Assembly: GCA_965645245.1 (NCBI GenBank)
Contig: OZ287069.1
Location: 2,852,001-2,916,000, forward strand
DNA: 64,000 nt
Direction of reading: 5' to 3'
From: Massalongia carnosa
Taxonomy: Eukaryota
In this document: positions 1 to 64,000 of the stretch, in pieces
Position numbering within the stretch: the first letter of the stretch is position 1
Layout of the letters: each line of letters starts with the position of its first letter
Position numbers and translations under genes: made by a program
Notes under the pieces: generated by a model
Told to the model about the DNA's origin: nothing
Database searches by the model: none
What the model saw: the letters and a program-made list of their open reading frames with translations, nothing else

Positions 1-167
1 GTCAGGCCCGGCACCCTGCCGGCGCTCAGGATTCGCAGTAGCGTGAGACGTAGTAGGTCCTATGGGTAGGTACGCTAAGAAGTAGTCATAGCATACCACG
101 AGTTTAATAATCATTATACGTCAGATAAACGCTATGAACTCGAAATCAATCTTGTTATTTTAATTTG

Positions 168-1420
168 CTAAGGAGTGTAATCTCTATCGTTAACGTTGTG
201 ATTACGCCTGGCAAGGTCTAGAAGCATTTTACAACAACGTTCCACTGCGAGCTCCTTACGAGCTGTTTCCAAATGAAGCCTCAACCGATCGAAGGTCAAT
301 GGAAACCTTATGTTTCCCCCGTTTGTAGCATCGAGAGGGTAGAAGTCGCTCAACTTGAGGTCAAGTTCCGTAGTTGCATTATCCGGAACAAAAAACCATT
401 AAAACCCCGAGTTAGCGTACATTAGCTGAATAAAAGAAAAGAAGTACAGCTCACTAATCGAGTTCCCTGCTGCTTCGCCTCTCCATTCACTGTATCTCTC
501 TTCCATATCTCGAGAAACACGCACTTGTTACTAACCTAAACCAAATTGTTTATCTGGAGCGGGCCAAAGCTGTCGTTCGGATCTTTAAGAGTGACCATAG
601 AAGTATCAAGATCTTTAGGATTAGGGAACCCAAGGTCCTCGAACTCATCATCTTCCAGTTTGCTGGTAGGGGAATAGTATCGTGGATTCTCCTCCACTTT
701 GATTAGGATCACAGTCCTCATATCCCTGTTTCCTTCTATCCATAACTTGACGTCGTCAATAAGTTCTTCTTATGTTTCTGTGAAACAGATTTCAACCACA
801 GCGGTGTATAAGACTTTATGATCTTGTCCTTTTTACTTGAACAGCACGTCTGGTTCCTTCGTACTACCCTCGTAAGCCCCTGTAAAGGCTTCTACTCTTT
901 GAATCCCTACAACATCGATTTGCCTCGCTATTTCAGACCGAAAGTCCTGTATAGCAATAGTATCGCTTCTAATGAAGGGAGACGCAAGAATCTCGCGAAT
1001 AGGTGAGGGCATCCATTGGATAATCCCAGTGCAACTTCGGGAGCTGAAGGAGATAGATGGCCAACTATAACAAGTCATGTTAGCTATCATAATTTGCATA
1101 TTAGGGTCTAAAGAGTATACCGAAGATCAAGTCCATCATAACCAATGGCTTCATCCAGCTTTCGAAAATAATTTGCTGGCATTTGTACTCGTTCTACACT
1201 ATGCAAAGGTATGAACTTCTGTTTTCTGCGTTCCTTGTTGGCGAGGACACTCTCTTTAAGTCTTGCCTTGTATATTGTAAGGTCTGAAGGCGTAAACATC
1301 TCGAGTGGGCTTTCAGGAGGGGTTGCTGGATGATTCGACCCGATAGGAGGACTGGTAGTTGGTAAGACATTGTGCTTCAGAAGAGGTGCACGCTGGACGT
1401 CTTCTGGTGGCGTTATCTTT
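168..1420 (-). pseudogene. Decayed fungal PD-(D/E)XK (Uma2-like) nuclease-fold gene
   Basis: ORF fragments 1108-1299, 833-1099, 536-721 and 168-353 join across stops and frameshifts into '[11 protein letters not shown]...[43 protein letters not shown]'. This resembles the KEPD...VVE.G.SE...L..D.KLW pattern of fungal restriction-endonuclease-fold proteins. Boundaries approximate. Confidence 0.5.
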
Positions 1421-1627
1421 CATTGCGACGGCATTTTCCAGAATGGCGATGCAGTAGAATAAGAGGCTCTGGAGAGTGACTGAAAGGCTGGACCTTGGCC
1501 AGAAGGCTGACGAGGGTTTGAGCCTTCATACCCACTGTGTTACGGGAAGTCCATCGCTTCTGACAAGACCAAAGCTAGATCGAAGGACCTTTGTCTTTAA
1601 GTAAGGAAGCACATAAAACCTGCGTAT

Positions 1628-1688
1628 TGTCAAAACACTAAACCCGAACCGAGTCAGGGTATACCCGTTGGGGTTTAGTGTTTTGACA
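1628..1688. repeat. Perfect 18-bp inverted repeat with 25-bp spacer
   Basis: TGTCAAAACACTAAACCC (1628-1645) / GGGTTTAGTGTTTTGACA (1671-1688); the spacer contains the palindrome GGGTATACCC. Confidence 0.85.
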
Positions 1689-1919
1689 CGATTACTCGCT
1701 ATCCCGGAGAATTTACTAAGAGAAAAGTAATATCCATCCTTGATTAATTATTATTATTCGGGTAGGACTTTTTAAAAAGAAAATTCCCTCGTTCTTTTTA
1801 TTGCTTGAATTTTTCAACCTTAGTTTTTAGTATGATATTTTATTCATGAAGCGTTTTTCCCCCCTATGAAGCCGTAATCGAAAGTACTGTAGGGTTGGGG
1901 CTGCTACTACACCACCTGG

Positions 1920-3160
1920 CCAAAAAAGACCTGCAGTGATTTGGATGAAATGCCTCCTTGTAAGCCAGAGCAAGAGCATTCTCCTCCGTAATTGGGTTCT
2001 AGAGAAGTTTGCCTCGCCAGATTGCAGTCACTGTTTCATTAATTCCAGGAGGGCTTCGAAAGTCTCTTCGAAATCTTCTCCAGAAGGGTAGTCCAGTTTA
2101 AAAAACTTGTCCGCGAGTAATCGTGTCTGAAGATGCCGATTATTTCGATTAGAATGACGGGAATTTTACTAGAAGCTACCCGATGAGCTTGAATCTAGTT
2201 GTAGCTGCTCAAGGCGCTGGAGAGCCCAGGCCCGGTCTCGGAGGAAATCTCGCACTATGTTAACTCTAGCTAAAAAGGCTGCGACGTTAATCTTTTGGTC
2301 CTGAATGGAAGCTTGAACTGGATCATGCTAATGGAGGTAGTATTCTAGGTGGTGAAAAAAAAGAAGTATTCGTGGAAGAATATCAAGGCGGTTCCCATCT
2401 TCGTTTAGGCAATCTTCGTAATCTAAGATCAAGGGGTCAGAATTTAGTAGCAAATGTGGGTGCTGAACGCTGCAGCACTCACGATTCCATTTCGTCTTTC
2501 GTGATACTAAGCGGTCCTTTGAAGTTTTGGTCCACGTGAGGAATAACGTGATGCCATCATGCAAAGCCAAGAGTGTGGAATCTCAGAGAGATCAAGAGAC
2601 TCCGTTACGCGGAAATAGTTTGCCTAACCCCAAACGATCTCAACCCGGGTGCACATCTTCTCTCGAAGAGTTGCTGTCCAATTTTCATATCACTCAGCTG
2701 TTTTTCTGCTGTATTTCTTCGTACCATCCGATTTACTTTCTCTTCTAGAGTAGTGATCGAACCAGAAAGCGTTTTCTTTGCTAATCTTTTGTTTACGACC
2801 AATCGAATACATGGATTTGCGGGAATACTTCGCCATTCAATAGGAATTGGGTGCGAAAATTAGGATGGTTCAAATGAAGGCCAATTTTTGCCTTATGAAT
2901 CTGTCTTGACGGAGATACCGATTCTGATCGTTTTCGTAAAGGCAGCCAGGATTCCGTCACTTCGGTCTTGGATTGCACAAACTCGCGATTCAAGTTCTAC
3001 TCAGAGTCAGACTCATAGGTGAAAGGTTAGCGTTTAGCTCCAGGTCCCTTAAAAATGGCTCGACGCGTCTAAGGGCGGTGGGCTGAAGTTCCGTGAGGTA
3101 GAGTTCGGGTTGCGGCAAATACGTGTTGTCAAAGAAGTGATAATTACTTGCTTGCGCCAT
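1920..3160 (-). pseudogene. Probable decayed gene of unknown function
   Basis: Series of short minus-strand ORFs (2793-2993, 2605-2802, 2328-2570) with protein-like composition, broken by stops and frameshifts; no family recognised. Confidence 0.3.
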
Positions 3161-3245
3161 TGTTTAGTATGTTAGAAGCACTCCCTCTGGGGTTTCGTAG
3201 GGCCTTGACGCCTACCAATACTTACCTCCCCACTCTCCCCTAGGG

Positions 3246-5758
3246 ATGCCCGCCGAGACTCCCCCCCCCTTCCCGTTCCTTGCTCCACCCACACAAGGCC
3301 TGGAAGCCGGGTGGCTGAGCTTACTACGTATGCAGCAAATTTTGGATGTGGAGATGCTTCTTCCCCTATATCCAAAAAAAATCCGTGCGCAGTCGACGAT
3401 GAAGAACTCTCGATTGATGCCAGACTCCGGTTACTACGCTACGGGCAATTCTCAACTCAAATCCCTCGCTCGAGAATCCCGAAGAGCAGAAGAGATAGAG
3501 TTGGAAATTCGCCTCTCTGTTGCCACCTACCAACCTCGAGAAGGCAGACGTCACAATGTCGTTGAAATGAATCAGTCATTCCGATCCTCCAATGGAGGAC
3601 ACGCCAATACTTGCCATTCTGTTCCCTCGTCTGAGATCATTGATGAAGAGAGTGGTGTTACCTACTTGGTGGTGAATAGGTCCGCAAAGGTCGTTAACAG
3701 TTCCGATTAGCATCTTGGGAGGCTTGACAAACTAACAGCGATCGAGGCCGCCATCATGCTGGTTCAAAACCAGCCAAGATACCGGTTCTGTTTCAAATAC
3801 CTCATGTCTGACCGAGCAAAAGTCGAATACGAAAGGAAATGGCATTTTCCTGGTCGAGCTCCTCGATGTGATTGGGAAAATTCTGGATTCGACAAGAGAA
3901 TCTAAGATAGCAACCATCGATTCAACCACATCAGATTCGAGCATAAAATGCAACCGTTCCCGCACTACAAGATCAAACCAATTGTGGAGGTCGCCTCGAA
4001 TCTCGGGGAGCGTGCTTCAGCGTTGCACAATATGCGGGGATGATTTTCTTGACTTGAGCCGTCACACCAAGTGCAGCCCATGCGGAAGCGATCACCGGTG
4101 TCCGGTCTGCGAACTTAGGTTCAATGACTCTTGCAAGCTTGATGACCATATCAAGCGCCATAACCTTCATCGAGAGAGGATTTATTGCCCGGAGAAGGAC
4201 TGTAACAAGCCGTTCGCGACAAAGCAAGGCCTCGATGAGCACATCCAATGCATTCACCAAGGCAAAAAAACGTATCTGCCCTTATTGTCACAAAACCTTC
4301 CACTACTTTGGTGTCTACTTCGACAGACATGTCAGAATACACACCTCGGCCAGGACTCGGGGCTGCAGAATCACCGGTGCACCCATGAGGGTTGCACAAG
4401 GAATTTCACACTTCGTCAGCTCTAAAAGAGCATATCGATTCTCAGAACCTTCGAATTATGTTCCAATGCGACATTGACGGCTGTGGTGCCATGTTTCACC
4501 AGAACGCCGGTTGGATCCAGCACTGCCACCGAGTGCATGAAGGGGTTGAAAAGGCAGCTCTCTTGCGTTCCAGAATCAACAAGAGTAACCAACAGCTACA
4601 GGCGGCCCTAAATGAAAAGGCGGAGAATGGGTTTTGTTGCGTTATTGTGGCCTGCCCCGACAAGGCCACCATCAATGGTGGGCGAGTCATTTCTGCCTGC
4701 GAGAGAGACATCGCAAAACGTGACTGCAGCGGACGGCGTTGCGCCTTAGGATCCCGGCTTCGCGTCGTCCACGGCATGGCTGGGGAATCCATATAAGCAA
4801 CCCGAATGAAATGATAGCATGTCTGTCCATGGTTACCGTCCCATCTGCTGTTGTTAGTCTGGTTCGCAAGATCGAACAGGTAGACATACGAGGCGGGGAT
4901 TTCTACCTTGATTTCGAATTCGTGTCACTAGGACGTTTTTCGAGAAGACAAATCACCAATTCAGAGATTTCCTGTCGAAATCGCAGTTCGCCGCCTGGAT
5001 TGACAAGTTGTCATTGAAACCCTCACCAAGTACGATAAGCCAATCTCGGAACTCCTGGCTGGTATTCCTCGTACTGGATCTACGGCCAATTTCTCTTGGG
5101 CCGTCATGAGGAAGGTCTATGGCCAAGAAGAAGAGACATTCGGAAAGACATGGGACGAAGTCAGGCATCTATTGTACGACGCCGGCATGAAAAAAGACAG
5201 CTATGTGGTGGAATGGTCCAACAGTAGGGTAGACTACAGTTTCTTGAAGATAATCATGCAACCACACACTCCTTCAAACTCTATTCTCTTATCCATTTCT
5301 AGAGGAACCGTCCTCCCTGGATTCTCAAGTATGAAACTGAGCTACTTCTGTGCTTTTCTCTATTCGAATTCCAGCATCCACGAGTACATTCACCAGGCGA
5401 GTTTTGATAGCCTAATGCTCGTTGAGGCAATGAGGGCTTTGATTGACCTTGCTCATCGGGATGCCCCTAGAGCTGAAGAATTTGGTACGGGCGAACTACG
5501 GATTGATGAACAGATATCTCGGCTGCAAGAGCAACTGGAAATGGAGTACGACAAGAACGACAAATCCGATGATAGCCAAAGCGGGAAAGACGTCGACTCA
5601 CTCGAGGCTCAGATTGCTCACTCGAGGCGATGAAAGCAATGACTGATGAAGAAAAAGAACTCGCTGATCTCTTTCTGAAATCTTTCGGTATACTACCGTC
5701 TATCGACTCAATCTCTGGTCCCACGAACAGCAGCAGTGTCGGGGAACGAGGTTCTTAA
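3246..5758 (+). pseudogene. Multi-C2H2 zinc-finger protein with C-terminal DEDDh-type exonuclease-like domain, frameshifted
   Basis: Fingers CPVC..HIKRH, CPEKDC..HIQCIH, CPYC..HVRIH, CTHEGC..HIDS and CDIDGC..HCHRVH lie in alternating frames. Downstream are FYLDFEF (ExoI), EWSNSRVDYSFL (ExoII) and HQASFD (ExoIII). Several frameshifts, one at the A7 run near 4264-4270. Confidence 0.6.
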
Positions 5759-6199
5759 GTCGAATCGGAAAGCTGAAAGAGTTTCACGATCACGGTACGC
5801 GTGACCCGTGATCATGGAGTGCACAGATGATGGTCAGATACGGCAATGTCGTTGGCAGACCAACCACCACTTATATTTAGTTTAGGGCCTCTCTTCCCTC
5901 CCCACAGCCATCTTGGAAGCATCGAAGCCAGGGCCCAACACTTCGACTGGCCTTACTGACCCATGCGGTAATGAGGAAGTTGACATCCAAAGTGAGAGGG
6001 TTGTTCGTAGAAACGCCCTACAGCAGCCACACATGTAGAGGGCTGAAGCGTATTACCGCAACCTCCAGCGTAGATTGGGAGCGTAGCTATCGAGTGGAAA
6101 AAGCCTAATGTATTAAATGGCAATGATCCTCCCTTCGCATCAAACCCCTCTCCTCCGACAGTTCTCCGCTGTGCAGCTGCCGTCTTGTCAGGTTACGAA

Positions 6200-6880
6200 C
6201 TAAGTGCTTGCTAGTCGTTCCTCAATCACTGCGACAATCTCATGCCAATCGCACATTGCTCCCAGTCCGACGTCACCACATGCTAATTGTTTTACCTGTG
6301 GCGATAATATTTCAAACCAGTCCCATTCCTCGGCAAGTATCGCTATTTGCTTTGCCGTGATAGGATTTTGCCACATCATCTGGTTCATCGCTGGCGCTGC
6401 AATAATTGCACGTTTTACGTCCCAAGCGCGAATTACATTGGTTAGGAGGTCGTCGCAGAGACCCCCTGTAGCCTTTGCCAAAAGATTCGCAGACATTGGG
6501 ACAATCGCGAGGAGGTGAGCCCAGCGGCGGAGCTCTATATGTAGTATCTTCGAATGCCTTATCCACGGATCGATCCACTCGTCTTCGTCGAGATAAACGG
6601 CATCCACGTTGGGGAGTAAGGCCAAGGAAGGAACGGTAGGCTGCTCAAGAGACTGACCAGCAAGAAAATGAGTTGCCGCTTTGGTGATGATGACTCGAAT
6701 CGAGAGATTCGGGTGGTTTTCAAACGAGGAAATAATCATGGGTAGTTTGATAGTAGCAACAGAGCCACTTGCGGCTAAAAGCAGATGCTTTTTGCCATCA
6801 TTGATTGCGTCTGAAACGACTGCTGCTGGAACTCGATACGTTCCTTGAACGCTTGCTTCGTGTCTGGTTGCCATGGTCAT
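6200..6880 (-). CDS. HAL3: Phosphopantothenoylcysteine decarboxylase (HAL3/CoaC, HFCD flavoprotein family)
   Basis: LLLAASGSVATIK, LHIELRRWA (catalytic His), PMSANLLAK..GGLCDDLLT, PAMN and LACGDVGLGAM (catalytic Cys) motifs in an intact 226-aa ORF. Confidence 0.9.
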   Translation of the reverse strand: MTMATRHEASVQGTYRVPAAVVSDAINDGKKHLLLAASGSVATIKLPMIISSFENHPNLSIRVIITKAATHFLAGQSLEQPTVPSLALLPNVDAVYLDEDEWIDPWIRHSKILHIELRRWAHLLAIVPMSANLLAKATGGLCDDLLTNVIRAWDVKRAIIAAPAMNQMMWQNPITAKQIAILAEEWDWFEILSPQVKQLACGDVGLGAMCDWHEIVAVIEERLAST

Positions 6881-7697
6881 CTCGACTATTCAGACAGGTC
6901 TAGATCAAATTAGCATATTGGATTCTCGCCAGGAAATGGGAAGTCATACGCTGACCACTACACCGTAGAACCGAATGATAAGAACTAAGAGTAATAATCA
7001 TCAATATATGTAGTATTGGGTATACTTTTAGCATTGATTACTAATAAATATTCGCGGTATATGATCATTTATGTGCAAGGTCATCCGAAGAGTGGGACAC
7101 ACTGGACAACGAGACTAACTTCATTTCGCTTAACGTTTGAAGCCTAAATTTCACTCGCTTTACATAATAAAAAGAAATAAATAAAAAGAAAAGAAAAGAA
7201 AATTTATAAATTATAAATTTACGTTTTTGTTTTGTCGTAATATCGCGATTCGAAACTCATTTGATATTTGTCGTCCGCCGTACGCTGGAATCAGAATCGG
7301 AATGTTTTCCAACCTCGCGATCCCGTATTTAAGCGCGGTCAAGTCTTTTAATTTTCTTGACTTTTTTTAAAGATGTTATTCTTTTTATTAGTTATTAATT
7401 ATTTAAATTTTATAAGAATAAAATGGTTCTCCAAGTAAGTGTTCATGATGATGATGATGATGATGATGTATTTATACTCCGATATGACACCGGCCGTAGG
7501 CCGGCCCATGCGGGCAAAGCTATCTAAGTTATGTTACATGGAAAACCTTTCACAGGTGTAAAAACCATGTCCCTTGATACCCGTCCGATGTGACTACGGG
7601 TCGACGTCGGGCGGGAGACGCAGTGCAAAAGCCGTGTGGGAACTGTAATGCCTTGTGAAAAGAGAAGAAAGAAAGAAAGGTTCAACTATTGTTGATT

Positions 7698-10600
7698 TTA
7701 CAATAATGTTGATGCTAGTGAGAATTGATTCAATAAGCCTGTTTTCATTAGCCAAGCAGTTAGTATCTTCAGAGTTTTTGATGATTTGGTCAGCTGCTGA
7801 TAGTCGCTCGTGCCGGCGGCGCGAAACATCTGTTCTCTATTGTCAATAAGTCTGCAGAACATGATTACATGTTCTGGAGTTTGTCTGTGCCAGCCACATG
7901 AGCAGGCCGGTGAGGTGACGGAGGGCACCCGTCGCTTGTAGAGGAAGTCAGCTAACCCGATTTTGCCAGTGCGGATTTGAGTTGTTAGAGCGCTTTCTGC
8001 CTTTTTTAGCTGCGTGTGTATTTTCAGCCGTTTTTTGCTCAGTGGGACTGATTGTGCTATGGAGGGTTCGATGACGCGATTTTGATATGCGCACCACGAG
8101 TCGTTCCAGACCTTCATTTGTCGTGCTTTGATTGTTTGCATCTGCTTGTGTCGGGCCGTTGCCGCAACGGTAGCTTCGCGGTGCCACGCCGGGTAGACTT
8201 CGAACCATGGTGGGTGTGCCTTTGGTGGTTGAACTATTTTTGAGTCGATCAGTAGGCTTTTGGCCCAGATGTGTTTCAGCTCTCCCGGGGTGGGCTTTTG
8301 AAGTCGTTTGCGACCTGCCTTGCCTCGAAGTTTGTCAGCTATTTTGTTGCATGCGGAGGAGATGATCTTCAATTGGCCTCCGGCTCGGAGCCGGTGCCTT
8401 GCCTGTGCTTGTAGCATGTCGAGATGCGTGTCTATGGGCGCTATGAATGTCTCTGCTTCTAGTACTGAGATGGGAGTGGCTTTAAAGGCACCGGCTATGG
8501 TGCGAAGGCAATTGTTTTGCATGACGGAGAGCTTGCTCGTTGACGTTTTTGACTTTTTGACTTCTTTGGGCATGTGCCATACGGTTGACCCATATGTCAT
8601 GGCCGGACGCACCACGGCACTGTAAACCTGCCTTGCCTTGGCGAAGGTGGCACCCCAGGTTGATGTGGAAATTTTTGTCAATGCCATGGATTGTTTGACC
8701 ATTTTCTCTTGCGTTTTGCGAACGTGCGGTCCCCATTTCAATTTGGTGTCGATTTGTAGGCCCAATACTCTGATGTCCGTTTTAGGTTCAATTTCGGTGC
8801 TAGCAATATTGATGGATGCAGTCATGTTGAATCTTTTGGGATTTCTGGACAAGTGTATGAGTTCGTACTTCGTCGGAGCGAATACGGACCCGTGCCGGGA
8901 AGCCCACGTCTCACATTGTCTGTGTATTGCCTCTAGAGTTTTGCAGTTTTCCTCGGTGCTTTTTCCATATGCCAAAATGTTTGCGTCGTCTACGAATCCT
9001 ATGGCATTTGTGTTTTTGCCTGGTCGATCACATATTTCCAATAGATCTGCATTGTAAAATAGGTAAAGAATGGATGACAGGGGAGAGCCCTGTGGGATAC
9101 CCGTTCTTACCGCAAACCGCCCAGTGACTTTTCGATTTATTGCTAAAGTGGTGCTTCGATCGCTCAGAAAGCTGTTTAGCCAGTCGGTGATCCATTTTGG
9201 AATTTTTCTTTTCCGTAGGTTGTGCGTTAGTCGTTGATGTGATACCGTATCGAACGCGCCGGCGACGTCCATGCTTAGCAGTGTGGCTACTTTGTCTTTT
9301 CCCTGTCCCCAAATCGTGTGAACCTGTTCAGTTAGCAGTTCCAGTGCTGACTCTGTGGATCTGCCCTTCCTTGCTCCCATCTGTGTATCGGGTAGGAGCC
9401 GGTGTTTTTCCGCCAGATAGGTTATTTTCGATCCAATGATGGATTCCATAACTTTACTGAGCGTGTTGAGCAGTGCAATTGGTCGGTAGGCTTTCGGCGT
9501 GGTATAGTCTCCTTTGCCTATTTTTTTCAGCGCTATTGTGTTTGCCATTTTGAAGGCCCGCGGGTGGTACGAGTGTGTGACGCACGCCTGAAACAGAGGT
9601 GTTAGTAGTTCGACAAGTATTTCGCTGCATGCTTTGAGTATTCTGTTAGATATGCCGTCTGGGCCCGGTGCCTTATCGGACTTGAGCCGACTCAGGGCCG
9701 TCGATACTTCTGACTTGGTGATGATTATTGGGCAGTGCGGCGATGTAGGATAGAAGGATCCTTCTATGTCGCTTAGGTCGGCCGGTGGTGGTGCGGGAAA
9801 GAAGACACCTTTCAGCATTTCGGCTTTTTGGTCAAACGTGTCTGCTACTTGGTCATTGAATTTTAGCATCGGCATTTTGGATACTTCTCTAGATTGATGA
9901 CTTTTGTCTTTGGCCCATTTCGCTAGCCGCCATAGTCCCTGAGGCGTTTCGGTGGCCTTATTGATTTCTTGACGAAAGTTTGTTCTCTTTGCCTTTTGAA
10001 TGATTTTCTGTTTTTTATCATTGGATTTCATATAGTTAGACCAGTCCGTTAGGTCTAACGTGCTGGACCATATGCGGCGTAGTTTCCGTGTGGCTTTGGT
10101 GGCAATGCTGCATTCTTCTGTCCAGAATGGCTTAGCATATTCGCTAGATTTTGCCCATGGAACTGCTTCGTTGATGACATTTTGTAGAAATTTTTGAATC
10201 GATTCCGTGTACGCATCAATCTCGGCAGTGGTACGGGGAGACTCCGGTATAGGGGCGTGTCGTTCGGCCTCCCTTAATTTTTCCAGGTTTAGAAGTTTCC
10301 ATGCTCTGCGTTTGATTTTCGGTTGCGGCTCGCTTCCGAGTAGGATGCGGGTTGATATCGGCACGTGATCGGACGATTGATTCAATTCTGGTCTGGACAT
10401 GCAGTGTTCGAGTCTTTCGACTAGGTATTCTGACATGAAAACCAAATCTATCGTGCTAGACGTGTTTCTTGCTTCCCATGTTACGGTGCCTTTCGGCAGT
10501 GTCAACGAAAGATTATGATCATCGATTATTTCCAGTAATTGATCAGCAGCAGCGTGTTGTGTGGGTCTTGAGGGACCATTCCAAAAGGGATGATGCAGGT

Positions 10601-11051
10601 TGAAATCTCCAAGTAGTATGTGATGCGCATCGGCGGTAAGCATGCTCCGAGCCGCCGGTAAGGTCGTGTGACTGTCAGTGGATGAATAGGAAGCGGGAGA
10701 GGGGTTATACACATTATGGACGTGAATTGTTTCCATAACGCCTTCGGTGTAGGTCTTTATTTTCAAAGTGCACATGTCGGCCGAGGTGAATTCCACCTCC
10801 CAGCTGTCAGTGTCTATTAGGTCGTTGACATAAAAGCACACTCTGGTGTCACCTCCTGGGCGGTATAGGAGGTGAAAGCCGCTTTGATGAGAACTAAGCG
10901 ATGTGGGGGCGGATGGATTGCGCCACGGTTCCTGTATTGCAATAATATCATAGTCCTGGGTGTTTGTGTCTGCTAAGAGGGGTATCATAGTACTCACTCT
11001 GTCATTTCTGACATTATACTGCAATATAGAGAGGGATTTTGTGTCCCTCAT
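7698..11051 (-). CDS. LINE ORF2: APE endonuclease + reverse transcriptase + C-terminal cysteine-rich motif; no RNase H motif seen
   Basis: ILQYNV, IAIQEP, GDFNLHH, TIDLVF, SDH (APE); KAPGPDGI, YRPIALL, GIPQGSPLS, FVDD (RT); CSCG..QTPEHVIMFC. Intact 1117 aa. Confidence 0.95.
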   Translation of the reverse strand: MRDTKSLSILQYNVRNDRVSTMIPLLADTNTQDYDIIAIQEPWRNPSAPTSLSSHQSGFHLLYRPGGDTRVCFYVNDLIDTDSWEVEFTSADMCTLKIKTYTEGVMETIHVHNVYNPSPASYSSTDSHTTLPAARSMLTADAHHILLGDFNLHHPFWNGPSRPTQHAAADQLLEIIDDHNLSLTLPKGTVTWEARNTSSTIDLVFMSEYLVERLEHCMSRPELNQSSDHVPISTRILLGSEPQPKIKRRAWKLLNLEKLREAERHAPIPESPRTTAEIDAYTESIQKFLQNVINEAVPWAKSSEYAKPFWTEECSIATKATRKLRRIWSSTLDLTDWSNYMKSNDKKQKIIQKAKRTNFRQEINKATETPQGLWRLAKWAKDKSHQSREVSKMPMLKFNDQVADTFDQKAEMLKGVFFPAPPPADLSDIEGSFYPTSPHCPIIITKSEVSTALSRLKSDKAPGPDGISNRILKACSEILVELLTPLFQACVTHSYHPRAFKMANTIALKKIGKGDYTTPKAYRPIALLNTLSKVMESIIGSKITYLAEKHRLLPDTQMGARKGRSTESALELLTEQVHTIWGQGKDKVATLLSMDVAGAFDTVSHQRLTHNLRKRKIPKWITDWLNSFLSDRSTTLAINRKVTGRFAVRTGIPQGSPLSSILYLFYNADLLEICDRPGKNTNAIGFVDDANILAYGKSTEENCKTLEAIHRQCETWASRHGSVFAPTKYELIHLSRNPKRFNMTASINIASTEIEPKTDIRVLGLQIDTKLKWGPHVRKTQEKMVKQSMALTKISTSTWGATFAKARQVYSAVVRPAMTYGSTVWHMPKEVKKSKTSTSKLSVMQNNCLRTIAGAFKATPISVLEAETFIAPIDTHLDMLQAQARHRLRAGGQLKIISSACNKIADKLRGKAGRKRLQKPTPGELKHIWAKSLLIDSKIVQPPKAHPPWFEVYPAWHREATVAATARHKQMQTIKARQMKVWNDSWCAYQNRVIEPSIAQSVPLSKKRLKIHTQLKKAESALTTQIRTGKIGLADFLYKRRVPSVTSPACSCGWHRQTPEHVIMFCRLIDNREQMFRAAGTSDYQQLTKSSKTLKILTAWLMKTGLLNQFSLASTLL

Positions 11052-12535
11052 AGGATTTCCATCGTTTCGGCCGCTGTGTTCGATGTGACCTGAGTTCCTG
11101 CCGTTAATGCTACGGAATCTGCACGAGGCCTACCCAGCACTGGTTTTGCTAAGGCCTTTACCATATTTTCAGGATTCATGATGCCTATATTAGCCCAGGT
11201 AGGTGCGTCGTCTCCCCGATGAGGGCCCGGGGGTGTGCCGGATGAGGGCGTAGCGTTGTGTATTTTTCTTTTCTTGCCGTTTACTATCTTCCACGTTGAC
11301 GGAATTTCGTCCGTTTGTGTGACTGTGGGTGTCGACTCTCGTTGAAGTTGAAATTGAAATGAGGGCGGCTGTGATTCAATTGCATAGAGGGGGGCGCGGT
11401 TTTGCATTGCTATTTCAGTTTTTCGCTTTTCAGCTAATCTGACTTTGCATGCTGTGGACCATGCCTCGTGTCCCTTCTCTCCGCATACGGCGCAACGGCG
11501 GTATTGTCCCGTTGTCTCCAGATTGCATTCTTTGCTTTGATGTCCACCGGCGCAGTGACCACAGGCGGCGGGATTGCGGCATGCTCTACCGATGTGTCCG
11601 TATTTTTGGCAGTTGAAGCATTGAGTCATGGTGCAACCACGTGTGAAGCGCTCGCAGTCCTTTATTTCGTAGCTTTCCATTAGGCCCTCGGTGATGAGCC
11701 GGTTAGCCATCTCGGCGGTGGCGACCTCTATATGAAGCGTCGAGTACGCTTTTTTCTCTCTAATGGCCTTGATTGACCAGGCTACTTTGACGATCTTCAG
11801 GTTAGGGTGCAGGCGTGCGTTAGCGGCCTGAAGGTAGGTGATGGCTGTTGATTGATTGGCCACTTTGATGTTTTCCACCCTGATTCCATTCGCTCTTACG
11901 GTGAAGGTGCGGGTGTGCACCGCAGCTGAGGCGGCCACCATGCGGGTCTAATCGGTCTTCTCCTGCAGGGTCTTCTTTGCTTCCAATGACTCTGCGTGAA
12001 TCCTGATGTCGCCGTTTAACAAACGCGACACTCCCCTTATTCCTTCAGCTCCATTTTGTAGTGTTTCTACTAACTCCTTGGTTGGCATTAGCTTCATTTT
12101 TTCCTTGTCCGCATCCTCCGTGATGTGAACGGTGATTTCCCGGGCACGTCGCGCTTCTCTTGGTGTGGGTGCTTTGTCTTTGCGGGCCTGTTGAGGCTTG
12201 ACGTTTTGGTTCTTTGGGGGTGCGGGCTCATCTCGGCCTTGCCTTGTGGCAGCAGCGGCATAGCTGCGAGGAGTGGTCTCATTGCGCTCTATGCGTGTCA
12301 ATGATTGTTGGATTGCCTGTAATGTGTCACCTATGTTGTTGGGAGTTTCTGCAACTTTGTCATCGACTAGATTTTGCGCTTGCAAAATTTCCGCAGAGTT
12401 TCTCAGCAACTGCAACGCCTCCGGGTCACCAACGGTGCCCACTCGATCAAGATACTCCTTGATCTTTACGTGTAAAAATTCCCTCCTTTCGCTGTGCGCT
12501 CTCGAGAGCGCGTTTGTTTGTTCGAGTGTAGTCAT
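11048..12535 (-). pseudogene. LINE ORF1 (gag-like, CCHC zinc knuckles) with one in-frame TAG
   Basis: ORFs 11948-12535 and 11048-11941 are in the same frame, separated by GAT-TAG-ACC-CGC-ATG; knuckles CFNCQKYGHIGRAC, CGHCAGGHQSKEC and CAVCGEKGHEAWSTAC. Confidence 0.9.
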
Positions 12536-12701
12536 TTTCGCGACAAGTTTATTTCGGCGGATGTTATATTGATGCCTAAAGATACCATACGAGAATAGTA
12601 TATGGATACAGCCAAACTTCGTAAGTGTTCATTAAAGCTGCAAATCAACTGAATTCTTTCTAGCCTCTAAAAGCCTCTCAGGGCCTCCATTCCGCATTGT
12701 T

Positions 12702-13461
12702 TTGATGGCAAAATTGTCTAGTGCACCGGAATTTCTCGACTCGATAGCCATACCATCCTTTTTCAAACTTCTTCGCACTTCCTCGGAGATACGTGATCTC
12801 ATCTACTTCCTCACCTTTTGCACGTCAGCTGAATTCGATCAATTCGCATATTTTCCAACCATTCCTCATCTCAAAGGCAAAATTGAGACACTCGATACCA
12901 AAAGTCAAGAAATAGTTGAGAGGAGAGTCGACATTCAACTAGTCTTAGGTCTCTTCATCTAGCGTCTTGCCGGATCAGCCGGACATCACTTATGATCATG
13001 AGAAATTCCTGTAGCGCAATTTCTTCTTCAAATATTAAACCCTTCCCTCAGGGCCCTGGAGATAAGCGATCAAGCATTTTAGCGCACCAGCCGTATGCTA
13101 TGTCTTTCAAGGACAAGCAGAAGAGATGGTCTACGGCCCTGAAAAAGATTCTAAACACGATTGTGGAGATACTCCCAAGCCTGCAAATGGTAAGACTTCT
13201 GGTCCTTACGGAGATCGACTCTACAGGAGGTAAAATCAGAGTGGTAAAATAGCGGTGTTGCTATGCCGGGCTCTCTGTCCGATTCTGCCAACTGACCATG
13301 TGCATATCTGCTTTACCCATGTCATGATGTTTCATGCTTTACAGATGAACGAACAGCCAGAGCTACCTCAGATACGCGAGGTCTTCGAAAAACTGGGAAC
13401 CCTGTTGGACGAGAAGGTGAAAATCCGGACTGAGGAAGAGTGGAAGATGTCTTCCGAGTGA
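12702..13461 (+). pseudogene. Probable decayed gene with an N-terminal F-box-like motif
   Basis: FFKLLRTSSEIRDLIY resembles the FL.LP.EIR..IY motif; the downstream frames are fragmented. Confidence 0.3.
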
Positions 13462-14764
13462 GTGTTGACGCTGGAATTACTCTTGCCACCAACACTGTAT
13501 TTGGGCCCAGCCGTAATTTGCCGGGCAGTCAAAATTTGGGTGGGGTGGGAATCCTTCTCAGTCTCGATTGCAGATTATTTCTTTGAAGAATTAGTGCCGT
13601 CCTGATGATTCGCAATGCTCGGTTTACTTTTACCCTTTTAGGTTTGTAGACTACCAGAACAGAGCGTACATAATCGGCTGATCAACCTCAGCTAAGAAAC
13701 ACGGACGCTTTACTGCAGCAGACACAATTACTTAATAGATTTCGAAGCTGAAGCATCACACACGAAGATGGTCCGTCTTGGAGACGTGTTGCTGACGATC
13801 GTCGACGAAATTGGCCCGATTGTGGGTCAATGATTCCCTTCGGATGCCACATTTGTCTCTCACATACACATTCTTATCGGCTTCTTCGTATCTGGAAGTT
13901 TTCTTTCAGAGTTAACTCGTTGACTTGGCTTGATGCACTCCAATGGATGAAACTTGCAGTCTGCAAAGGCGGTGCTCTACAGCCTTGCTCGGTGGACAAC
14001 GGAGCTTATGCACGTCCCGAAGCTTGCCACTGAGACCCGGTGTCTCCTGAATCCAATCTTTTGCACTTAAGAGTGCTGTGATCTTATAGAAGCTGGACTC
14101 TCCTTTTCACATTCCATAGCCTATTCAAAGAAGTTCTCACCCTAAGGATAATAAAACCACAATTGATTGTCTTCGGGTAAGTGAAAGCGTAACGAAAGCT
14201 TCGGATAAGCAATTTCTGTACTTCACATCAGCGCATAAGCATTTCCTGCACCTCATGCAGATTTCTTGAGGTGCGCCTCAACGAATTCTCACTCCTCGCG
14301 AGCTATTGGTTGGAAAGCTGCCATATCCACCGAATCCTAGCCTTCATCTAGGTCCGTTTCCCAAAGGAATGCTAAGCTGGCTGGATAGCTTTACATCCGA
14401 AGCCAATAGCAATCCGCTATTGTGAACTCCAGCACCACTTTCATCCCAGCCATCGTCACACTGGCCCATACCGCCTCAGTTCCTTTTCCTATGACCATCA
14501 CCGTTAAAGGTTTAGAAGACATGCACGCAAACGTGTACTTACGGACGTGCTTACCTAAATCACCGCAATGCCCTCTGAGAATGGGTGAACTCTCCTTGTT
14601 GCTTGGATTCTCTGGGGTTAGGGGATGATCTAGTTCGCGAACGACTCTGGTGCAAGTATTTACCAACTACTTTGTGCTATTTTAGATATGTATGTAATAT
14701 GTACACGCCGAATTGAAGATTAGGAGTTGCCATTTTGTCGGGGATGGGAACACCCCTGCTTTAA

Positions 14765-14895
14765 AGGGAGCTAAAAGGGAGCACTAAAGAGCACTAGGAG
14801 AGCACTAGGAGAGACTAGGGGAGCAGAGAGGGAGCAGAGAGGGAGCAGAGGGGGAGTAGAGGGGGAGCGTAGGAGAGCAAAGGGGGAGCAGAAGC
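14765..14895 (+). repeat. Degenerate ~11-bp purine-rich tandem repeat (GGGAGCAGAGA / GGAGAGCACTA)
   Basis: Visible degenerate tandem units. Confidence 0.6.
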
Positions 14896-15970
14896 ACGAA
14901 ATGAGTTTTAGTGCGGGAGCAATGCGGCAATACAATAGTTAATAGATGGTCACGTGTTATTTAGAACTCGAGAATACTATATCTATACTAAATATATGCT
15001 TCTCCCCTCCAGTCCAGTCGACCCAGAGAAGACCCCAAAAATCAATCCCCACCGATCGCACCAATTTCCCCAAAAAGGGGTACTCCGTCCTCAGCACTAT
15101 GCCTGTGCTCTGTAGTTACCACTTACCTCGCCGGCTGCGCGGGGAATCCGAACCCATGGGGCTGGGAAAACAAACCTCCCTGTACAGAATACCTACCTAT
15201 CTGGGCTGGGCTGGTCTGGATTTGGGTTTGGGGTTTGGGTTGGGTAGGATGTAGGTATTGCGTTGGATTTTATTTTGGATGATGTTATTGGGGGGGGGGG
15301 GGGGGTTGGGAAGGTGTAGGGTTCGTTGCTTGGTAGGCAGGTCTCAAGCATGAATGCGTGTAGGTATGCGCCTGTGTATGATAGGAGATAAGGGAGAGGA
15401 TTGCCTAGTTGGAAAAGGGGTTTTAGGATCCCCCAAAGAATGGGGTAAAAGGAGGGAGGTTACTTGGTGGAAAGAAAATGTCAGAGGAGTCGATCTCGCC
15501 GGTATGCAAGGTACCAAGGAAGAAAACAACGGTTTTCTTGTTCCTTCTAAGTGGTTCTTATTAGATAATACAGCGGAACACCTGAAAGACAAGATTGCCT
15601 CCCATTTTCGGTTCTACCATATTCTGCGCATACCCAACCTGGCCTGCTGGTATCCATCTCCGCCCATCTGTCTCATCCATGGCGCTGGGAAAACTCCAAC
15701 TCATCGTGACTGCCTCGATAGGATCCAAAAGGAAATCTTCAGCCGTAGTCTACAGTTGGCTAATCAGAGTGCCGGGACCTGCTTCCAATCAATGGTACCG
15801 ACAAGTAGTCTTGCAAAATGGTTTCACTGTTCGCGAATCTGACCCCGAAGCTCCGTTAGCTATCATTGGTCGGTTTGACGACGGTTTCTGAGGAAAAAGG
15901 AACGTTGTGATACCAGGAAGAGCCGGGGATAGACCCCCTATTCGAAGTGTCAACCAAAAACCCATCTCCC

Positions 15971-18682
15971 TTATTGCAAAATCTGTGTGATTCGTCCAAC
16001 ACAGCCATCAAGACCAAGCCGACCCTTTTCACCGCCCTCGGTCCGTCCCACACTAAGCCCGCCCGCTGGCATAACGAGAACTTGCACGCCCACCTCCATC
16101 CATTCACGACCAGTCACGAATTGAAAAGCAACGTCCTGCCCCCGCGCCGAATCGCTGGCGGAAAATCCCGCGCCGTCCTCGTTGCCGTGACTACAGTCTA
16201 AGACAAGAATCTTGTCATGGGGAATCGTTTCGGCGTGCGTGGTTACTGACAGGATCCTTGCCGAGGCTCGAATGCTGGCAATGTAAACGATAATCAAGCT
16301 TCCAGGGACCATCAAGCGAGACTGGTTACCATCAAACACGGCGATAAATCCGCGGTACGAAGGCAGTTGCTGGCCCAAAACGTTGTCTGACGCTTTGAGC
16401 AACACCATTCCCTTGCGGATGCGCAAGTATGGAGTCAAGCCCGCGCTAGGGCCTGTAGCATTACGATCACCAAACGTGATGCCCACAGTACCGACTTGAC
16501 CCGCCAACAGCTTGCGTACAGGGAGCCGCAGATTTCGAATACTCATAATGCGCACCTTCTGCCAGCCAGGAATTGTAGAAGAGCCCTCTCGATTAGGCGC
16601 CCTAGCCGTAAAGTCGCCTGAACAAGGTCGATCATCATAGGTAATGCATAACCTCTGCGAGCTCTCTTTACCTTGCCCAGGAAATGATTTGGCTCGATGG
16701 AGTTGGCTCCTTTGGGATTCGCTGACTGTCACGTTTGCTGTGGAAGGGCCCACAAGTACCTCGTCGCCAGCCATGAGTGTTCCATAGCGAAGATGGCCAC
16801 TCAGAACTATTCCATGAATGGCTCTTCCTGGCCTAGATCCGAAGTGCCCGTCGGACATGGTAAAGAAGTCGTCAATATGAAATAAGAGGTCATGTCGAGC
16901 GGTTTCTAGTCTAGAGTCCAAGCAATTGCGGACGTCATCTAATTGCGGTATTGGAAGGTGACGGAGAAGAGCGTGCAATTGGCTAATCCCCCTCCCAGTT
17001 ACAGCGCTGGTCAGCACGATAGGTACCCAAAGATGTATCTGGTTCTGCTTAACACGATTTATGTCTTGTTGCACAACCTCTTCTTCGGATTTGCCCAATC
17101 GTTGAAGTTGGAGCTCCTGATAAGAAGGATCGTTGGTAGGAAAAATATTGGGCTGGCGCCCCGAGGACTTTAGCATGGATAGAATCTTAGCCAGCGTTTG
17201 ACGCAGTCCCCGCTTAGAAGTAAGGTCATACTTAGTAACAACTACGACCAATGGCAAGTTTAGCTTCAGGCAGAGAATAAGGTGTGCTCTCGAATCATCT
17301 AGATAGACACTATTGGAGCTAAGAGTTTCTTGGGAGACTAGAATTTCCCCGGATTTACTTGTGCTGACATCTTCATCGTTTGCAGCGACGCAACATATAG
17401 TCCAATGAGGCGCCCATGAAACAAGACCACGCACTGTGGTTCGAAAATATCTTGGATGCCCGGCCGAATCGGTGCAGAATACCAAGCGACCTGGCTCCGA
17501 GGCGCTATGAATATCATTCCAGGAAGAAACGTTTCCGGAAGCGTAGTTGACGACGCTGACCGAGGAATGTATACCCTGGCTACCGTCTCTCATGTCATGA
17601 TAGCCAATGAGTTCAGGCGTCACTGAGCTACTGATACCCGATATAATCTCATGCCGATGCTTCAGCAGACTCAGCCTGCTTTTCCCCCTACCATTGTCCA
17701 GCGTTGAAGTCGATAAAGTCCCGAGCAGAGAAGACTTACCAGAAGTAGTGCTTCCTGTCAATGATACACGAAGCTGCTCAGTCTGCGATTCCACTCTTTC
17801 AATCTTAGGGCTTTGAGAGATGCGCTGAGCTTCAAGTACCCTAGCCGCACCTAAATCCTCTGATTCCATGATTATTGCATGCTTGTTTGAATCATGACTT
17901 GGCGTCACCAAAGCTTCTGCAACCCATAAATTCTCTGTATGAGCTTTTCCTATTGGAAACACTGCCTGCTGAATTTCTTCAGTCCATTGACACTTACCAA
18001 CAAGGACCATTCGGAGGACCTTGACCTTACAGCCAAGGCTAAATGCCATTGCACGTAAAGTGGTCAAACTTTCCTCCAATTCATCTTCGGTGAGGCCGAC
18101 AAAGGTTCCATCATCCGAAACTCCGATTTCGTACAAGGCTCCTTGAGTTCCCTCCAGCCCTGGAAGCAGCTTCTCCGGGCCGCTGAGCGAGCGGTTTGCT
18201 TCTATTTGGGGTAAGACAGGCACCACCAACGCAGATGTGGAAGAGGAATGATACGGAGAAGACTGCTGAAGCCGCCATAGCAGCTGCGTCGTCAGATGTT
18301 GCAATCGGTTTTGTCTCGATTGGCTACTTGGGGTTGGACCAGGGGATAATTTTGGTTGTTTGAGCTCGGCTTTCATATCTAATTGCAGCCCTCGCGGTTT
18401 GGACTGATGAGAGCCAGATACATGCTGAACGGTCGATAAGGTAGTGAAACTTCGCCGCGGCCTTAGTAATAGATGCAGCTTGTACTCCGTTGGACCCTCT
18501 TGGGGTTCAGCTTCAAGTTTTACGATACCACAATCTGCCAACATCGCAACCGGAGGAATCTCCCTGGCTGCCAGACCAGTCATTAGTTCTCCCGACCTAT
18601 GCACGGAGTTCGGAGAAGGCTGGATGGGCCATGGCGATGACAGCTTCCGGGGATTCGGCTCAAAAGAGAACACTGAAGCCAT
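15971..18682 (-). CDS. GTPBP1/GTPBP2-like translational GTPase
   Basis: LEAEPQEGPTEYKL, GALYEIGVSDDG, G1 GSTTSGKSS, LLKHRHEI.SG, G3 DSAGH and G4 TKYD, followed by EF-Tu-like barrel regions; likely ATG (MASVF) at 18682. Confidence 0.85.
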   Translation of the reverse strand: MASVFSFEPNPRKLSSPWPIQPSPNSVHRSGELMTGLAAREIPPVAMLADCGIVKLEAEPQEGPTEYKLHLLLRPRRSFTTLSTVQHVSGSHQSKPRGLQLDMKAELKQPKLSPGPTPSSQSRQNRLQHLTTQLLWRLQQSSPYHSSSTSALVVPVLPQIEANRSLSGPEKLLPGLEGTQGALYEIGVSDDGTFVGLTEDELEESLTTLRAMAFSLGCKVKVLRMVLVGKCQWTEEIQQAVFPIGKAHTENLWVAEALVTPSHDSNKHAIIMESEDLGAARVLEAQRISQSPKIERVESQTEQLRVSLTGSTTSGKSSLLGTLSTSTLDNGRGKSRLSLLKHRHEIISGISSSVTPELIGYHDMRDGSQGIHSSVSVVNYASGNVSSWNDIHSASEPGRLVFCTDSAGHPRYFRTTVRGLVSWAPHWTICCVAANDEDVSTSKSGEILVSQETLSSNSVYLDDSRAHLILCLKLNLPLVVVVTKYDLTSKRGLRQTLAKILSMLKSSGRQPNIFPTNDPSYQELQLQRLGKSEEEVVQQDINRVKQNQIHLWVPIVLTSAVTGRGISQLHALLRHLPIPQLDDVRNCLDSRLETARHDLLFHIDDFFTMSDGHFGSRPGRAIHGIVLSGHLRYGTLMAGDEVLVGPSTANVTVSESQRSQLHRAKSFPGQGKESSQRLCITYDDRPCSGDFTARAPNREGSSTIPGWQKVRIMSIRNLRLPVRKLLAGQVGTVGITFGDRNATGPSAGLTPYLRIRKGMVLLKASDNVLGQQLPSYRGFIAVFDGNQSRLMVPGSLIIVYIASIRASARILSVTTHAETIPHDKILVLDCSHGNEDGAGFSASDSARGQDVAFQFVTGREWMEVGVQVLVMPAGGLSVGRTEGGEKGRLGLDGCVGRITQILQ

Positions 18683-19441
18683 GGTGAAGCACCGTACCGC
18701 CCTCGGACCAAGTGGCACTATCTTTTGCCGGGGATTCCGCCACTGTTTCAAGTCTTGCGTGACGTGGAGGACCTCCGGCGCCGTAATATTGCAGTGTGGC
18801 GTGAGGATGCTAAACACCTCCTGTTGGAATGAGAGCGGAGGATATGAAACAGCTGCGACAACGAAAGTAACATCTTGGCGAAGCAAAAGGCACACTGGTT
18901 GATTCGTTGGGGGGTGTCGTGGAATTGACTTGTGAGACGAAGATGCCTACATGGACCGGCTGAAGGAAAGTACAAACGGCATGATCTCGGCAGTGCCACG
19001 CGAGGAACTATTTTTGTTGGGTTTCAAGGCTGATGTGGCGTATGAAGACAACGGTTGGATACAGATGCAACTGCTGAATATCAGAATGGTTCAGTCGGCG
19101 GGAAAAAGAGGACGAACGGCGTTTGAAGTAAATGCTCGGGTAAGGAAAGATGCGCTTTATACTGTGTACAGCGATGAGTTCGCGTTCGGTGTGATACTTA
19201 TCGGAGATACTGAATTGAAAGCACCTATCCGTTTGTTTGATCCGGTCTGATCTGGTGAACGATGAACGATGACTCAGAGCCAGGAATTAGGGAGTATGGC
19301 TCAACAAGGTAGTTCGTTGCGCGCTATCTCTCCGTGCTTCAGCCTCGCGTTGCTATTGATAACGTAAGCTTATCTTGCTTACATAAGTACTGTCGACAGC
19401 CGTAAAATGCACTAACGTTCAATTAGAGAATTTACTCTGTA

Positions 19442-20689
19442 CACTACTAGGCCAAAAGTCTGCGGCCCCGCACCCCACCAACAAGAATTCCCCCAAAAAT
19501 TATTTTTAATATTTAGTATACCATCCTTCCGACGCTATACACGCTTTTATCCTCCTATTCATGCTCTCTATTAACCTCCTCATCATTTTCACATCTATCA
19601 ACGTCCAGGCTTCTTCTAACGCTTTCTAAAGTACCTCACGAACAGTTTCATCACTGCCGATCACCAAATCTATGTTCGGGTTGACTTGATAGACGAGCTT
19701 TTTGAGCACATACCAAACGTGCTCGATGGGATTTAAATCAGGTGAATAGGGGGGCCAATCGATGACCTCTATGCCGTTCTCATTGAACCATTCCATCACC
19801 TTTTTAGCCTTATGTATAGGTGCGTTATCCTGCATGAAAATGAGGCCCGGTTGCCAAATTCCAAGCAGATTATCGTTCAATAATTCCATATATGAGTTCG
19901 CCGAGTACCCCATCTTCTTCGCAGCAAAATCACGAGCCAATTTGTAAAGATCTGACCTGTCATCTCCCCAAAAAGCTGCCCAGACCATGACACTGACTCC
20001 TTTGCCTTTGGGGACAGGTTGTATATCATCTCTTTATTCCATTTTTCTTTCGGCAATCTGAACACCCACTGACGCTGTTTTCCTGACCCCTTTTCCACCG
20101 AGCACTCATCTGACCATATAACTCTTGACCACTGCTCAAAAGTCCACTCACGCCGCAGCAAGCACCAATCCAATCGTTTCTTGGCCACCTCAGGCGTCAA
20201 TAAAGGTCGTTTTTTAGCCACCCAGTTGGTTAAACCATACAGTTTGAGTGCCCGATAAATAGTCGTACGACTGCAGCCGAGCCCCACTTCTAGTTTGATT
20301 TGTGCATAGGTGATTCGTGGATTGATTCGTGCATGCTTGATGATATAACGTCGATCGCGTTCTGACAGCACTTCAGGCCATCCAGAACGTGATTTAGACA
20401 CGCCGTCGTTGCGAATTGAGTGCTTCTGAATGGTGCTCTGCACGGTCGATTTAGTGAAATTAAGAGTCTTCCCAATCTCGGTCGGTGTGTGCCCCAACGC
20501 CTGGGCCCCAACAATCATACCACGTTGATATGGCGTCAATTCAGTGTTACGAGGCCGATTACCACTTATGGGGGTCAAAGAAGCACGAAGCATGGTGAAA
20601 TGATGAGGTGGAAGATAGGGGGTTGATGAGTTGAAAACGCGAAATCACGAAAATTACGGGTTGGGCCGCAGACTTTTGGCACGGGACTG
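19442..20689 (-). mobile_element. Tc1/mariner DNA transposon with disrupted transposase
   Basis: Flanking TA at 19440-19441 and 20690-20691. Imperfect 27-bp TIRs: CACTACTAGGCCAAAAGTCTGCGGCCC and CAGTCCCGTGCCAAAAGTCTGCGGCCC. Confidence 0.9.
19506..20593 (-). pseudogene. Tc1-family DDE transposase, one frameshift and one premature stop
   Basis: HTH (ELTPYQRGMIVG), WSDE, FMQDNAPIH, WPPYSPDLNPIEHVW and C-terminal GWYTKY; frameshift near 20022 and TAG at 19626-19628. Confidence 0.9.
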
Positions 20690-21162
20690 TACATCACTCG
20701 GACGCCTCGAGATAAAACAGCAACGACGTATTTTGCAGCGCCAACGTTTCTAAAATAATTGCTTTGAGAGTAAGACGAATCAATAGAAAAACAAAAAGAC
20801 TCAGGTCTACTCTGTATTGCTTGCTGTAACGACAGGCGAAGGTCTTTGGTCTTATTCTCATCCTCATGGGAAATAAACGTCAGCCCAAACAGAGATCGGA
20901 GAAATACATCCCACCTCCTGGCGTAGATGCGGGTTCAGAATAGCTCATCTATTGCCTTAATACAACACTTCCCCCCAACGCCCGCCCTGGAAGTCGAACA
21001 AATCCCCCAATTCTCCAAATTCCCCCTAAAACCCGGATGTATGTTTAAACCCGATGCTTTTCTAAACGCTAAGCCCAAAATGCCGAACCCGCGCTATGCT
21101 ATGATGTAACAAAAATGGAATCCCCTCGTAAACTGCACGTTGGTTCCAGGAGCGATTAGCAT

Positions 21163-22650
21163 TCAATGCTCCTCCGAAGATCGCTTGGTGCACTTGTCAT
21201 GTGCTAAATGTCCATTGCGTGCAGTGGTTCGAGTAAATTCCGCTCCACATCGTGGACAGTAAGATTTGGTTGCCGTACCGGATTTTTCACGTTGGTGGCG
21301 CAGCAAATTGCTGAAAGTAGAAAACTGACGGCCGTTACACCCGTGATCCCAACATTGCGGCCTTGACCGAGTCTCAATGATGCGGATAGGCTCATCCGGA
21401 ATGGAAGATATCGAAGGAGCTGCAGACGGTCGTCTGCTGCGATATCCCGACTGTGATGAATTGTCCATGGGCGGCGGACCTGGTTCTTGAGCTCTTCATC
21501 GTGCGTTAGCATGCTAACCACGTCCTAAGTGGTTGAACCACTTACGGAGCATACATTGTCTGCGGGTTCACGTTCTCTAAGCCATAGGCGGCTGGATAGC
21601 TCATGTTGTTGTATGTGGTGGGTGATCTAACATCAAAAGATCAGAAATTGAATTTGTCCGGGGCCTTATCCTATTTTTGCTAACCCAGATATTGCCCCCA
21701 TGTAAGATCCATGAGCCGAAGAAATAGAGCCCGTTCGACCATACGTGGCGCCTCCAAGACTGTTACTGACGTCGTACGACGAAGCGGTAGAAGAAGCTGC
21801 GTACGAGTTAGTTGAAAGACTCATATAATGCGCCTTGCTCGACCTCGCGTTCGAGGCGCATCGCATCCTCGTCCTTCTCATACGGACTTTGGATTCGCGG
21901 CGGGTTTCTTGCAGATTTTGCCGCCTTTGCTAAGAAACCTAGCGCTCATCGGTCCCGAATCCGTGCGAGGTCGAGCTTGGCAAAATGGAGGGGCCAGAGG
22001 GACCAGACATACTGCGACGTTGAGAAGCCTCCACACCAGAAAATGAATATTCTAAGTTTCCGGTTCAGCGCTTCGGTGTTGCAGATATAGGAAAGCACCA
22101 CATACCACCACCCCGGATGGCCGGTGACCGAGCAGAGTTGTACGAGCCTTGCTCCCGGAAGTTAACCCCCATGGGATCTGAGGGGAAGGCGAAATTGCTT
22201 TCAGCCAGTTAACATTGGAGTTCGATGCAGATGAACATTGACGTACCTCATGTCTGTTCTTGGTAACACGGTAGGGTCCGATGAATCCTGGAAATCCGCC
22301 GTGTTGGGATCGATCTGATAATCTAGAGGATTCGAATCTAATCCTTCAAAGATAGGAGTAGGATTTGCGCGAATAGGATCAATAAAGCTTCCCGATGAAG
22401 GCGTTCGGGTACAAGTACTAGGATCAAACCCAGACTCCAGATAGCTTGAAGAAAGCTCACTTCGAGGATACAGCGAATGTCGATAGCATGGATCAGAGGT
22501 TTGATATGGCGATGGAATAGACAGATGCTGGCTGCGGGCAGTTTCGTTCAGATGGAGACCCTGAAAGGTGGTTTCGGTAGTGGAAAGGCTGCGATCTCTA
22601 AAAGGACTGTTTCCACGTGAGTGGGTGGACGCACGGTGGGGACGTGACAT
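21163..22650 (-). CDS. Fungal C2H2-type zinc-finger protein (multi-exon)
   Basis: Terminal exon [26 protein letters not shown]...[17 protein letters not shown]; an intron with GTAAGT/GCTAAC near 21495-21544; Ser/Pro-rich 5' exon from MSRPHR. Internal exon structure uncertain. Confidence 0.7.
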
Positions 22651-23444
22651 AGTAAAATGAGTGGTGTGATGCGGCGAAAATGAAAAATACACGATTCAAG
22701 CACGAAATTTTAGTCTTTTGCTACTTACAGTTCGCTCTAGATTGAATATAAGTAGGCGTCTCTTTGAATCCAGTGTTTTTTGGCATGTCGTCAAAATGCT
22801 CTTCGCCACGGCGTGAGCTGTTCTAATACTTGAAGGAATATAAGCTCTGCCTCGCTAGGTTTTTAATTGGCTGGTTCTTTAGCCCTTGCGAAATCCTGAA
22901 GGATCACATCCCTGACAGGCCATACTCTCCACCCAGAAACTATAAGAACCAACAAGCCAAAGAAGGCTCAACGGCTCTGCGATAGGATCTGTCATCTTGA
23001 TCCAAGTACTATTCAGGGACTCCGATCGCCCCGCTAGAAGCAGCAGGCTGAGCAAAGAAAAACGTTCGTAGACTAAACGATGGTGGGGGTTCGCAGTGAA
23101 CGTTAACATGAGACAAACAGGCTACAGACGTTCATACTGAATCTCAAGCTCACTGCCATTATTAGTTCAAGAACACATGATCTTAATCTAATGCAAATGG
23201 TAGGGCTCGAATAACCGACCCAGAACTCTTAGCTGCAGACCCAAGCTGGACTTCTGGTGATGAGGGGTGTAAGTGCATGCTTGCATGATTTGGTATAACA
23301 CATAGCAGCCACGAATCAACTAGTTTTCCCAAAAGTCGTCCGCAGCGTTCCGTGCTGGGCCTGTTTCAGATCGCTTCATAGCCTTGTGGAAAGTAGTGTC
23401 GTCGAAATAAGTCTACCAGTCAGAATGTGAGCTGGTTTGGATTG

Positions 23445-23503
23445 TATTGTTGTTGTTCTTGTTGTTGATGCTGCTGCTGCTGCTACTGCTGCTTCTGCTG
23501 CTG
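23445..23503. repeat. (TGT)n(TGC)n trinucleotide microsatellite
   Basis: Direct inspection. Confidence 0.7.
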
Positions 23504-25772
23504 TGCACAACTGCTCTGTACTTTGATTTTGCCCAGCGTCATCCTTTGACACCGACCTCGGGAATATCTCGTCATTAAACTGCGGCTGAGGGGTGCGAAT
23601 GCGAGTTAATACCTTGCCGTGCACTGCGCATAGTACAGGGAACCACCGTTAAAGCCAGGCAGTCAGATAGATTACATCTGGCGAGTACAAAGTACTTTGA
23701 GTACGTACAAAATACTCAAGCATTCGTAACTATCCCGCAATAGGGTATTTGACGAGTAACTTTAACGCGAATGGCTATGTTTTTAATGAAGAGCCAATTG
23801 CGAGACACTAGAGCCAACGCGTCAATCTTCCAGGCAGCTAAAGCATTTAGTTAGATTTTGAGAGTTCGGCGTTAGTGGAGGCGCGATTGTGGATGAACGT
23901 GTGAATATGCAGTCGTGTGGTTAGGGGGGGTGGGTTGGTGGAGGTGGGTTTGGGGTTGGGGTTGGGGTAGAGGTGGCTTAGGGGAGGTGGGAGGAAAGCG
24001 ATTGGTAAGCTAGTAACAGAGAACTCCGGAATGGGAGTACTTTGGAGGTACCTATCGAGATTACCTACCACCCTGTTCTGTACAAAATATAGATTAGTTA
24101 TGGCCTAAATAAGGCAATCTAGTCACATTGCTAATGGATTTGCTCGTGATACCAAAGGGATGCTACTTTGTATCCTGTCACGGCTAGTTAGTTGATCGTC
24201 GTCATCATCATGACGACGAACCTTAGGTATAGAGCAGGTACTCTCTACTCTGCACAGAGTACAATAGTCTCAAAGCATAAAGCTGCCGAGTATATGGTGC
24301 AATCAAATGCTTACATATCTATTGTAAGTCTTGTGGCATGATCGGCATAGAAATGTATCAAAATGAAAAAGCTGATGTCGATCATCACCGCGAGCGATGC
24401 TGGAATTAAGGCAATTAATTTCGCGAATAGAGAACGCTTTTTGCACGGTGTTGTGAGGCGGTGAATAATGCCGGACTCTGGGCTCAGAAACCGTTGATCG
24501 ATACTCTAATAATAAAAACCAGAAAGCAAAAAGAGCCATAGCCATGGTTACAGGACGCACCCGTGTCGCTTGAGAAAATACTGATTGATGACCCTGAAGT
24601 GGTAAACCCCTCCGGCACTCCGGCGGCGAGATAAATCAGCAGCAGTGGGCAGTCATGGAAGAATCACCTGGGCAAATACCCCACGTCGCTCAGAAGCTTC
24701 TGGCTCTGCTGGCTCTGCTGGCTCTGCTGGCGTAGTACGCCTGCGCTGCGTGAGATTTTACCTTTGCCCTTTTCGCGTTTGGCTTCCATTGCGATGATCC
24801 TGTGCTCCCTTTCTCGCATTCAGGTCGTGATCAGAATCATTGGACGATATCTGTCGCTTGAAAATTTGTGGTGGTGGTTGTCGGCTCGCGGAAACCCATC
24901 ATCCGTATTAACTTGATCTCGGAGTCTCCGCTCTAGCCAGTGAGTTTTATTCACTTACCTACCTACCCAGCTAGGTAGTAAGTGATATTGCTCCATGCAA
25001 ACAATGCGAACTCATGGGTGGGTATGAAATACCTCATACTACGCGTCCTCGATTTCTTTGCTGCTATTCGTGGAAGATAAGGCGTACTATCGGCCGTCGA
25101 GCAACCAGGCAGCAACGTCAGAGTCAACCCCAATTCACTAGCCTAAATTGGCAAGTTAAGCCAGAGAACCCATCAGAATCGTTACGGAGTAGTCACATCC
25201 AGCATGTTTACCAGCCAGAGAGTACCCAACTTCTCGTCAAACCCGATGCTTCAAGGTTTAAGTATTCAAGATCCCCCTTTGGTGAATTGTCTAATCTGAA
25301 AGCGTGTTCCCTGTGCCGCAATCATCCCCCACCTAATTCGAAAACCTAGCCAAGAACCTGGAGATTCATGCAAGAATATTCATGCGTGTCTCCGAATCAA
25401 AACGCCACTCATCACGTATCGCTAACCTTTTCGACTTCTATGCCGCCCTTTTCTCTAAAAATCAAGGTAGAGTTGTCGTTGAGAATCCTTCTCATGGAGC
25501 GCGGGCTAGAATCCTTCCGCACCCACGTTCGCATATTTAGGATTCCCGACGCTTTATTCGATATGCAGGGCTGCTTCTATTTCAGGACGAGGCTTTGTGG
25601 CTTCCATATGTTCATTGGCTCATGAATGAGGCTTGACCGCCATTCCGCTAAAATAATTATCGTTCAATGCTAGGCTCACGGAAGCATGCTTCCCAATATG
25701 TGAGCATTTTTCCCATGTTAAAGCTTTTCGAAAGTGAGGGCCCTGATGCACGCATGACATGAGACATATCCC

Positions 25773-27903
25773 TCATCCTATCGTTTGCATCTGGTCATCT
25801 CTAAGTACTCCCCGTAGATTTATCATTGTGCAGTTCTTCACCGCTGGCTTGATATGTGTCACCGATAATGTCGCGTTCGATATCTTTTTTTCTGGACTCT
25901 TCCTCCGCACTAGTTACATCTTTAAATACACGATCCATTTGCTTGAGAGATCGACCGCGGGTTTCAGGAACCAAAAAAAATGTCTAGACCAAGGACAACA
26001 AACAGAAGACGGCGAAAAGTGTGCAAGCCCCAAACCCTGTATTCTGAAAAAGTGGTGGTGTGATCAACCCCTGAAAGGGATGTCAGTGCTAGCCGTCACA
26101 GGTTTAAACCAATTTACAATAATGAGATTGTTCAGCCAATTGGAGCATGTGGATAAAGCAACTCCCTTCGCCCGTAGGTTTGACGGAAATATCTCAGATG
26201 GTAATGCTCGTGGCACAGGTCCCCAAGATGCCCCAAAGCTAAACATATAACAGCTGCTATCTGAAAGTTAGTGAGGATAGACTAGGGAAGATTAATATAT
26301 TGGGTAGAAAAGCTTACAAATCCAACACTTATCCATCCAGCGCTGCGGTGAGCAGGCCAGTCGCTGCAATACTTGCCTACCAAAACTACAATGATTAAGT
26401 GCGCCAAGGTCATGAAGAAGTTGCCCCAGAGAAGTAGAGGGCGCCTTCCAAACCTGTCCATTGCCCATAAACTACTAACCACACCAACCAGCTACGGACG
26501 AGTTAGTTAAAAACCTCGAGTTATCGGTATAGAAAAATGCAGAAGATTGTCAAATGAGCGCTAAATCTGAGGCAGGATATACGCTTTCTTGAAAACGTAT
26601 TAAAGACCGCGATGGCAAGAAAATAAGCGATCAAACAACTGATCAAAGCAAAGGCCATAAGGAAATTGGGTTTTCCAACATAACTGAGTGACATTGAGAA
26701 CCCCAGACATGATAAGCTACATGCTATAATCAAGCCCCATGGTTTTGAACAACGTAGGTGAGTAGTATATCTTGATGAGAGTAAACCACATGGCACCTCG
26801 TTCCGTTCTGAGTTCGCAGCAGTACTTACCAGTGCATTGAAATCTACGAATTGCTTTTTTGACCAACATTGTTAGAACCAGCTGGTGACAGCTCTGCTAA
26901 TTTGGAGGCAATTACTTGAAAAAAATATGATTCCAATTCCTACCTGTGTTCTCCTCCAGCATCCAGTCTTGAAGCAATCAGTCCACAAGGCGACTTCAAG
27001 CTTCATACGGTTCTCCACAGTTTTGTGTTGCAGTTCCGGGTGCTTCAAGACGCAGATTTCTCTCTGGAAAGCAACCTCGGCGCGAATGTCATACCATTCT
27101 TATTTCACTTAAGCATCACTTGTTGGAAGCTGGCGTATACTTTCCAGTGCTTCTTTATCATGACCCGTGGAAATTAGCCACCTTGGGCGAAAACGGAAGA
27201 AACGAGATACCAAGGCCAAGCACGAGCCCAAAAGTAACTGAAGTAGAAATGGCAAACGCCAAGCTCATTCGCCGGCCATCAAACGAGTGCCGTAAGTGAT
27301 CCAGAAGGCCACAACGATACCAAAAACGATACTTAACTCTTCAAGAACCAGAAAAGTTCCTCGAATTTCAGGCGGCGAAATCTCTGAGATATGTAGCGGC
27401 GCTACCATATTAAGCATTCCAATTCCCACACCACCTACCAATCGACCTAGCACTAGCATAGCATAATCCATGGATGCTGTTTATAAAATCTAGCCTATAG
27501 AAAAAATCTCTACAGCAACGACAATTGAGTATTTTCTCGAAATCTTGTCGGCAACCAAACCCTGGTTAAAGCACCAAGTAATGCGCCTGATTCAATCATC
27601 GCCGTCATAAGGCCTTTCCAGAACCCCGCTGCAGACGATGTCTGAGACCTGCTTAAAGCGCTCAAGAAAGCTAGGCATGACAAGAACAATACTGACTACT
27701 CCTTGATCATATCCGAATACCATCCCTCCGATGGCAGCAAATACCGCGTAGAGTGTAGTATACGAGTTTCCAAACAAGCCTTGAGAACCGGAGTGTCCAT
27801 ACGGTAATCGAGCTTCCTCCAGTGCCTCAGCGTGGCGTGCGGAGGCGATTTCGTCCTTTGGCAATCGTGTATCGGCATCGTTTTGAGCATATTTAGAAGC
27901 CAT
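25773..27903 (-). pseudogene. MFS sugar-porter family transporter pseudogene
   Basis: GGMVFGYDQG, GRLVGGVGIG..APLHISEISPPEIRG, DRFGRRPLLL and SWGPVP..LPSEIFPSNLRAKG motifs, broken by stops (e.g. AGE*AWRLPF at 27265) and frameshifts. Confidence 0.85.
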
Positions 27904-28950
27904 CTTCTACAATAATCTGTAGCCTTCTCTATACTGGGCTAATGGAAGAACCAAGTAGAAGATGGAGTATTGTTGAAAGGTTTCCCATACTTGGGTTTAA
28001 CGGTAGGTATTCTAGCCTAGGCAATGAATGAAAGGATGTAGGAACCATAAAACTGAGAAGCTCAGTAATATCGCATCTTCTATGGATAAGATTCCAAGTA
28101 GATAAGGTAGATGAAATGAGAACGAAAAGAAAACATGATTATAGGAAGGCATAATGCAAACTTGACGAAATAAAAGCAACCGCTGCCCACACTTCTGTAG
28201 ATTAGGCAGGTCTGCTGCAGGTTGGATGGGAATAAAATCAATCGATTAGGACGTCTTTAACGATTCTTCCCCGCTTGCAGCAACAGTTCATGTCTCTTGC
28301 TCCGCGTGATGTGTGACGTCAAAAGCATTACGCGTAGAAGGGCGAGGAATAGGAATAGAAATATCCTGCCATCCACTAATCAGAGAACCATCGCAACGCC
28401 TAAGGTGAATTCTCTCAGACGGCATGATGTCGGAAGAAGCTTTCGTTCCCTTTTCAAAGGATGGATGGTGGTGATGGTGAATAATGCACGTGTTCCTTCA
28501 GGACGGGGCTTACCCACTAGCAGGCTACCTACAGGTAACTACCGGTACAGTAGCTAATCGATATGCGCGCGTGGTTGCCCCGCCACGTCCAACACATCTA
28601 TCTCCATTCTTCAGGCCCCAGTCTCCGCGTACGAGCCTGTATCTACCTTTAACCCTACATGCAGTAACTAGATTGATAAGTTCACGATCCTGACGGTTTT
28701 CCCTAACGATTCATCTGCAGAAAGGGAGTTATCACTTTGGACTTCTTCACGCGGCTTCTGCGGAACAGCTATTTTTCATTGATAACAAGCAAGCTTGTGA
28801 TCAGAACACGAATATAGCCCTTATAACGAGCAGTTCTTTTCGTCAGATAAAGCAGTATCTTGCAAGAATCTAGTTACGACAGCTATACAAAGAAGCCCCT
28901 AGCTGCGTGTTCGAAATCCCCAACCCCTGGGCATCATTACAGTCCTCGTT

Positions 28951-29475
28951 ATGGCGACCTTTGTGACCAACCTCTTCAGCTCCATCTTCACTCCAGGTCC
29001 TACTCCAACCCTCATCGTTGCGACCAACATATCCTTCGCGGCACTTCAACTCTGCTTGCTTGCGCTCCTCATCCTCACTTACAGCGTGCACTTCGTCATC
29101 CTCTCTTTCCTTAGTGCAGGATTGTGGTGGGCCATTAACTGGTTCGTGACGGAGTTGCAAGCAGCCAACGAGAAGGAGAAAGAGGCAAAACATCTGAGAG
29201 ATATACGAAGGGAATGTGATGAGAACGTAGCGGAGGATAGCGGGACGGAGACTGAAGCTGTGGAGACGGTGGGCGAAGCGGTGCATGTAAAGAAGACAGC
29301 GGAGGAAATCTTATGGCCAACGGCTGGCTCGCATCCTGAGGGAGGATTGCTACGACCTGAGTCAGCTGCAGCTTCGTTGCGCAAGCGGAGAAGCTCGGGA
29401 GAGGCGTCTGGTGGAGACATAAGCACGGATAGCGAATGGGACAAGGTGGAGGAAGAGGGAGATATGGATAGATAG
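28951..29475 (+). CDS. PKR1: V-ATPase assembly factor Pkr1 (ER membrane)
   Basis: LFSSIFTPGPTPTLIVATNISF..LQ...SVHFVILSFLSAGLWWAINWF..EL signature. Confidence 0.85.
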   Translation: MATFVTNLFSSIFTPGPTPTLIVATNISFAALQLCLLALLILTYSVHFVILSFLSAGLWWAINWFVTELQAANEKEKEAKHLRDIRRECDENVAEDSGTETEAVETVGEAVHVKKTAEEILWPTAGSHPEGGLLRPESAAASLRKRRSSGEASGGDISTDSEWDKVEEEGDMDR

Positions 29476-29906
29476 AGAACATGTCAAAGCCCAGCGGATG
29501 AACGGGCATATATCGTTATGCTGTGCAAAACGCACTATGCTTTTGGTATTTTACAGGTAGCATCAACGCGGGTATTCGAAACTCAGTAAGACTTGTCAGT
29601 GAAGGGGAGTTGTTCGCTTAGCACTCAGCACTTTCGTACAGGTCAATTGCAGGGATGCGGTTGCAAAGCCCTAACAAACTCATCGGTTGCATCTAGCCTG
29701 CATAAATACCACAGCAGGGCACGCGTTCGTTATGCACACTGTACCTAGCGCAACCACCTTGTGCGCCAAAACTGTCATACAATAATACCTATCTACAGAA
29801 TACAGATACCTATACGAACCAATTCCCAACTCCAAACATACATCTACTAAGCTCAGCTCCGATCGCCATCTCCAAGCATTCAAAACCAGATTCCTAAGGA
29901 GAAAAA

Positions 29907-30524
29907 ATGAAGCTCGTCAGGTAAGCTACCGCCCGACCCAAAAATATCCACCCAAACATCAAAGCTAAGCTTCATTCTTCGTTTTGCGAAGCGTCGTTTC
30001 CCCGGGAAGAACTTTCTTTGGCTGACCTTTTGGAACGTTTACCCATCAATCTAGGTTCTTGATGAAATGCGCCAACGAAACCGTTACTATTGAGCTGAAG
30101 AATGGTAAATTTCCCTTTTGGCAATATGAGCCCTTCTAATAACAGTTCTCCCCTGTTTACTCAATTATGCTATGGAACCTACCCCTTTAATGATCTGTGT
30201 TCAGGCACCATTCTCCATGGCACCATCACTTCTGTCTCTCCGCAAATGAACACCGCCCTGCGCGCCGTCAAGATGACCCCTCGCGGCCGCGACCCCATCT
30301 CGCTTGACACAATAAATATCCGCGGGTCGACTATTCGTTACTACATCCTTCCAGACTCGCTGCCGCTGGACACTCTGCTGATTGATGACGCGCCGAAACC
30401 GAAAAATAAGGCGCGGAAGGAGGCGGCGGATCGAGGCGGCAGGGGAGGCAGAGGTGGGCCGAGGGGTAGGGGTAGGGGAGGATTTAGAGGAGGGAGAGGC
30501 AGGGGTGGTGGGAGGGGCATGTAG
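29907..30524 (+). CDS. SMD1: Small nuclear ribonucleoprotein Sm D1; exons 29907-29920, 30055-30104, 30205-30524
   Basis: Spliced product [38 protein letters not shown]...[21 protein letters not shown] with an RG-rich tail. Confidence 0.95.
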
Positions 30525-30810
30525 TGGTGGTTTAATGCTGGAAGGTGTGGTGGATGTGTGGGCTGTCTTTCAGAAACATCATCTCATTGTATCGGAGGAA
30601 ACGCTAAGCCGAAATGGAGAGCGTCGATGTTGTCTATACCCGAAACATTCGTATATGGAGCTTTTTATGGGATTGGTATGGAAAGTTTGGATCTTTCTTG
30701 AACGCCAGGAGCGCCGTTACCTCGATATGGGACTGATAGTACTGAAATTTTGAACTTGGCGCGACTTCTTCTCTTATGGGTCCTAAGCGATGCATCTTGG
30801 AACTCAGAAA

Positions 30811-31659
30811 TCAACTCGTTTCAGCTTCGACATCCACGCTCTGAACGCGACCGATACGGAGAATCTGCAATCTCTCCCAACCGCCTGTCTTGCCAGATCG
30901 GCCGACGACGCTAACGGACCAGCCCGGCCCCCACTGATGAATGTATTTTATAAGTTCATCCGGGTTGTTCTGTTTACAAAGCAAAACATAGGCTATCCCT
31001 CTCTTAGGGCATAAGATACGAGGAATATCGTCCAGAAGCCTCTGTGTAACTTCCATCCCGTTTTCACCACCAGCGTATGAAAGAGCCAGTAAATGAGAGT
31101 CATTCTTAAACGTTCTTGACTTTATATTCAATACACATCCATCACAATCAAGCTCTGCCCTTGCAGCATTTGGGAGATCGGATGTTGGCACATAAGGCGG
31201 ATTGAAGATGAGCACGTCGATCAGCCCAGTTCGTATAGGGGTCGCAAGATCAGCATTCATGATAGCTAGAAGGTTCTTCGAAGCTATAACAGATTGGGTT
31301 GGTAAGTTTGTAGGGTGTTGCATCCTTCCATCCTGGCAAGCTTGCAACACTGTTTGCAGGCTCGCTTGACAAGCATATGGATTGATATCCGTGCCTAGAC
31401 TTAATATGTCTCCCCTTCCGAATATTTCTTGGGCATGGGCTGTGAGAAACGCCAGAACAACTCCAGAGCCTGTTCCTACCTCTAGGATCAGCGGGGGTGA
31501 CGTTGTTCCGTTTGCTGGTTCTATGGAGCCGAGGAAACGGTCCTTGAGAAACCGAATCTCGGTCTTCGACGAGAGTGTATTTAGAAAGAGGAAGGAATCC
31601 TCTGCTGGTTCGTAAATGCGATCTGTGTTGACATGAGATGTGGAGGGCGTCGGCAGCAT
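30811..31659 (-). CDS. MTQ2: eRF1 N5-glutamine methyltransferase (HemK family)
   Basis: MLPTPSTSHV..IYEPAEDSFLFL, LEVGTGSG, FNPPYVPT, SYAGG.NG.EV. Confidence 0.9.
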   Translation of the reverse strand: MLPTPSTSHVNTDRIYEPAEDSFLFLNTLSSKTEIRFLKDRFLGSIEPANGTTSPPLILEVGTGSGVVLAFLTAHAQEIFGRGDILSLGTDINPYACQASLQTVLQACQDGRMQHPTNLPTQSVIASKNLLAIMNADLATPIRTGLIDVLIFNPPYVPTSDLPNAARAELDCDGCVLNIKSRTFKNDSHLLALSYAGGENGMEVTQRLLDDIPRILCPKRGIAYVLLCKQNNPDELIKYIHQWGPGWSVSVVGRSGKTGGWERLQILRIGRVQSVDVEAETS

Positions 31660-31937
31660 TGCTAAATCGCCATAAGATGTATACCAAAAGTATGAACGAA
31701 AGCTTGGGTACTTGAGAGGATGTCCTGGCAATGATTCTTGTAGCACAAAGGCATCACAGGGAAAAAACTAAAGGATATCATGACAAACAATGGGAAGGAC
31801 CGATTAGGGCTAAACTACCCAAAGTAGCTAGCGTTTCGCTTGCAAACTGCATGATGATGTAAGATTGAAGGTCCAGCTTGTTACAACAAACCTATTTCTA
31901 TTTTTCTTACTCATTACAAGCATTAACTTCTCCGAAT

Positions 31938-32452
31938 ATGAAGGTTTCAGCGTGGTTACTCGCTATGCCTACCGCTGCTGGGACGACCAAGGGGTTAAAA
32001 CCTGCTCCACTAGCTTTACTCCCTCCTATTCCTCTCTACAGAAGGTTGTTTCGTACGCACCGAAAATTTCTGCCAAATGAAATGCGACTTCTGGGGGATG
32101 AATACATTAAGCATGAGTTCCGCGAACATCAAAAGACTGATAATCCTATGCATATTGTATAAATACTTTGTTCTTCGTTATAGATGAATTTTTTTGGCTA
32201 ACGGACTTGTGATGGTAGATTGGCTTCTTGACCGAATGGCAGATGTATGCTCAGAAAATAGAGGGTGACTCATGGCTAGGGGAGAAATTAGATAAGAGCA
32301 AGATTGATAAGATGAGTGGTATAGAGTTAATTCGGACGATGGAGAAAATTGAGCTCATACAATTGAATATAGATCAACAGTTGGGCCAACTCTACGAACT
32401 CATGCAAGCCATACAACGAAAGAGCCATGATGAGGATGATAGAGATCCATGA
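31938..32452 (+). CDS. SDH7: Succinate dehydrogenase assembly factor 3 (ACN9/Sdh7, LYR family); exons 31938-32156, 32219-32318, 32373-32452
   Basis: LLPPIPLYRRLFRTHRKFLP.EMRLLGDEYIK.EFR.H...DNP.HIIGFLTEWQ.Y...DQQLGQLYELM. Confidence 0.9.
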
Positions 32453-33041
32453 ATCATTCGTTTCTAGAAAGGTGCTTCCGGAGAATATCACATTTTCACC
32501 TAGGTGGAAAGTGAATGAATCTTATTCATCTTGGGTAAGTACAACGTCCCCACATATCGCCTTGCCAGCCATAAAACTAACTCAGTCATACGACCCACCC
32601 GGTTTACATAAACTTCTACACTCTCGCAGTTGAATAGCACCACTACTTTTGCATTTGAGGAGTCGAGCGATGTGTGGGGCACAGATATAACTTTAAGTTT
32701 GACAACTCCAATTTCAATGCCCTTCGCTGGCAGCACGACTGACTTCTGAAGCTAATATTCATCTATCTAAAGATAGCTCTTTACTCCTCGAGACCTATAT
32801 GTTATATTCATTACCCGCGCTTTCTTTGCAACATTCAATCGTCGCCATCCACCGAGCAGAAATCGATAACCCAAACCGCTTCTGTCAAAGTTGCGCATTG
32901 GCCTAGTCCTGATATTATTTATCGCTTTAACCCTTAACCTTCGTCATTGGCATTCCTGCTCTGACATCTCCGGCTCGACACTACGTGATCCACCCATTCT
33001 AATCCATCAAGACTTAGCAATCCTAAAGTGGCGTCCTAAGC

Positions 33042-33347
33042 ATGTGCGGCGCTCAGATTTACAGGTCACAAACCTGCGCACATTATTGGATAGCCCTAAC
33101 GACCCCATGCGCCAAAGATAAAAACATCAACAATTGCGCTTCCTTCCAGGACGGTCGAGCTCGCCCCCAAAGTGGATTACGTCAAGCGCTTGCCCCTCCT
33201 AAATCTTGCCCACACTGTGATCTGAAGGGGGTTTATGATGGTAGCCATCTACGTATGATTAAGAAATTCAAGGTTGGCACCAAACTTGGGGCTGGGCCCA
33301 GCAGATCGCGTTCTGGGATCGAGCTCATTTGTTGTACCGTTATGTAA
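33042..33347 (+). CDS. Small Cys-rich hypothetical protein ending in CCaaX
   Basis: Single-exon 101-aa ORF with C..HYW, PC and CPHC motifs and terminal CCTVM. Confidence 0.6.
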   Translation: MCGAQIYRSQTCAHYWIALTTPCAKDKNINNCASFQDGRARPQSGLRQALAPPKSCPHCDLKGVYDGSHLRMIKKFKVGTKLGAGPSRSRSGIELICCTVM

Positions 33348-33782
33348 TGAATGGATAATCGGAAGGAAGATAATGGGGAATTTATAACCTGTATACACCT
33401 ACTTTGGAAGACCTTTTTGGGGAAATAGATTTGTCATTCTTGCACGACTGGCCTGTACACATTCATTTTTCTGTAGTAGATGATTTGTAATAGATTTAAT
33501 AATTGAATATTGGATAAGCCTTGACGCTAGTACTTACAAGGATCATCATCAGTTTGCGTGTCACGTGCGTTGCTGGCACAACGAGGCAGTTGATTGATTA
33601 ACTAGTTCTAGATGTTGTTAGATCCAGATTTGACCGACACTTTCAAGCATCAGCGGGACTCCTGCGCTCCCGCAAAGATGATATCATAAAGAGATCAACG
33701 TGAATGAGCTCGACTTTGAGCTTCAGAATAGAACATATCAACTAGATGTTGACAACCTAGCTTCACACGGATTGTGTCCGAG

Positions 33783-36700
33783 ATGGAGCTTGATGGAGCA
33801 ATCTTAAAGCCACCTATTGATAGTTCAAGGTCGCTCCTGGACTGTGGGTATATTAATTCATGCCCTTACGATCAATTCCTGATTGATCAGCCTACGTTTT
33901 CCGATGCAAACAGTACTCCCTTTTGGAAATCTGCGACTCAAACGAATGGGGCAAACGACGGCCTAGGAACGAAAGCTGTGCTGGCAAGATTACTGAAGGG
34001 TAAGGAGCGAGAATGGGCTTCGGTTATCGAGAACAAGAATGGCCCTTTGCGGCTGCTGGATCTGCCTATGGATATATTGAAGGAAATTGTCAAAGAGGTT
34101 AGGAGTTGGTCTTCAGAAAGCCTGTGGATGGATCTTGTCTAACTAGAACATAGGTTACGCATACCAATGATCTGGCTTCCCTAGCATTGACTCATTCTGC
34201 ACTCCATAACCTTGCTATACCTCATATATACTCGAGGTTCGATATAGTATGGCCTGAAGCGCATAGTTCAGCAGAACCACGGACTGGAGTGGATGCTTTG
34301 ACTTATGGCCTCGCTACGCTAGTCATGAGCGATGAGTTGTTTAAGAATGGTGGTTTTCACGACAAGAAAAGAAACCAGGGCTTCTGCCAGCAGTGCACCT
34401 GCGATCAATGTCAATTCGTTAAATCATCAGCGACCACGGCCCTTCATCCAGTAAAAACGCTTCGAAGGGGAAACTATTTCTCTCAATTTACGAGAAAGTT
34501 CTCCCTTGGCAATGGGCCACCAGATTGGGTGTCAGAGTACCTTATCACCAAAGAAGGGGGCAAAATGCTTGGTACCTTAGTTGCTCTATCGATTGCTAGG
34601 ATGCCGAATCTAGAGACTTTTATATGGGATATGCCCACCGGGATCCTTCGAGATGTTTGGATTTCTTTAGCTTCATTAGGTGACCGGAGGCACGGTGCGA
34701 AACCGAGGCTGGAGAAGGTCTGGATCCGGTTTCATGACAATCGAGATGGTCTTCCCGACACACAGCCCTCTAGTGGACCACAGTCTACTCCAGGAAATTT
34801 GGGCGTGCAACCCAATACGCCATCACTGCACTCAGCGCAGGAACTCAGCCGTACACCACTCCCTACCTTGCTCGAAAGGTCAATACGCCGTACTGAGCAT
34901 CCTAACTTCTCAATTCTCTCTCCGTTGAGAAGTCTTAGCGTTTTGGATATTGATGAGCCTGCCTATCTTGGTGAGATTAGCTTGCTGCTAGAGAAATCAA
35001 TCGAGAGGCTGCGCGAGCTCCGGATAGGCCTTGCTCTGTCAGTCTCCGACTCAGGATGGGCATCTCTGGCTTCAGAAGCTGGACAGTCATCATCTCCTGA
35101 AACTTCTGATGAAGATGACAATACATGTGGTAATGTTTTCTCAGTGATAATGAAGAGAGTATGCGATCGAAGGGTTGAAACCCCTCTCTCTACCAATTCG
35201 AGGAGCGTAGACCTCCTAATGAAAAGCTCTTTCGCCACAGATAATGGACTCCAGATGGGAGATAACGCCAACCAACTATGGCAAACCACGGTGTTTCCGC
35301 AGGCAGCCTTTCCAAGCTATAAAGCAACCCCAACCACAGCAACGACTGGGAGTTCTAGCACTGGTTTGATAGATACCCCTGTGCCTATTAGCGAATCAGA
35401 TCTTGTTAAGCCGCTGCAACCATTGTTGATTCAGCCTCCACCCCCGAAGTCTATATTCCGTGATGAAGAGATGTATCAGCAAGAACAGCCGCTTTCAGAG
35501 CAAAGTGAAAACAATGAGGAACATACAAAGCCACACGATACTCTTCCGCACGAAGCTATTAAGCCCCAAAAACTACAGCTGGAAGTATTAGAAGTGGAGA
35601 GAACTTTATTGAATGTGAAAGTACTTCAAGAGTCAATAAATTGGTCAACAATCCAAACCTTGACTTTGTTACAATGTGGATTTCATGAACAGATTTGGAA
35701 GGCTCTTCGACGAGTGTATGCCCCTCGATCGACCGCATTCAAAACTTCACCATCCTCTTCTGTACCATCCAAGCGACTGTCATCGCGACCATCTCTTCGT
35801 TTGATCTCGCCTTCCATTCCCCAGTCTAGTCGACTACGTCGGTCTTCTGCAATGGATTTACAATCCATTCCATCTTTGTCGTATAGACTAAGTCTTAAAA
35901 GGATCCACACTGACGCCGTTTCAAATGCTTTGATATCGTTCCTCAAGGATACGCTTGCTCCGAATAGTCTCGAGTGGATGTTTCTCCAAGACGGTAGGGA
36001 ACATAACTCGCCTGTCACAATTGATGCTATCTTCCGCGGGCCTCTTCGGCGTCATCGAAGCAGTCTCACTAAGGTAATGATTGATAGCGCTATTGGTAAA
36101 CCTGACAGTACTACTAATGCGAAACGAAAGAAATGGATGTTCAACCGAGAATTACTTGCATTCATAACGAGCGGTAAGATGAATTGCCTCAAAGAGCTGG
36201 CAATGGCGGTGGATTACAAGGACTGGGTATGTGAACCTCGTCGCAGCAGTTGATTGTTGACTGGCATCTGACAGACCCGTAGCATTTCTTCGTTCAAAGA
36301 TTACCTCACATCCCACATCTCCGCTCGCTCTATGTGCCTTATATCGCCGATCATGTCTATGGTCATCAAGTAAATGCTAAGGAGCTAGCTCTGCAACTCG
36401 TCGATGTGGTAGCAATCCGGCCTGAAATCGAGTTGTGCTACATGGCTTTCTCTACAACCTGCTTTGAATTGCTGGAGAACAGGCATATCGACGAACCAAG
36501 CTGGTCTCGTTTTGATACGTCCATAGCTCCTGTTCAAGCCGGGCCTAATGTGAATGACGAACACACCGACGGTGAGGGATATCACGATGAGGCTGACGAC
36601 CAGAACAACGGGGCAGACCCAACAACTTCTCCAAATTCAGACGAATCAGACGAATCAGGGTCGGATGCAAGCGAGAGCAGTGCTGATGAATCTGATAAGG

Positions 36701-36804
36701 AACAGTCCGAAATAGAAAGCCAACGACCGACATTGAAGCTACGAGAGATTCTGTTTTACGATGATAAAGTATCAATTTTCAAGGCTAGACACGGTCGGTT
36801 GTAG
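33783..36804 (+). CDS. F-box domain protein; exons 33783-34097, 34154-36226, 36283-36804
   Basis: LRLLDLPMDILKEIVKEVTHTNDLASLALTHSALH F-box; in-frame GT-AG junctions; C-terminal LREILFYDDKVSIFKARHGRL. Confidence 0.85.
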
Positions 36805-37130
36805 ATTGATCAAGGAGCACATGTGAGTTGGTAAAAGCGGCACGCCCACCCATGGGCCCTTTCATGATTTTCAGAGGGCCACATCTTTTTCTCTGTTTAA
36901 CAAGCATAGATAGCGAAGGGTAAATGGATGATCATCAATATTAGGCTATTGATCATGGTGCGTACATGCTCATGAGATTTATTTGTTGAGTATGTTCTTG
37001 GCTTGCCGCCGTAGGTAGGTATTTATCTATCCTGTGGGTAGTATTTATGGCTAAGGCTCACCGCTTAGTCAATTCATGTCTATTTAAGTAAACAGTATAG
37101 AAATCACGGTTATGAGAATCATGTTTCCTG

Positions 37131-38432
37131 ATGGAGGCTAATGCGTTGGAAGAGCATGATGCGGATCTTCAAACGCAACGCATTCTTCTTGCAGCATCTA
37201 ACCACGATCTCGAAGCTCTCGAAGCTCTCCTCCGAATATGTTCCGCCAGCATCCAAGACCCCGAAACTGGGTTCACCCCGCTTCACGCCGCCATTGCAGC
37301 TTGTGAGCCCTCGACGCCGACCTCGCAATCGGTCTCAAATGGCACCAATGTCAATGGCGAAACCTTACAGGAAGTTGACAATCGCGAGCGCATCGAGCAG
37401 CCTAACTTCCTAGAAAGGGCAGCACAGACCGTGAAGCTATTACTACAGAACGGAGCAATCTGGAACGATATTGACGCGAATGATGAGACGCCGGGATGCG
37501 TGGCGCGGAGGCTGGGGTTGAAGGAGCTTTATGAAATTATGGTGGACGCGGGCGTAAGGGCGGAGATTTTGCTTAGTCGGCTGGATGAATATCAAACGTT
37601 ACGGGATACGGAGGATGAAGAGGAGGATGAAAAAGACGGGGAGGAAGCAGAAGGAGATTTCCAAAAGATCATAGGTCATGGATCCCCCTCAGAACCCGAA
37701 CCCCCGCCCCCCGAAAACAACCTCCAGGAGCCAGTCTCCAACCCAAGCCCTACCCAACCCTCTCTCAGCAACGCCACCTACCTTTCCTCCCGCCTCTCCA
37801 TTCACCCTACCAGAATCCTTGACTCCTCCCGCAACGGCGTCATGATGTCCTGGGAAACCCCTCTCATGCAGCGTACCGCCGCCCTCCTCGCTCCGACCAC
37901 TGGCCTCCGTATCCTCAACATCGGTCATGGTATGGGCATAATCGACACTTTTTTCCAGCAAACCTCGCCCGTCGCACACCACATCATTGAAGCCCACCCT
38001 GCTATTCTCACGCACATGCGCACCGCCGAGCCCTGGGCCTCGGCACCCTCGGTCACGATTCATGAGGGAAGATGGCAGGACGTGGTACCGCGCCTGATTG
38101 AGCAGGGCACGCTTTTCGACACCATTTACTTCGATACTTTCGCCGAAGATTATAAAGCGCTGCGTGATTTCTTCGACGAGTTTGTCATCGGCTTACTGGA
38201 CGAGGAAGGCCGTTGGGGGTTTTTTAACGGCTTGGGCGCTGATCGGCAGGTGTGCTACGATGTGTATGGCAAGGTGGTCGAGATGGACCTGTTCGAGGCT
38301 GGGTTCAAGACTGAGTGGGACAGTGTGGTGGTGCCCGCGATGATGGAGGAAGTCGGAGAGTGGGAAGGGGTGAAGAGACGGTATTGGGCCTTGACTGAGT
38401 ATCGCTTGCCAGTGTGCAGGTTTTTAAGCTGA
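37131..38432 (+). CDS. RMT2: Protein arginine N-methyltransferase 2
   Basis: Ankyrin-like TGFTPLHAAI; GVMMSWETPLM, LNIGHGMGIID, IIEAHP, YFDTFAE and FFNGLGADRQVCYDVY. Confidence 0.92.
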   Translation: MEANALEEHDADLQTQRILLAASNHDLEALEALLRICSASIQDPETGFTPLHAAIAACEPSTPTSQSVSNGTNVNGETLQEVDNRERIEQPNFLERAAQTVKLLLQNGAIWNDIDANDETPGCVARRLGLKELYEIMVDAGVRAEILLSRLDEYQTLRDTEDEEEDEKDGEEAEGDFQKIIGHGSPSEPEPPPPENNLQEPVSNPSPTQPSLSNATYLSSRLSIHPTRILDSSRNGVMMSWETPLMQRTAALLAPTTGLRILNIGHGMGIIDTFFQQTSPVAHHIIEAHPAILTHMRTAEPWASAPSVTIHEGRWQDVVPRLIEQGTLFDTIYFDTFAEDYKALRDFFDEFVIGLLDEEGRWGFFNGLGADRQVCYDVYGKVVEMDLFEAGFKTEWDSVVVPAMMEEVGEWEGVKRRYWALTEYRLPVCRFLS

Positions 38433-39793
38433 GGATGGCGATCACCCACTCAAACAGGTGATTAAGATATTCGGGGGTTTTGGATAAGCGTGCTAAACCC
38501 CTTGTTCCTTTGTGTTGAGAGCTCTATCAACGCTCTCGCCCTCGCCTCGAAAACACACACAACAATTCCTAACATGGTAGGCCCTTATAGAAACCCAAGT
38601 CTTACCTTTCCCCTAGTCTACCTTTCACACACATCTCATCGCCGCGCCATCGATCAGCCATGCATAGCAGTCACTTAGCTAGCCAATCACCCCCAACCCT
38701 CACTAAGCTCCAAATTCCGTCTTCCCTCCTGCAGATAATATTTAAGATTCACATCCGATATGTAACTTCTCTATCCAACCCAGACAGCAAATTCTACACC
38801 GAAACCCTACTGTAGGGCGGATTTTGCACCGTGACTAACTGCCGGATACTGAAATGGGGACACAGGGGGATTACCGAAAAACTTTGCTTTCGATGGTTGG
38901 GATGGAAATGGAGGAGATAAACAAGATGTGAGTGATCAAGGCAGGGAAGATCGGAAGGTGTTGGGTGAAGGTTAGCTTGGCTCGGTTGCTCGCTAGGTAA
39001 GAATCTCTAAAATGGCTGTCAAGCTTAGGTAGTTAAGCTGGTTGAAATCAGGGACCTTGCAACCTTCACTCCCCGTGACAGAATGCACATATCAAGGGAA
39101 ATTCGTCTCCATCAACTAATGGCTCCAAAGCAAGCCAGAGAATAACAATAGGGACATACAAACTGAAAGTTTCCGCCATCTAGATGTCTCTGTTAGATTC
39201 TTAAGGAATGGTGGACGTAACTCAGGATGGTTTCGTCATAGAAGGCCTCGTACTTTGGCAGAGGGTTGCAATGCAATCAAGAGGGGCTGTTCTGGCTCAT
39301 TGGGACGGAGCTTGGGGCTCACATTCAGTCAGGTTGATGGGGGTTGGCCATGGACAAGTAGGGTCTCTGGAAGGAACTTAGCTAAGGCGTTTTACTGTAT
39401 ATTCCAGGGGCTCATTCATTCATCCAGAGCCACGGGAAAGTAGCGCCCTGAAGCTTTCCCGGAGATGCTATTCGGGTTAATGGTTTTTAGTGGGAGGGAA
39501 TTGCTGCAACGGATTCTGTATGTCTACCTATTCATTGCGTGCCAGCGCTCCAAGGCTTGATCTTTGGGGTTGGAACCGAAACGATATGTTGACTGGTGCT
39601 GGCTGATGAGCTGGAGATATGCTGGCTTGATCACGAGAGAATCGCATTCTTCCATGTGGATATCTATCGGAGGCAACAAACAAACCCAGAGGACATAGAG
39701 CCACAGCGTTGATCAAAATATATTGTACAATTTATCCTCTCCCGCTGTGCTAGCTCCAAGGCCTGCAATTAGATGAACAAGCTCCATCCGGGT

Positions 39794-40684
39794 CTACGGA
39801 TCAATATCCATTTTCTCCACCACCACAACGTCATCATCAGACGACAGCTCGTGTACGGTCACGTACTTGCTAATTTCTTCCCGAGTGATAATTTTCTCAT
39901 TCAATACCGCGGTGGTGCCACGCTTAAATCTGTAGCTTCGTTGCTTTTGTTCGCGTTGATTAGGCGTTATGTAATTCCTCAGCAAAGTAGTCTTTTCCGC
40001 AGTGATCACGCAGACATCGACGTTAGATCCAGAACCCAGATCATTAAAGATGCCGGCTTGGATAGCATCCGACGTCAGCTTTACCGCCTCTTCTCTCGTC
40101 ATTTTTTGTTTCCACTGAGTTTCAAAAATTGACATGGCTGCCAGTGACCCGCTTCCCATGGTAACATAAGGTAGCTTGTCAGTGCTGCCATGGGCATGAA
40201 CTGTGAAGAGCCCGACGCCGGTCGGATCAACCCCTGCAACAACCAGATATGCACCAATGTGCCCTTGATATCGAAACAAATGTTGCTTGAGCATCGTCAT
40301 ACAGGTCACAACTCGAGGTTTACGACCAGTGGAGAGTGCATGAAGCTCAAGATTCGAGGAGATTATGGCGGTAGTAAACTCGGTATCCGCCGCTGTCCCG
40401 GCGCCGGCGCACCATATCTGAGGAGCGATGTAATGCAGCTTCTCGCAATTCTGTTCGACCGGGTAAATCAGTTCTAGGGACCAAAAGAGCCAGCTTCGGC
40501 TTCAACAGACCTTATCCGCTACTATCGGACCACTTGTAGCTCTCGTGTCTGCTGCTATGACCACTCCCCCGTCAAATATGCATCCGACAATAGTCGTACC
40601 TGTACTCGTAGCCTTGGGTAAAGGGACTCCTCGCGCGTGCAAAGCCGTGTTGCGGTTAAAATTTGAGAAGTCGAAGCCAGGCAT
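39794..40684 (-). CDS. PUP1: 20S proteasome beta-2 subunit; exons 40684-40511, 40450-39794
   Basis: [10 protein letters not shown] propeptide, [33 protein letters not shown] and [13 protein letters not shown]. Confidence 0.95.
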
Positions 40685-41179
40685 TGCTCCCAGGGTCACT
40701 CAACCTCCTTCAGCTAAACACTAGCTTAGTGAAAGAAATAGCAGTTTGATGCTGTAGCTTCTCCTCAGATGTCGAACTTGAGTTTCCGTGTGCCTTGCTA
40801 ATGGTTTGAGTTGGTGTACAGAATAGTGACACAAGTACGGAGTACTTTACTGCCTAAAGGAAAGCAGACACGATCTTATGTAAGCAATTCATGGAACACG
40901 CCGCAAAGTGTAAATCTTAACCCAACGCGCCTATGTGTCACACTCAGCTCGTGCCCCAGAGGTAAATAAAGTCGTCTGTGCGCTATGTTGTCTCTTCACT
41001 CCTCGCCTGCTGCTGTGTGAGCTTTATTGTCAATTATCCTGGACCATCCGTTCAATTTTTTCCACGGGAAACTCACGGTAACCCGACAACACTCCTTTGG
41101 CGCCCCCCATCCTCTGATTAATGTCAAACGGAATTTTCATTTAGGACGGACGCTTTCTCCAGATTTTGAAAAAGCAAGG

Positions 41180-44100
41180 ATGGCATTCAGATCAGGCAGT
41201 GCCGGGTTATTGCCATTTGGGGCCACTACAGGTGTATCGGGCCCAAGTTCAGGGCAGACGGGTCCGGACTTGGAAGAAATACAAACTGATGTATGTAAAG
41301 CAAAATTTACTTGGTTACTTCCACTCACAATGTTATGCCCAGGCTCTTGGTTTTCAGTCCATTGCAGGAGAATCCAAGGTCCGGTTATTGCCCTCAGCAT
41401 GGCCCGAGAATGCTCTTCCCCCCTCCACGGCGTCGCTGCTCAGCATAGCTTCCCGAAAAGGAATACTTGCTGCTGCAGGGCCAGACTCAGTGATCATAGC
41501 TAGTACCGAATCTGTGCGCCAAGCATTCTCTGGCCTAGGTGGCCAAGAGGATCATATCAAGCCCTTTGTGCCGCGGTTGACCCTAAATCTTGGTATGAGA
41601 GTATCCCATGTGGTCTTCTCGTCGGATGAAAATTATCTGGTTATATCTGCAGAGCAAGGGGGAGGGCTAGCTGTTTATAGCGTGTCGGCTCTTGCGGAAG
41701 GGAGCACGCAACCGGCTTTTGAGCTCTCAACCGATGGAATATCATTACGAACCATAGTTCCGAATCCTACCCCCGAGAAGGCTGATTTATTTGCTCTGGT
41801 CACTTCAAATGGAGAGCTTAAGATGGCAAATCTGAGTAGCCGTCAACTCTTAAATGGGCCTCAGGGGTCGACGTTGAAAGATAGCGTCAGTTGCGTCTCC
41901 TGGAGTACTCGGGGCAAACAGCTGGTCGCTGGCCTTGGTAATGGAATATGTGTTCAAATGACACCAGAAGGGCAGATCAAAGCAGAAATTCCTCGCCCTA
42001 GCAATTTAGAAGGTGATCAGCATGGTAAGCGTAAAATTGTCAAATATCAAAACCAGTCGCTAATCATGACTTAAAGTGGCTTCGATATCTTGGCTTTCCA
42101 ATGATGTATTCTTGGTCGCTCATACATTGTCATCTGTCGATTCTGGAATATTACCCGCAACCACATTGCATGTTGTTACCCGGCAGACGCAGCCTCAACC
42201 TTCATTCATCGTTCAAAAACTCCCTGATCCGTGCCCTTCCTTTGGTACAAATCGACTGCCCCCTTACACTTTTCTGCTACGACTCAAGGAGTTTCCTCCA
42301 AATTTAATAGATTTGATAATTGTCATTTCTACTGCTGCCCCAGATGTTGGTTTAATATCAAGGTCCAACGTTGCACTCACCAACGATCTCCCTGCAGATC
42401 GGGTGACGAATACGTTTACAACGACTACGACAGCCAATGATGCGCGACGGGCTTCAATACCATTGTCGGCAAATCTCGGTGAAACAAGTGCTATAGGTGT
42501 TGGCCTTGATCTTTCAAGTAAGGAAACAGTCAAGAGGCCTTTACCTGGAGAAGAAATTGAAGACTCACCTGGCCCTTTACCGGCGCTTTTGGTCCTGAAC
42601 CACGAAGGTATTCTTTGCCTATGGTGGCTAGTATATACGGAGTCCATTAGGCAAGGTACAAGTTACTCTGGATTAGCACCTGCAAACCTGCACGAACAGA
42701 AACAATTCCAGGCGCCGCAACAGGGATTACCAGCGCCAAACGCCGGTTCAAGCATCAACCCGGCTTTCGGTCAATCTTCCTTTAGCGGTATTCTACCTTC
42801 GACGCATCATATCGGGAATACCTTAAACAAGCCTGTGGCTATCTTGGGTACTTTTGGCGTAGCGTCGGGGTTGGGAAAACAGCAGTCACCATGGGTAGGC
42901 AATACCTCGACCAATATGGCCGCTCAGAGCAGTAACACAGCCTTCGGTCAAGCTGCGTTTGGGGCTCCCTCGATGAATACTGGCTCGCAAGGGGTGACAT
43001 TTGGAACGACAGGCGGTCTTGGTAACCGTACATCACCCTGGACTACGCCTTCGTCCGGAAGTACCGGTGACCCAAAGACTGTACTTAGTCAATCTGGAGG
43101 CTTAGGAATGCAGAATGGAACTTTTTTTGGTGCTTCTGGATCAAAGACTTCAGCAGCTCCTTTTTCGGGCGGCTTCGCAGCTTTTGCGAAAGCGCCAGGA
43201 TTTGCTGCAGCCGCCGTTCAAGGGGGGGCTGAGCGCGGATTTGCTACAGCTATTGTCGGAGGCTCATTTGGGTCGGGCATGGATACAGATACAAGCTTTG
43301 GGGCAACGACCTTGCCTAAGGAAGCCTCAAGTACCCCCTTCAAGACTTCGGGTTTTACTCTGGGATCAACCTTCAAGGGGGACGGAACCGCAGTAAATGA
43401 TCTACCCAGTGGTCGCCAAGATGAATCAAATCCGTTTTCCATAGGCAGCTTTGATGCAGCTCTTGCAGACACTCGAAAGGGAACATCCACGCCTCCAATA
43501 AAGGAAGCAGAAATGGATGACAGTTCTGACGAAGACGGCAAAAGCAGTCAAGGATCTCCTATCAACCGAGAGTCTACGACGCCAGCTGCCAAGCCACCTG
43601 GGACCATAGCCCGTTTTCCTACCACAGCTCCACCTTCAAACGGGGGCTTCTTTGGGACGCAGGCTCAAAGTAAAACCACACCTGCTTCAGTACAACTAAA
43701 TGCTCCTACGACTTCTACGTTTGGAAAACCAACGCCGTTTACAAATACTCCGATAGAAAGTCCTAGAAAACCGGAAGACGACCCTCGATCTCGGATAGAA
43801 ACCACACTAACCCCGCTAATCAAGAGAGAACCTGACGATGATGAAAATACGGCGCTCCTGGAGACTCCCAAGAGCGCTTCAGAACCTCCGCTACCTCCAG
43901 AGTCAACAAGCAAAGCTACCTACACCGCTGGCGATACGTCGAACTCTTCTAAAGCGTCGCTTGACGAGGCGCCGCTACCGCCAGACTTCCTACCCGCGAA
44001 AAGCAAAGCCAAAGTCTTTGAAGAGTCACCACAAGACACTCCCGTGCTACCTGCGGTCCATGACGATGAGGGTTTAGAGGATGACGAAGGTAGCGGTGTA

Positions 44101-45624
44101 GATGTTGCTCAAGATATCAGCCCCCCTACAGAACCTAGTCAAAGCCCGAGAATAACTCCCGGGAGCTCCTTTGGTGCGAGTTTTGACAAAATTCCAGCCG
44201 ATGGTATTTTCACCAAAAATCCACGACAGCAACCGCGGCAAAATTCCAAATCTTTATTCGGGGAAGTTCTTCACCCATCTGCACCTTTTATCCCGATACC
44301 TACCAAGGTGCAAGAGTCTCCAAGATCGCCCAGCCCTGTGCGACCATTTTTGAAAGGAGATGGCCTTCGGCCAGACAACGCGAGATCTGTTAGCGCTCCC
44401 GGTCGACCGTCCAAAACGATAGCCAACAGGAAAATCGTGCCACACCCGGCTACCGATGAATCATTCTCATTACCTTCACTGGAGAATCAACGAAAACAAG
44501 AGCGAGACCGCTTAATTGCTCAGAAGGTGCAAAAATTCGCCGAGGAAGAACAAGACCTGAGTGATAGGGAAGATGAGAAGGTTCGTGAAGAGTTAGCTAC
44601 AGAAGTCGAAGCCAAAAAGACTCTTGATCCTTTCCTTGCTCACCAGGACTATATTGGTGATGTCAGCAAGCCTGGTATTCCTGGTCAGATTGAAGCGCTA
44701 TATCGAGATATCAACTCTATGATTGACACTCTAGGCTTAAATGCTAGATGTTTGAAGGCTTTCACGAAAGGCCATAGCGAGTTGTATCGGGAGGGCGGTC
44801 GTTCACGAGAAGATCTAGAAAATGATGATTGGTGCTTGATTGAAATCGCCAATCTAGAAGAGGTGGAAAGTCAACTTTTCGAGCAATTAGAGGATGGTTG
44901 CATGACAGACGTGCGAGGAAGATTGGAAGAGTGTCGAGAGTTATGCAAGGAGCTCCGTAAAATCCGATCGAACCGCTTTGAAATCACCAAGGTGGTGGAT
45001 GCCAAGTCCGATCCCGAACAAATTAAGGCCAGAAAAGCTGCGCCCCTCCAACCCATTCAGCTTCGCAAGCAAAACGATCTACGGAAAGATTTTGCACATT
45101 TCCAAAAACTTCTTGCAGATGCCGAAGAAGGCATTTCCGTCCTCCGGGCGAAACTAGCCTCTCAACAAACTAGCAACAGTAAAAGCGCGCCCCTCAAGAA
45201 GCCAACTGTGGAAGCGGTTACTAGTACAATCAAGAAGATGACAAGTATGGTGGAAAAGAAGAGCCTTGATATTGATATCTTGGAAACGCAAATGCGAAAG
45301 CTGCGCTTCTCTGCTGTCGACAGCTCCAACAGCGAAGAATCATCCCCGTTCGGCGCATCTTTGCCATCTTCCACAAAGAAACCCTTGTCATTCAGAAAGT
45401 CGGGATCGATGGCTCAAGGGGAATCATTCCATAGTTTGGGAGTGTCTCGCAGTACATTCGGTGGATCAATAACTGAAAACGGGACCCCAAGAAAACGGAT
45501 GAGCACTGTAACGGACGATGAAATAAGGAGCTATAGGTTGAAAGTACAGCGGAGAGGAGACATCAATGAGATGGTAAAGAAAGTATTTTTAAACAGCGGG
45601 CCAAGGATCGTGAGTTTAGATTAG
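41180..45624 (+). CDS. NUP159: Nucleoporin Nup159/Nup214; exons 41180-41290, 41343-42024, 42077-45624
   Basis: N-terminal beta-propeller (LLPSAWP..LP..TASLLSIAS.KG), FG repeats (AFGQ, TFG, SFG), EAPLPPDF repeats and a C-terminal coiled coil (PTVEAVTSTIKKMT). Confidence 0.9.
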
Positions 45625-45912
45625 GCTCTCTGCTATTCATGCCTTTGTGCAGAGGTTGTAAGTTAGGAATGGAGAGATTGTTGAAGTTAGGAAAGAATGA
45701 TATCCCTGTGAACTGCAGCCTTCTTTTACTGATGGTCATTTTTGCACTTGGAGAAAATTGGCGGTGGAAGTTGTGGCTAACTAGCATGCAGCATGGAATG
45801 TAATGCCGTTTGCAGCAAGACGTTCTCTTTGTTCCGCCGTTCAACTTAAAATCTATAACCTTCGGAATATGGCTTTACGTGAACCCCTCAATCTATCATC
45901 ATATCACACCTC

Positions 45913-47370
45913 ATGGCAGATTCGATATTTGCAATCAACAAGCCCGGTCTAGCACTGCCCAAATACGAGCATCTGGAAGTCCTAATACCCATAGAGGACA
46001 AACCAGGCGAGAGACCGGTCCGACGAACTCAAGCGAGCTCGCGGAAACCAAATGCTGCAAAAGCAAAGGCAGAACTAAAACTCTGGAAGACGAGAAGAAG
46101 GCGGGATGGCAAGGTAAGCCGAGCATGCTGGAGCCAAGCAGATGATCTGGAAAGGAAACCCTACTAACGCCTACCACGCAATCCCAAGATCTTCCGCGTA
46201 GCAGAATTCGAAGACGATTCCCCGATCATGGATGCGGCCAAAGTCTCCCTACTGCAGCTGTTCAATCACCCCAACATCGTCGGTCTCGTCGACGTCGTCC
46301 AGCACCCGAAGCCATGCGCCAAGGCCAGGAACTACACCGTCTGGGAGGACTGTAGCCACGGAACGCTGAACCGATTGCTCTGGCACGAACCGGGGAAAGG
46401 ACAAATGTATGTGGAACCTCACCCCCCTTACCCGTACAGATCTCTCAATCTCTTAATAGTTAAAAGAGCGAATTAGCGTCTTTCTTCTTCCTCCCCTTTC
46501 CTTCCAGCCGGAATGTGTATACATCACGCTATATAATATATATAATGTTAACGTATCGTTCATTGTAGAAAAATCCCCGAAAGTCTCTGCTGGCACGTCG
46601 TGGACGGTATCTCCAAAGCGCTGCTCTGGCTGCATTTTGGTCGCAAGCGTTCCTTCCCTCTTGGGCAGGAGAGGGAGCACGACGATGACTGGCAGCCCGT
46701 CACCATGACCGTCATTGATCCGACTAAAAGTATGTATTCTTGCCTCGTTCGTTCATTATCTGCGTTTTCACGCGGGACGCCCAACCTTTCCCTTTGTTTT
46801 CTTCTTTTTTGCTGACCAGGGAGTCTTTTCTTCGGGATAAGTATTCTTCACCGCACCCCTTGGCAACGAAACCTACGGCGCCGTCAAGCTCGGTGGGTTC
46901 CAGGACGCAAGAGTACACTCATCGCTCCAATCCGCCACCAGTGTCCGCCCAACCTGGATCTCGGGGAAAAACCCTTACCTTCCACCGGTACGCAACATCT
47001 CCCCCTCCCCCTTCCCAAAAACCTCTACCCTCCTAAAAACGAGCCACTAAACCTCCCAAACCAGGAAGTCCAAAACCACACCGACGGCCTCTCCCCCGCG
47101 GCCGACATCTGGGGCCTCGGTGCCGTGCTCTACCACATGATGACCGGCGCCCCGCCCGTCCCGATTGACCTTTCGCACGCCACCACCGGCTCTACTCACC
47201 ACGACTTCTGGGTGCGCAAAATCCCTGAGGACCGCTATTCCAAGGGCTTGGTGCAGCTAGTGAGGAGCATCATGACGCTAGGGAGGGAGGAGAGGGTGGA
47301 TGCGTGGGAGCTGGTGGAGTGGGTGGGAGCGGGGTTGGAGAGCTGGAGGGAAGAGACCGGGGAAGTGTGA
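45913..47370 (+). CDS. Protein-kinase-fold protein, probably a pseudokinase (multi-exon)
   Basis: HPNIVGLVD, VWEDCSHGTL, IPESLCWHVV..ISKALLWLH, AVKLGGF, YLPPE and ADIWGLGAVLYHMMTG, joined across GT-AG introns. Confidence 0.7.
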
Positions 47371-47788
47371 GGGGGAAGGGGAGGGGGAAGGGCGGGAGGA
47401 GTCGACAGTTCGTATGATATATGGATTAATCTCAATGGGGGTTGGAATATCGGTTGGTCCGCCGAGCGGGGGATGATGCTTCCCGTTCACTTCTCTTTCT
47501 GGATTTCTGATTCATAGTTTCGATTCGGGGGGTCCAGCCGGCTTTGACTTCTCAGTGGTGAAGAAACAGAAAATCTCCTCCAGTCTCCGGAATATCCAAG
47601 GCAGGGGAAGGTGAAATCTTAGGTTTTAAATCAAGAGAAATGAAGATACTGTTGCAGCAATTTTCAAACTTTTGAAACCCTCACTCCTAGAAAACAATCC
47701 GCTTTATAACTGCAATGTAACTATTGATACACGCCCCCCCTCCCCAAGCCTAGAAAAACAACAAAAACAATGGTAGCGGTGGAAAAAC

Positions 47789-49491
47789 TTAAGCTTTCTT
47801 CCCAATACTTACGTCTAGCCTGCCCACCGCCCATGCCATGAAGAACACAGTCGCCACACCAAGGAACACGGTGATAGGTTTCCGGAAGGCGGCAGTGAAG
47901 GGATAGTCGTATGTAACCTTTTAATGTGAGGAAGCTGGTCAGCAAAAAGAAAGAAAGAAAAAAAGATACATAGATAGCGAAGGAGAGGAAAAAAGTAAGC
48001 GGAGGGGGAGGGGGTTGTTACGATTAGGTCTTTGTCTCTGGATTCGTCGATAACGTTTACTGCTGTTAGCGTTAGGCAGGTGCGGCCGAGGGTGTCCATG
48101 AAAGTTTTGTGCTTGGTGATTTCTTCAGCGACGATGGGGACTGGGGAGTGGTAATTTACGTTGCTATTCAACGTATTTAAACATCAGTCTTCGTTGATCT
48201 GATTACATCCGCAAAATTCAAGAGGTGGAGCGAAATATCAAAACTTACATGGCACCTTCAGGGAGAATGACTCGCAGATTGACTTTCTCGTACGAAATCC
48301 CTTCGCCCATGTTCGGGCCTTCCAAGAAAGGAAATTTCAACACATGACTGTCTCCTTGTTTCAAGGTGCGGAGAAATCCCTTCAGATTGGCGTCCCAACC
48401 GACGCGGAAACTGTAGTTCCATCCACCGAAAACGGGATACCGGGGCTTCAACTCCAGGTTGGCTTCCCGGAGGTTGCTCCGGAAGCGGCTGGTTGATACG
48501 TTTCCTATGTCATCAATAAAGTAGGGGTTTAGGGAGCCCACTTTCAAAGGGACGTTGAGCGCTCGTAGAGCGCTTGTTGGTGGATTGTAGTATTGTGTTG
48601 TTGCCCAGGTCACACGCGAAAAGTGGTTCGCAAGGCTGGCGCCTTTGTTGGTGAGCCAGTATCGTTCCTCCGTAGCAAGGTTTCCACCCCATTGGCTTAC
48701 CTCAACATCTCTTTCCAGCAGGCTAGCATGAATGATGGGTTTCGTAAACTCGTACCGTACGCTGGCATCTTGCACGGCGCCTGCGGGGGTGTCTTCATAG
48801 GGTCCATAGGTAAAGGTTGAACCTTGGCGTGCTGGCTCAGACGTGAAGTCTGGAATATTTACCGATGGAAATTTGACCTTTGTCTTTTGCTTCTCAGTGG
48901 GATAGGCGGAGGGTGCGTAGGTGGAGAAGGTATAAAGGAGGTACTGTTTATCTTGTTGTTCAATGGTTGCAGGAAGAGGAGTTAACGATGAAAGTATATG
49001 GTAGCTTATTGAAAGCGTCTGTTGCGAGGCTTTTGGCAGAGGCTCTAGAAATGTGACGCGATAGAACTGAGTTGGGCTGTTCCAAAAGGGGGCAATCAGT
49101 CTCCTGAGGGCAATGGTGAGAAAGGGAACTTTATATACCTGTAAGGGTCGTATTCCACCACCTCAGTGCGGAACTTGGGCTTGCTTATATCCTTCTTATC
49201 TCTGACCTCCAATCCACCCACCTTCCCAATTACATCCGCTGGGAATGGTATATAATATTCATTCTGCGGCTTGGCATCTGTATTTTCTATGACGACGTTG
49301 ACCGATTCTTTTATATACCCTTTCTCCAGATTGACGTTCCGTAGCAAGTTTATATTCTTGAATACTTGCGGAGGCTTAAAGGTATCCGGTAGAATGATGC
49401 AGGAGGAGAGAGGAGCTGTAGACGTTGAATTTGCTGCATTTGCGATGGCAAGAAAGCTCAAGAAAGTGGCTGGGAAGACGAAGGATTTCAT
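47789..49491 (-). CDS. OST1: Oligosaccharyltransferase subunit ribophorin I (multi-exon)
   Basis: Signal peptide MKSFVF, ERDVEVSQWGGNLATEERY, YFIDDIGNVSTSRFR, PRYPVFGGWNYSF, KTFMDTLGR and a C-terminal TM ending LDVSIGKKA. Confidence 0.92.
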
Positions 49492-49778
49492 CTTGACATC
49501 TGTAAGCTCAATTACCCTCGATTGCCACTCTGAGAACCTATTCGATAGAAGAATAGCTCTGAGCGACCGATTATAGTCCAGGAGTATGCCTTTGGGGGAT
49601 TGAATCTGAAGGTGGCCTTTCCTTTCGATGGATTTGCTAGCGCCGTAGGGCTGGCGGAGCTGTCGCTGAACGACGACTACCATAGCTCAGGACTAATAAG
49701 CCACATTGAAAAGAAAAAATCGGCAGAATTCTCGAGCACTCCATTGCTACCAGGGAGCTTCTTCTCCCTTCACCCTTC

Positions 49779-52365
49779 ATGATGAGTCGTGCATTTGCTC
49801 ACTCCGGGTCTAAGTGCTCTACAAGAATTCTGATAAAGCAGAGGCACATTTCTACAACGAGGAAACCATTGCTTCGCATTTCTCAAGAAGTTCAAGATGC
49901 CATCAAGAACCGAAAGCCTGTGGTAGCTCTGGAAACTACGATTTACACTCATGGTAGCAGTTCACGCTCCATATATTTTCAATCAGCAATTCCTAACGGC
50001 TTCCTACCTAGGCTTTCCTCATCCGGAAAATATTAGGCTAGCTACCGAACTTGAATCTTTGGTTCGCAAACACGGTGCTGTTCCGGCCACAATCGGAGTG
50101 CTCCATGGTGTTGCCCGTGTAGGCTTTACGCTTGCGGAGCTTAATGAGCTCACTAGATCAGCCGGAGAACCCGGGACTAAGAAGCTTTCAAGGAGAGATT
50201 TAGGATATGTGTGTGGGCTGGTAATTTTCGATCTATTGCTTTTTCCCAGCAGATTAACAATCTAAGGCTGTTTTCGTCCTTTTTAGGGGATTACAGGTCG
50301 AAAACTGAATGGCGGCACAACTGTCGCTGGGACAATGGCTTTGGCCCACTTGGCTGGCATTAAAATCTTTGCAACCGGTGGGCTTGGTGGTGTGCATCGT
50401 GGCGGACAGAATTCAATGGACATTAGCGCGGATCTTGCTGAGCTTGGCCGCACTCCGGTGACGGTGATAAGTAGCGGATGCAAAAGCTTTTTAGATATAC
50501 CAAGAACGCTTGAATTTCTCGAAACACAAGGTGTTGGTGTCGGTTCTTTCTTGGATGGCCGGCAGGGAGATGTGGATTTCCCAGCCTTCTGGACTAGAGA
50601 CAGTGGTGTCCAGAGCCCGCTGGTGATCATGGATGAAAGGGAGGCTGCGGCGATAATCTGTGGGTTGCATTCTACGATGTGCCTATCGAGACTTGTTAGC
50701 TAACCTGTTTCTCGCCATAGATGCGCAGTCATCCCTAGGCCTTACATCTGGGTTGCTGTTCGCCAACCCTATCCCTGCCAAGTATTCAATTCCAAAGGCT
50801 AGGATGGATGCTGTCATGACGCAGGCACTTGACGAAGCTGAAAGGCTAGGGACAATTGGAAGCGACAATACTCCTTTTGTGCTGAAGAAGATTCGAGAGC
50901 TCACACGCGGGGAGACCGTTGCTGCAAATAGATATCTCGTTGGCGAAAATGTAATTCGAGGAGCGAAAGTAGCAGTCGAACTTGCTGCATTGGAGCTTCA
51001 AAGCCACGAGCGGTGAGGCCATGGTCTCAAATTGCTCTTTTATTGGCTGAACCTTGGTCTACCAGAGTGCCAGGAGAATGTATCTCCATATCGACTTCGC
51101 TAGAAAATTTCACAGAACCATCATGTTCGCCAAGAAAGCTTTCGCCAGGCCCAGACATGTTTCCATCGTCAATGCCTGCCGATGTTGTTGTCGCTGGAGC
51201 CTTGGCGGTTGATCTTTCTTGTGAGTTTATCCATGATGGTAGTGCAACAAAATTGATTACTCCCCAGTTGCAGACTTCGAACCCAGCAATCATCACTCAA
51301 AGCCTTGGTGGTGTTGGGCAGAACATAGCAACCACCCTACATTACCTTAGCACGCCAGTTCGTCTCTGCAGCCTAGTAGCGGATGATGTAGCAGGTATTG
51401 CTGCCCTGGCTATGCTTTCTGAGCGCGGATTGTCGACCTCGGGCATAGAAAAGACCAAAGACGTCTTGGGTACAGCTCAGTACGTTGCTTTTAACGATGC
51501 GCACCAAGACTTAGTCTTGGCCATGGCGGATATGAGAATACTAGAAGCACCAGTGGACTTCGATACCTGCTGGAAACCGCACCTCACCATTTGCAAACCA
51601 AAGTGGGTAATTGTGGATGCCAATTGGGATGCAAGCACCCTTCATGCCTGGATCGTTGCTGGAAAAGCTTCTGGAGCGAAGGTCGCTTACGAGCCGGTGT
51701 CAATCGCTAAATCCAAACGCCTCTTTGCAAAAGCCGCAGGATTAAAAGGGCCATTTCCAGTTTTTCCGCGCCATGGCATCAATCTCGCTACCCCTAACCG
51801 CGCTGAGCTCGCCAGCATGCACGCTGCCGCGAAGGAAGCCGAGCTATTTGAGCGTGAAGACTGGTGGCGCATCATCGACGCGATAGGCCTACCTAGCTCC
51901 GGCTCTCGCGACAAGCTAGTGGCCCTCACAGCCACGAGCCTAGTCGACGCAGGCGTGCCGCAGCAGAGCATCCAATTGCTACCCTTCCTGCCATGTATCG
52001 CCACCAAACTAGGCGCCGAAGGCGTGCTCCTTACCCAACTCCTCCCCCAGCATGACGAGCGCTTGCGATCCCCCGCCTCTGCGCCCTACATCCTTAGTCG
52101 TTCGCAAGTCAGCAGTACCGACAAGCTCTCTATTGGGGGGGTCTACATGCGCTTGTTCCCGCCAGTAGAGCACGTTCCGGCAACAGAGATCTGCAGCGTC
52201 AACGGGGTGGGGGATACTTTTCTCGGCGTGCTTGTTGCGGGTCTGCTCCAGGATTCTGGCAGGAATGTTGTGGAGCTGATTGATGTTGCGCAGAAAGGGA
52301 GCGTGATGACGTTGAGAAGCAAGGAGGCTGTGAGTCCAGAGGTTAGAACTTTACGGTTCTCTTAG
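49779..52365 (+). CDS. Bifunctional pseudouridine-5'-phosphate glycosidase (PsuG/IndA) + PfkB-family pseudouridine kinase
   Basis: [41 protein letters not shown] and DISADL.ELGRT (PsuG); GGVGQN, DAN, EPVS and [11 protein letters not shown] (PfkB); joined across introns. Confidence 0.9.
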
Positions 52366-52729
52366 GGGAAAATTTTCTGTCCATTCAACTTAAATGTACT
52401 AGTGGTGAGTTGAGACAGGGGATTATATTCATGGGCGGTTCTGCGAGTGCTTGCAGTCATTTCATATGGGAAGGGAGACTGCCGAAGCAAGAAAAGATGG
52501 CATATACCATATCAGGGTTTATACGTAGAGAGAATATACACTGGAAGTATTTTATGCTGGTTGCAAACGAACCAACCCGTGCTGTTTCAGTCTGGCCCGT
52601 CACTACTTCCCAGAAGGAAAATTATCGGGAATCGGGAAAATGTACGCTTGAGAATGTATGTATATGCGTGATCTGTAGCACACCATCCCATCAACCGACC
52701 CCTTAAAAACTCCCTTCCTATCCAGAAGC

Positions 52730-55220
52730 CTATCCCTCGCCCCCCAAATCCAATTTCCTCCACCGTAAGCCTTTCCCTTCCTTCTCCATCCACCGACCCA
52801 GCGTCTTCCCCCGAGGCCTCTTCGCTCTCTCTCGCACCAGAGCTGGCAGTCCCAAGTCCCTTCTCGTCCTGGCCCTGTTGCCCAGCTCCTTCACGACCTC
52901 CGTCCCCCACCGATACACCAAGTCCGCCACCTCGCCCGCCACCTCGTCTCCCTCAACCTTCCGTACCACCTCTAACACCCACCGAAACCGCTCCGTGCTC
53001 ACCCAGCGGCTGTCTTCCAGCTGCCGTACTCCGCCCGCCAGCACCAGAGCGCGCGACATGTCCACCCCGACCGGGCCGAGGCAGTGCCATTTGTGCAACC
53101 GGTAGCAGCGGCGCACGTTCCGGAATGCGACGCTGGGGTACAGGTGCGTCGCTTGGGCGTAGGCAAGGGCCATGCGCTCGAGGAGGCGTGCCCGTGCTTG
53201 GCGGATCTGCGGGTGTTCGTGCGAGGAGGGGAAGCCTTTCCAGGATGTGGCGAGAATGTTAGCAGGCGCGGGGCGGAAGGGTTGAGGCGGTGGGGTCAGA
53301 GATTTCTGGCGATCAAGGCGGTAACGGAGGGCGGTGGAGGGGTTGAAGCGCGGGTTACGGATCATGATTTCGGCGACAGCAGGGCAGGCTTCAAGGGGAA
53401 TATTGGGAGTACATTTGAAAAGGCGGAACGCAATGTGGGGGTTTGAGATGGATTGTTCGGCGATCTCGCGGACGATGGCTGTGACAGGAATAGGGAGTTT
53501 TAGCGGTTGGATGTTATTGGCGATCTCCAGAACGGTAAGCGACTTTCGATCTTCACGCAAAAGTGAAAATAGACGCCGAATCTTCCTGGAGTTGGAGGGG
53601 AACTTGGGTCCTAGAGATTGGAGCATTGTAATGAAAGGAGAAACCCGGGTTGTAGGTATGGGAAGGTCTTTTTGGAAGGGGGTGGTTTCTGTTCTGACAC
53701 TGTGGTAGGTGCTTTTGTTACCGATTCCTGGTGCAAACCAGTTTCGTTGGAGAAAAGAGCATTGCTGTTTGCTGGGTAAATGGTGAAGATAAGAATTAAG
53801 AATGTCAGGACTCTGATGTGCTATTATACGCTCAAATTCTAACCACTCCTCGCTAGAGCTAAGGAATCGAAAAATCTTGTGGCGTACGAGAACCGACCAC
53901 CAAGCATGAAGGCACTCCAGTAGAGCCATGCGGGGAACTGAGTCGTGTCCCCGGCTGCTCAAAAGGGCTCTGCTCGCGCCTGCAATACATGTAAATGCTA
54001 CGTTGATAGGCGCTCTGCGTAACATGCACAGAAGCTGAGAGACAGCGTCAATATCAAACTCTTGAACATTACGTTGCCTTTTTTGAGGTAGTAGAAAACA
54101 TTTGAGAAACGAAGAAATGCTTGGTGCCATGTTACGTCGGAGCTGCCTTGCAGTAGAGGATTTGACAATAGCAAACCCTAACAATTTTTCCTCCCAGGAA
54201 AGCGATCGAGAAGCAATGGATTCAAGGAGTTCATTGAGCACGCTACCGTCGACATCTCGGACTCCGATGACAGTAGATGATTCAAGGCCTTCAAAAATCG
54301 TCCGAGAATAACCGGAGTGGGTTGTCTCTGATCCTAATGACCTATTTATAAAGGACGCTGTCTTAACTAGATGCAAAAGTTCTTTTTCAGAAAGAATTCC
54401 CGAGGAGACCTGGCGTTTGATCCAAATATGAAGGAGCTTATTATCCTCCACGTCCAGGGGCTGTCCCACGTACCAGCGCAGAAAATAGCTCAAATTCTCG
54501 GATCCGGCAGCATTGAGCGAAGAATCCTCGAGGAATTGCAGAGTCGAGCCCAATCCGTATTTTTTCTCGAGCAAGTGTTGCATTATTAGCTTGCTACACC
54601 TCTGGCTTGAGCGTAAATCAACACCTAGGCTTGCCGCTAATCTTTGAATACCTTCCAGAGATCTACAAGAACTCAATTTTGCGACGAAATCTGACATCTT
54701 ATTCGTAGCTTCAGGGGTCTGGGCGTTTCTGACTATTCCTAAGTCATGCGTTTTGGCCTCTTCAGACGCATGCGAGGGCTTCATGTCGTCCACTAGGTTG
54801 ATATCGGTAAGCCATGACGGTAAGGACACTGCTCCATTGCGATATCAGCAGTGATACGCCGAAACTAGAAAGATTCGATTTACCATCTTTTGCCTCCGGT
54901 TTTGGCTCTTGTGAACCAGGTATGGCAGGGGCCTGCCATTGCCACCCCTTTGGGTCCTGCCCTAGGTTCATGCCAGCCAGAAAACTTGGATCAACTAATG
55001 TTGTTCCCGACGAGGCGAGATTCATCATTCGCCTCTTTGCGGCCCTTCTTCTTGCTTCCAATGGCCCAGGAATAGAGCTTCCACATCGTCTCGAGACTCT
55101 GGATAGCGTGAAACGGTAGATGGCATCACTGAGAACATTATCGGTGATCCAGATATGATCTGTAGGAGCTTTGGATTGTCGCGGTACAATATGACAGAAA
55201 ATCTGCCGTCTGAATGACAT
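52730..55220 (-). CDS. Conserved fungal hypothetical protein, possibly mitochondrial; exons 55220-54884, 54828-52730
   Basis: Long ORF; N-terminal DHIWITDNVLS...RR.GSSIPGPLEARRRAAKRRMM; GTAAAT..CAG intron keeps the frame. Confidence 0.75.
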
Positions 55221-55436
55221 GGGGACGCTCAATTAATGGCATTGTGCATTGGATTGGGTCTCTTTTCTTATTTGGTGGGTCTTCAACTACAGTATCGTAG
55301 TGTGTAGATATATGGACTTTTGCGTGTACTTATCTATTTCACGATAGACTTACTAAAGCTCGTCATTTTTATATCAACCTCAACTTAACTAGTTATCTAT
55401 TTTCAATTAAGCTAGTGGGTTTCGGTAAATATACTA

Positions 55437-56616
55437 CGAGATGCTTAGCCTCTGTGTAAATCTTTACTAGTAAACAGCCATTTTACTAGGGTGCGTACAA
55501 GCTAGCAGTTACACTACGTATTAATAATGTTGCTATTACTGACTAAATGTATTCAACATCTACAAATCTGCCTATTGCGATGACTTCAATTCCAAAAACT
55601 CGTCAATCAATTGCGATACATCATCTTTTCTAGGCTTCATGATTTTAGCCACTTTTCTCATCGTCGTTTCCTTTCTCGCTTGAGTCCTAATCTGTTTGAC
55701 TGATTTCTCGACTCTTTCCTGAGATTCCAACTCCAACTGAGCCTTTGATTTCTTCGTCACATCTCGAGACCTTCGCGTTGTTGCGGAGGAAGTAGGAAGA
55801 ATTTGACTGATGCGCACGTTTTGACTAAGACTATAAAGAGATGAAGGCGGCGCTGCCTGAAATAGTGCTTTTTGACTATGCTTGGCAAGCACATCGTCAA
55901 TATCTTCGAGCGAATCCGACGAGGCTTCTGATGGAAGCATAACATCATTATCGTCATCCGAAGGAAGCATAGGACTCATAGAACGACCGAGAATGGGCTG
56001 AGAGTTTATATACTGCACCTCGTCGTCGTCGGAGACGATAGGCGCGTTTTCGATTCTCTTCATGACTAAGTTTTCTCCTAAATCTATTGTACCTTGTACC
56101 CAATATTAGCCGACCCGAGCGCAATAGTGAGTTCTGTGATCAACGCGAAGCCTTGGGTGAAGGCATAGTCTTGAAGGCGAGTCTTCGCCTTCTTTCAAGA
56201 CGAAAATAACTCATTCTCTTGCGGAGGGAGGAGGTGAGATGGGGGTAGAAGGGCAATGGCATGTTGCTTCCGTGCATTCAAAGAAGTAGGATCGGACTCC
56301 ATCGCGATGAGGAGTAATAAAATATATAATATGAGGTATAGCATAAGTGGAAGGGAGATTTAAGGAGGGCAAAGGGTTAGGACAAGGGCAAGGGCAAATG
56401 GTAAGTGAGGGTGAGGGTGAGGGTATGCTTTATCAGACCGAGCAGGGTAATTATTAGTAGCAATAAACACGTTATACGATTTAAACCGAAAAGAGTTTAA
56501 TGTGCTGTTGACAGCAGCATTACTAGCTTGTACGCACCCTGGATGAGCAGTAAAATGGCTGTTTACTAGTAAAGATTTACACAGGGGAAGGGGGGGGACT
56601 GTCCCTAAGCATCTCG
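55437..56616 (-). mobile_element. Internally deleted Mutator-like element (MULE), non-autonomous
   Basis: 9-bp TSD AATATACTA at 55428-55436 and 56617-56625. Long imperfect TIRs CGAGATGCTTAG..CTGTGTAAATCTTTACTAGTAAACAGCCATTTTACT..AGGGTGCGTACAAGCTAG. Remnant N-terminus LPPSHLLPP..ELFSS*KKAKTRLQDYAFTQGFAL. Confidence 0.85.
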
Positions 56617-58949
56617 AATATACTACATGTTTCTCCTTTTCTTTTCATTCTTGCTAGTTTGAAAACCAAGGCCAGTAACGTTAGGAGATATATGCAGCTA
56701 CCGAAGTAAGAATGCTGTCGAGTTTGCTAGATGCATGTCTTATCTTAGAGCTTGGAGCATGCATGGACTCAAGAGCAGAATTGCAGCTCGTCACATAAAG
56801 TATTACGAACTACTATGGATTTCGAAGCTTTAACAAGTATACTCATTCGCCTTAATATTTCATGGATGGCTTTTTATGTTTTGCAAATAAATGTAAGAGC
56901 AATTATACTTCGTCATTTTTCCCTTCCGATATTTCCATTTTACCTTTTCAGCCTTTGTCTGCTTGGTTTTCGCTATTCACAACATGGATAAGAGCTCCAC
57001 CGACAGTATTGGGTTGTCAATGGATAGACGATATGAGTTCTAGACTCGGTAGTGAGCGCAGCTATGAATAAATGAGAATGGCGAATGGATAGACCGCCGA
57101 TGGACCATCTGAAATATATATTTCCCTGGTTCTCTGTGTTTCCTGCATATCGTTCTCCAATACCACCTCTAAACCGTATATAATCCGGAAGCCCAAAACT
57201 ATATACTATTTTATATCTCTAAAAAATCAGTGCTACCATCCTCTATTCACATCCTGAACCTTTATCATACCTCGAACTCCTAACTCACCCCTATCTTCTC
57301 TTGCTCTACCCAGCACCACTTTCTTCTCACAACTTTCTTTCAGATCCTGCTGTCGCTACACAGATCATCGTGACTATCGCCACAACAAGGTCTACCCATC
57401 AACCATATCACTTTTCTTCCCACATTTCAAGACAAGAACCCCTGCAGCAATGAGCTCCTCCGCGGCTACCACAGGCAAAATCTTGAACGGTGGCGAGGAA
57501 GTCTCGGTTAGCGTCGTGGGCACGTCTTGCCTTGGCGTCTCTTTTTGGACCGAATCTAAGATTAGGCGCTCGTCCGCCCATGGGTTTCAGCTACTCGTCG
57601 AAAATGGGCCTGGAGAGCCCCCGGAGGTGACGTATGGCTCGCCCAGGAATGTGAAGGATTGTTATGGTGTGCAGAAGAATTCGGACCAGCCGGGAACGTA
57701 AGCGGGTACTTTACATGCGAGTCCTATAATCTAGAATCGAGCAAGAAATGTATGGACTCTTATTTAAGGTGGTTCGTGGCCTATTCGTGGGAGGGCACGG
57801 ATGAAAAGGACATCATGATTCATGACGTTGCCATAGAATTCACGGCATCCCAAGTGTTGGTGGATTTCCAGAAGACACAGGAGCGGTAAGCTATCTTGTG
57901 TATAGTCATAGGTACTCCATGGCCCCACAGATGAGTACTATGGGAACTGAGTTGTAATATATCATCTGTCCATACTTTCCTCAATATTGTCTCATATACC
58001 CCTGAAATCTTGATTTCTTTACCCTCACGGCTCCCATTACCCTTGGCAAAAGATAAATAAAAACTAGATAGACAAGAATGGAGATAAGCGGGTAGATATT
58101 TGAGAGAATGAGGAAAATTAGATGGAGAGGAGTTAGAACGAATAATACAGCTTAGAAGGAAGAAACGAAGGGAGAGTAGGAATGAGGACGAAAACAGAAG
58201 GGTAGAAAGAAAATTCCAAAGAGGGCGCTTTGGCTAGAAACGGAACATTGTGGCGTAGGTGAAGACAGGGAGAAAGGACAACAGGAAAGATGCAAATAGA
58301 GGGGACTGAGAGGAAATCAATGGCGATTAGGGGGGTTGGGTATGAAATTGGATTTGAGGGTTGCGGAAGTAAACGAACAATGTCTAGTATTTTGCTTTAG
58401 AGCATTTCTTACCTTAGCCACCTATTACCCACTTTTCATCTCGGCAGGGAAATAAAATCAAGTGAAGATACAGAAGAAGGGGTAAAGGGGGTAAAAGAGG
58501 TAACAAAGTAGATTCTCGAAGAGATTTTGGGGATGAACACTGAGGGACAGGAGGGATATAGTGCCATCTTTTCATAAAGGATGGCTGAGAAACAGGGTTG
58601 GGGCTATTCTAATGGCTAGTGGCCCATTATGTGAGATCGGAAAACGAGAAACGGTAAACGTGTAGTTCTTGTAGAGTCGCACTTTGTGTCAAAGACATGG
58701 AACCCCGTGAAAGTGATTGACAAGGTGCCAAGGTAGAAGGTGAAGTATGACTGGAGCATATAATTGACCATGGGAAAAAGAAAGTCCTTCATTATATCTA
58801 AAAATTAAATATAAGTTTAACTAGGTTGTTTTAAGGGTATCAAATGCAGTCGCCCAAATCATCATGTACAGTCCAAATTCGTTGTGGGTATGGAAATAGT
58901 CAGAAGGGCCCCCAGAGAAATCCTACAAGGGAAAAAACCGCCAGTTCAA

Positions 58950-60463
58950 TCACCAAACCGAGCTTTGTTTCTTCTGTAGTCGCTGGGGTTGGTTATCGCT
59001 AACGCTTCGGATACCAAAGAAACTCTTCTTTGGCTTAATCTTTTTGCCGTTAGGCATGGCGGATGAACCGCTGAAACCCCCACTTGAAGGAGCGTTCCCC
59101 GGCGTTTGCAAGTAAGGCCTTGAAGACCGCTGAGGTTGTGGTAATAACCACGGCTCAGAGCTCTGAGGCCTTGAAAAGGGCGTCTGTAAGATTGGCGCCG
59201 AGTGCTGTTGTGGAAATTTGGACCGAATTTGTCTTTGCTCAGCCGCGTACAGCTTTTTCAACCTTTCGGTTTCTTTGTCGACCTCAGCTTGCTTTCGTTG
59301 TCTTTCCCGCTCCTCTGTCTCGAGCATCTTCTTAAGACGTTTTGTCTCCGCGTTTTCAGCCCGCCTCCGTTCGCGTTCTTCATGTTCTACTTGTTTCTTA
59401 AGACGTGCCGTCTCCGCATCTAGCGCCCATTGGGAGCGTGGATCTGTAGGAGGTGGACGAGGATCTAAGGCTTCCTTCTGTAAAGGGTTCCTTTGGCCAG
59501 GCACCGAGGGCGAAGGATGGGGATATTGTATGTTTGTCTTGGGGGTATTAGCTAGATGATGCTTTGCAGGTGCATTTACAGCCGTAGACGTGTTGTTATT
59601 AGCTGAGTTTTTCCTTGAAGAAGTGACGTTACTGTTCCTTCTTGGGAGCTCGTCAATGTTGAAAATATCTTTCAGCTGCCCATTAAAAACCTCCCTAATA
59701 ATGACTGCACCAAGAAGTAGCACCACCTCTAGACCTTTGGGATCTTCCATGTCGACCCTGTAGAAGTTTGGTTCATATAGCGTGATCTCCCTTAACTGTT
59801 GGAAAAGGGCTATCGTAATATCTGGCTCTCTATGTTTTCTCTTACTGCCATCGAGATTGGTAGATCTGCCTGCCAAGGAGCACACATAGTCCTTTGCAAA
59901 CTTGCCATCTTTTCTCCATTTAAAAGTGATCTTCGGAGTCGTCTCCGACGCAGTTGGGTCACTTTGGGTTCGATCGAGTGCGGAAGCCGATGGCTGCCTG
60001 AAGCTTTGTTGAGGCATCTCAAATTCCCAGTAAAGAGCAGAGTTCCATGATCCAGGATACCACCGAACCACTACTTGCTGATCTGGGTTGTATAGTTGTA
60101 TCGTGAACTCCGTAGGGAGTATCGGTTGTGGAGGGGCTACACCTCCATTTCGGCGAATCTCTTCTTGTGACAAAGTTGGTTGCGTCCATTGTGGTATGAG
60201 TAGAACCTCCCCGAACAAGATTTCTGGGTTGTAGCTATCATACAAGGCTACCGCGTATCGATTCTTCGAGGCTGATAAAGCGGGATCAGGATGGCGGAGA
60301 AAATACGCCGGAGCTGCATCCGAGCCATGATGCGTGAGCAGAATAGAAGCATTATGTTTGACGCCGTCACTCGAGGGCTTCAGGTAAAAGGCTATTCGTC
60401 ATCAGCGCAGGTATAAACAGGCGAGTTTTTTTTTGACTTACTCGGTAGATTCTCGTCGAGCAT
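58950..60463 (-). CDS. Conserved fungal hypothetical protein; exons 60463-60442, 60391-58950
   Basis: MLDENLP|TFYLKP...NRYAVALYDSYNPEILFGEVL...WEFEMPQQSFR.PS...YEPNFYRVDMEDPKGLEVVLLL, followed by a coiled coil. Confidence 0.8.
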
Positions 60464-61317
60464 ATTGGGGGAATATAAAAATAAGGAACTACCTATATTT
60501 ACCAAGAGAATACACGCAATTACTTCAGTGTCAATATTGTAAAAGCAGACAGCCTTTAGTGGGAAAAGGTAAGCTTTATAGGTGGGATCCCAAGGGCTCC
60601 TCGTCTCCCAATCGCCAGTGGCAAGGCTGAAACCCTCGGACGTCAACGTCAGACAAGGCTTCAGGTCAACTAAAGTTACACAACTGGCCACCTGGCTTCC
60701 GCTCCCGCGATTTATTTATGGTTAGTAAAGCCTATGTTATTGGTGACTTCACAAGCCAATTGGAATCATGTACGAACATAAGCGAACATTCGCATTTCGA
60801 CATAACGCTATACTTGGAAACTCTGTGCTTGCGTGGCTTTCGACAAAGCGGAGTCTGAATAACGTTGGAAAGGGCCTTTAGAGCGCCAAAACGCTACACC
60901 TAGATCTACAGCGTGCTCTGGATGTAAGTGGTTAGTTAGCTGGAGATTCTATTGATGGTTTGATAGAGGGACGGCTTGGCTTGGACTACTCGTACAGACA
61001 TAAGCCTATCAAATGGCAGGTTTTTACAATCAGTTCAACTAGCTCTACGACGGTTGATACTTTTTAACGTATCACCAAATCATGAAGAAGATTGCCATTC
61101 AGCCACCACTTCTCCAACTCTCTCACGATGAGCTTGTAGTCAGGCGCGTACCTTTTGGCTTGAAAAATGCTCTTCTTTGCCTCGTCAGTCCTCTCAAGGC
61201 CTCGACACGCGATAGCCATTCGAAAATGCACATTGCCTTTTCAGCATTCATGATCAGTGTATCAGCACCTTCAAGAATACTTTAGTGCACGTTCCTATGT
61301 TCAATATCCGATGCCAC

Positions 61318-61390
61318 GGCTGGCAACGAGGACCACCTGTACGCGGTGCCGGCTACGAACCTTCTGCTTGCCAGAAGAGCCAAGTGTCTC
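61318..61390 (+). ncRNA. HDV-like (delta-like) self-cleaving ribozyme, predicted
   Basis: P1 GGCUGGC/GCCGGCU with G1-U wobble; P3 ACC/GGU; L3 UGUACGC; P1.1 GU/AC; P4 CUUCUG/CAGAAG; J4/2 GCCAA (C61380 = C75 equivalent); P2 GAGGACC/GUGUCUC (imperfect). Confidence 0.8.
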
Positions 61391-62600
61391 TCTCCCCTTC
61401 GGTGACGGGTGGGTGTCGGAGGTGAATCGGGGGGTGGGTGAGCACTCCGTGCGGTTTCACCAAAGCACACACATCGCGACGAAAGTTGAGTATCGAAAGA
61501 ACGAACCACAAACGCCATAGTTCTCGAGGTGTTTCCTGAAGGACACAGTCATAGGAGGAGTAGCTCCTAATCTGGGGGTCGAGGAAGAGTCGAACTGCCA
61601 CAAACGCGAAAGGGGTGACGCCCGACAGTCCTCGTACCCGTACGAGGGCCGACACGTTTACGATTCGACTACGAAGCGATTTACCGGGTGGAAAACAGAG
61701 TTTTCGGTCACACCAAAGAGCACGAGAGTATTGCTCCCATCGAAGTAAGAGCTTGGGAAGGCGGACGAGTCGGCACAGCCTCGAGGGGTCCTCGGAGGGA
61801 GCACATGGGAAGGCGGGCGAGTCGGTACAGCCTGAAAAGGAATAATGAGGCATAAGGGACTCCCGTTGGGGCTCGTTTGTGACGGCTATGTCACCGACGA
61901 CCTCACCGCGGCCGGTGTACGTATATGACTTCAGGAATAGTCCTTGCTACTCTACAAGCTTGGTGCCCTAGTTCTTTTCGAAGAACGGTCAAACTACGAC
62001 ACGGTATTGAGGCCTGGTGGAAGGTGCACTTCTCTACCTTATTATTCTCGGAAAGGCCTCTGACCCATGGTTTTCGAGGTGGATGCAACGAGGTCATCTG
62101 ACCCATGACTTATAACGAAGGCGTATGCACATTCGGTCGACTTGAAGGGATAGAGGTGACGACATCGACACGTACGAGCAGCGATAGGCATGTCGAGGGC
62201 GATAGACACACAAAAACAGTCAAAAGTGGGAGCAGGAATACATCTGGATTTGATTTCGATCTACTGGATGACCCGGCTCGGAGGGGATACGGGGGTCTTC
62301 CGCTGAGTCCCCGCTGGATAACGATTCGAGATCAAAACGACCAAGGCTCAAAAAAGTCCCTACCCTGACCATAGTGCGCGATTCATCGTGCCATTTCTTT
62401 TTCTTTCTGGTCATGCAGTCCGCATAGACGTCCGAATCCGTTCCGGCCCCAAGGAGTCGGTGATGGAGTGTTGAAACACAGGGTTTTTGTCACCTCGTAA
62501 GGTTTTTTCACCCCTGTATATAGCCCCATAGATGTGCCCGCATGGGCCGTCCTTCGGACGGTGCCACATCGGAGAATGAATTATCATCATCATCATCATC
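61318..62600 (+). mobile_element. Non-autonomous non-LTR retroelement (SINE/SIDE-like) with 5' HDV-like ribozyme and Tad1-LINE-like 3' tail
   Basis: 14-bp TSD ATATCCGATGCCAC at 61304-61317 and 62601-62614; (CAT)n tail 62583-62600; the 3' ~200 nt resembles the LINE 3' UTR at 7470-7680; no RT or gag coding inside. Confidence 0.88.
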
Positions 62601-64000
62601 ATATCCGATGCCACACGTTCGCCCCAGAAGTGAGCCATCTCCCAATCCTCGAGCTTTATGTACGCCTGGACGATGTTCCAGTTGAGCTGCGAGCCAAGTT
62701 TGTGTCGAAGGAGATCTCCTCGTTGGCCGGCAAGCTTGCCCTCAAGCGGCGTGGTGGCGAAGTAGCCGTCGAGCAGTACTGCGTATGTTCGCCCGTCGAT
62801 AATGGTATGCATAGCTTCATATGCTTCATGGTACTTCTGGATGCTTAGCATAAAGCCTCCAGCCTTGAAGGCAGCGTTGCCTTCTAGCTTCAGTTTTCCG
62901 GCATTCTCAAGAAAATCTGTGGGAGTTGGATTCGGGATTTTCATGGCTTTCTTCAGTTGCTTTTCTGCCGATTTCAGTTTGCAACCTTCGATCGAGACAT
63001 TGCGAATATGCTTCAGTATGGCAAATGGCATCAACAGCGATTCTTGCAATAGTTTAGGGGGAACCGTAGGCTTCGTTGCATACGAGTCCTTGATAATCAA
63101 TTGAAGAAATATGCCCCGAAAAAAGCCGAATTCCTGATAGTCAAAATAATATAATAATTTGCACAGCTGAGGAAGATCGTCTACACATGTGATGTAGGTT
63201 TAAAGTGTTTTTGATTTGACGTCGACTATAAGATCTAGGCGAACGGAGAGGTGGTATTACTTGAAAGATGTTGCTTTTGCGCCCTGGCCTATTATGGGAA
63301 ATTTCCCTGACAAGGGACTTGAAATCTCTCCAAGCCGTGGTAATCTAGATGAACTTGTTCTTGTGAAAAACGCCCTTGGCTTCATCGTGAATCTGCCGAT
63401 TTGTACGGAGGATAGCCACAACGAGATCATAGCAAGAAAAGCCAAACTCAACGTACCGTTTAGTGCGCCTGGTGGAAAGCAAGTTGCTGTAGACTTGCAG
63501 ACGAAGCTCCAATGGTAGACCGAGGAACCTGAACCCATTCAGCAACTGGTGGTGTTCCTTGAAGCTATCAAACTTTGGAGATCCAGGATCTGGCGATATG
63601 ACAGGATTATCAATTACTACAGAAGGGGAGGAGCGGGAGAGAACTTTCTTCCAACGTAAGGTTACGGGATCTAATACATATCTAGGGCATTTTTTCAACC
63701 TCGTGTTGAGTCCAGCAAAAAAAAAAATTGGGAGTTATATCTAAGTTGCCCATGTTCTTATGTATGAGGGTTCACAAAAACATTGATAGCAAGGACGAAT
63801 TAGGCATAGGGGAAGCTTTATTAGCATTTGTACCTCACAAATCTCTTGAAACGTGCCGAGTTTTACCACATCAATCATACTTTATGTTCACTGGGAAAGA
63901 ACCCAATTTGTAAAATACGAGTTGAATTTCATTGCAACGAGCATTAGTTATGAAAGCTATCGCCGAGGTGCTATCGCAAGATGCGTGGTGTGCGCCATGT

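Follow-up and report, generated by a model that had tools for sequence, protein, structure and literature searches.

A candidate ribozyme-headed, LINE-dependent non-coding retroelement in Massalongia carnosa

A 1283-bp insertion with a LINE-like 3' end

The window analysed here is a stretch of 64,000 nucleotides of Massalongia carnosa DNA (positions 2,852,001 to 2,916,000 of the forward strand of contig OZ287069.1, assembly GCA_965645245.1), within which an insert of 1283 bp occupies positions 61318-62600 of the plus strand between perfect 14-bp target-site duplications. A fungal origin of the window is suggested by sequencing runs labelled, among other things, 'lichen metagenome', by its eukaryotic nuclear genes and by its compact, long ORFs. 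The duplicated sequence, ATATCCGATGCCAC, was located by exact pattern search at 61304..61317 (left copy) and 62601..62614 (right copy), both on the plus strand; these are its only two matches in the window, against 0.02 expected by chance, and none of 100 shuffles gave two or more. When the flanks were joined by script over one copy of the duplication, we obtained a single minus-strand ORF of 206 aa ending ...WGERVASDIEHRNVH*, with its stop 7 codons past the junction, probably at an intron site. These results bear out two claims of an earlier sequence-only reading of this DNA, namely the insert with its perfect duplication and the rejoining of the host frame upon its removal.

The portion of the split host ORF that precedes the insertion spans 62615..63100 (minus strand) and continues from 61317 downward without the insert, and the 1283-bp element is oriented antisense to it. 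The host had also been called a TPR gene: a search of PDB sequences returned TPR proteins as weak matches (STI1 at E=0.056, CTPR390 at E=0.55), whereas the flanking pieces of the ORF had no Pfam match at E<=1, and we describe it as TPR-like by weak similarity. As the same reading had proposed, we searched for an empty-site allele with a joint skipping 61318-62614; none was seen in the contigs assembled from four public runs (X1, X2, X5 and X6), which are a weak test of absence.

The body of the element (61393..62475, plus strand) is non-coding. Three ORFs of the element matched no Pfam family, and a tblastn search of the element with the ORF1 and ORF2 proteins of a LINE found elsewhere in the window gave a best E of 0.06; the longest stop-to-stop frame, of 197 aa, lies on the opposite strand. 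The body contains a 42-nt direct repeat (61740-61781 and 61792-61833, 81% identity), and the GC content of the element is 0.54, against 0.48 for the window. ARAGORN found 0 tRNA genes in 61000-62900, and Rfam models for tRNA, 5S and 7SL had no match at E<=10. The element is therefore, as had been proposed, without an RT or gag ORF recognisable by these searches and without a Pol III head, and its body does not align with LINE ORFs, an outcome that would have spoken against the proposal.

The LINE in question is a non-LTR retrotransposon of 5174 bp at 7447..12620 on the minus strand, delineated by sequence reading, Pfam and a duplication search, and a candidate autonomous partner of the element. 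It is flanked by a 12-bp duplication, ATGAACACTTAC, at 7435-7446 and 12621-12632. Pfam places APE endonuclease and RT domains in its ORF2 (7698-11051) and a zf-CCHC domain in its ORF1, which is split by one in-frame TAG, and its 3' end consists of a structured tail followed by (CAT)8.

The LINE-like 3' tail of the element (62476..62582, plus strand) was compared with this 3' end by blastn, by a pairwise alignment (A4) and by Smith-Waterman scoring against shuffles. Similarity to the LINE 3' UTR is patchy from about element nt 1160 and reaches 85% identity from nt 1211; in blastn, element nt 1211-1283 and the LINE 3' end at 7450-7523 (minus strand) are 85.1% identical over 74 nt. The Smith-Waterman score of the tail was reached by 1 of 200 shuffles. 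In A4 the element tail hairpin CCGUCC-UUCG-GGACGG corresponds to CCGGCC-UACG-GGCCGG in the LINE, with one compensatory pair. The folding energies of the two tails are not significant (z = -0.60 and -1.45), and the comparison relies on sequence identity and this compensatory pair. An (ATC)6 microsatellite, which can be read as (CAT)n, forms the very 3' end of the element at 62583..62600 (plus strand), and Tandem Repeats Finder reports it as 62583-62602 with period 3 and 6.7 copies, the last 2 nt overlapping the right target-site duplication. A LINE-like tail followed by (CAT)n, as the sequence-only reading had described, is confirmed. Both the element and the LINE end in (CAT)n, the target sites of both begin with AT, and having this tail and microsatellite in common with a LINE of the same genome would fit mobilisation in trans. 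Covariance model R1 (see below) found no ribozyme head in this LINE copy (7447-12620), and its 85-nt 5' UTR shows no relationship to the element, 104 of 200 shuffles scoring at least as high.

The HDV-like ribozyme head

The first 75 nucleotides of the element (61318..61392, plus strand) adopt an HDV-like double-pseudoknot fold, with predicted cleavage directly 5' of G61318. In element coordinates, P1 pairs nt 1-7 with 31-37 and begins with G1.U37; P2 pairs nt 11-16 with 69-75, giving 6 pairs with U72 bulged; P3 pairs nt 18-20 with 28-30; P1.1 consists of G22-C39 and U23-A38; and P4 pairs nt 44-49 with 55-60. An extra nucleotide, C17, stands between P2 and P3, and J4/2 reads AGCCAAGU, with C63/C64 as candidate catalytic residues. 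In the window copy all 7 pairs of P1 form, including G1.U37 and U4.G34, every other helix is likewise intact, and J4/2 has the family consensus.

This assignment was obtained with covariance model R1, which we built from 18 metagenome heads with the window sequence left out. Searched against the whole 64-kb window, R1 matched 61318-61392 with 85.8 bits (E ~2e-20), and this was its sole match at E<=10; the claim that the first nucleotide of the insert is G1 of an HDV-like fold is upheld by this result. In an Rfam search of the whole window, which had also been suggested, no family reached its gathering score. Its HDV model RF00094, which is built on viral HDV sequences, aligned weakly in the same register, with G1 at 61318; it scored 20.2 bits (E=5), far short of the 50 bits set as its gathering score. 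Because P2 is bulged, the element escaped a strict HDV structure descriptor, whose only match, at 15232, was discarded as GT-rich low-complexity sequence with G.U pairs.

Copy number was estimated from the assembled contigs of the same four runs. The element is present in about 3-5 copies, its depth being about 3-5 times that of the flank in three of them: contig depths were 1227-2148 against 434 for the flank in X1, 85-204 against 26.6 in X2, and 12.8-19 against about 4 in X5. The tail bin of X1 reached about 45 times the flank. Moreover, X1 and X5 each contain two further contigs with differing flanks that break exactly at 61318. The insertion is thus not single-copy, which the sequence-only reading had named as a finding that would count against it.

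These observations also bear on whether there is a distinct non-autonomous family here at all. That the insert arose from a LINE copy by 5' truncation or decay, or that the fold is a chance match, is very improbable: the tail is LINE-derived and LINE copies are often truncated, but such an origin is already contradicted by the several copies with the same 5' end, by the R1 match, which makes this end coincide to the nucleotide with G1, and by the lack of similarity to ORF1 or ORF2.

Related heads in metagenome contigs

Loci related to the head were fished from metagenome contigs, the bait being a 23-nt core pattern of the element; the contigs carrying them are probably from lichen-associated fungi. 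A MAFFT alignment of 34 heads (A1) was set aside, as its 5' end and P2 disagreed with the structure, and alignments A2 and A3 were used instead. A3 comprises 83 matches in 61 distinct rows, and standard pairs occupy 96.4% of its 1402 cells, against a mean of 84.5% in shuffled and 29-54% in slid controls, with the qualification that A3 was fitted to P2, P3 and P4 and their pairing is inflated. Changes on both sides were found at 14 of the 24 pairs (176 cells), and any of five measures was reached by 0 of 500 shuffles. P1, which lies outside the structure of the model, is paired in 95.8% of cells; its position 5/33 is A-U in 39 rows, G-C in 13 and G-U in 4, and 52 of 59 rows have G.U as the first pair of the helix.

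The helices P2 and P4 lie fully outside the fishing pattern. In P2 all 6 pairs have both-side changes and 86-95% of cells are paired; in P4 this applies to 5 of 6 pairs and 97.7% of cells, with a loop of variable length and a conserved flanking internal loop in which GAAC faces AGAG. J4/2, also outside the pattern, is conserved as A-G-C-Y (A in 59, G in 57, C in 53 and Y in 58 of the 61 rows), and the extra nucleotide between P2 and P3 (column 42) is C in 53 of the 61 rows, the others having T (4), A (3) or a gap (1). P3 (3 bp) and P1.1 (2 bp) are pairable in 98.9% and 100% of cells, respectively, being near-invariant with bases fixed by the pattern; P1.1, the 3' strand of P3 and most of the 3' strand of P1 therefore carry no evidence for the fold.

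The compensatory changes across families show that the predicted fold is itself under selection. Together with the intact helices and consensus J4/2 of the window copy, and with the in vitro cleavage of representatives of the fungal class as described in PMC5640933, they make it unlikely that the head is a relic or serves some other role, such as internal promoter, RNA stability or translation, and that the 5' end of the element stems from initiation at G1. A precedent for such a role is provided by L1Tc/NARTc of Trypanosoma cruzi, where, according to PMC3383444, the same first 77 nt act as internal promoter and as ribozyme. Further, the window copy, whose cleavage is predicted from the fold, is antisense to its host gene, and read-through from that gene would consequently not yield sense RNA of the element.

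The metagenome loci likewise place the 5' boundary at G1. Among 121 pattern matches, P1 was intact in 106, which correspond to 59 unique insertion sites. Across these sites the pairwise identity of the flanks is random (0.24-0.34) at positions -15 to -1 and then jumps at G1, the base at -1 being C at 19 sites, T at 15, A at 15 and G at 10. The 5' ends are accordingly tied to G1 of the ribozyme rather than variable, the latter having been named as an outcome adverse to the earlier proposal. Target-site duplications of at least 10 bp were found at 16 of the 59 sites and adjoin G1 exactly in 11 of these 16; the duplication-flanked headed elements are 498-2774 bp long and have simple-repeat tails. 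On this evidence, the same putative head type is the 5' end of many short duplication-flanked elements and of internally deleted LINEs in metagenome contigs.

Sequences downstream of the heads are diverse. Compared with 120 related metagenome loci, the element finds no match past its head. The head itself is 92% identical to that of locus L008 over nt 1-71 and 82-86% identical to those of L066, L037 and L071, and the bodies and tails of these four loci, the latter being (AAAC)n or (CA)n, are unrelated to those of the element. In the same way, a short family (L001, L049, L053, L058 and L042) has only nt 1-81 in common with a LINE represented by L012, L015 and L021 (93-95% identity) and differs from it in body and tail. 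In these comparisons the candidate heads have clearly been swapped as modules among families. A Pfam search of 14 ORFs downstream of related heads found no RT or EN domain, and an ORF at +1132 of L074 had no similarity to ORF1a of the window LINE. Two loci carry other coding matches that look unrelated to the headed element, namely a copia-type gag 1.8 kb downstream of the head in L069 and a weak SPRY match downstream of the head in L014.

The LINE represented by L012 (1514 bp), L015 (2774 bp) and L021 (2638 bp) raises a further question, that is, whether the 1283-bp element is simply a short internally deleted element (SIDE) that moves by the same mechanism but consists of the ~1.1-kb headed 5' UTR and the 3' UTR of a LINE with its ORFs lost, instead of being a SINE-like composite built from modules. 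Over their first 1083-1119 nt these three loci are 87-91% identical; beyond this they differ by internal deletions and have common 3' ends, with ORF2 fragments kept in L012 and L021; L021, which is headed and duplication-flanked, has an ORF 34% identical to aa 840-1066 of the window ORF2 (E=2e-35). Their 5' UTR of ~1.1 kb is close in length to the non-tail body of the element, also ~1.1 kb. We consider the SIDE explanation a possibility to be taken seriously but a rather doubtful one, since the one LINE available from this genome (7447-12620) is headless and shows no similarity to the element's body, the short family above shares nothing but the first 81 nt with the headed LINE, and the close relationship of the element's head to that of L008 ends with the head. 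Of the two ends that a SIDE would have collinear with one parent LINE, the 3' end is shared with the window LINE; that copy is headless and its 5' UTR unrelated. The traits of a classical SINE, namely a 3' end shared with a LINE, a target-site duplication and dispersed copies, are all present, with the exception of a Pol III head.

Proposed cycle and comparison with known systems

Taken together, these observations make it likely that the element is a ribozyme-processed, LINE-dependent, non-autonomous and non-coding non-LTR retroelement, as the sequence-only reading had supposed. It would be composed of three modules: a ~75-nt HDV-like self-cleaving ribozyme that forms its exact 5' end, a body of ~1.1 kb without coding capacity, and a 3' tail with (CAT)n, for which an APE/RT LINE of the same genome would have supplied the 3' UTR as the copied source. 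For its mobilisation we infer a cycle of self-cleavage, read-through transcription and action of the LINE in trans. The element would be transcribed either as a segment of a longer RNA or from a putative promoter inside it. The ribozyme would then cut directly 5' of G61318 to leave a defined 5'-OH end, as suggested by the fold and by the cleavage in vitro that has been published for a class of fungal ribozymes to which it probably belongs. Given the tail identity, the ORF2 protein of the LINE may act in trans, recognise the tail and microsatellite common to both elements and carry out target-primed reverse transcription. Finally, the cDNA would run to G1, and integration would create the 14-bp duplication that adjoins G1 in the assembled sequence.

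The element suggests a role for fungal ribozymes that have so far been without a known function. It is about an even chance that the ~230 variant HDV ribozymes of fungi are generally 5' processing heads of non-LTR retroelements, with a portable module of ~80 nt repeatedly joined to unrelated non-coding bodies bearing the tails of different LINE partners. If this is true, a validated class of fungal ribozymes would gain a role in defining retroelement 5' ends, the pairing of ribozyme head and LINE tail would extend from animals and trypanosomatids to fungi, and there would be a Pol III-independent route to SINE-like elements in fungi, of which the 1283-bp element would be one product. Few SINEs are known in fungi, and the present case suggests that they harbour a set of LINE-dependent elements, short and non-coding, that TE annotation would otherwise miss and that interrupt genes, as at 61318-62600. 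The occurrence of a common head on unrelated bodies further suggests recombination of RNA modules during retrotransposition.

The 3' end of the element resembles that of the eel pair UnaL2/UnaSINE1, a pair of the stringent type in which the SINE copies the 3' stem-loop and terminal short repeat of the LINE. SINEs of the UnaSINE1 type have tRNA-derived Pol III heads; the element is like them in its LINE 3' stem-loop and short repeat and unlike them in being without such a head.

The ribozyme type of the element had probably been published already, with no role assigned, among the 'variant HDV self-cleaving ribozymes' described from 26 fungal species (Li & Breaker 2017, BMC Genomics 18:785, PMC5640933). 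As described there, these ribozymes cleave in vitro at the base of P1; the paper assigns them no biological role, speaks of 'widely variable gene associations' and uses the word stem 'retrotranspos' 0 times. A 2026 preprint reportedly confirms four variant HDV ribozymes of Aspergillus nidulans. The head of the element has in common with the class, as characterised in PMC5640933, the nested double-pseudoknot HDV architecture and the extra, mostly C, nucleotide between P2 and P3 (C17 in the element). Compared by description, the GAAC facing AGAG of the element family may have its counterpart in the purine-rich internal loop ('loop E') that Li & Breaker place at the base of P4. The pair at the cleavage site is described as typically C-G in their class (PMC5640933), and the first pair of P1 in the element family is mostly G.U.

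Our literature search returned no paper that ties HDV-like ribozymes to retroelements of fungi, Tad1 included. As a claim of novelty, the earlier suggestion that such a family is undescribed in fungi is overstated, since the variant ribozymes themselves were published in 2017 (PMC5640933) and since the sources available to us describe headed non-autonomous LINE derivatives in trypanosomatids (PMC4035085), in R2 (PMC3414825) and among metazoan SINEs, the HDV-like ribozyme-bearing LINEs and SINEs of Metazoa being credited to Ruminski et al. 2011 in a review (PMC6765202).

As portrayed in PMC3414825, the 5' ribozyme of R2 sets the 5' end of the element from a co-transcript. The SIDEs of R2 are like the element in that, according to PMC3414825 and PMC6765202, the LINE protein binds 3' sequences in order to carry out target-primed reverse transcription and the derivatives keep both ends; R2 itself is specific to rDNA and uses a restriction-like endonuclease, whereas the element is dispersed and paired with an APE-type LINE. 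Further counterparts are NARTc, RIME and SIDER of the L1Tc/ingi clade, which, by the accounts in PMC4035085 and PMC3383444, are LINE-dependent and retain an HDV-like ribozyme in their first ~77 nt, the ribozyme cleaving at +1 and freeing the element from co-transcripts (PMC4035085). Like these, the element would be a non-autonomous or degenerate, headed and LINE-dependent retroelement; unlike the trypanosomatid Pr77 as presented in the same two sources, it has a ribozyme of another sequence in a host of another kingdom. Moreover, as they are described, NARTc and RIME are simply truncated forms of their LINE, whereas the head type of the element also occurs on bodies and tails unrelated to the head-bearing LINE, and the tails of the element family are, unlike those of NARTc and RIME, structured and end in a microsatellite.

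Insertion into a host reading frame

The element, a 1283-bp insert at 61318–62600 on the plus strand, displays the hallmarks of insertion at the sequence level: as the sequence-only reading had claimed, it lies between two perfect copies of the 14-bp target-site duplication ATATCCGATGCCAC (61304–61317 and 62601–62614), which an exact pattern search finds at these two places and nowhere else in the window. By chance 0.02 occurrences are expected, and none of 100 shuffled sequences contained two. Its GC content is 0.54 versus 0.48 for the window. Since the flanks, when joined over one copy of the duplication, form a single minus-strand ORF of 206 aa ending in ...VASDIEHRNVH*, the insert splits a host ORF. 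Thus, the rejoining frame proposed earlier stands, but the identification of the split gene as a TPR gene is weak: PDB sequences gave only weak matches to TPR proteins (STI1, E=0.056) and Pfam gave none at E≤1.

The body had been read as devoid of an RT or gag ORF and of a Pol III head. Consistent with this, Pfam assigned no family to three element ORFs, no similarity to LINE proteins was detected (best E 0.06), and searches for a Pol III head, tRNA-derived or otherwise, found none in the element. The part beyond the head has no match among the at least 120 metagenome loci listed. The body also contains a 42-nt direct repeat (61740–61781 and 61792–61833; 81% identity, spacing 52).

The HDV-like head

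The Rfam HDV model places G1, the first nucleotide of the element, at 61318 but scores only 20.2 bits, where the gathering score is 50; no Rfam family reaches its own gathering score anywhere in the window. A 23-nt core pattern taken from the element, when scanned against publicly available metagenome contigs, matched at least 120 loci (designated L001 onwards), and the matches listed include many head subfamilies with a common conserved core and variable helices. A covariance model of 18 metagenome heads, with the window sequence left out and with the nested helices P2, P3 and P4, recovered, at E≤10, a single match across the 64-kb window (61318–61392, 85.8 bits); this match starts at G1, bearing out the HDV-like fold that had been read from the first nucleotide. 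In the window copy all helices are intact, with P1 of 7 bp (G1·U37), P1.1 of 2 bp, P2 of 6 bp plus one bulged U, P3 of 3 bp and P4 of 6 bp. An HDV-descriptor match elsewhere, in a G/T-rich low-complexity stretch with a G17 run (15232–15300, plus strand), was rejected as spurious, being built of G·U pairs.

Run over 80 sources, the covariance model gave at least 83 hits and at least 61 distinct rows, which constitute the alignment A3; pairing was counted on it with P1 and P1.1 entered as pseudoknots. Standard pairs fill 96.4% of 1402 cells, against a shuffled mean of 84.5% and 29–54% in slid controls; both-side changes are seen in 14 of 24 pairs (176 cells), and none of the five measures was reached in the shuffles (0/500). 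The bases of P1.1 and P3 are set by the fishing pattern, and these helices are therefore uninformative on A3; the informative ones are P2 and P4, both outside the pattern, with both-side changes in 6/6 and 5/6 pairs, respectively, in counts that the fitting of A3 to P2, P3 and P4 favours. J4/2 is conserved (A in 59, G in 57, C in 53 and Y in 58 of 61 rows), and an extra C lies between P2 and P3 in 53/61. The alignment thereby reveals a conserved, covarying HDV-like fold beginning at nucleotide 1.

Copies and the bodies they carry

Among the matches listed there are 121 pattern hits, 106 of them with P1 intact, at 59 unique insertion sites. Across these listed sites pairwise identity is 0.24–0.34 at each position from −15 to −1, similarity sets in at G1, and the base at −1 is C in 19, T in 15, A in 15 and G in 10. 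Within the fetched DNA, 16 of the 59 have a target-site duplication of 10–17 bp, adjoining G1 exactly in 11; the elements at these 16 sites are 498–2774 bp long, with A-rich, (CA)n, (AAAC)n, (TTA)n or (AAATC)n tails. One duplication (L054) may be a chance match, because it measures 10 bp and a repeat tail is absent. A few copies are 5'-truncated by ~10 nt (L002, L018), and others have point changes in P1. For the element's own family, assembled contigs of the public runs X1 and X5 each supply two more flanks that break exactly at 61318, and depth within the element is ~3–5x that of the flank. The copies thus have a common 5' end, as had been anticipated.

AT-rich ribozyme copies lacking the exact core pattern and bearing many transitions occur at L002:1540–1622 (plus; GC 0.40, 51.9 bits) and L015:1596–1685 (minus; GC 0.31, 31.8 bits), the latter on the opposite strand within a 2774-bp headed element; they look like decayed heads, possibly RIP-mutated. 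The 1553-nt contig L067 has heads at 13–35 (minus) and 182–204 (plus), in opposite orientation and ~150 nt apart.

In at least one related family such heads do belong to LINEs. L021 (2638 bp, 15-bp duplication, (TTA)n tail) has an ORF with 34% identity (E=2e-35) to ORF2 aa 840–1066 of the window LINE, the candidate autonomous partner; L012 retains the ORF2 C-terminus, and in L018 an ORF1-like match lies at +1725. The first ~1.1 kb is common to L012, L015 and L021 (87–91% identity) and resembles the 5' UTR of a headed LINE that has undergone internal deletions. The short family L001/L049/L053/L058/L042 has only nt 1–81 in common with this LINE (93–95%) and differs from it in body and tail; its lengths vary from 498 to 1194 bp because a ~50–90-nt unit just 3' of the head (element nt ~160–400 in L042, L058 and L053) is present in 2–3 tandem copies. 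Likewise, the window head is 92% identical to that of L008 (nt 1–71) and 82–86% identical to those of L066, L037 and L071, whose bodies and tails are unrelated to those of the window element. As similar heads sit on unrelated bodies and tails, the head behaves as a module. The window LINE proteins had no match in 118 of the 121 downstream stretches listed (≤3 kb; only ~350 nt for ~40 loci), and no RT or EN domain was found in 14 ORFs downstream of heads. A copia-type gag ORF 1.8 kb downstream of one head (L069:4836–5756, plus; Retrotran_gag_2 E=7.9e-16) probably belongs to a neighbouring LTR element outside the headed one.

At 61334–61383, run contigs from the same organisms contain other head-bearing families, common with the element only in ribozyme nt 17–49 or 17–66. 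Their P1/P2 strands differ compensatorily (GAGAUC paired with GAUCUC), and hence one genome harbours several ribozyme-headed families.

The LINE-like tail and known systems

Nucleotides 1211–1283 of the element are 85.1% identical over 74 nt to 7450–7523 (minus) at the 3' end of the window LINE, a 5174-bp non-LTR retrotransposon (7447–12620, minus) with a 12-bp target-site duplication (ATGAACACTTAC). Weaker similarity extends back to ~nt 1160, and both tails have a common hairpin with one compensatory pair. Both end in (CAT)n, seen in the element as an (ATC)6.7 repeat at 62583–62602, so that the LINE-like tail and terminal repeat noted at the outset are confirmed as common with a co-resident LINE. 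The ~45x flank depth of the tail bin in X1 indicates that the tail is abundant in the genome. Directly after (CAT)n, both duplications open with AT (61304–61305/62601–62602 for the element; 7445–7446/12631–12632 for the LINE), and the repeat register therefore extends into the target by 2 nt. This suggests that priming uses microhomology of the nicked target with the repeat at the RNA 3' end.

The LINE has an open ORF2 (1117 aa) with endonuclease and RT domains (RVT_1 E=1.2e-29) and an ORF1 with a CCHC knuckle, divided by one in-frame TAG (~11948–11950) into 195-aa and 297-aa parts. The covariance model found no ribozyme head on this copy, and no relation of its 85-nt 5' UTR to the element was found. 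The copy may be 5'-truncated, as it begins just 85 nt ahead of the ORF1 ATG, versus ~1.1 kb of 5' UTR in the related headed family.

These findings support the sequence-only interpretation of a ribozyme-headed, LINE-dependent non-autonomous retroelement. The ribozyme would cleave itself directly 5' of G1 from a transcript whose source we infer, the window copy being antisense to the host ORF; LINE ORF2p would recognise the tail and act in trans by target-primed reverse transcription. The element may be a SIDE (short internally deleted element) or else a SINE-like composite. From run labels and gene structure the window is probably of fungal origin, and the element is a new, probably fungal representative of a kind already known.

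Its ribozyme class has probably been described already, without a function. Among the papers searched, none was found that ties these ribozymes to fungal retroelements. Li & Breaker 2017 (PMC5640933) reports 230 "variant HDV ribozymes" from 26 fungal species, with loop E in P4, and cleavage of Penicillium chrysogenum and Aspergillus niger constructs; the paper assigns no role, the stem "retrotranspos" occurring 0 times in its text. Four A. nidulans examples are confirmed in a 2026 preprint. The extra C between P2 and P3 is a feature of both those variant ribozymes and most A3 heads. Reviews (PMC6765202) record HDV-like ribozymes in R2, L1Tc, Baggins and RTE elements as well as metazoan LINEs and SINEs; the closest functional analogues of the element are the trypanosomatid NARTc, RIME and SIDER (PMC4035085).

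What the first reader, a model, noticed from the sequence alone, without database searches (positions are those of the whole stretch)
61318..61390. HDV-like ribozyme fold with covariant P1.1 and cleavage site exactly at the TSD junction
Hand mapping onto the genomic HDV ribozyme: P1 61318-61324/61348-61354, P2 61328-61334/61384-61390, P3 61335-61337/61345-61347, L3 U-G-U-A-C-G-C (keeps the U20, C24, G25 and C26 equivalents), P4 61361-61366/61372-61377, J4/2 G-C-C-A-A. The usual CC/GG P1.1 is replaced by GU (61339-61340)/AC (61355-61356), a double compensatory change. The predicted scissile bond coincides with the element boundary defined independently by the TSD. P2 has only ~5 of 7 pairs, so this copy may be weakened.
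Basis: partly seen in the sequence, partly recalled or inferred. Interest (0 to 1): 0.85.

Follow-up and report, generated by a model that had tools for sequence, protein, structure and literature searches.

The report
Ribozyme head of a fungal retrotransposon
The first 75 bases of a small jumping-gene copy fold like the self-cutting RNA of hepatitis delta virus, a known way for such elements to trim their RNA to an exact start, and many related copies support the fold.

Summary
A 1285-bp non-coding non-LTR retrotransposon (61318-62602, +) is flanked by an exact 12-bp target-site duplication. Its last 76 bases, with an (ATC)n tail, match the 3' end of a LINE in the same window. It begins at G1 of an HDV-like double-pseudoknot fold.

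Support:
- Rfam's HDV model is the best of 4227 families on this stretch and puts G1 at 61318. At 20.2 bits it is far below its gathering score of 50.
- A loose HDV descriptor hits the window once, here, against 1 hit in 150 random windows.
- A 23-base core pattern found more than 120 loci in metagenome contigs: 65 distinct insertion sites and 23 unrelated downstream sequence clusters. Conservation starts exactly at G1.
- At 10 of 11 other distinct sites that have a duplication, it abuts G1.
- In 34 distinct sequences, P1, P2 and P4 covary: 95.5% of cells are paired against 32-53% in slid controls, and 11 pairs change on both sides against 1-4.

Corrections and limits:
- J4/2 is AGCCAAGU (61378-61385, catalytic C 61380).
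- P2 is 61328-61333 with 61386-61390/91 and a bulged or wobbling G.
- The GU/AC P1.1 is invariant, but the search pattern fixed it, so it is untested.
- Cleavage itself is not shown.

Verdict: a real HDV-like ribozyme at the 5' end of a fungal retrotransposon, a new member of a known kind.

The parts
61306..61317 (+). 5' copy of the 12-bp target-site duplication ATCCGATGCCAC
   Evidence: Exact repeat of 62603-62614.
61318..61391 (+). HDV-like ribozyme fold, from G1 (61318) to the end of the P2 3' strand
   Evidence: Rfam HDV model at 61316-61391, 20.2 bits. Family model R1 scores 84 bits and is the only strong hit in the window. The descriptor's only hit in the window.
61318..61324 (+). P1 5' strand, pairs with 61348-61354
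   Evidence: 7 of 7 pairs in the window. In A1, 99.2% of cells are paired, and pair 5-33 is AU in 26 and GC in 8.
61328..61333 (+). P2 5' strand GAGGAC, pairs with 61386-61390/91. 61334 is the unpaired C between P2 and P3.
   Evidence: The register is set by relatives: 5 of 6 P2 pairs change on both sides. C61333-G61386 corresponds to U-A in L008.
61335..61347 (+). P3 (61335-61337 with 61345-61347) closing L3 TGTACGC (61338-61344). L3 G61339 and T61340 form P1.1 with C61356 and A61355.
   Evidence: Read. Invariant in every match, but fixed by the search pattern.
61348..61356 (+). P1 3' strand (61348-61354) and P1.1 3' strand AC (61355-61356)
61357..61377 (+). J1.1/4 GAAC (61357-61360) and P4 hairpin (61361-61366 with 61372-61377, loop 61367-61371)
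   Evidence: 5 of 7 P4 pairs change on both sides among relatives, and P4 length runs from 20 to about 46 nt. 61376 A>G in run X5 keeps a U.G pair.
61378..61385 (+). J4/2 AGCCAAGT with the presumed catalytic C at 61380
   Evidence: Alignment column 74 is C in 31 of 34 and T in 3. Column 75 varies between C and T.
61386..61391 (+). P2 3' strand GTCTC(T)
61318..62602 (+). Whole element: 1285-bp non-coding, non-autonomous non-LTR retrotransposon
   Evidence: Bounded by the duplication. No Pfam hit for its ORFs. No significant match to the LINE proteins (best E 0.06). No tRNA-like head. Word depth inside it is 3-5 times the flank in 4 runs.
62528..62602 (+). 3' module shared with the LINE: stem-loop region plus (ATC)n tail (62583-62602)
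   Evidence: 85.5% identity over 76 nt with 7523-7448 on the minus strand. Word depth here is about 75 times the flank.
62603..62614 (+). 3' copy of the target-site duplication
7445..12620 (-). Candidate partner LINE: a 195-aa ORF, a CCHC ORF1, an APE+RT ORF2, an (ATC)n tail and the 10-bp duplication GAACACTTAC. It has no ribozyme head.
   Evidence: Pfam RVT_1 1.2e-29, Exo_endo_phos_2 1.7e-21, zf-CCHC 3e-5. Ends read. Model R1 finds nothing near 12620.

Best explanation
Positions 61318-61391 encode an HDV-like self-cleaving ribozyme that forms the 5' head of a short non-autonomous non-LTR retrotransposon of a fungus. Runs that hold the locus include a lichen metagenome.

Proposed mechanism:
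1. The element is transcribed as part of a longer RNA, or from a promoter of its own.
2. The nested double pseudoknot (P1, P1.1, P2, P3, P4) folds. The cytosine at 61380 in J4/2 and a metal ion bound at the L3 U.G pair catalyse scission of the bond 5' of G61318.
3. The RNA therefore begins exactly at G1.
4. A LINE reverse transcriptase, supplied in trans, recognises the shared 3' stem-loop and (ATC)n tail. It copies the RNA by target-primed reverse transcription up to G1.
5. New copies therefore carry a target-site duplication that abuts G1.

Shown here: the fold, its covariation, the conserved core, the exact 5' boundary at many sites, and the shared 3' tail.

Inferred: cleavage itself, its chemistry, mobilisation in trans, and the source of transcription.
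For: 1. Fold and boundary in the window.
2. Specificity: one descriptor hit in the window against 1 in 150 random windows. R1 scores 84 bits here, and the next hit in the window scores 13 bits.
3. Other copies in runs that hold the locus. Contigs with unlike upstream sequence start to match at 61318. A second subfamily has P1 GGCCAGC, a perfectly complementary P2, a different P4 loop and unrelated downstream sequence. Word depth of the head is about 10 times the flank.
4. The core pattern found at least 120 metagenome loci. That gives 63 distinct sequences by a loose parse and 54 by a stricter one.
5. There are 65 distinct insertion sites. Information content rises from 0.06 bit at -1 to 1.73 bits at +1.
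6. Covariation on 34 distinct sequences:
   - 95.5% of cells paired, against 32-53% when partners are slid.
   - 11 pairs with changes on both sides, against 1-4.
   - 82 such cells, against 2-17, and no shuffle of 500 reached that.
   - P2, the pseudoknot helix, changes on both sides in 5 of 6 pairs; P4 in 5 of 7.
7. 13 of 35 loci with enough downstream DNA show exact duplications of 10-15 bp. These are 11 distinct sites, and the duplication abuts G1 at 10 of them.
8. The head is shared by 23 clusters of otherwise dissimilar downstream sequence, so it is conserved as a module.
9. Some head-bearing copies carry remnants of LINE ORF1 or ORF2.
10. Published passages:
   - HDV-like ribozymes process the 5' ends of R2 (PMC3774820) and L1Tc (PMC3185411).
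   - Fungal HDV variants with an extra C between P2 and P3 cleave in vitro (PMC5640933).
Against: - No cleavage assay was done, and no RNA run was listed.
- Rfam RF00094 scores 20.2 bits against a gathering score of 50. No hit reached any gathering threshold.
- Nested folding energy is no better than shuffles (z 0.38).
- P3, L3 and P1.1 never vary, but the search pattern fixed them, so these core elements have no covariation support.
- The flipped G-C pair in P1.1 is not the canonical C-G.
- The window copy's P2 has a bulge or a mismatch.
- 3 of 34 aligned relatives have T at the catalytic C.
- The four loci of two excluded sequences (L054; L061, L063, L086) have an A.G mismatch at the first P1 pair.
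- An exact 5' end could in principle also come from a fixed transcription start.
Confidence: 0.85

Rival explanations
1. The family ribozyme is real, but this window copy is catalytically weak or dead: a fossil insertion whose P2 has lost a base.
For: P2 in the window has a bulged G, or without a gap 1 mismatch and 2 G.U pairs. Close relatives such as L008 and L029 have 6 perfect pairs.
Against: - The core, P1, P3, P1.1, P4 and C61380 are all intact.
- Published passages say about a third of R2 ribozymes have mismatches in P2 (PMC3774820).
- Word depth suggests 3-5 near-identical copies in 4 runs, which points to recent activity.
Confidence: 0.2
2. The conserved 5' module is a structured RNA with another role and does not cleave: an internal promoter, a binding site for the reverse transcriptase or ORF1 protein, or a translation element. 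The exact 5' end then comes from transcription initiation at G1.
For: - The boundary evidence fits a fixed transcription start equally well.
- In L1Tc the same 77 nt are both promoter and ribozyme (PMC3383444, abstract in the listing).
- No cleavage data exist here.
Against: The covarying helices are those of the HDV double pseudoknot, including the interleaved P2. The conserved single-stranded letters fall at the published catalytic positions: the L3 U, C and G, and the J4/2 C followed by adenines. HDV is the best Rfam family. A second role is not excluded and may coexist.
Confidence: 0.08
3. Chance resemblance to the HDV fold at the end of a repeat.
For: The Rfam score is below threshold, and the folding energy is unremarkable.
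Against: - 1 descriptor hit in 150 random windows.
- More than 120 homologous loci with compensatory changes.
- Conservation of the head across 23 unrelated downstream clusters.
Confidence: 0.01

Closest known systems
HDV genomic and antigenomic ribozymes (Rfam RF00094)
   Same: - Same order of helices, with a 7-bp P1 that starts with G.U.
- 3-bp P3 and 7-nt L3 with U, C and G at the same places.
- 2-bp P1.1 and a 4-nt J1.1/4.
- J4/2 is G-C-N-A-A. The model aligns end to end.
   Different: - P1.1 is G-C plus U-A instead of C-G plus C-G (the canonical pair is from the PMC6326823 passages).
- There is one more nucleotide after P4 and two more before the P2 3' strand.
- There is a C between P2 and P3.
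- The score is only 20.2 bits against the gathering score of 50.
- The genomic setting is a retrotransposon, not a circular RNA replicon.
HDV-like ribozymes at the 5' ends of non-LTR retrotransposons: R2, and R4 and Dong (PMC3774820); L1Tc with its non-autonomous NARTc (PMC3185411, PMC3383444); RTE and Baggins (as summarised in PMC6765202)
   Same: - The ribozyme is the first sequence of the element, and cleavage 5' of G1 defines the element's RNA 5' end.
- Non-autonomous derivatives share the head.
- P2 and P4 are loosely constrained.
   Different: - The hosts here are fungal.
- Insertion is not site-specific: the flanks are unrelated.
- The tails are simple repeats of several kinds.
- The head is joined to at least 23 dissimilar bodies.
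- No cleavage data exist.
Fungal HDV ribozyme variants of Li and Breaker 2017 (PMC5640933; passages and Table S1 read, Stockholm alignments unreadable here)
   Same: Fungal origin, an extra nucleotide (usually C) between P2 and P3, many copies per genome, and 'widely variable gene associations'.
   Different: - That paper describes a C-G pair at the cleavage site. Here it is G.U in 32 of 34.
- That paper describes an E-loop replacing part of P4. Here P4 is an ordinary covarying helix.
- That paper's main text does not mention transposons.
- I could not test whether the two sets overlap.

Membership tests
HDV-like self-cleaving ribozymes (structure-defined family) | Nested double pseudoknot: P1, P2, P3, P4 and P1.1 in the canonical order | tested here: met
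   All five helices can be drawn in the window. In 34 distinct relatives 95.5% of cells are paired, against 32-53% in slid controls. P1, P2 and P4 show changes on both sides.
HDV-like self-cleaving ribozymes (structure-defined family) | G1 at the cleavage site, paired with a pyrimidine (G1-Y37). Feature from the PMC6326823 and PMC8495972 passages. | tested here: met
   G61318 pairs with T61354. The pair is GU in 32 of 34 and AU in 2 of 34. Position 1 is G at 62 of 65 sites.
HDV-like self-cleaving ribozymes (structure-defined family) | L3 with the conserved U, C and G (U20, C24 and G25 of HDV) | tested here: met
   T61338, C61342 and G61343. Their invariance among relatives comes from the search pattern.
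HDV-like self-cleaving ribozymes (structure-defined family) | Catalytic cytosine at the start of J4/2, followed by adenines | tested here: met
   C61380 lies in AGCCAAGT. The column is C in 31 of 34, and the next column varies between C and T.
HDV-like self-cleaving ribozymes (structure-defined family) | P1.1: two pairs between L3 positions 2-3 and the two nucleotides 3' of P1, canonically C-G and C-G | tested here: inconclusive
   Two Watson-Crick pairs are possible (G61339-C61356 and T61340-A61355), but of other composition. They are invariant, and a looser pattern that freed these four letters found only one more locus with the same letters. There is no covariation.
HDV-like self-cleaving ribozymes (structure-defined family) | Mg2+-dependent self-scission that gives a 5'-OH and a 2',3'-cyclic phosphate | not testable with these tools
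   No assay was possible, and no RNA run was listed.
Rfam RF00094 HDV_ribozyme | Score at or above the gathering threshold (50 bits) | tested here: not met
   20.2 bits, E 0.79. No gathering-level hit in the window. No HDV hit at E up to 1 in 10 relatives' loci.
Fungal HDV variants (Li and Breaker 2017) | Extra nucleotide, usually C, between P2 and P3 | tested here: met
   C61334. The column is invariant but was part of the search pattern.
Fungal HDV variants (Li and Breaker 2017) | C-G pair at the cleavage site | tested here: not met
   GU in 32 of 34 and AU in 2 of 34. I could not see that paper's figure or alignment, so which pair it means is uncertain.
Fungal HDV variants (Li and Breaker 2017) | E-loop replacing part of P4 | tested here: inconclusive
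   P4 pairs 46-50 with 65-69 covary as a plain helix. The two basal pairs and GAAC never vary, so a conserved motif at the base cannot be excluded.
Ribozyme-headed non-LTR retrotransposons (R2, L1Tc/NARTc type) | The ribozyme's G1 is the first base of the element, next to the target-site duplication | tested here: met
   True in the window and at 10 of 11 other distinct sites with a duplication. There is a step in information content at +1.
Ribozyme-headed non-LTR retrotransposons (R2, L1Tc/NARTc type) | Dependence on a LINE reverse transcriptase: own ORF2, or a shared 3' end | tested here: met
   76-nt 3' end 85.5% identical to that of an APE+RT LINE in the window. ORF1 and ORF2 remnants lie behind the head in L019, L022 and L012. 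Actual mobilisation is not testable.

The most novel reading that the evidence does not exclude
This may be a distinct fungal lineage of HDV-like ribozymes with a fixed, non-canonical P1.1 (G-C plus U-A). It would act as a portable, promoter-less 5' head that has been joined again and again to different LINE 3' tails, making many families of SINE-like parasites.

The same reading may explain the 'widely variable gene associations' of the fungal HDV variants described in 2017: they would be retrotransposon heads rather than gene regulators.
Probability: 0.45. Interest if true: 0.55.

Novelty: new member of a known kind. Interest (0 to 1): 0.45.

Why it matters
This gives a concrete, testable case of ribozyme-defined 5' ends in fungal LINE and SINE-like elements. 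Ribozyme processing of non-LTR retrotransposon 5' ends is established in animals and trypanosomes.

In fungi, HDV-like ribozymes were reported without a stated link to transposons, in the passages I could read. My searches found no paper that joins ribozymes with Tad1-type fungal non-LTR elements or with lichens.

- For annotation, the head marks full-length 5' ends of otherwise featureless repeats.
- For ribozyme biology, the invariant G-C/U-A P1.1 is a natural variant of the active-site pseudoknot that is worth a kinetic test.

Tried and rejected
- Rfam at gathering thresholds: 0 hits in the window.
- No whole genome is held for this window. The records behind the loci are not held either.
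- Earlier findings of this scan: nothing by sequence, place or words.
- Sequencing runs: no RNA holder listed, so nothing can be said on expression or RNA 5' ends.
- Freeing the four P1.1 letters in the pattern:
  - 1 locus in genome contigs, with the same letters.
  - 0 in viral contigs.
- Model R1 on the window: nothing at the LINE 5' end. The next hit, 5881-5952 (-), scores 13.1 bits at E 0.18 and lacks the core, so I judge it chance.
- R1 on loci L001-L080 found two extra copies, L002:1544-1629 and L016:1588-1681. They are AT-rich, riddled with transitions, and uninformative on function.
- R1 alignments misplace the P2 5' strand where J1/2 is long, so I used the MAFFT alignment A1 of standard-length members instead.
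- tRNA-derived SINE head: ARAGORN finds none.
- The bacterial promoter and terminator scan is irrelevant to a eukaryote and found nothing.
- Nested folding: z 0.38.
- Papers not held: PMC3256349, PMC3308841, PMC3159031 and PMC1369799.
- The Stockholm alignments of PMC5640933 cannot be read here. They may show whether this family was already in that set.
- The second Rfam hit, a trypanosomatid snoRNA at 16.3 bits and E 1.7, is chance.

Full report
**What is in the window.** The window is eukaryotic. Its ORFs include a NUP159/214 propeller, ankyrin repeats, an EF-Tu-type GTPase and a PfkB kinase.

A non-LTR LINE lies on the minus strand at 7445-12620. It has a CCHC ORF1, an ORF2 with endonuclease and reverse-transcriptase domains, an (ATC)n tail and a 10-bp duplication.

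The finding lies at the start of a second, smaller element. Reading the sequence gives an exact 12-bp duplication, ATCCGATGCCAC, at 61306-61317 and 62603-62614. It brackets 61318-62602, which is 1285 bp.

- This element has no ORF with a Pfam hit.
- It has no significant similarity to the LINE proteins.
- It has no tRNA-like head.
- Its last 76 bases (62528-62602) are 85.5% identical to the 3' end of the LINE (7523-7448, minus strand), and it ends in (ATC)n.

It is therefore a non-autonomous element that shares its 3' recognition end with a LINE.

- P1 has 7 of 7 pairs and starts with G61318.T61354.
- P3 has 3 pairs, and L3 reads TGTACGC.
- P1.1 is G61339-C61356 plus T61340-A61355.
- P4 has 6 pairs, and there is a C at 61380.

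Rfam finds nothing at gathering thresholds. In E-value mode on 61200-61500 the best of 4227 families is HDV_ribozyme. It aligns end to end (model 1-89) at 61316-61391 and puts G1 at 61318, with 20.2 bits and E 0.79. That is far below the family's gathering score of 50.

A loose descriptor uses the published conserved letters (G1-Y, L3 U..CG, C in J4/2) and the five helices. It hits the window once on both strands, at 61318, and hit once in 150 first-order Markov random windows. I wrote it after seeing the candidate.

Nested folding contains P1 and P4 but is no better than shuffles (z 0.38).

**Other copies in runs that hold the locus.** Five public runs hold the stretch. One is labelled a lichen metagenome, and no RNA run is listed. 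I laid contigs of four runs at 80% likeness.

- In run X1 the word depth is 434 in the flank, 4661 in the bin with the ribozyme, 1227-2528 inside the element and 32387 at the 3' tail. The other three runs show the same pattern.
- In three runs, two contigs each begin to match exactly at 61318, with unlike sequence upstream.
- A second subfamily matches only from 61334 onward.
  - Its upstream letters give a P1 5' strand GGCCAGC and a P2 5' strand GAGATC.
  - Its downstream letters give a different P4 loop, a P4 3' strand that keeps pairing through a wobble, the same AGCCAA, and a P2 3' strand GATCTC that is perfectly complementary.
  - Unrelated sequence follows.

**Relatives elsewhere.** I scanned the metagenome contigs with a 23-base pattern taken from the window (61334-61356, three positions free). 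The 80 named loci come from 17 assembly prefixes of one series and 7 other sets.

- The matches comprise 63 distinct ribozyme sequences by a loose parse and 54 by a stricter one.
- Of 123 matches (window and L121 included), 120 have a P1 of at least 6 of 7 pairs and 20 nt of upstream sequence. The other three are 5'-truncated or cut.
- These 120 fall into 65 distinct insertion sites.
- Across the 65 sites, information content is 0.01-0.19 bit at positions -12 to -1 and 1.73 bits at +1. Position 1 is G in 62 and A in 3.
- 35 distinct loci had at least 600 nt downstream. Of these, 13 show an exact duplication of 10-15 bp within the DNA held. Three of the 13 are the same site in different assemblies, which leaves 11 distinct sites.
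- At 10 of the 11 sites the duplication abuts G1. At one it ends 2 nt before G1.
- The other 22 loci showed no duplication within 761-3046 nt.
- Element lengths run from 569 to 2774 bp. Tails are A-rich, (CAAA)n, (CA)n, (TTA)n or (TCAAA)n.
- Several ORFs downstream are host genes (ESCO acetyltransferase, MFAP1), which confirms that many elements are short.
- Three loci carry degenerate LINE ORF1 or ORF2 remnants behind the head: L019, L022 and L012, at 31-57% identity to the window's LINE.
- I took the 200 nt that follow the ribozyme in the 51 distinct sequences that have at least 150 nt downstream. They fall into 23 clusters with no detectable similarity between clusters.

The head is thus conserved as a module while the bodies differ.

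**Covariation.** I aligned 34 distinct sequences with MAFFT (alignment A1, 88 columns).

- 36 sequences had the standard architecture: 15-16 nt from G1 to the core, a P4 region of at most 30 nt, and at least 4 of 6 P2 pairs.
- I left out L054 and L061 for their long P4. They also have an A.G mismatch at the first P1 pair.
- The 18 sequences of other lengths were not aligned.

Counting the five helices, pseudoknots included:

| Measure | Observed | Control |
|---|---|---|
| Cells forming a standard pair | 95.5% | 32.4-52.9% with 3' partners slid by 1-3 columns |
| Pairs changed on both sides | 11 | 1-4 (slid) |
| Cells changed on both sides | 82 | 2-17 (slid); 0 of 500 shuffles reach 82 |

Two coarser measures, pairs with a change and further pair types, do not exceed the shuffles (107 and 316 of 500).

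By helix:
- P1: 1 of 7 pairs changes on both sides (pair 5-33 is AU in 26 and GC in 8), and 3 vary on one side.
- P2: 5 of 6 pairs change on both sides.
- P4: 5 of 7 pairs change on both sides.
- P3 and P1.1 never vary.

One subfamily uses a P2 register with a bulged base in the 3' strand.

The invariance of P3, L3, P1.1 and the C before P3 was imposed by the search pattern and says nothing. A pattern that freed the four P1.1 letters found one more locus with the same letters in genome contigs and none in viral contigs.

**Corrections to the hand mapping.** The alignment fixes J4/2 as eight letters, AGCYNAGN. In the window this is AGCCAAGT at 61378-61385.

- The first C (61380) is C in 31 of 34 sequences, and the second varies between C and T. 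This supports C61380 as the catalytic base.
- P2 is 61328-61333 with 61386-61391.
  - Without a gap it has three Watson-Crick pairs, two G.U pairs and one A.C mismatch.
  - With G61331 bulged it has five Watson-Crick pairs.
- Compared with close relatives that have GAGGAT/ATCCTC, the window copy has a compensated pair (C61333-G61386 for U-A) and appears to have lost one C from the 3' strand.

**Mechanism and rivals.** The best reading is a self-cleaving HDV-like ribozyme that trims the element's RNA to start at G1. A LINE enzyme that recognises the shared 3' end then reverse-transcribes it.

The fold, its covariation, the boundary and the shared tail are shown. Cleavage and mobilisation in trans are inferred from the known behaviour of three groups:
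- R2 (PMC3774820, abstract and sections read);
- L1Tc (PMC3185411, passages);
- fungal HDV variants that cleave in vitro (PMC5640933, passages and Table S1).

A fixed transcription start could give the same boundary. It would not explain an HDV-type double pseudoknot with the catalytic letters in place. The -1 base is G at only 9 of 65 sites. This fits the published poor cleavage after G (PMC8495972, passage) but is a weak signal.

The window copy may be weaker than its relatives because of its P2.

**Comparison with known systems and novelty.** The element works like the ribozyme heads of R2, L1Tc/NARTc, RTE and Baggins.

It shares the extra C between P2 and P3 with the fungal variants of Li and Breaker. 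It does not show their C-G pair at the cleavage site, nor an evident E-loop in P4. I could not read their alignments, and their main text does not mention transposons.

- A search for ribozyme, non-LTR and Tad1 found no paper.
- A search for 'self-cleaving ribozyme' and lichen found six papers, none of them relevant.
- The R2 paper states that only the catalytic C and four other positions are invariant in R2 ribozymes. A non-canonical P1.1 composition is therefore not new in kind.

I rate this a new member of a known kind, of moderate interest. It is a solid comparative case and a good candidate for a simple cleavage assay.

Noticed in passing
window 7445-12620 (-): A LINE with a 195-aa ORF, a CCHC ORF1 and an APE+RT ORF2, an (ATC)n tail and the 10-bp duplication GAACACTTAC (12630-12621 and 7444-7435). 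Its 5' end has no ribozyme head by model R1. It is either 5'-truncated or a head-less family.
   Followed up: partly
window 55449-55505 and 56523-56587: An inverted repeat of about 60 nt at 86% identity flanks a 163-aa ORF on the minus strand (55572-56063). It may be the ends of another mobile element.
   Followed up: no
L121:281-375 (+): A ribozyme head of this family lies about 1.6 kb from the end of a 291-kb contig titled as a bacterial (Solirubrobacteraceae) metagenome-assembled genome. Eukaryotic contamination or a chimeric contig seems likely.
   Followed up: no
L002:1544-1629 (+); L016:1588-1681 (-): Degenerate head copies with 31-40% GC and many C-to-T and G-to-A changes. The pattern is reminiscent of fungal repeat-induced point mutation.
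   Followed up: partly
65 insertion sites, position -1 (loci): G is the rarest base just before the cleavage site (9 of 65, against C 21, T 19, A 16). This fits the published poor cleavage after G, but the signal is weak.
   Followed up: partly
window 5881-5952 (-): A weak hit of the family model (13.1 bits, E 0.18) has P1-like and P4-like parts, but the P3/L3 core is missing. It is probably chance.
   Followed up: no
tails of elements in L001, L008, L010, L012, L016, L028, L034 and L073: The same 5' head is combined with at least five kinds of simple-repeat 3' tail: A-rich, (CAAA)n, (CA)n, (TTA)n and (TCAAA)n, plus (ATC)n in the window. This suggests several LINE partners.
   Followed up: partly

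Follow-up and report, generated by a model that had tools for sequence, protein, structure and literature searches.

How can a stretch of DNA that appears to code for nothing have been copied into a new site of a fungal genome, and whose enzyme would have done the copying? This question is raised by a locus close to one end of the 64-kb window (i.e., the whole stretch of DNA that was analysed here), whose 3′ tail resembles the 3′ end of a LINE located 55 kb away. A first-pass annotation had pointed out stem-loops with compensatory base pairs in both tails and had taken them for the RNA structure recognised by the reverse transcriptase (RT) encoded in ORF2. The sharing of tails between LINEs and their parasites is a textbook principle and, to our knowledge, the choice of template by LINE RTs has been worked out for just a few animal elements. 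To the features already annotated, the present analysis adds (i) the full extent of the element; (ii) its target-site duplication; and (iii) a likely HDV-like ribozyme at its 5′ end.

Structure and coding content of the element

The locus corresponds to a non-autonomous, non-coding, non-LTR retroposon of 1,283 bp (positions 61318..62600, forward strand), whose limits are given by a target-site duplication and an (ATC)6 microsatellite tail (62583..62600, forward strand). The duplication is an exact 14-nt direct repeat around the element, with its left copy, ATATCCGATGCCAC, at 61304..61317 and its right copy at 62601..62614 (both on the forward strand).

Judging from its sequence, the element lacks coding capacity of its own: the forward strand has no long ORF, and tblastn comparisons yielded nothing significant with the three LINE proteins of the window (best E 3.4) or with 120 ORF2 homologues (best E 0.023; tblastx gave no match either). 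The ORF pieces lying on either side of the insertion matched no Pfam family. As regards structural RNAs, ARAGORN found no tRNA genes in the window and no Rfam match reached the gathering score in any part of it. A classical SINE was considered and rejected, the element having no match to tRNA, 5S or 7SL in Rfam at E ≤ 10.

The LINE of the same window

The LINE is located on the reverse strand (7445..12620, ~5.18 kb) and was delimited by means of its ORFs, Pfam domains, flanking duplication and tail. From 5′ to 3′, it contains (i) ORF1 (12535-11048), which forms one frame interrupted once, by an in-frame stop at 11950-11948; (ii) ORF2 (11051-7698), which encodes 1,117 aa; (iii) a 3′ UTR (7697-7469); and (iv) an (ATC)8 tail (7468-7445). 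The flanking duplication, GAACACTTAC, is found at 12630-12621 and 7444-7435.

According to Pfam, ORF1 encodes a zf-CCHC domain and ORF2 encodes Exo_endo_phos/Exo_endo_phos_2 and RVT_1 domains, so that the Tad1-type traits of an apurinic-type endonuclease and an RT in ORF2, together with a zinc knuckle in ORF1, are present. No Pfam match to RNase H was obtained after the RT in the 1,117-aa ORF2 protein; PF00075 is present in ORF2 homologues of 1,270-1,360 aa (36-43% identity), and the Tad-clade element I-1_AF is described as having an RNase H domain after the RT (PMC5063351). The nearest named relatives of ORF2 are proteins of Dothideomycetes annotated as "hypothetical protein," and relatives with 65-70% identity are also found among the proteins compared (P0001, P0003 and P0004).

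A likely ribozyme at the 5′ end

The 5′ end of the element is likely an HDV-like self-cleaving ribozyme, in view of a modelled fold with covariation that spans positions 61318..61394 of the forward strand. Cleavage is predicted 5′ of G61318, that is, at the very boundary between duplication and element, the first base of P1 being the first base after the duplication. In the element, the top sub-threshold Rfam match is HDV_ribozyme (RF00094), which is full-length (20.2 bits vs. a gathering score of 50; E 3.7). A related head in the metagenomic contig L023 comes closer to the thresholds: 33.5 bits for drz-agam-1 (RF01787; gathering score 37, E 0.0017) and 34 for RF00094 (vs. 50). Related heads stand at the start of a LINE family in L019, L021, L023 and L040, where the flanks differ exactly upstream of G1, as is the case for L023 and L040.

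When the head of the element was aligned with three related heads (a plain, unfitted MAFFT alignment of four sequences that represent just three distinct types), 95 of the 96 cells of P1, P1.1, P2, P3 and P4 paired (99%), as compared to 38-59% in slid controls, and 11 of the 24 pairs were changed on both sides. An invariant C (alignment column 75, position 61380 in the window) lies inside an invariant AGAGC in 4/4 sequences, on the strand that joins P4 to P2; by its position, C61380 is the candidate catalytic residue. A second C, located as an extra base between P2 and P3 (column 17), is also invariant in 4/4 sequences. The modelled fold suggests that the 5′ end of the element RNA would cleave itself, and such a ribozyme would account for the precise 5′ end of a promoter-less element.

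On sequence grounds, the ribozyme head is not a feature of the whole LINE clade. The ribozyme model (R3), applied unfiltered to 17 further LINE loci, gave 25 weak matches (best, 14 bits) and a credible head at the 5′ end of none of the 17, and Rfam provided no ribozyme match at or near the 5′ end of the window LINE.

Homology between the two tails

On the forward strand, the 3′ part of the element is made up of a TTTC-rich tract (62393..62412, read directly from the sequence), module A (62478..62517), module B (62538..62572) and, directly before the microsatellite, a conserved box, GAAUGAAU (62574..62581; clade consensus ~GUAWGAAU). Module A, which was defined by folding and by alignment with a covariance model from other LINEs, has an outer stem (ACAGGG/CCCUGU) that covaries across families, a U-rich internal loop and an inner hairpin (ACCU-CGUA-AGGU). 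Module B has a CCG/CGG outer stem around CAU, the hairpin (G)CCGUCC-UUC-GGACGG(U) and a 7-nt 3′ strand. On the reverse strand, the LINE carries a counterpart of the TTTC-rich tract after the ORF2 stop codon (~7680-7655), module A at 7536..7570 (outer stem ACAUGG/CCAUGU; inner hairpin ACCU-GUGAA-AGGU) and module B at 7479..7513 (CCG/CGG outer stem, CAU and hairpin (G)CCGGCC-UAC-GGCCGG(U)). A box of the same type is found at the same position in the LINE 3′ ends compared.

On re-reading the sequence, every string and coordinate that the first-pass annotation gave for the hairpins and their compensatory pairs proved correct, and so did its remark that a TTTC-rich tract precedes both regions. The tail hairpin of the element, TGCCCGCATGGG-CCGTCC-TTC-GGACGG-TGCCACATCGGAG (62535-62574), corresponds to TGCCCGCATGGG-CCGGCC-TAC-GGCCGG-TGTCATATCGGAG on the minus strand of the LINE (7516-7477), a U-A pair in the former being a G-C pair in the latter. 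Similarly, the upstream stem ACAGGG..ACCT-CGTA-AGGT..CCCTGT (62478-62517) corresponds to ACATGG..ACCT-GTGAA-AGGT..CCATGT (7570-7536), where a G-C pair in the element is U-A in the LINE. Covariation between two sequences is weak evidence, and the weight is carried by the larger alignment described below.

In any case, the two tails are, from sequence comparison, homologous well beyond chance. When each tail was compared by blastn with the whole window, the other tail was the sole non-self match (76 bp, 85.5% identity, E ~1e-18, the microsatellite being counted in). With the microsatellite removed, the final 49 nt gave a local alignment score of 59 (shuffles: mean 11.5, maximum 23; 0/1000 reached it) and the region of the upstream stem a score of 27 (shuffle mean 11.7; 0/1000 reached it). 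Further upstream, the common TTTC tract alone is shared, and its low-complexity score was reached by 49 of 1000 shuffles; the homology between element and LINE does not extend beyond the last ~105 nt. Within the tails, 6 of 47 aligned positions differ between the window LINE and the element, and both end in ATC repeats, of which the element has six and the LINE eight.

One could argue that the two loci are unrelated and that their likeness arose by chance from a common (ATC)n repeat and GC-rich palindromes. The microsatellite does form part of the blastn match, only low-complexity sequence is shared upstream of module A, and the hairpins, which single-sequence folding recovered in both tails, have z-scores of just -1.1 to -1.8 (insignificant by themselves). 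Nevertheless, modules A and B each outscored 1000 of 1000 shuffles (module B without the microsatellite), and a model built from other LINEs matches these two sites and no others over the 128 kb of strand searched. The shuffle scores and this out-of-window model refute a chance likeness, to which we assign a negligible probability.

A 3′ RNA structure common to a group of fungal LINEs

The covariance model just mentioned (R2) was trained on five metagenomic LINE 3′ ends and includes no sequence from the window. On both strands of the 64-kb window, at E ≤ 10, it identified exactly two sites, both full-length: the end of the LINE (34.8 bits, E 7e-5) and the end of the element (25.5 bits, E 0.006). 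The stem-loops are a real conserved RNA structure, as the first-pass annotation had maintained. Over 438,486 bases, R2 gave 16 matches at E ≤ 1, which were placed by comparing match coordinates with the ends of the ORF2 matches: 13 are at LINE 3′ ends, one is the element and two (in L002 and L053) have an unclear context. The metagenomic LINE loci number at least 80, with ORF2 proteins 33-47% identical to that of the window LINE among the matches listed; the relatives with 65-70% identity, known as proteins, are not among these DNA loci.

In the R2 alignment (15 distinct rows), 95.6% of the 204 cells pair, as against 77.0% in shuffles and 19-54% with slid partners; 10 of the 15 pairs are changed on both sides; compensatory cells amount to 41 vs. 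12.0 in shuffles; and 0/500 shuffles reached any of the five measures, where it must be borne in mind that alignments fitted to the structure of a model lean towards that structure and that the common descent of the metagenomic LINE families makes shuffle controls overstate significance. A separate model, built from the two window tails, gave 18 matches, 13 of which were placed at LINE 3′ ends, and in its alignment the share of paired cells is 97.8% (n = 91), with changes on both sides in 6 of the 10 pairs. Covariation in a larger alignment is, accordingly, strong across LINE families that are 33-47% identical in ORF2, and the outcome that the first-pass annotation had named as a refutation, a lack of significant covariation once more tails are aligned, did not occur. 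As for the proposal that structure has been conserved rather than sequence, it holds across the clade; for the two window tails it does not, their last module being 87% identical, which is plain homology.

Other approaches were less informative. When 12 tails were aligned with plain MAFFT, which places the tail stems out of register, RNAalifold predicted no pairs. With Rfam, at E ≤ 10, both tails gave only weak spurious matches (snoRNA-like on the microsatellite, NEAT1_1 and a plant-virus pseudoknot model). A regular-expression descriptor for module B was discarded as useless as a test: it gave 80 matches vs. 59-94 in 20 shuffles, and its requirement for a perfect stem made it pass over both tails of the window.

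Since covariation shows that a fold is selected, and not what binds it, the structure might have another role in LINE RNA (export from the nucleus, stability, the formation of the 3′ end, or control of translation/ORF2 re-initiation), the element being then an internally deleted LINE. Module A, at ~60-100 nt from the 3′ end, need not join a priming complex. On the other hand, all that a non-coding parasite has retained of the LINE is module A, module B, the GAAUGAAU box and a tail of the same repeat; the structure directly abuts the family-specific tail repeat in every LINE family compared; and, in the stringent LINEs described in the cited studies, it is at the terminal stem-loop that ORF2 binds (PMC4176376; PMC1636434). 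Taken together, these observations make a different role rather unlikely.

Copies of the element

In 4/4 sequencing runs, contigs with differing flanks show loose ends immediately upstream of position 61318, which indicates that other copies start at this same position. In terms of summed contig depth (which does not equal copy number), the body of the element is at ~3x its flanks and the last ~57 nt at ~33-216x. In the reads, sequences that share the last ~57 nt far outnumber those that share the body, and they occur in several different LINE-type upstream contexts. Besides, a variant with ~8% divergence spans at least 423 nt of the element. The insertion itself is present in 4/4 runs, with no empty-site joints in the reads (region 62573-62609 excluded), so that recent activity is not supported. 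Two similar short ribozyme-headed elements were found in metagenomic contigs: one of ~820 bp on the minus strand of L014, with an (AATC)n tail, and one in L023 (8377 to ~7554), with a 13-bp duplication.

These data bear on the idea that the element is a one-off chimeric retrocopy, in which an RT started on the 3′ end of a LINE RNA and then switched to an unrelated ribozyme-headed ncRNA; the tail would be a LINE fragment instead of a selected mimic and no self-propagating family would exist. Chimeras that arose by template switching in a fungus, with duplications and 3′ parts of LINEs, are indeed described, e.g., the WEIRD-MGL "MINE" of Magnaporthe (PMC2104539), and the homology of the element to the LINE stops at the 3′ ~105 nt; the element also looks mosaic, as its 5′ ribozyme and its tail resemble different LINE families. 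Nonetheless, copies that share the 5′ end at 61318 in different flanks, the higher depth of the body and the diverged variant point to amplification as a unit once the element had formed, and L014 and L023, which are unrelated metagenome contigs, contain short ribozyme-headed elements laid out in the same way. A single chimeric event is an improbable origin for this locus.

Proposed mechanism and partner LINE

The best explanation, which we hold with reasonable confidence, is that the element is a parasitic retroposon with a LINE-type recognition tail and a 5′-defining ribozyme, moved by a LINE enzyme. A LINE-like folded tail together with a likely 5′ ribozyme makes spread by a borrowed LINE copying enzyme the most probable course. 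In this scheme, (i) the two-part structure, the GAAUGAAU box and the (AUC)n tail would constitute the template-recognition signal of "stringent-type" LINEs; (ii) the LINE ORF2 protein would bind this signal and use the microsatellite tail as the starting point of target-primed reverse transcription; (iii) the copy of the tail carried by the element would bring about its own reverse transcription and insertion, with the resulting 14-bp duplication; and (iv) the HDV-like ribozyme would cut the element RNA out of a longer transcript exactly at its first base. Recognition of the tail by the ORF2 RT is suggested by analogy with stringent-type LINEs, the ORF2 proteins of which are reported to bind their cognate 3′ stem-loop (PMC4176376), and the element would be mobilised in trans.

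Regarding the partner, the first-pass annotation had suspected a related family rather than this copy of the LINE, and this is plausible in view of the short homologous stretch (~105 nt), the stop in ORF1, the lack of a ribozyme head and the upstream contexts in the reads. From its sequence, the window LINE is probably not the actual driver of the element, because of the 6/47 tail differences, the ORF1 stop and the absence of a ribozyme head. An internally deleted derivative of the window LINE, of the SIDE/NARTc type, was discarded: the 3′ end is common to both, and the 5′ ribozyme is absent from the LINE. A ribozyme-headed partner may exist elsewhere in the genome.

A broader proposal, which we put forward tentatively and regard as possible rather than probable, is that a large group of fungal endonuclease-RT LINEs uses the bipartite 3′ signal (a helix with a U-rich internal loop, a CAU-bulged hairpin on a stem of 3-4 bp, a GUAWGAAU box and a microsatellite specific to each family) as its code for template recognition throughout the clade, and that this code is exploited by promoter-less, ribozyme-cut parasitic RNAs of 0.8-1.3 kb. 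If so, studies of RT template choice would gain in the 3′ motif a new RNA family open to assay, and many fungal "variant HDV ribozymes" would represent the 5′ termini of such LINEs and of their parasites.

Comparison with known systems

The finding is an extension of known tail sharing and of known ribozyme-headed non-autonomous elements, and not a surprise. In our literature searches, no report was found that joins Tad1, ribozymes and non-LTR elements, nor anything relevant on Tad1 with stem-loop sharing between SINEs and LINEs. Three groups of described systems can be compared with the element: (i) LINE/SINE pairs of vertebrates and fungi; (ii) retroposons headed by HDV-like ribozymes; and (iii) the variant HDV ribozymes of fungi.

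As in UnaL2/UnaSINE1 of eel and ZfL2 of zebrafish, a LINE and a non-autonomous element have a common 3′ stem-loop and short tail repeats, and the stem is kept as structure (PMC4176376; PMC1636434). But while the vertebrate pairs, as described there, belong to the L2 clade and have one hairpin and tRNA-derived pol III heads, the present system involves a fungal endonuclease-RT LINE, a two-part signal and a ribozyme head, and it is known from sequence alone. In fungi, Mg-SINE mimics the 3′ end of MGL in Magnaporthe (PMC2104539), and the 3′ end of AfuSINE2-1a resembles the 3′ UTR of the Tad-clade LINE I-1_AF in Aspergillus fumigatus (PMC5063351). With these, the element shares the condition of a fungal non-autonomous retroposon with a 3′ end like that of a resident LINE and duplications of 12-14 bp (PMC2104539; PMC5063351). 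Mg-SINE and AfuSINE2-1a, however, are reported as tRNA-related SINEs of 0.14-0.5 kb, whereas the element measures 1.28 kb and has no tRNA or 5S head, and the accounts of both pairs, as available to us, describe no covarying bipartite structure (PMC2104539; PMC5063351).

HDV-like ribozymes are known to head R2 and L1Tc (PMC6765202), as well as the non-autonomous NARTc that accompanies L1Tc (PMC3383444). The element resembles L1Tc/NARTc of Trypanosoma cruzi and the R2 SIDEs of Drosophila in that an HDV-like ribozyme in the first ~77-180 nt defines the 5′ end and the RT of the partner uses the 3′ end, which in our case is the proposed reading (PMC3383444; PMC3414825; PMC6765202). According to the same sources, NARTc and the R2 SIDEs are internal deletions of their partners, with which they share both ends (PMC3383444; PMC3414825; PMC6765202); here, in contrast, the LINE of the window has no such head, the body of the element bears no trace of LINE coding sequence and the lineage is fungal.

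The head of the element also resembles the fungal variant HDV ribozymes (Li & Breaker 2017, PMC5640933), a likeness judged from their published description: a nested double pseudoknot in an ascomycete, with an extra C between P2 and P3. Their consensus typically has C-G at the cleavage site, whereas the cleavage-site pair is G-U in 4/4 of the sequences aligned here, and an E-loop is described in their P4 (PMC5640933). These ribozymes are said to adjoin "widely variable" genes, and the main text of that report mentions retrotransposons 0 times (PMC5640933). The element would provide a retroposon link for a fungal HDV-type ribozyme class whose genomic role was left open in that report (PMC5640933).

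Two further aspects are of practical interest. The 3′ signal is a compact fungal RNA signal (~105 nt) that covaries clearly across families with proteins 33-47% identical to those of the window LINE, and a natural parasite that keeps the tail signal alone of a LINE is a ready minimal substrate for binding and mobilisation assays. For annotation, the two covariance models flag LINE 3′ ends and ribozyme-headed elements that are missed by protein-based repeat finders.

Anatomy and insertion site of the element

An exact 14-mer, ATATCCGATGCCAC, occurs twice, at 61304-61317 and, directly behind an (ATC)6 tail, at 62601-62614. This duplication and the position of the tail delimit the element to 61318-62600 (forward strand; 1,283 bp). 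The element is most likely a non-autonomous retroposon. No long forward ORF was found in it, nor any similarity to the three proteins of the LINE present in the window; against 120 homologues of the ORF2 of this LINE, the best tblastn match had an E value of 0.023 (in a 1.3-kb database) and tblastx returned nothing. Likewise, searches for a tRNA and for any Rfam family at gathering score were negative. In the element body (61740-61833), there is a 42-nt direct repeat whose copies, 52 nt apart, are 81% identical.

The element sits antisense within an open frame (62615-63199, minus strand) without a Pfam family. This frame seems to resume across the insertion, past a possible short intron, at 61064-61240 (minus strand), where there is no Pfam family either. 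The window LINE (12620-7445, minus strand) is flanked by GAACACTTAC. The target sites of both the element (61304-61308) and the LINE (12632-12621 / 7446-7435) start with AT, right behind the (ATC)n tail and, in consequence, the junction between tail and target is ambiguous by 2 nt.

The shared 3' tail

The first-pass annotation had proposed that the 3' tails of the element and the LINE share covarying stem-loops; this observation was confirmed, and its strings and coordinates were exact on direct reading of both regions. The same 40-nt layout occurs at 62535-62574 in the element and at 7516-7477 (minus strand) in the LINE. The hairpin of this last part (module B, the one nearer the tail repeat) reads CCGUCC-UUC-GGACGG in the element and CCGGCC-UAC-GGCCGG in the LINE, a U-A pair being replaced by G-C. 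Upstream of it, a two-tier stem (module A) lies at 62478-62517 in the element and at 7570-7536 in the LINE, with an outer helix (ACAGGG/CCCUGU versus ACAUGG/CCAUGU) in which a G-C pair becomes U-A. In both cases a TTTC-rich tract lies ahead of the tail structure and an (ATC)n microsatellite behind it; the only two (ATC)n tracts of at least four units in the window are those at the ends of the element and the LINE.

When each tail was compared with the whole window by blastn, the sole non-self match was the other tail (76 bp, 85.5%, E ~1e-18); this match takes in the microsatellite, and the comparison was redone without it against 1000 shuffles. The last module then scored 59 (shuffles: mean 11.5, maximum 23) and the upstream module 27 (mean 11.7, maximum 23), neither score being reached by any shuffle, while further upstream of module A the alignment is limited to the TTTC tract, at a score that 49 of the 1000 shuffles reach. 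These tests indicate that about 105 nt are homologous between the element and the LINE. Single-sequence folding recovered both hairpins in the two tails, with z-scores of just -1.1 to -1.8. On the two window tails alone, the covariation is no more than suggestive.

Covariance across related LINEs

A protein search with the LINE ORF2 returned homologues of up to 70% identity, besides a partial copy (P0002) at 98%. A metagenome scan added at least 80 loci, all at 33-47% identity among the matches listed. In 20 of the 28 listed loci containing the end of ORF2, a tail in the form of a microsatellite or poly(A) lies 160-320 nt behind the ORF, the repeat unit being (AATC), (AAT), (ATA), (ATCA), (AATT), (TCA), (AT) or A. 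Both window modules were recognised by eye in the 100 nt preceding these tails. In the metagenomic LINEs, (i) module A consists of a 5-6-bp helix with GG at its end, UUUUU, an inner hairpin, UUU(U)CC and the return strand; and (ii) module B has an outer stem of 3-4 bp (CCG/CGG, CGG/CCG, CUG/CAG, CUA/UAG, CCU/AGG and others) enclosing CAU, a hairpin that starts RG...CY and a few unpaired bases. A single base separates module B from a GUAWGAAU box, which the tail follows.

Two covariance models of the tail were searched, and matches were placed by comparing their coordinates with the ends of the ORF2 matches of the metagenome loci. The first model (R1), built on module B only from the two window tails, gave 18 matches over 438,486 bases at E<=10; two are self matches, and the other 16 comprise 13 at LINE 3' ends and three elsewhere. 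The second (R2) drew on five metagenomic LINE ends only and contains nothing from the window. Searched on both strands at E<=10, the window has exactly two R2 sites, each full-length: one at the LINE end (34.8 bits, E 7e-5; 7468-7573) and one at the element end (25.5 bits, E 0.006; 62475-62583). Over all sources at E<=1, its 16 matches comprise 13 at LINE 3' ends, the element, and two of ambiguous context: one in L002, where the site follows ORF2 at a distance of about 2 kb, and one in L053, where it falls on a contig edge.

The resulting alignments are fitted to the structure of each model and hold families of shared ancestry; with that caveat, 97.8% of 91 cells pair in the R1 alignment, false hits included (shuffles 77.7%, slid partners 19-49%), with both-sided changes in 6 of 10 pairs. 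In the R2 alignment (15 distinct rows, 15 pairs, 204 cells), 95.6% of the cells pair (shuffles 77.0 +/- 1.8%, slid partners 19-54%), both-sided changes affect 10 of 15 pairs, compensatory cells number 41 versus 12.0 in shuffles, and none of the five measures was reached by 500 shuffles. The outcome that the first-pass annotation had named as refuting, a lack of significant covariation in a larger alignment, is not what these pair counts gave, and the structural claim on the tails is supported by the much larger comparison with metagenomic LINE 3' ends. RNAalifold found no pairs in an unfitted MAFFT alignment of the tails, since MAFFT sets the stems out of register, and a pattern-descriptor search for module B was not discriminating. 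The 3' RNA motif is clade-wide, matched no Rfam family in the scans made here, and is worth following.

R1 also matched weakly at 60825-60865 (forward strand; 13.8 bits, E 1.7), some 450 bp before the element begins. This site resembles module B in layout, lacks a microsatellite behind it, and could be a chance match or an old decayed tail. In L002, a good match to the model of the 3' signal (6860-6952; 32 bits) lies about 2 kb past the end of ORF2, and the intervening stretch carries repeated GGTTACGAG-like motifs; either the 3' UTR is very long here, or a second element is nested in the locus.

A ribozyme-like 5' head

In a blastn search of the whole element against the loci, its first ~45 nt matched a site ~1.3 kb upstream of ORF2 in four of them (L019, L021, L023, L040); two of these, L021 and L023, have another matching site. 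The top sub-threshold Rfam match in the element is HDV_ribozyme (20.2 bits versus a gathering score of 50, E 3.7), which is not significant alone; its alignment is full-length, and the predicted cleavage site falls exactly at the boundary between the duplication and the first base of the element.

Four heads belonging to three types were aligned by plain MAFFT, and each of the five helices of the HDV fold can be drawn on the result. Pairing holds in 95 of 96 cells, with both-sided changes in 11 of 24 pairs (slid controls 38-59%); four of the five measures are reached by 0 of 500 shuffles and the fifth by one. For instance, P3 is ACC/GGU in one head type and AGG/CCU in another, and in P1.1 the GU/AC of one type has UC/GG as its counterpart in a different one. 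Behind P4 there is an invariant AGAGC (its C at 61380), and between P2 and P3 one invariant C. A C at the latter position has been named as typical of fungal HDV variants, which self-cleave in vitro (PMC5640933). In those variants the pair at the cleavage site is usually C-G (PMC5640933), whereas in the present heads it is G-U.

A covariance model of the head (R3) matched the LINE heads of L019, L021, L023 and L040, the second L021/L023 site, the element and a head in L014 (30.4 bits, E 1.7e-6). Run without filters on 17 other LINE loci, it detected a credible head in none of them. Neither R3 nor Rfam revealed a ribozyme head at the 5' end of the window LINE.

The window LINE and other copies

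The LINE encodes an ORF1 with a CCHC knuckle and an intact ORF2 of 1,117 aa with endonuclease and RT domains, which overlaps the ORF1 stop by 4 nt (11051-11048). ORF1 (11048-12535, minus strand) spans 495 codons in one frame, which a lone in-frame stop at 11948-11950 breaks. Judging from this reading frame, full autonomy of the copy is unlikely, barring readthrough of the stop. Its tail differs from that of the element at 6 of 47 positions. Due to these differences, the ORF1 stop and the missing ribozyme head, this copy is probably not the driver of the element. A second, related LINE family, P0016 (68% protein identity), may belong to the same assembly as the 98% copy P0002.

Contigs of four sequencing runs from three studies, one run being labelled lichen metagenome, were aligned to 61100-62800. 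Every run carries the insertion; its 5' junction is spanned by contigs in each of the four and its 3' junction in X5, and no empty-site joint was seen in any of them. Contig loose ends directly before 61318 differ in sequence, which indicates that other copies have this first base in common. The depth summed over contigs, not to be read as a copy number, was (i) ~434 in the flanks, ~1,230-2,150 in the element body and 44,740 in the bin 62525-62581 in X1; (ii) 27, at least 84 and 5,754 in X2; and (iii) 872, at least 2,460-3,170 and 28,916 in X4. Loose ends before 62517, 62526 and 62536 join several LINE-type module-A contexts to a common last module. Moreover, a body variant is ~8% diverged over at least 423 nt, and other ribozyme cores have 61334-61383 in common with different surroundings.

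Proposed mechanism and known parallels

The RNA of the element would be freed at its 5' end by the ribozyme, and its 3' modules would be bound by the ORF2 protein of a LINE using the same signal; we infer this functional part of the tail reading (ORF2 recognition and mobilisation) by analogy with vertebrate elements (PMC4176376). The (AUC)n tail may serve as the start point of reverse transcription, and during priming a few bases of the RNA tail might pair with the nicked target, a proposal of our own that fits the AT at the start of both target sites.

In vertebrates, it is established that LINEs and their parasites have tails in common (PMC4176376, PMC1636434); fungal cases have been noted with Mg-SINE/MGL (PMC2104539) and AfuSINE2-1a/I-1_AF (PMC5063351). 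Ribozyme-headed LINEs with non-autonomous derivatives are also known, namely R2/SIDEs and L1Tc/NARTc (PMC6765202, PMC3414825, PMC3383444). The element is a new fungal case of these retroposons. In a literature search with most subscription papers outside its reach, no paper was found on the bipartite 3' structure or tying HDV-type ribozymes to Tad1 or fungal LINEs; the words "retrotransposon" and "transposable" have no occurrence in the main text of PMC5640933. What is worth following is the clade-wide 3' RNA motif together with a ribozyme-headed class of short parasites.

Ribozyme-headed elements in metagenome loci

In L023, a LINE whose ORF2 is 1,291 aa long has the first head at its 5' end. 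The second head, well preserved and HDV-like, scores 33.5 bits with Rfam drz-agam-1 (gathering 37, E 0.0017) and 34 bits with HDV_ribozyme. In L023 and L021 it starts a short element of ~820 bp (8377 to ~7554, minus strand), which is closed by a 13-bp duplication (AAGCTGCCTTATA) and adjoins the full LINE starting with the sister ribozyme. Between head and ORF2 in L023 (1166-2488), there is no ATG-started ORF of at least 120 codons, only frames of 70-115 codons, so that ORF1 is broken or unusual in that LINE family. In L014, an AT-rich element of ~820 bp (827-1, minus strand) has a decayed ribozyme head of this same type at its start and (AATC)n at its end; several stem positions carry A in place of G, which looks like repeat-induced point mutation.
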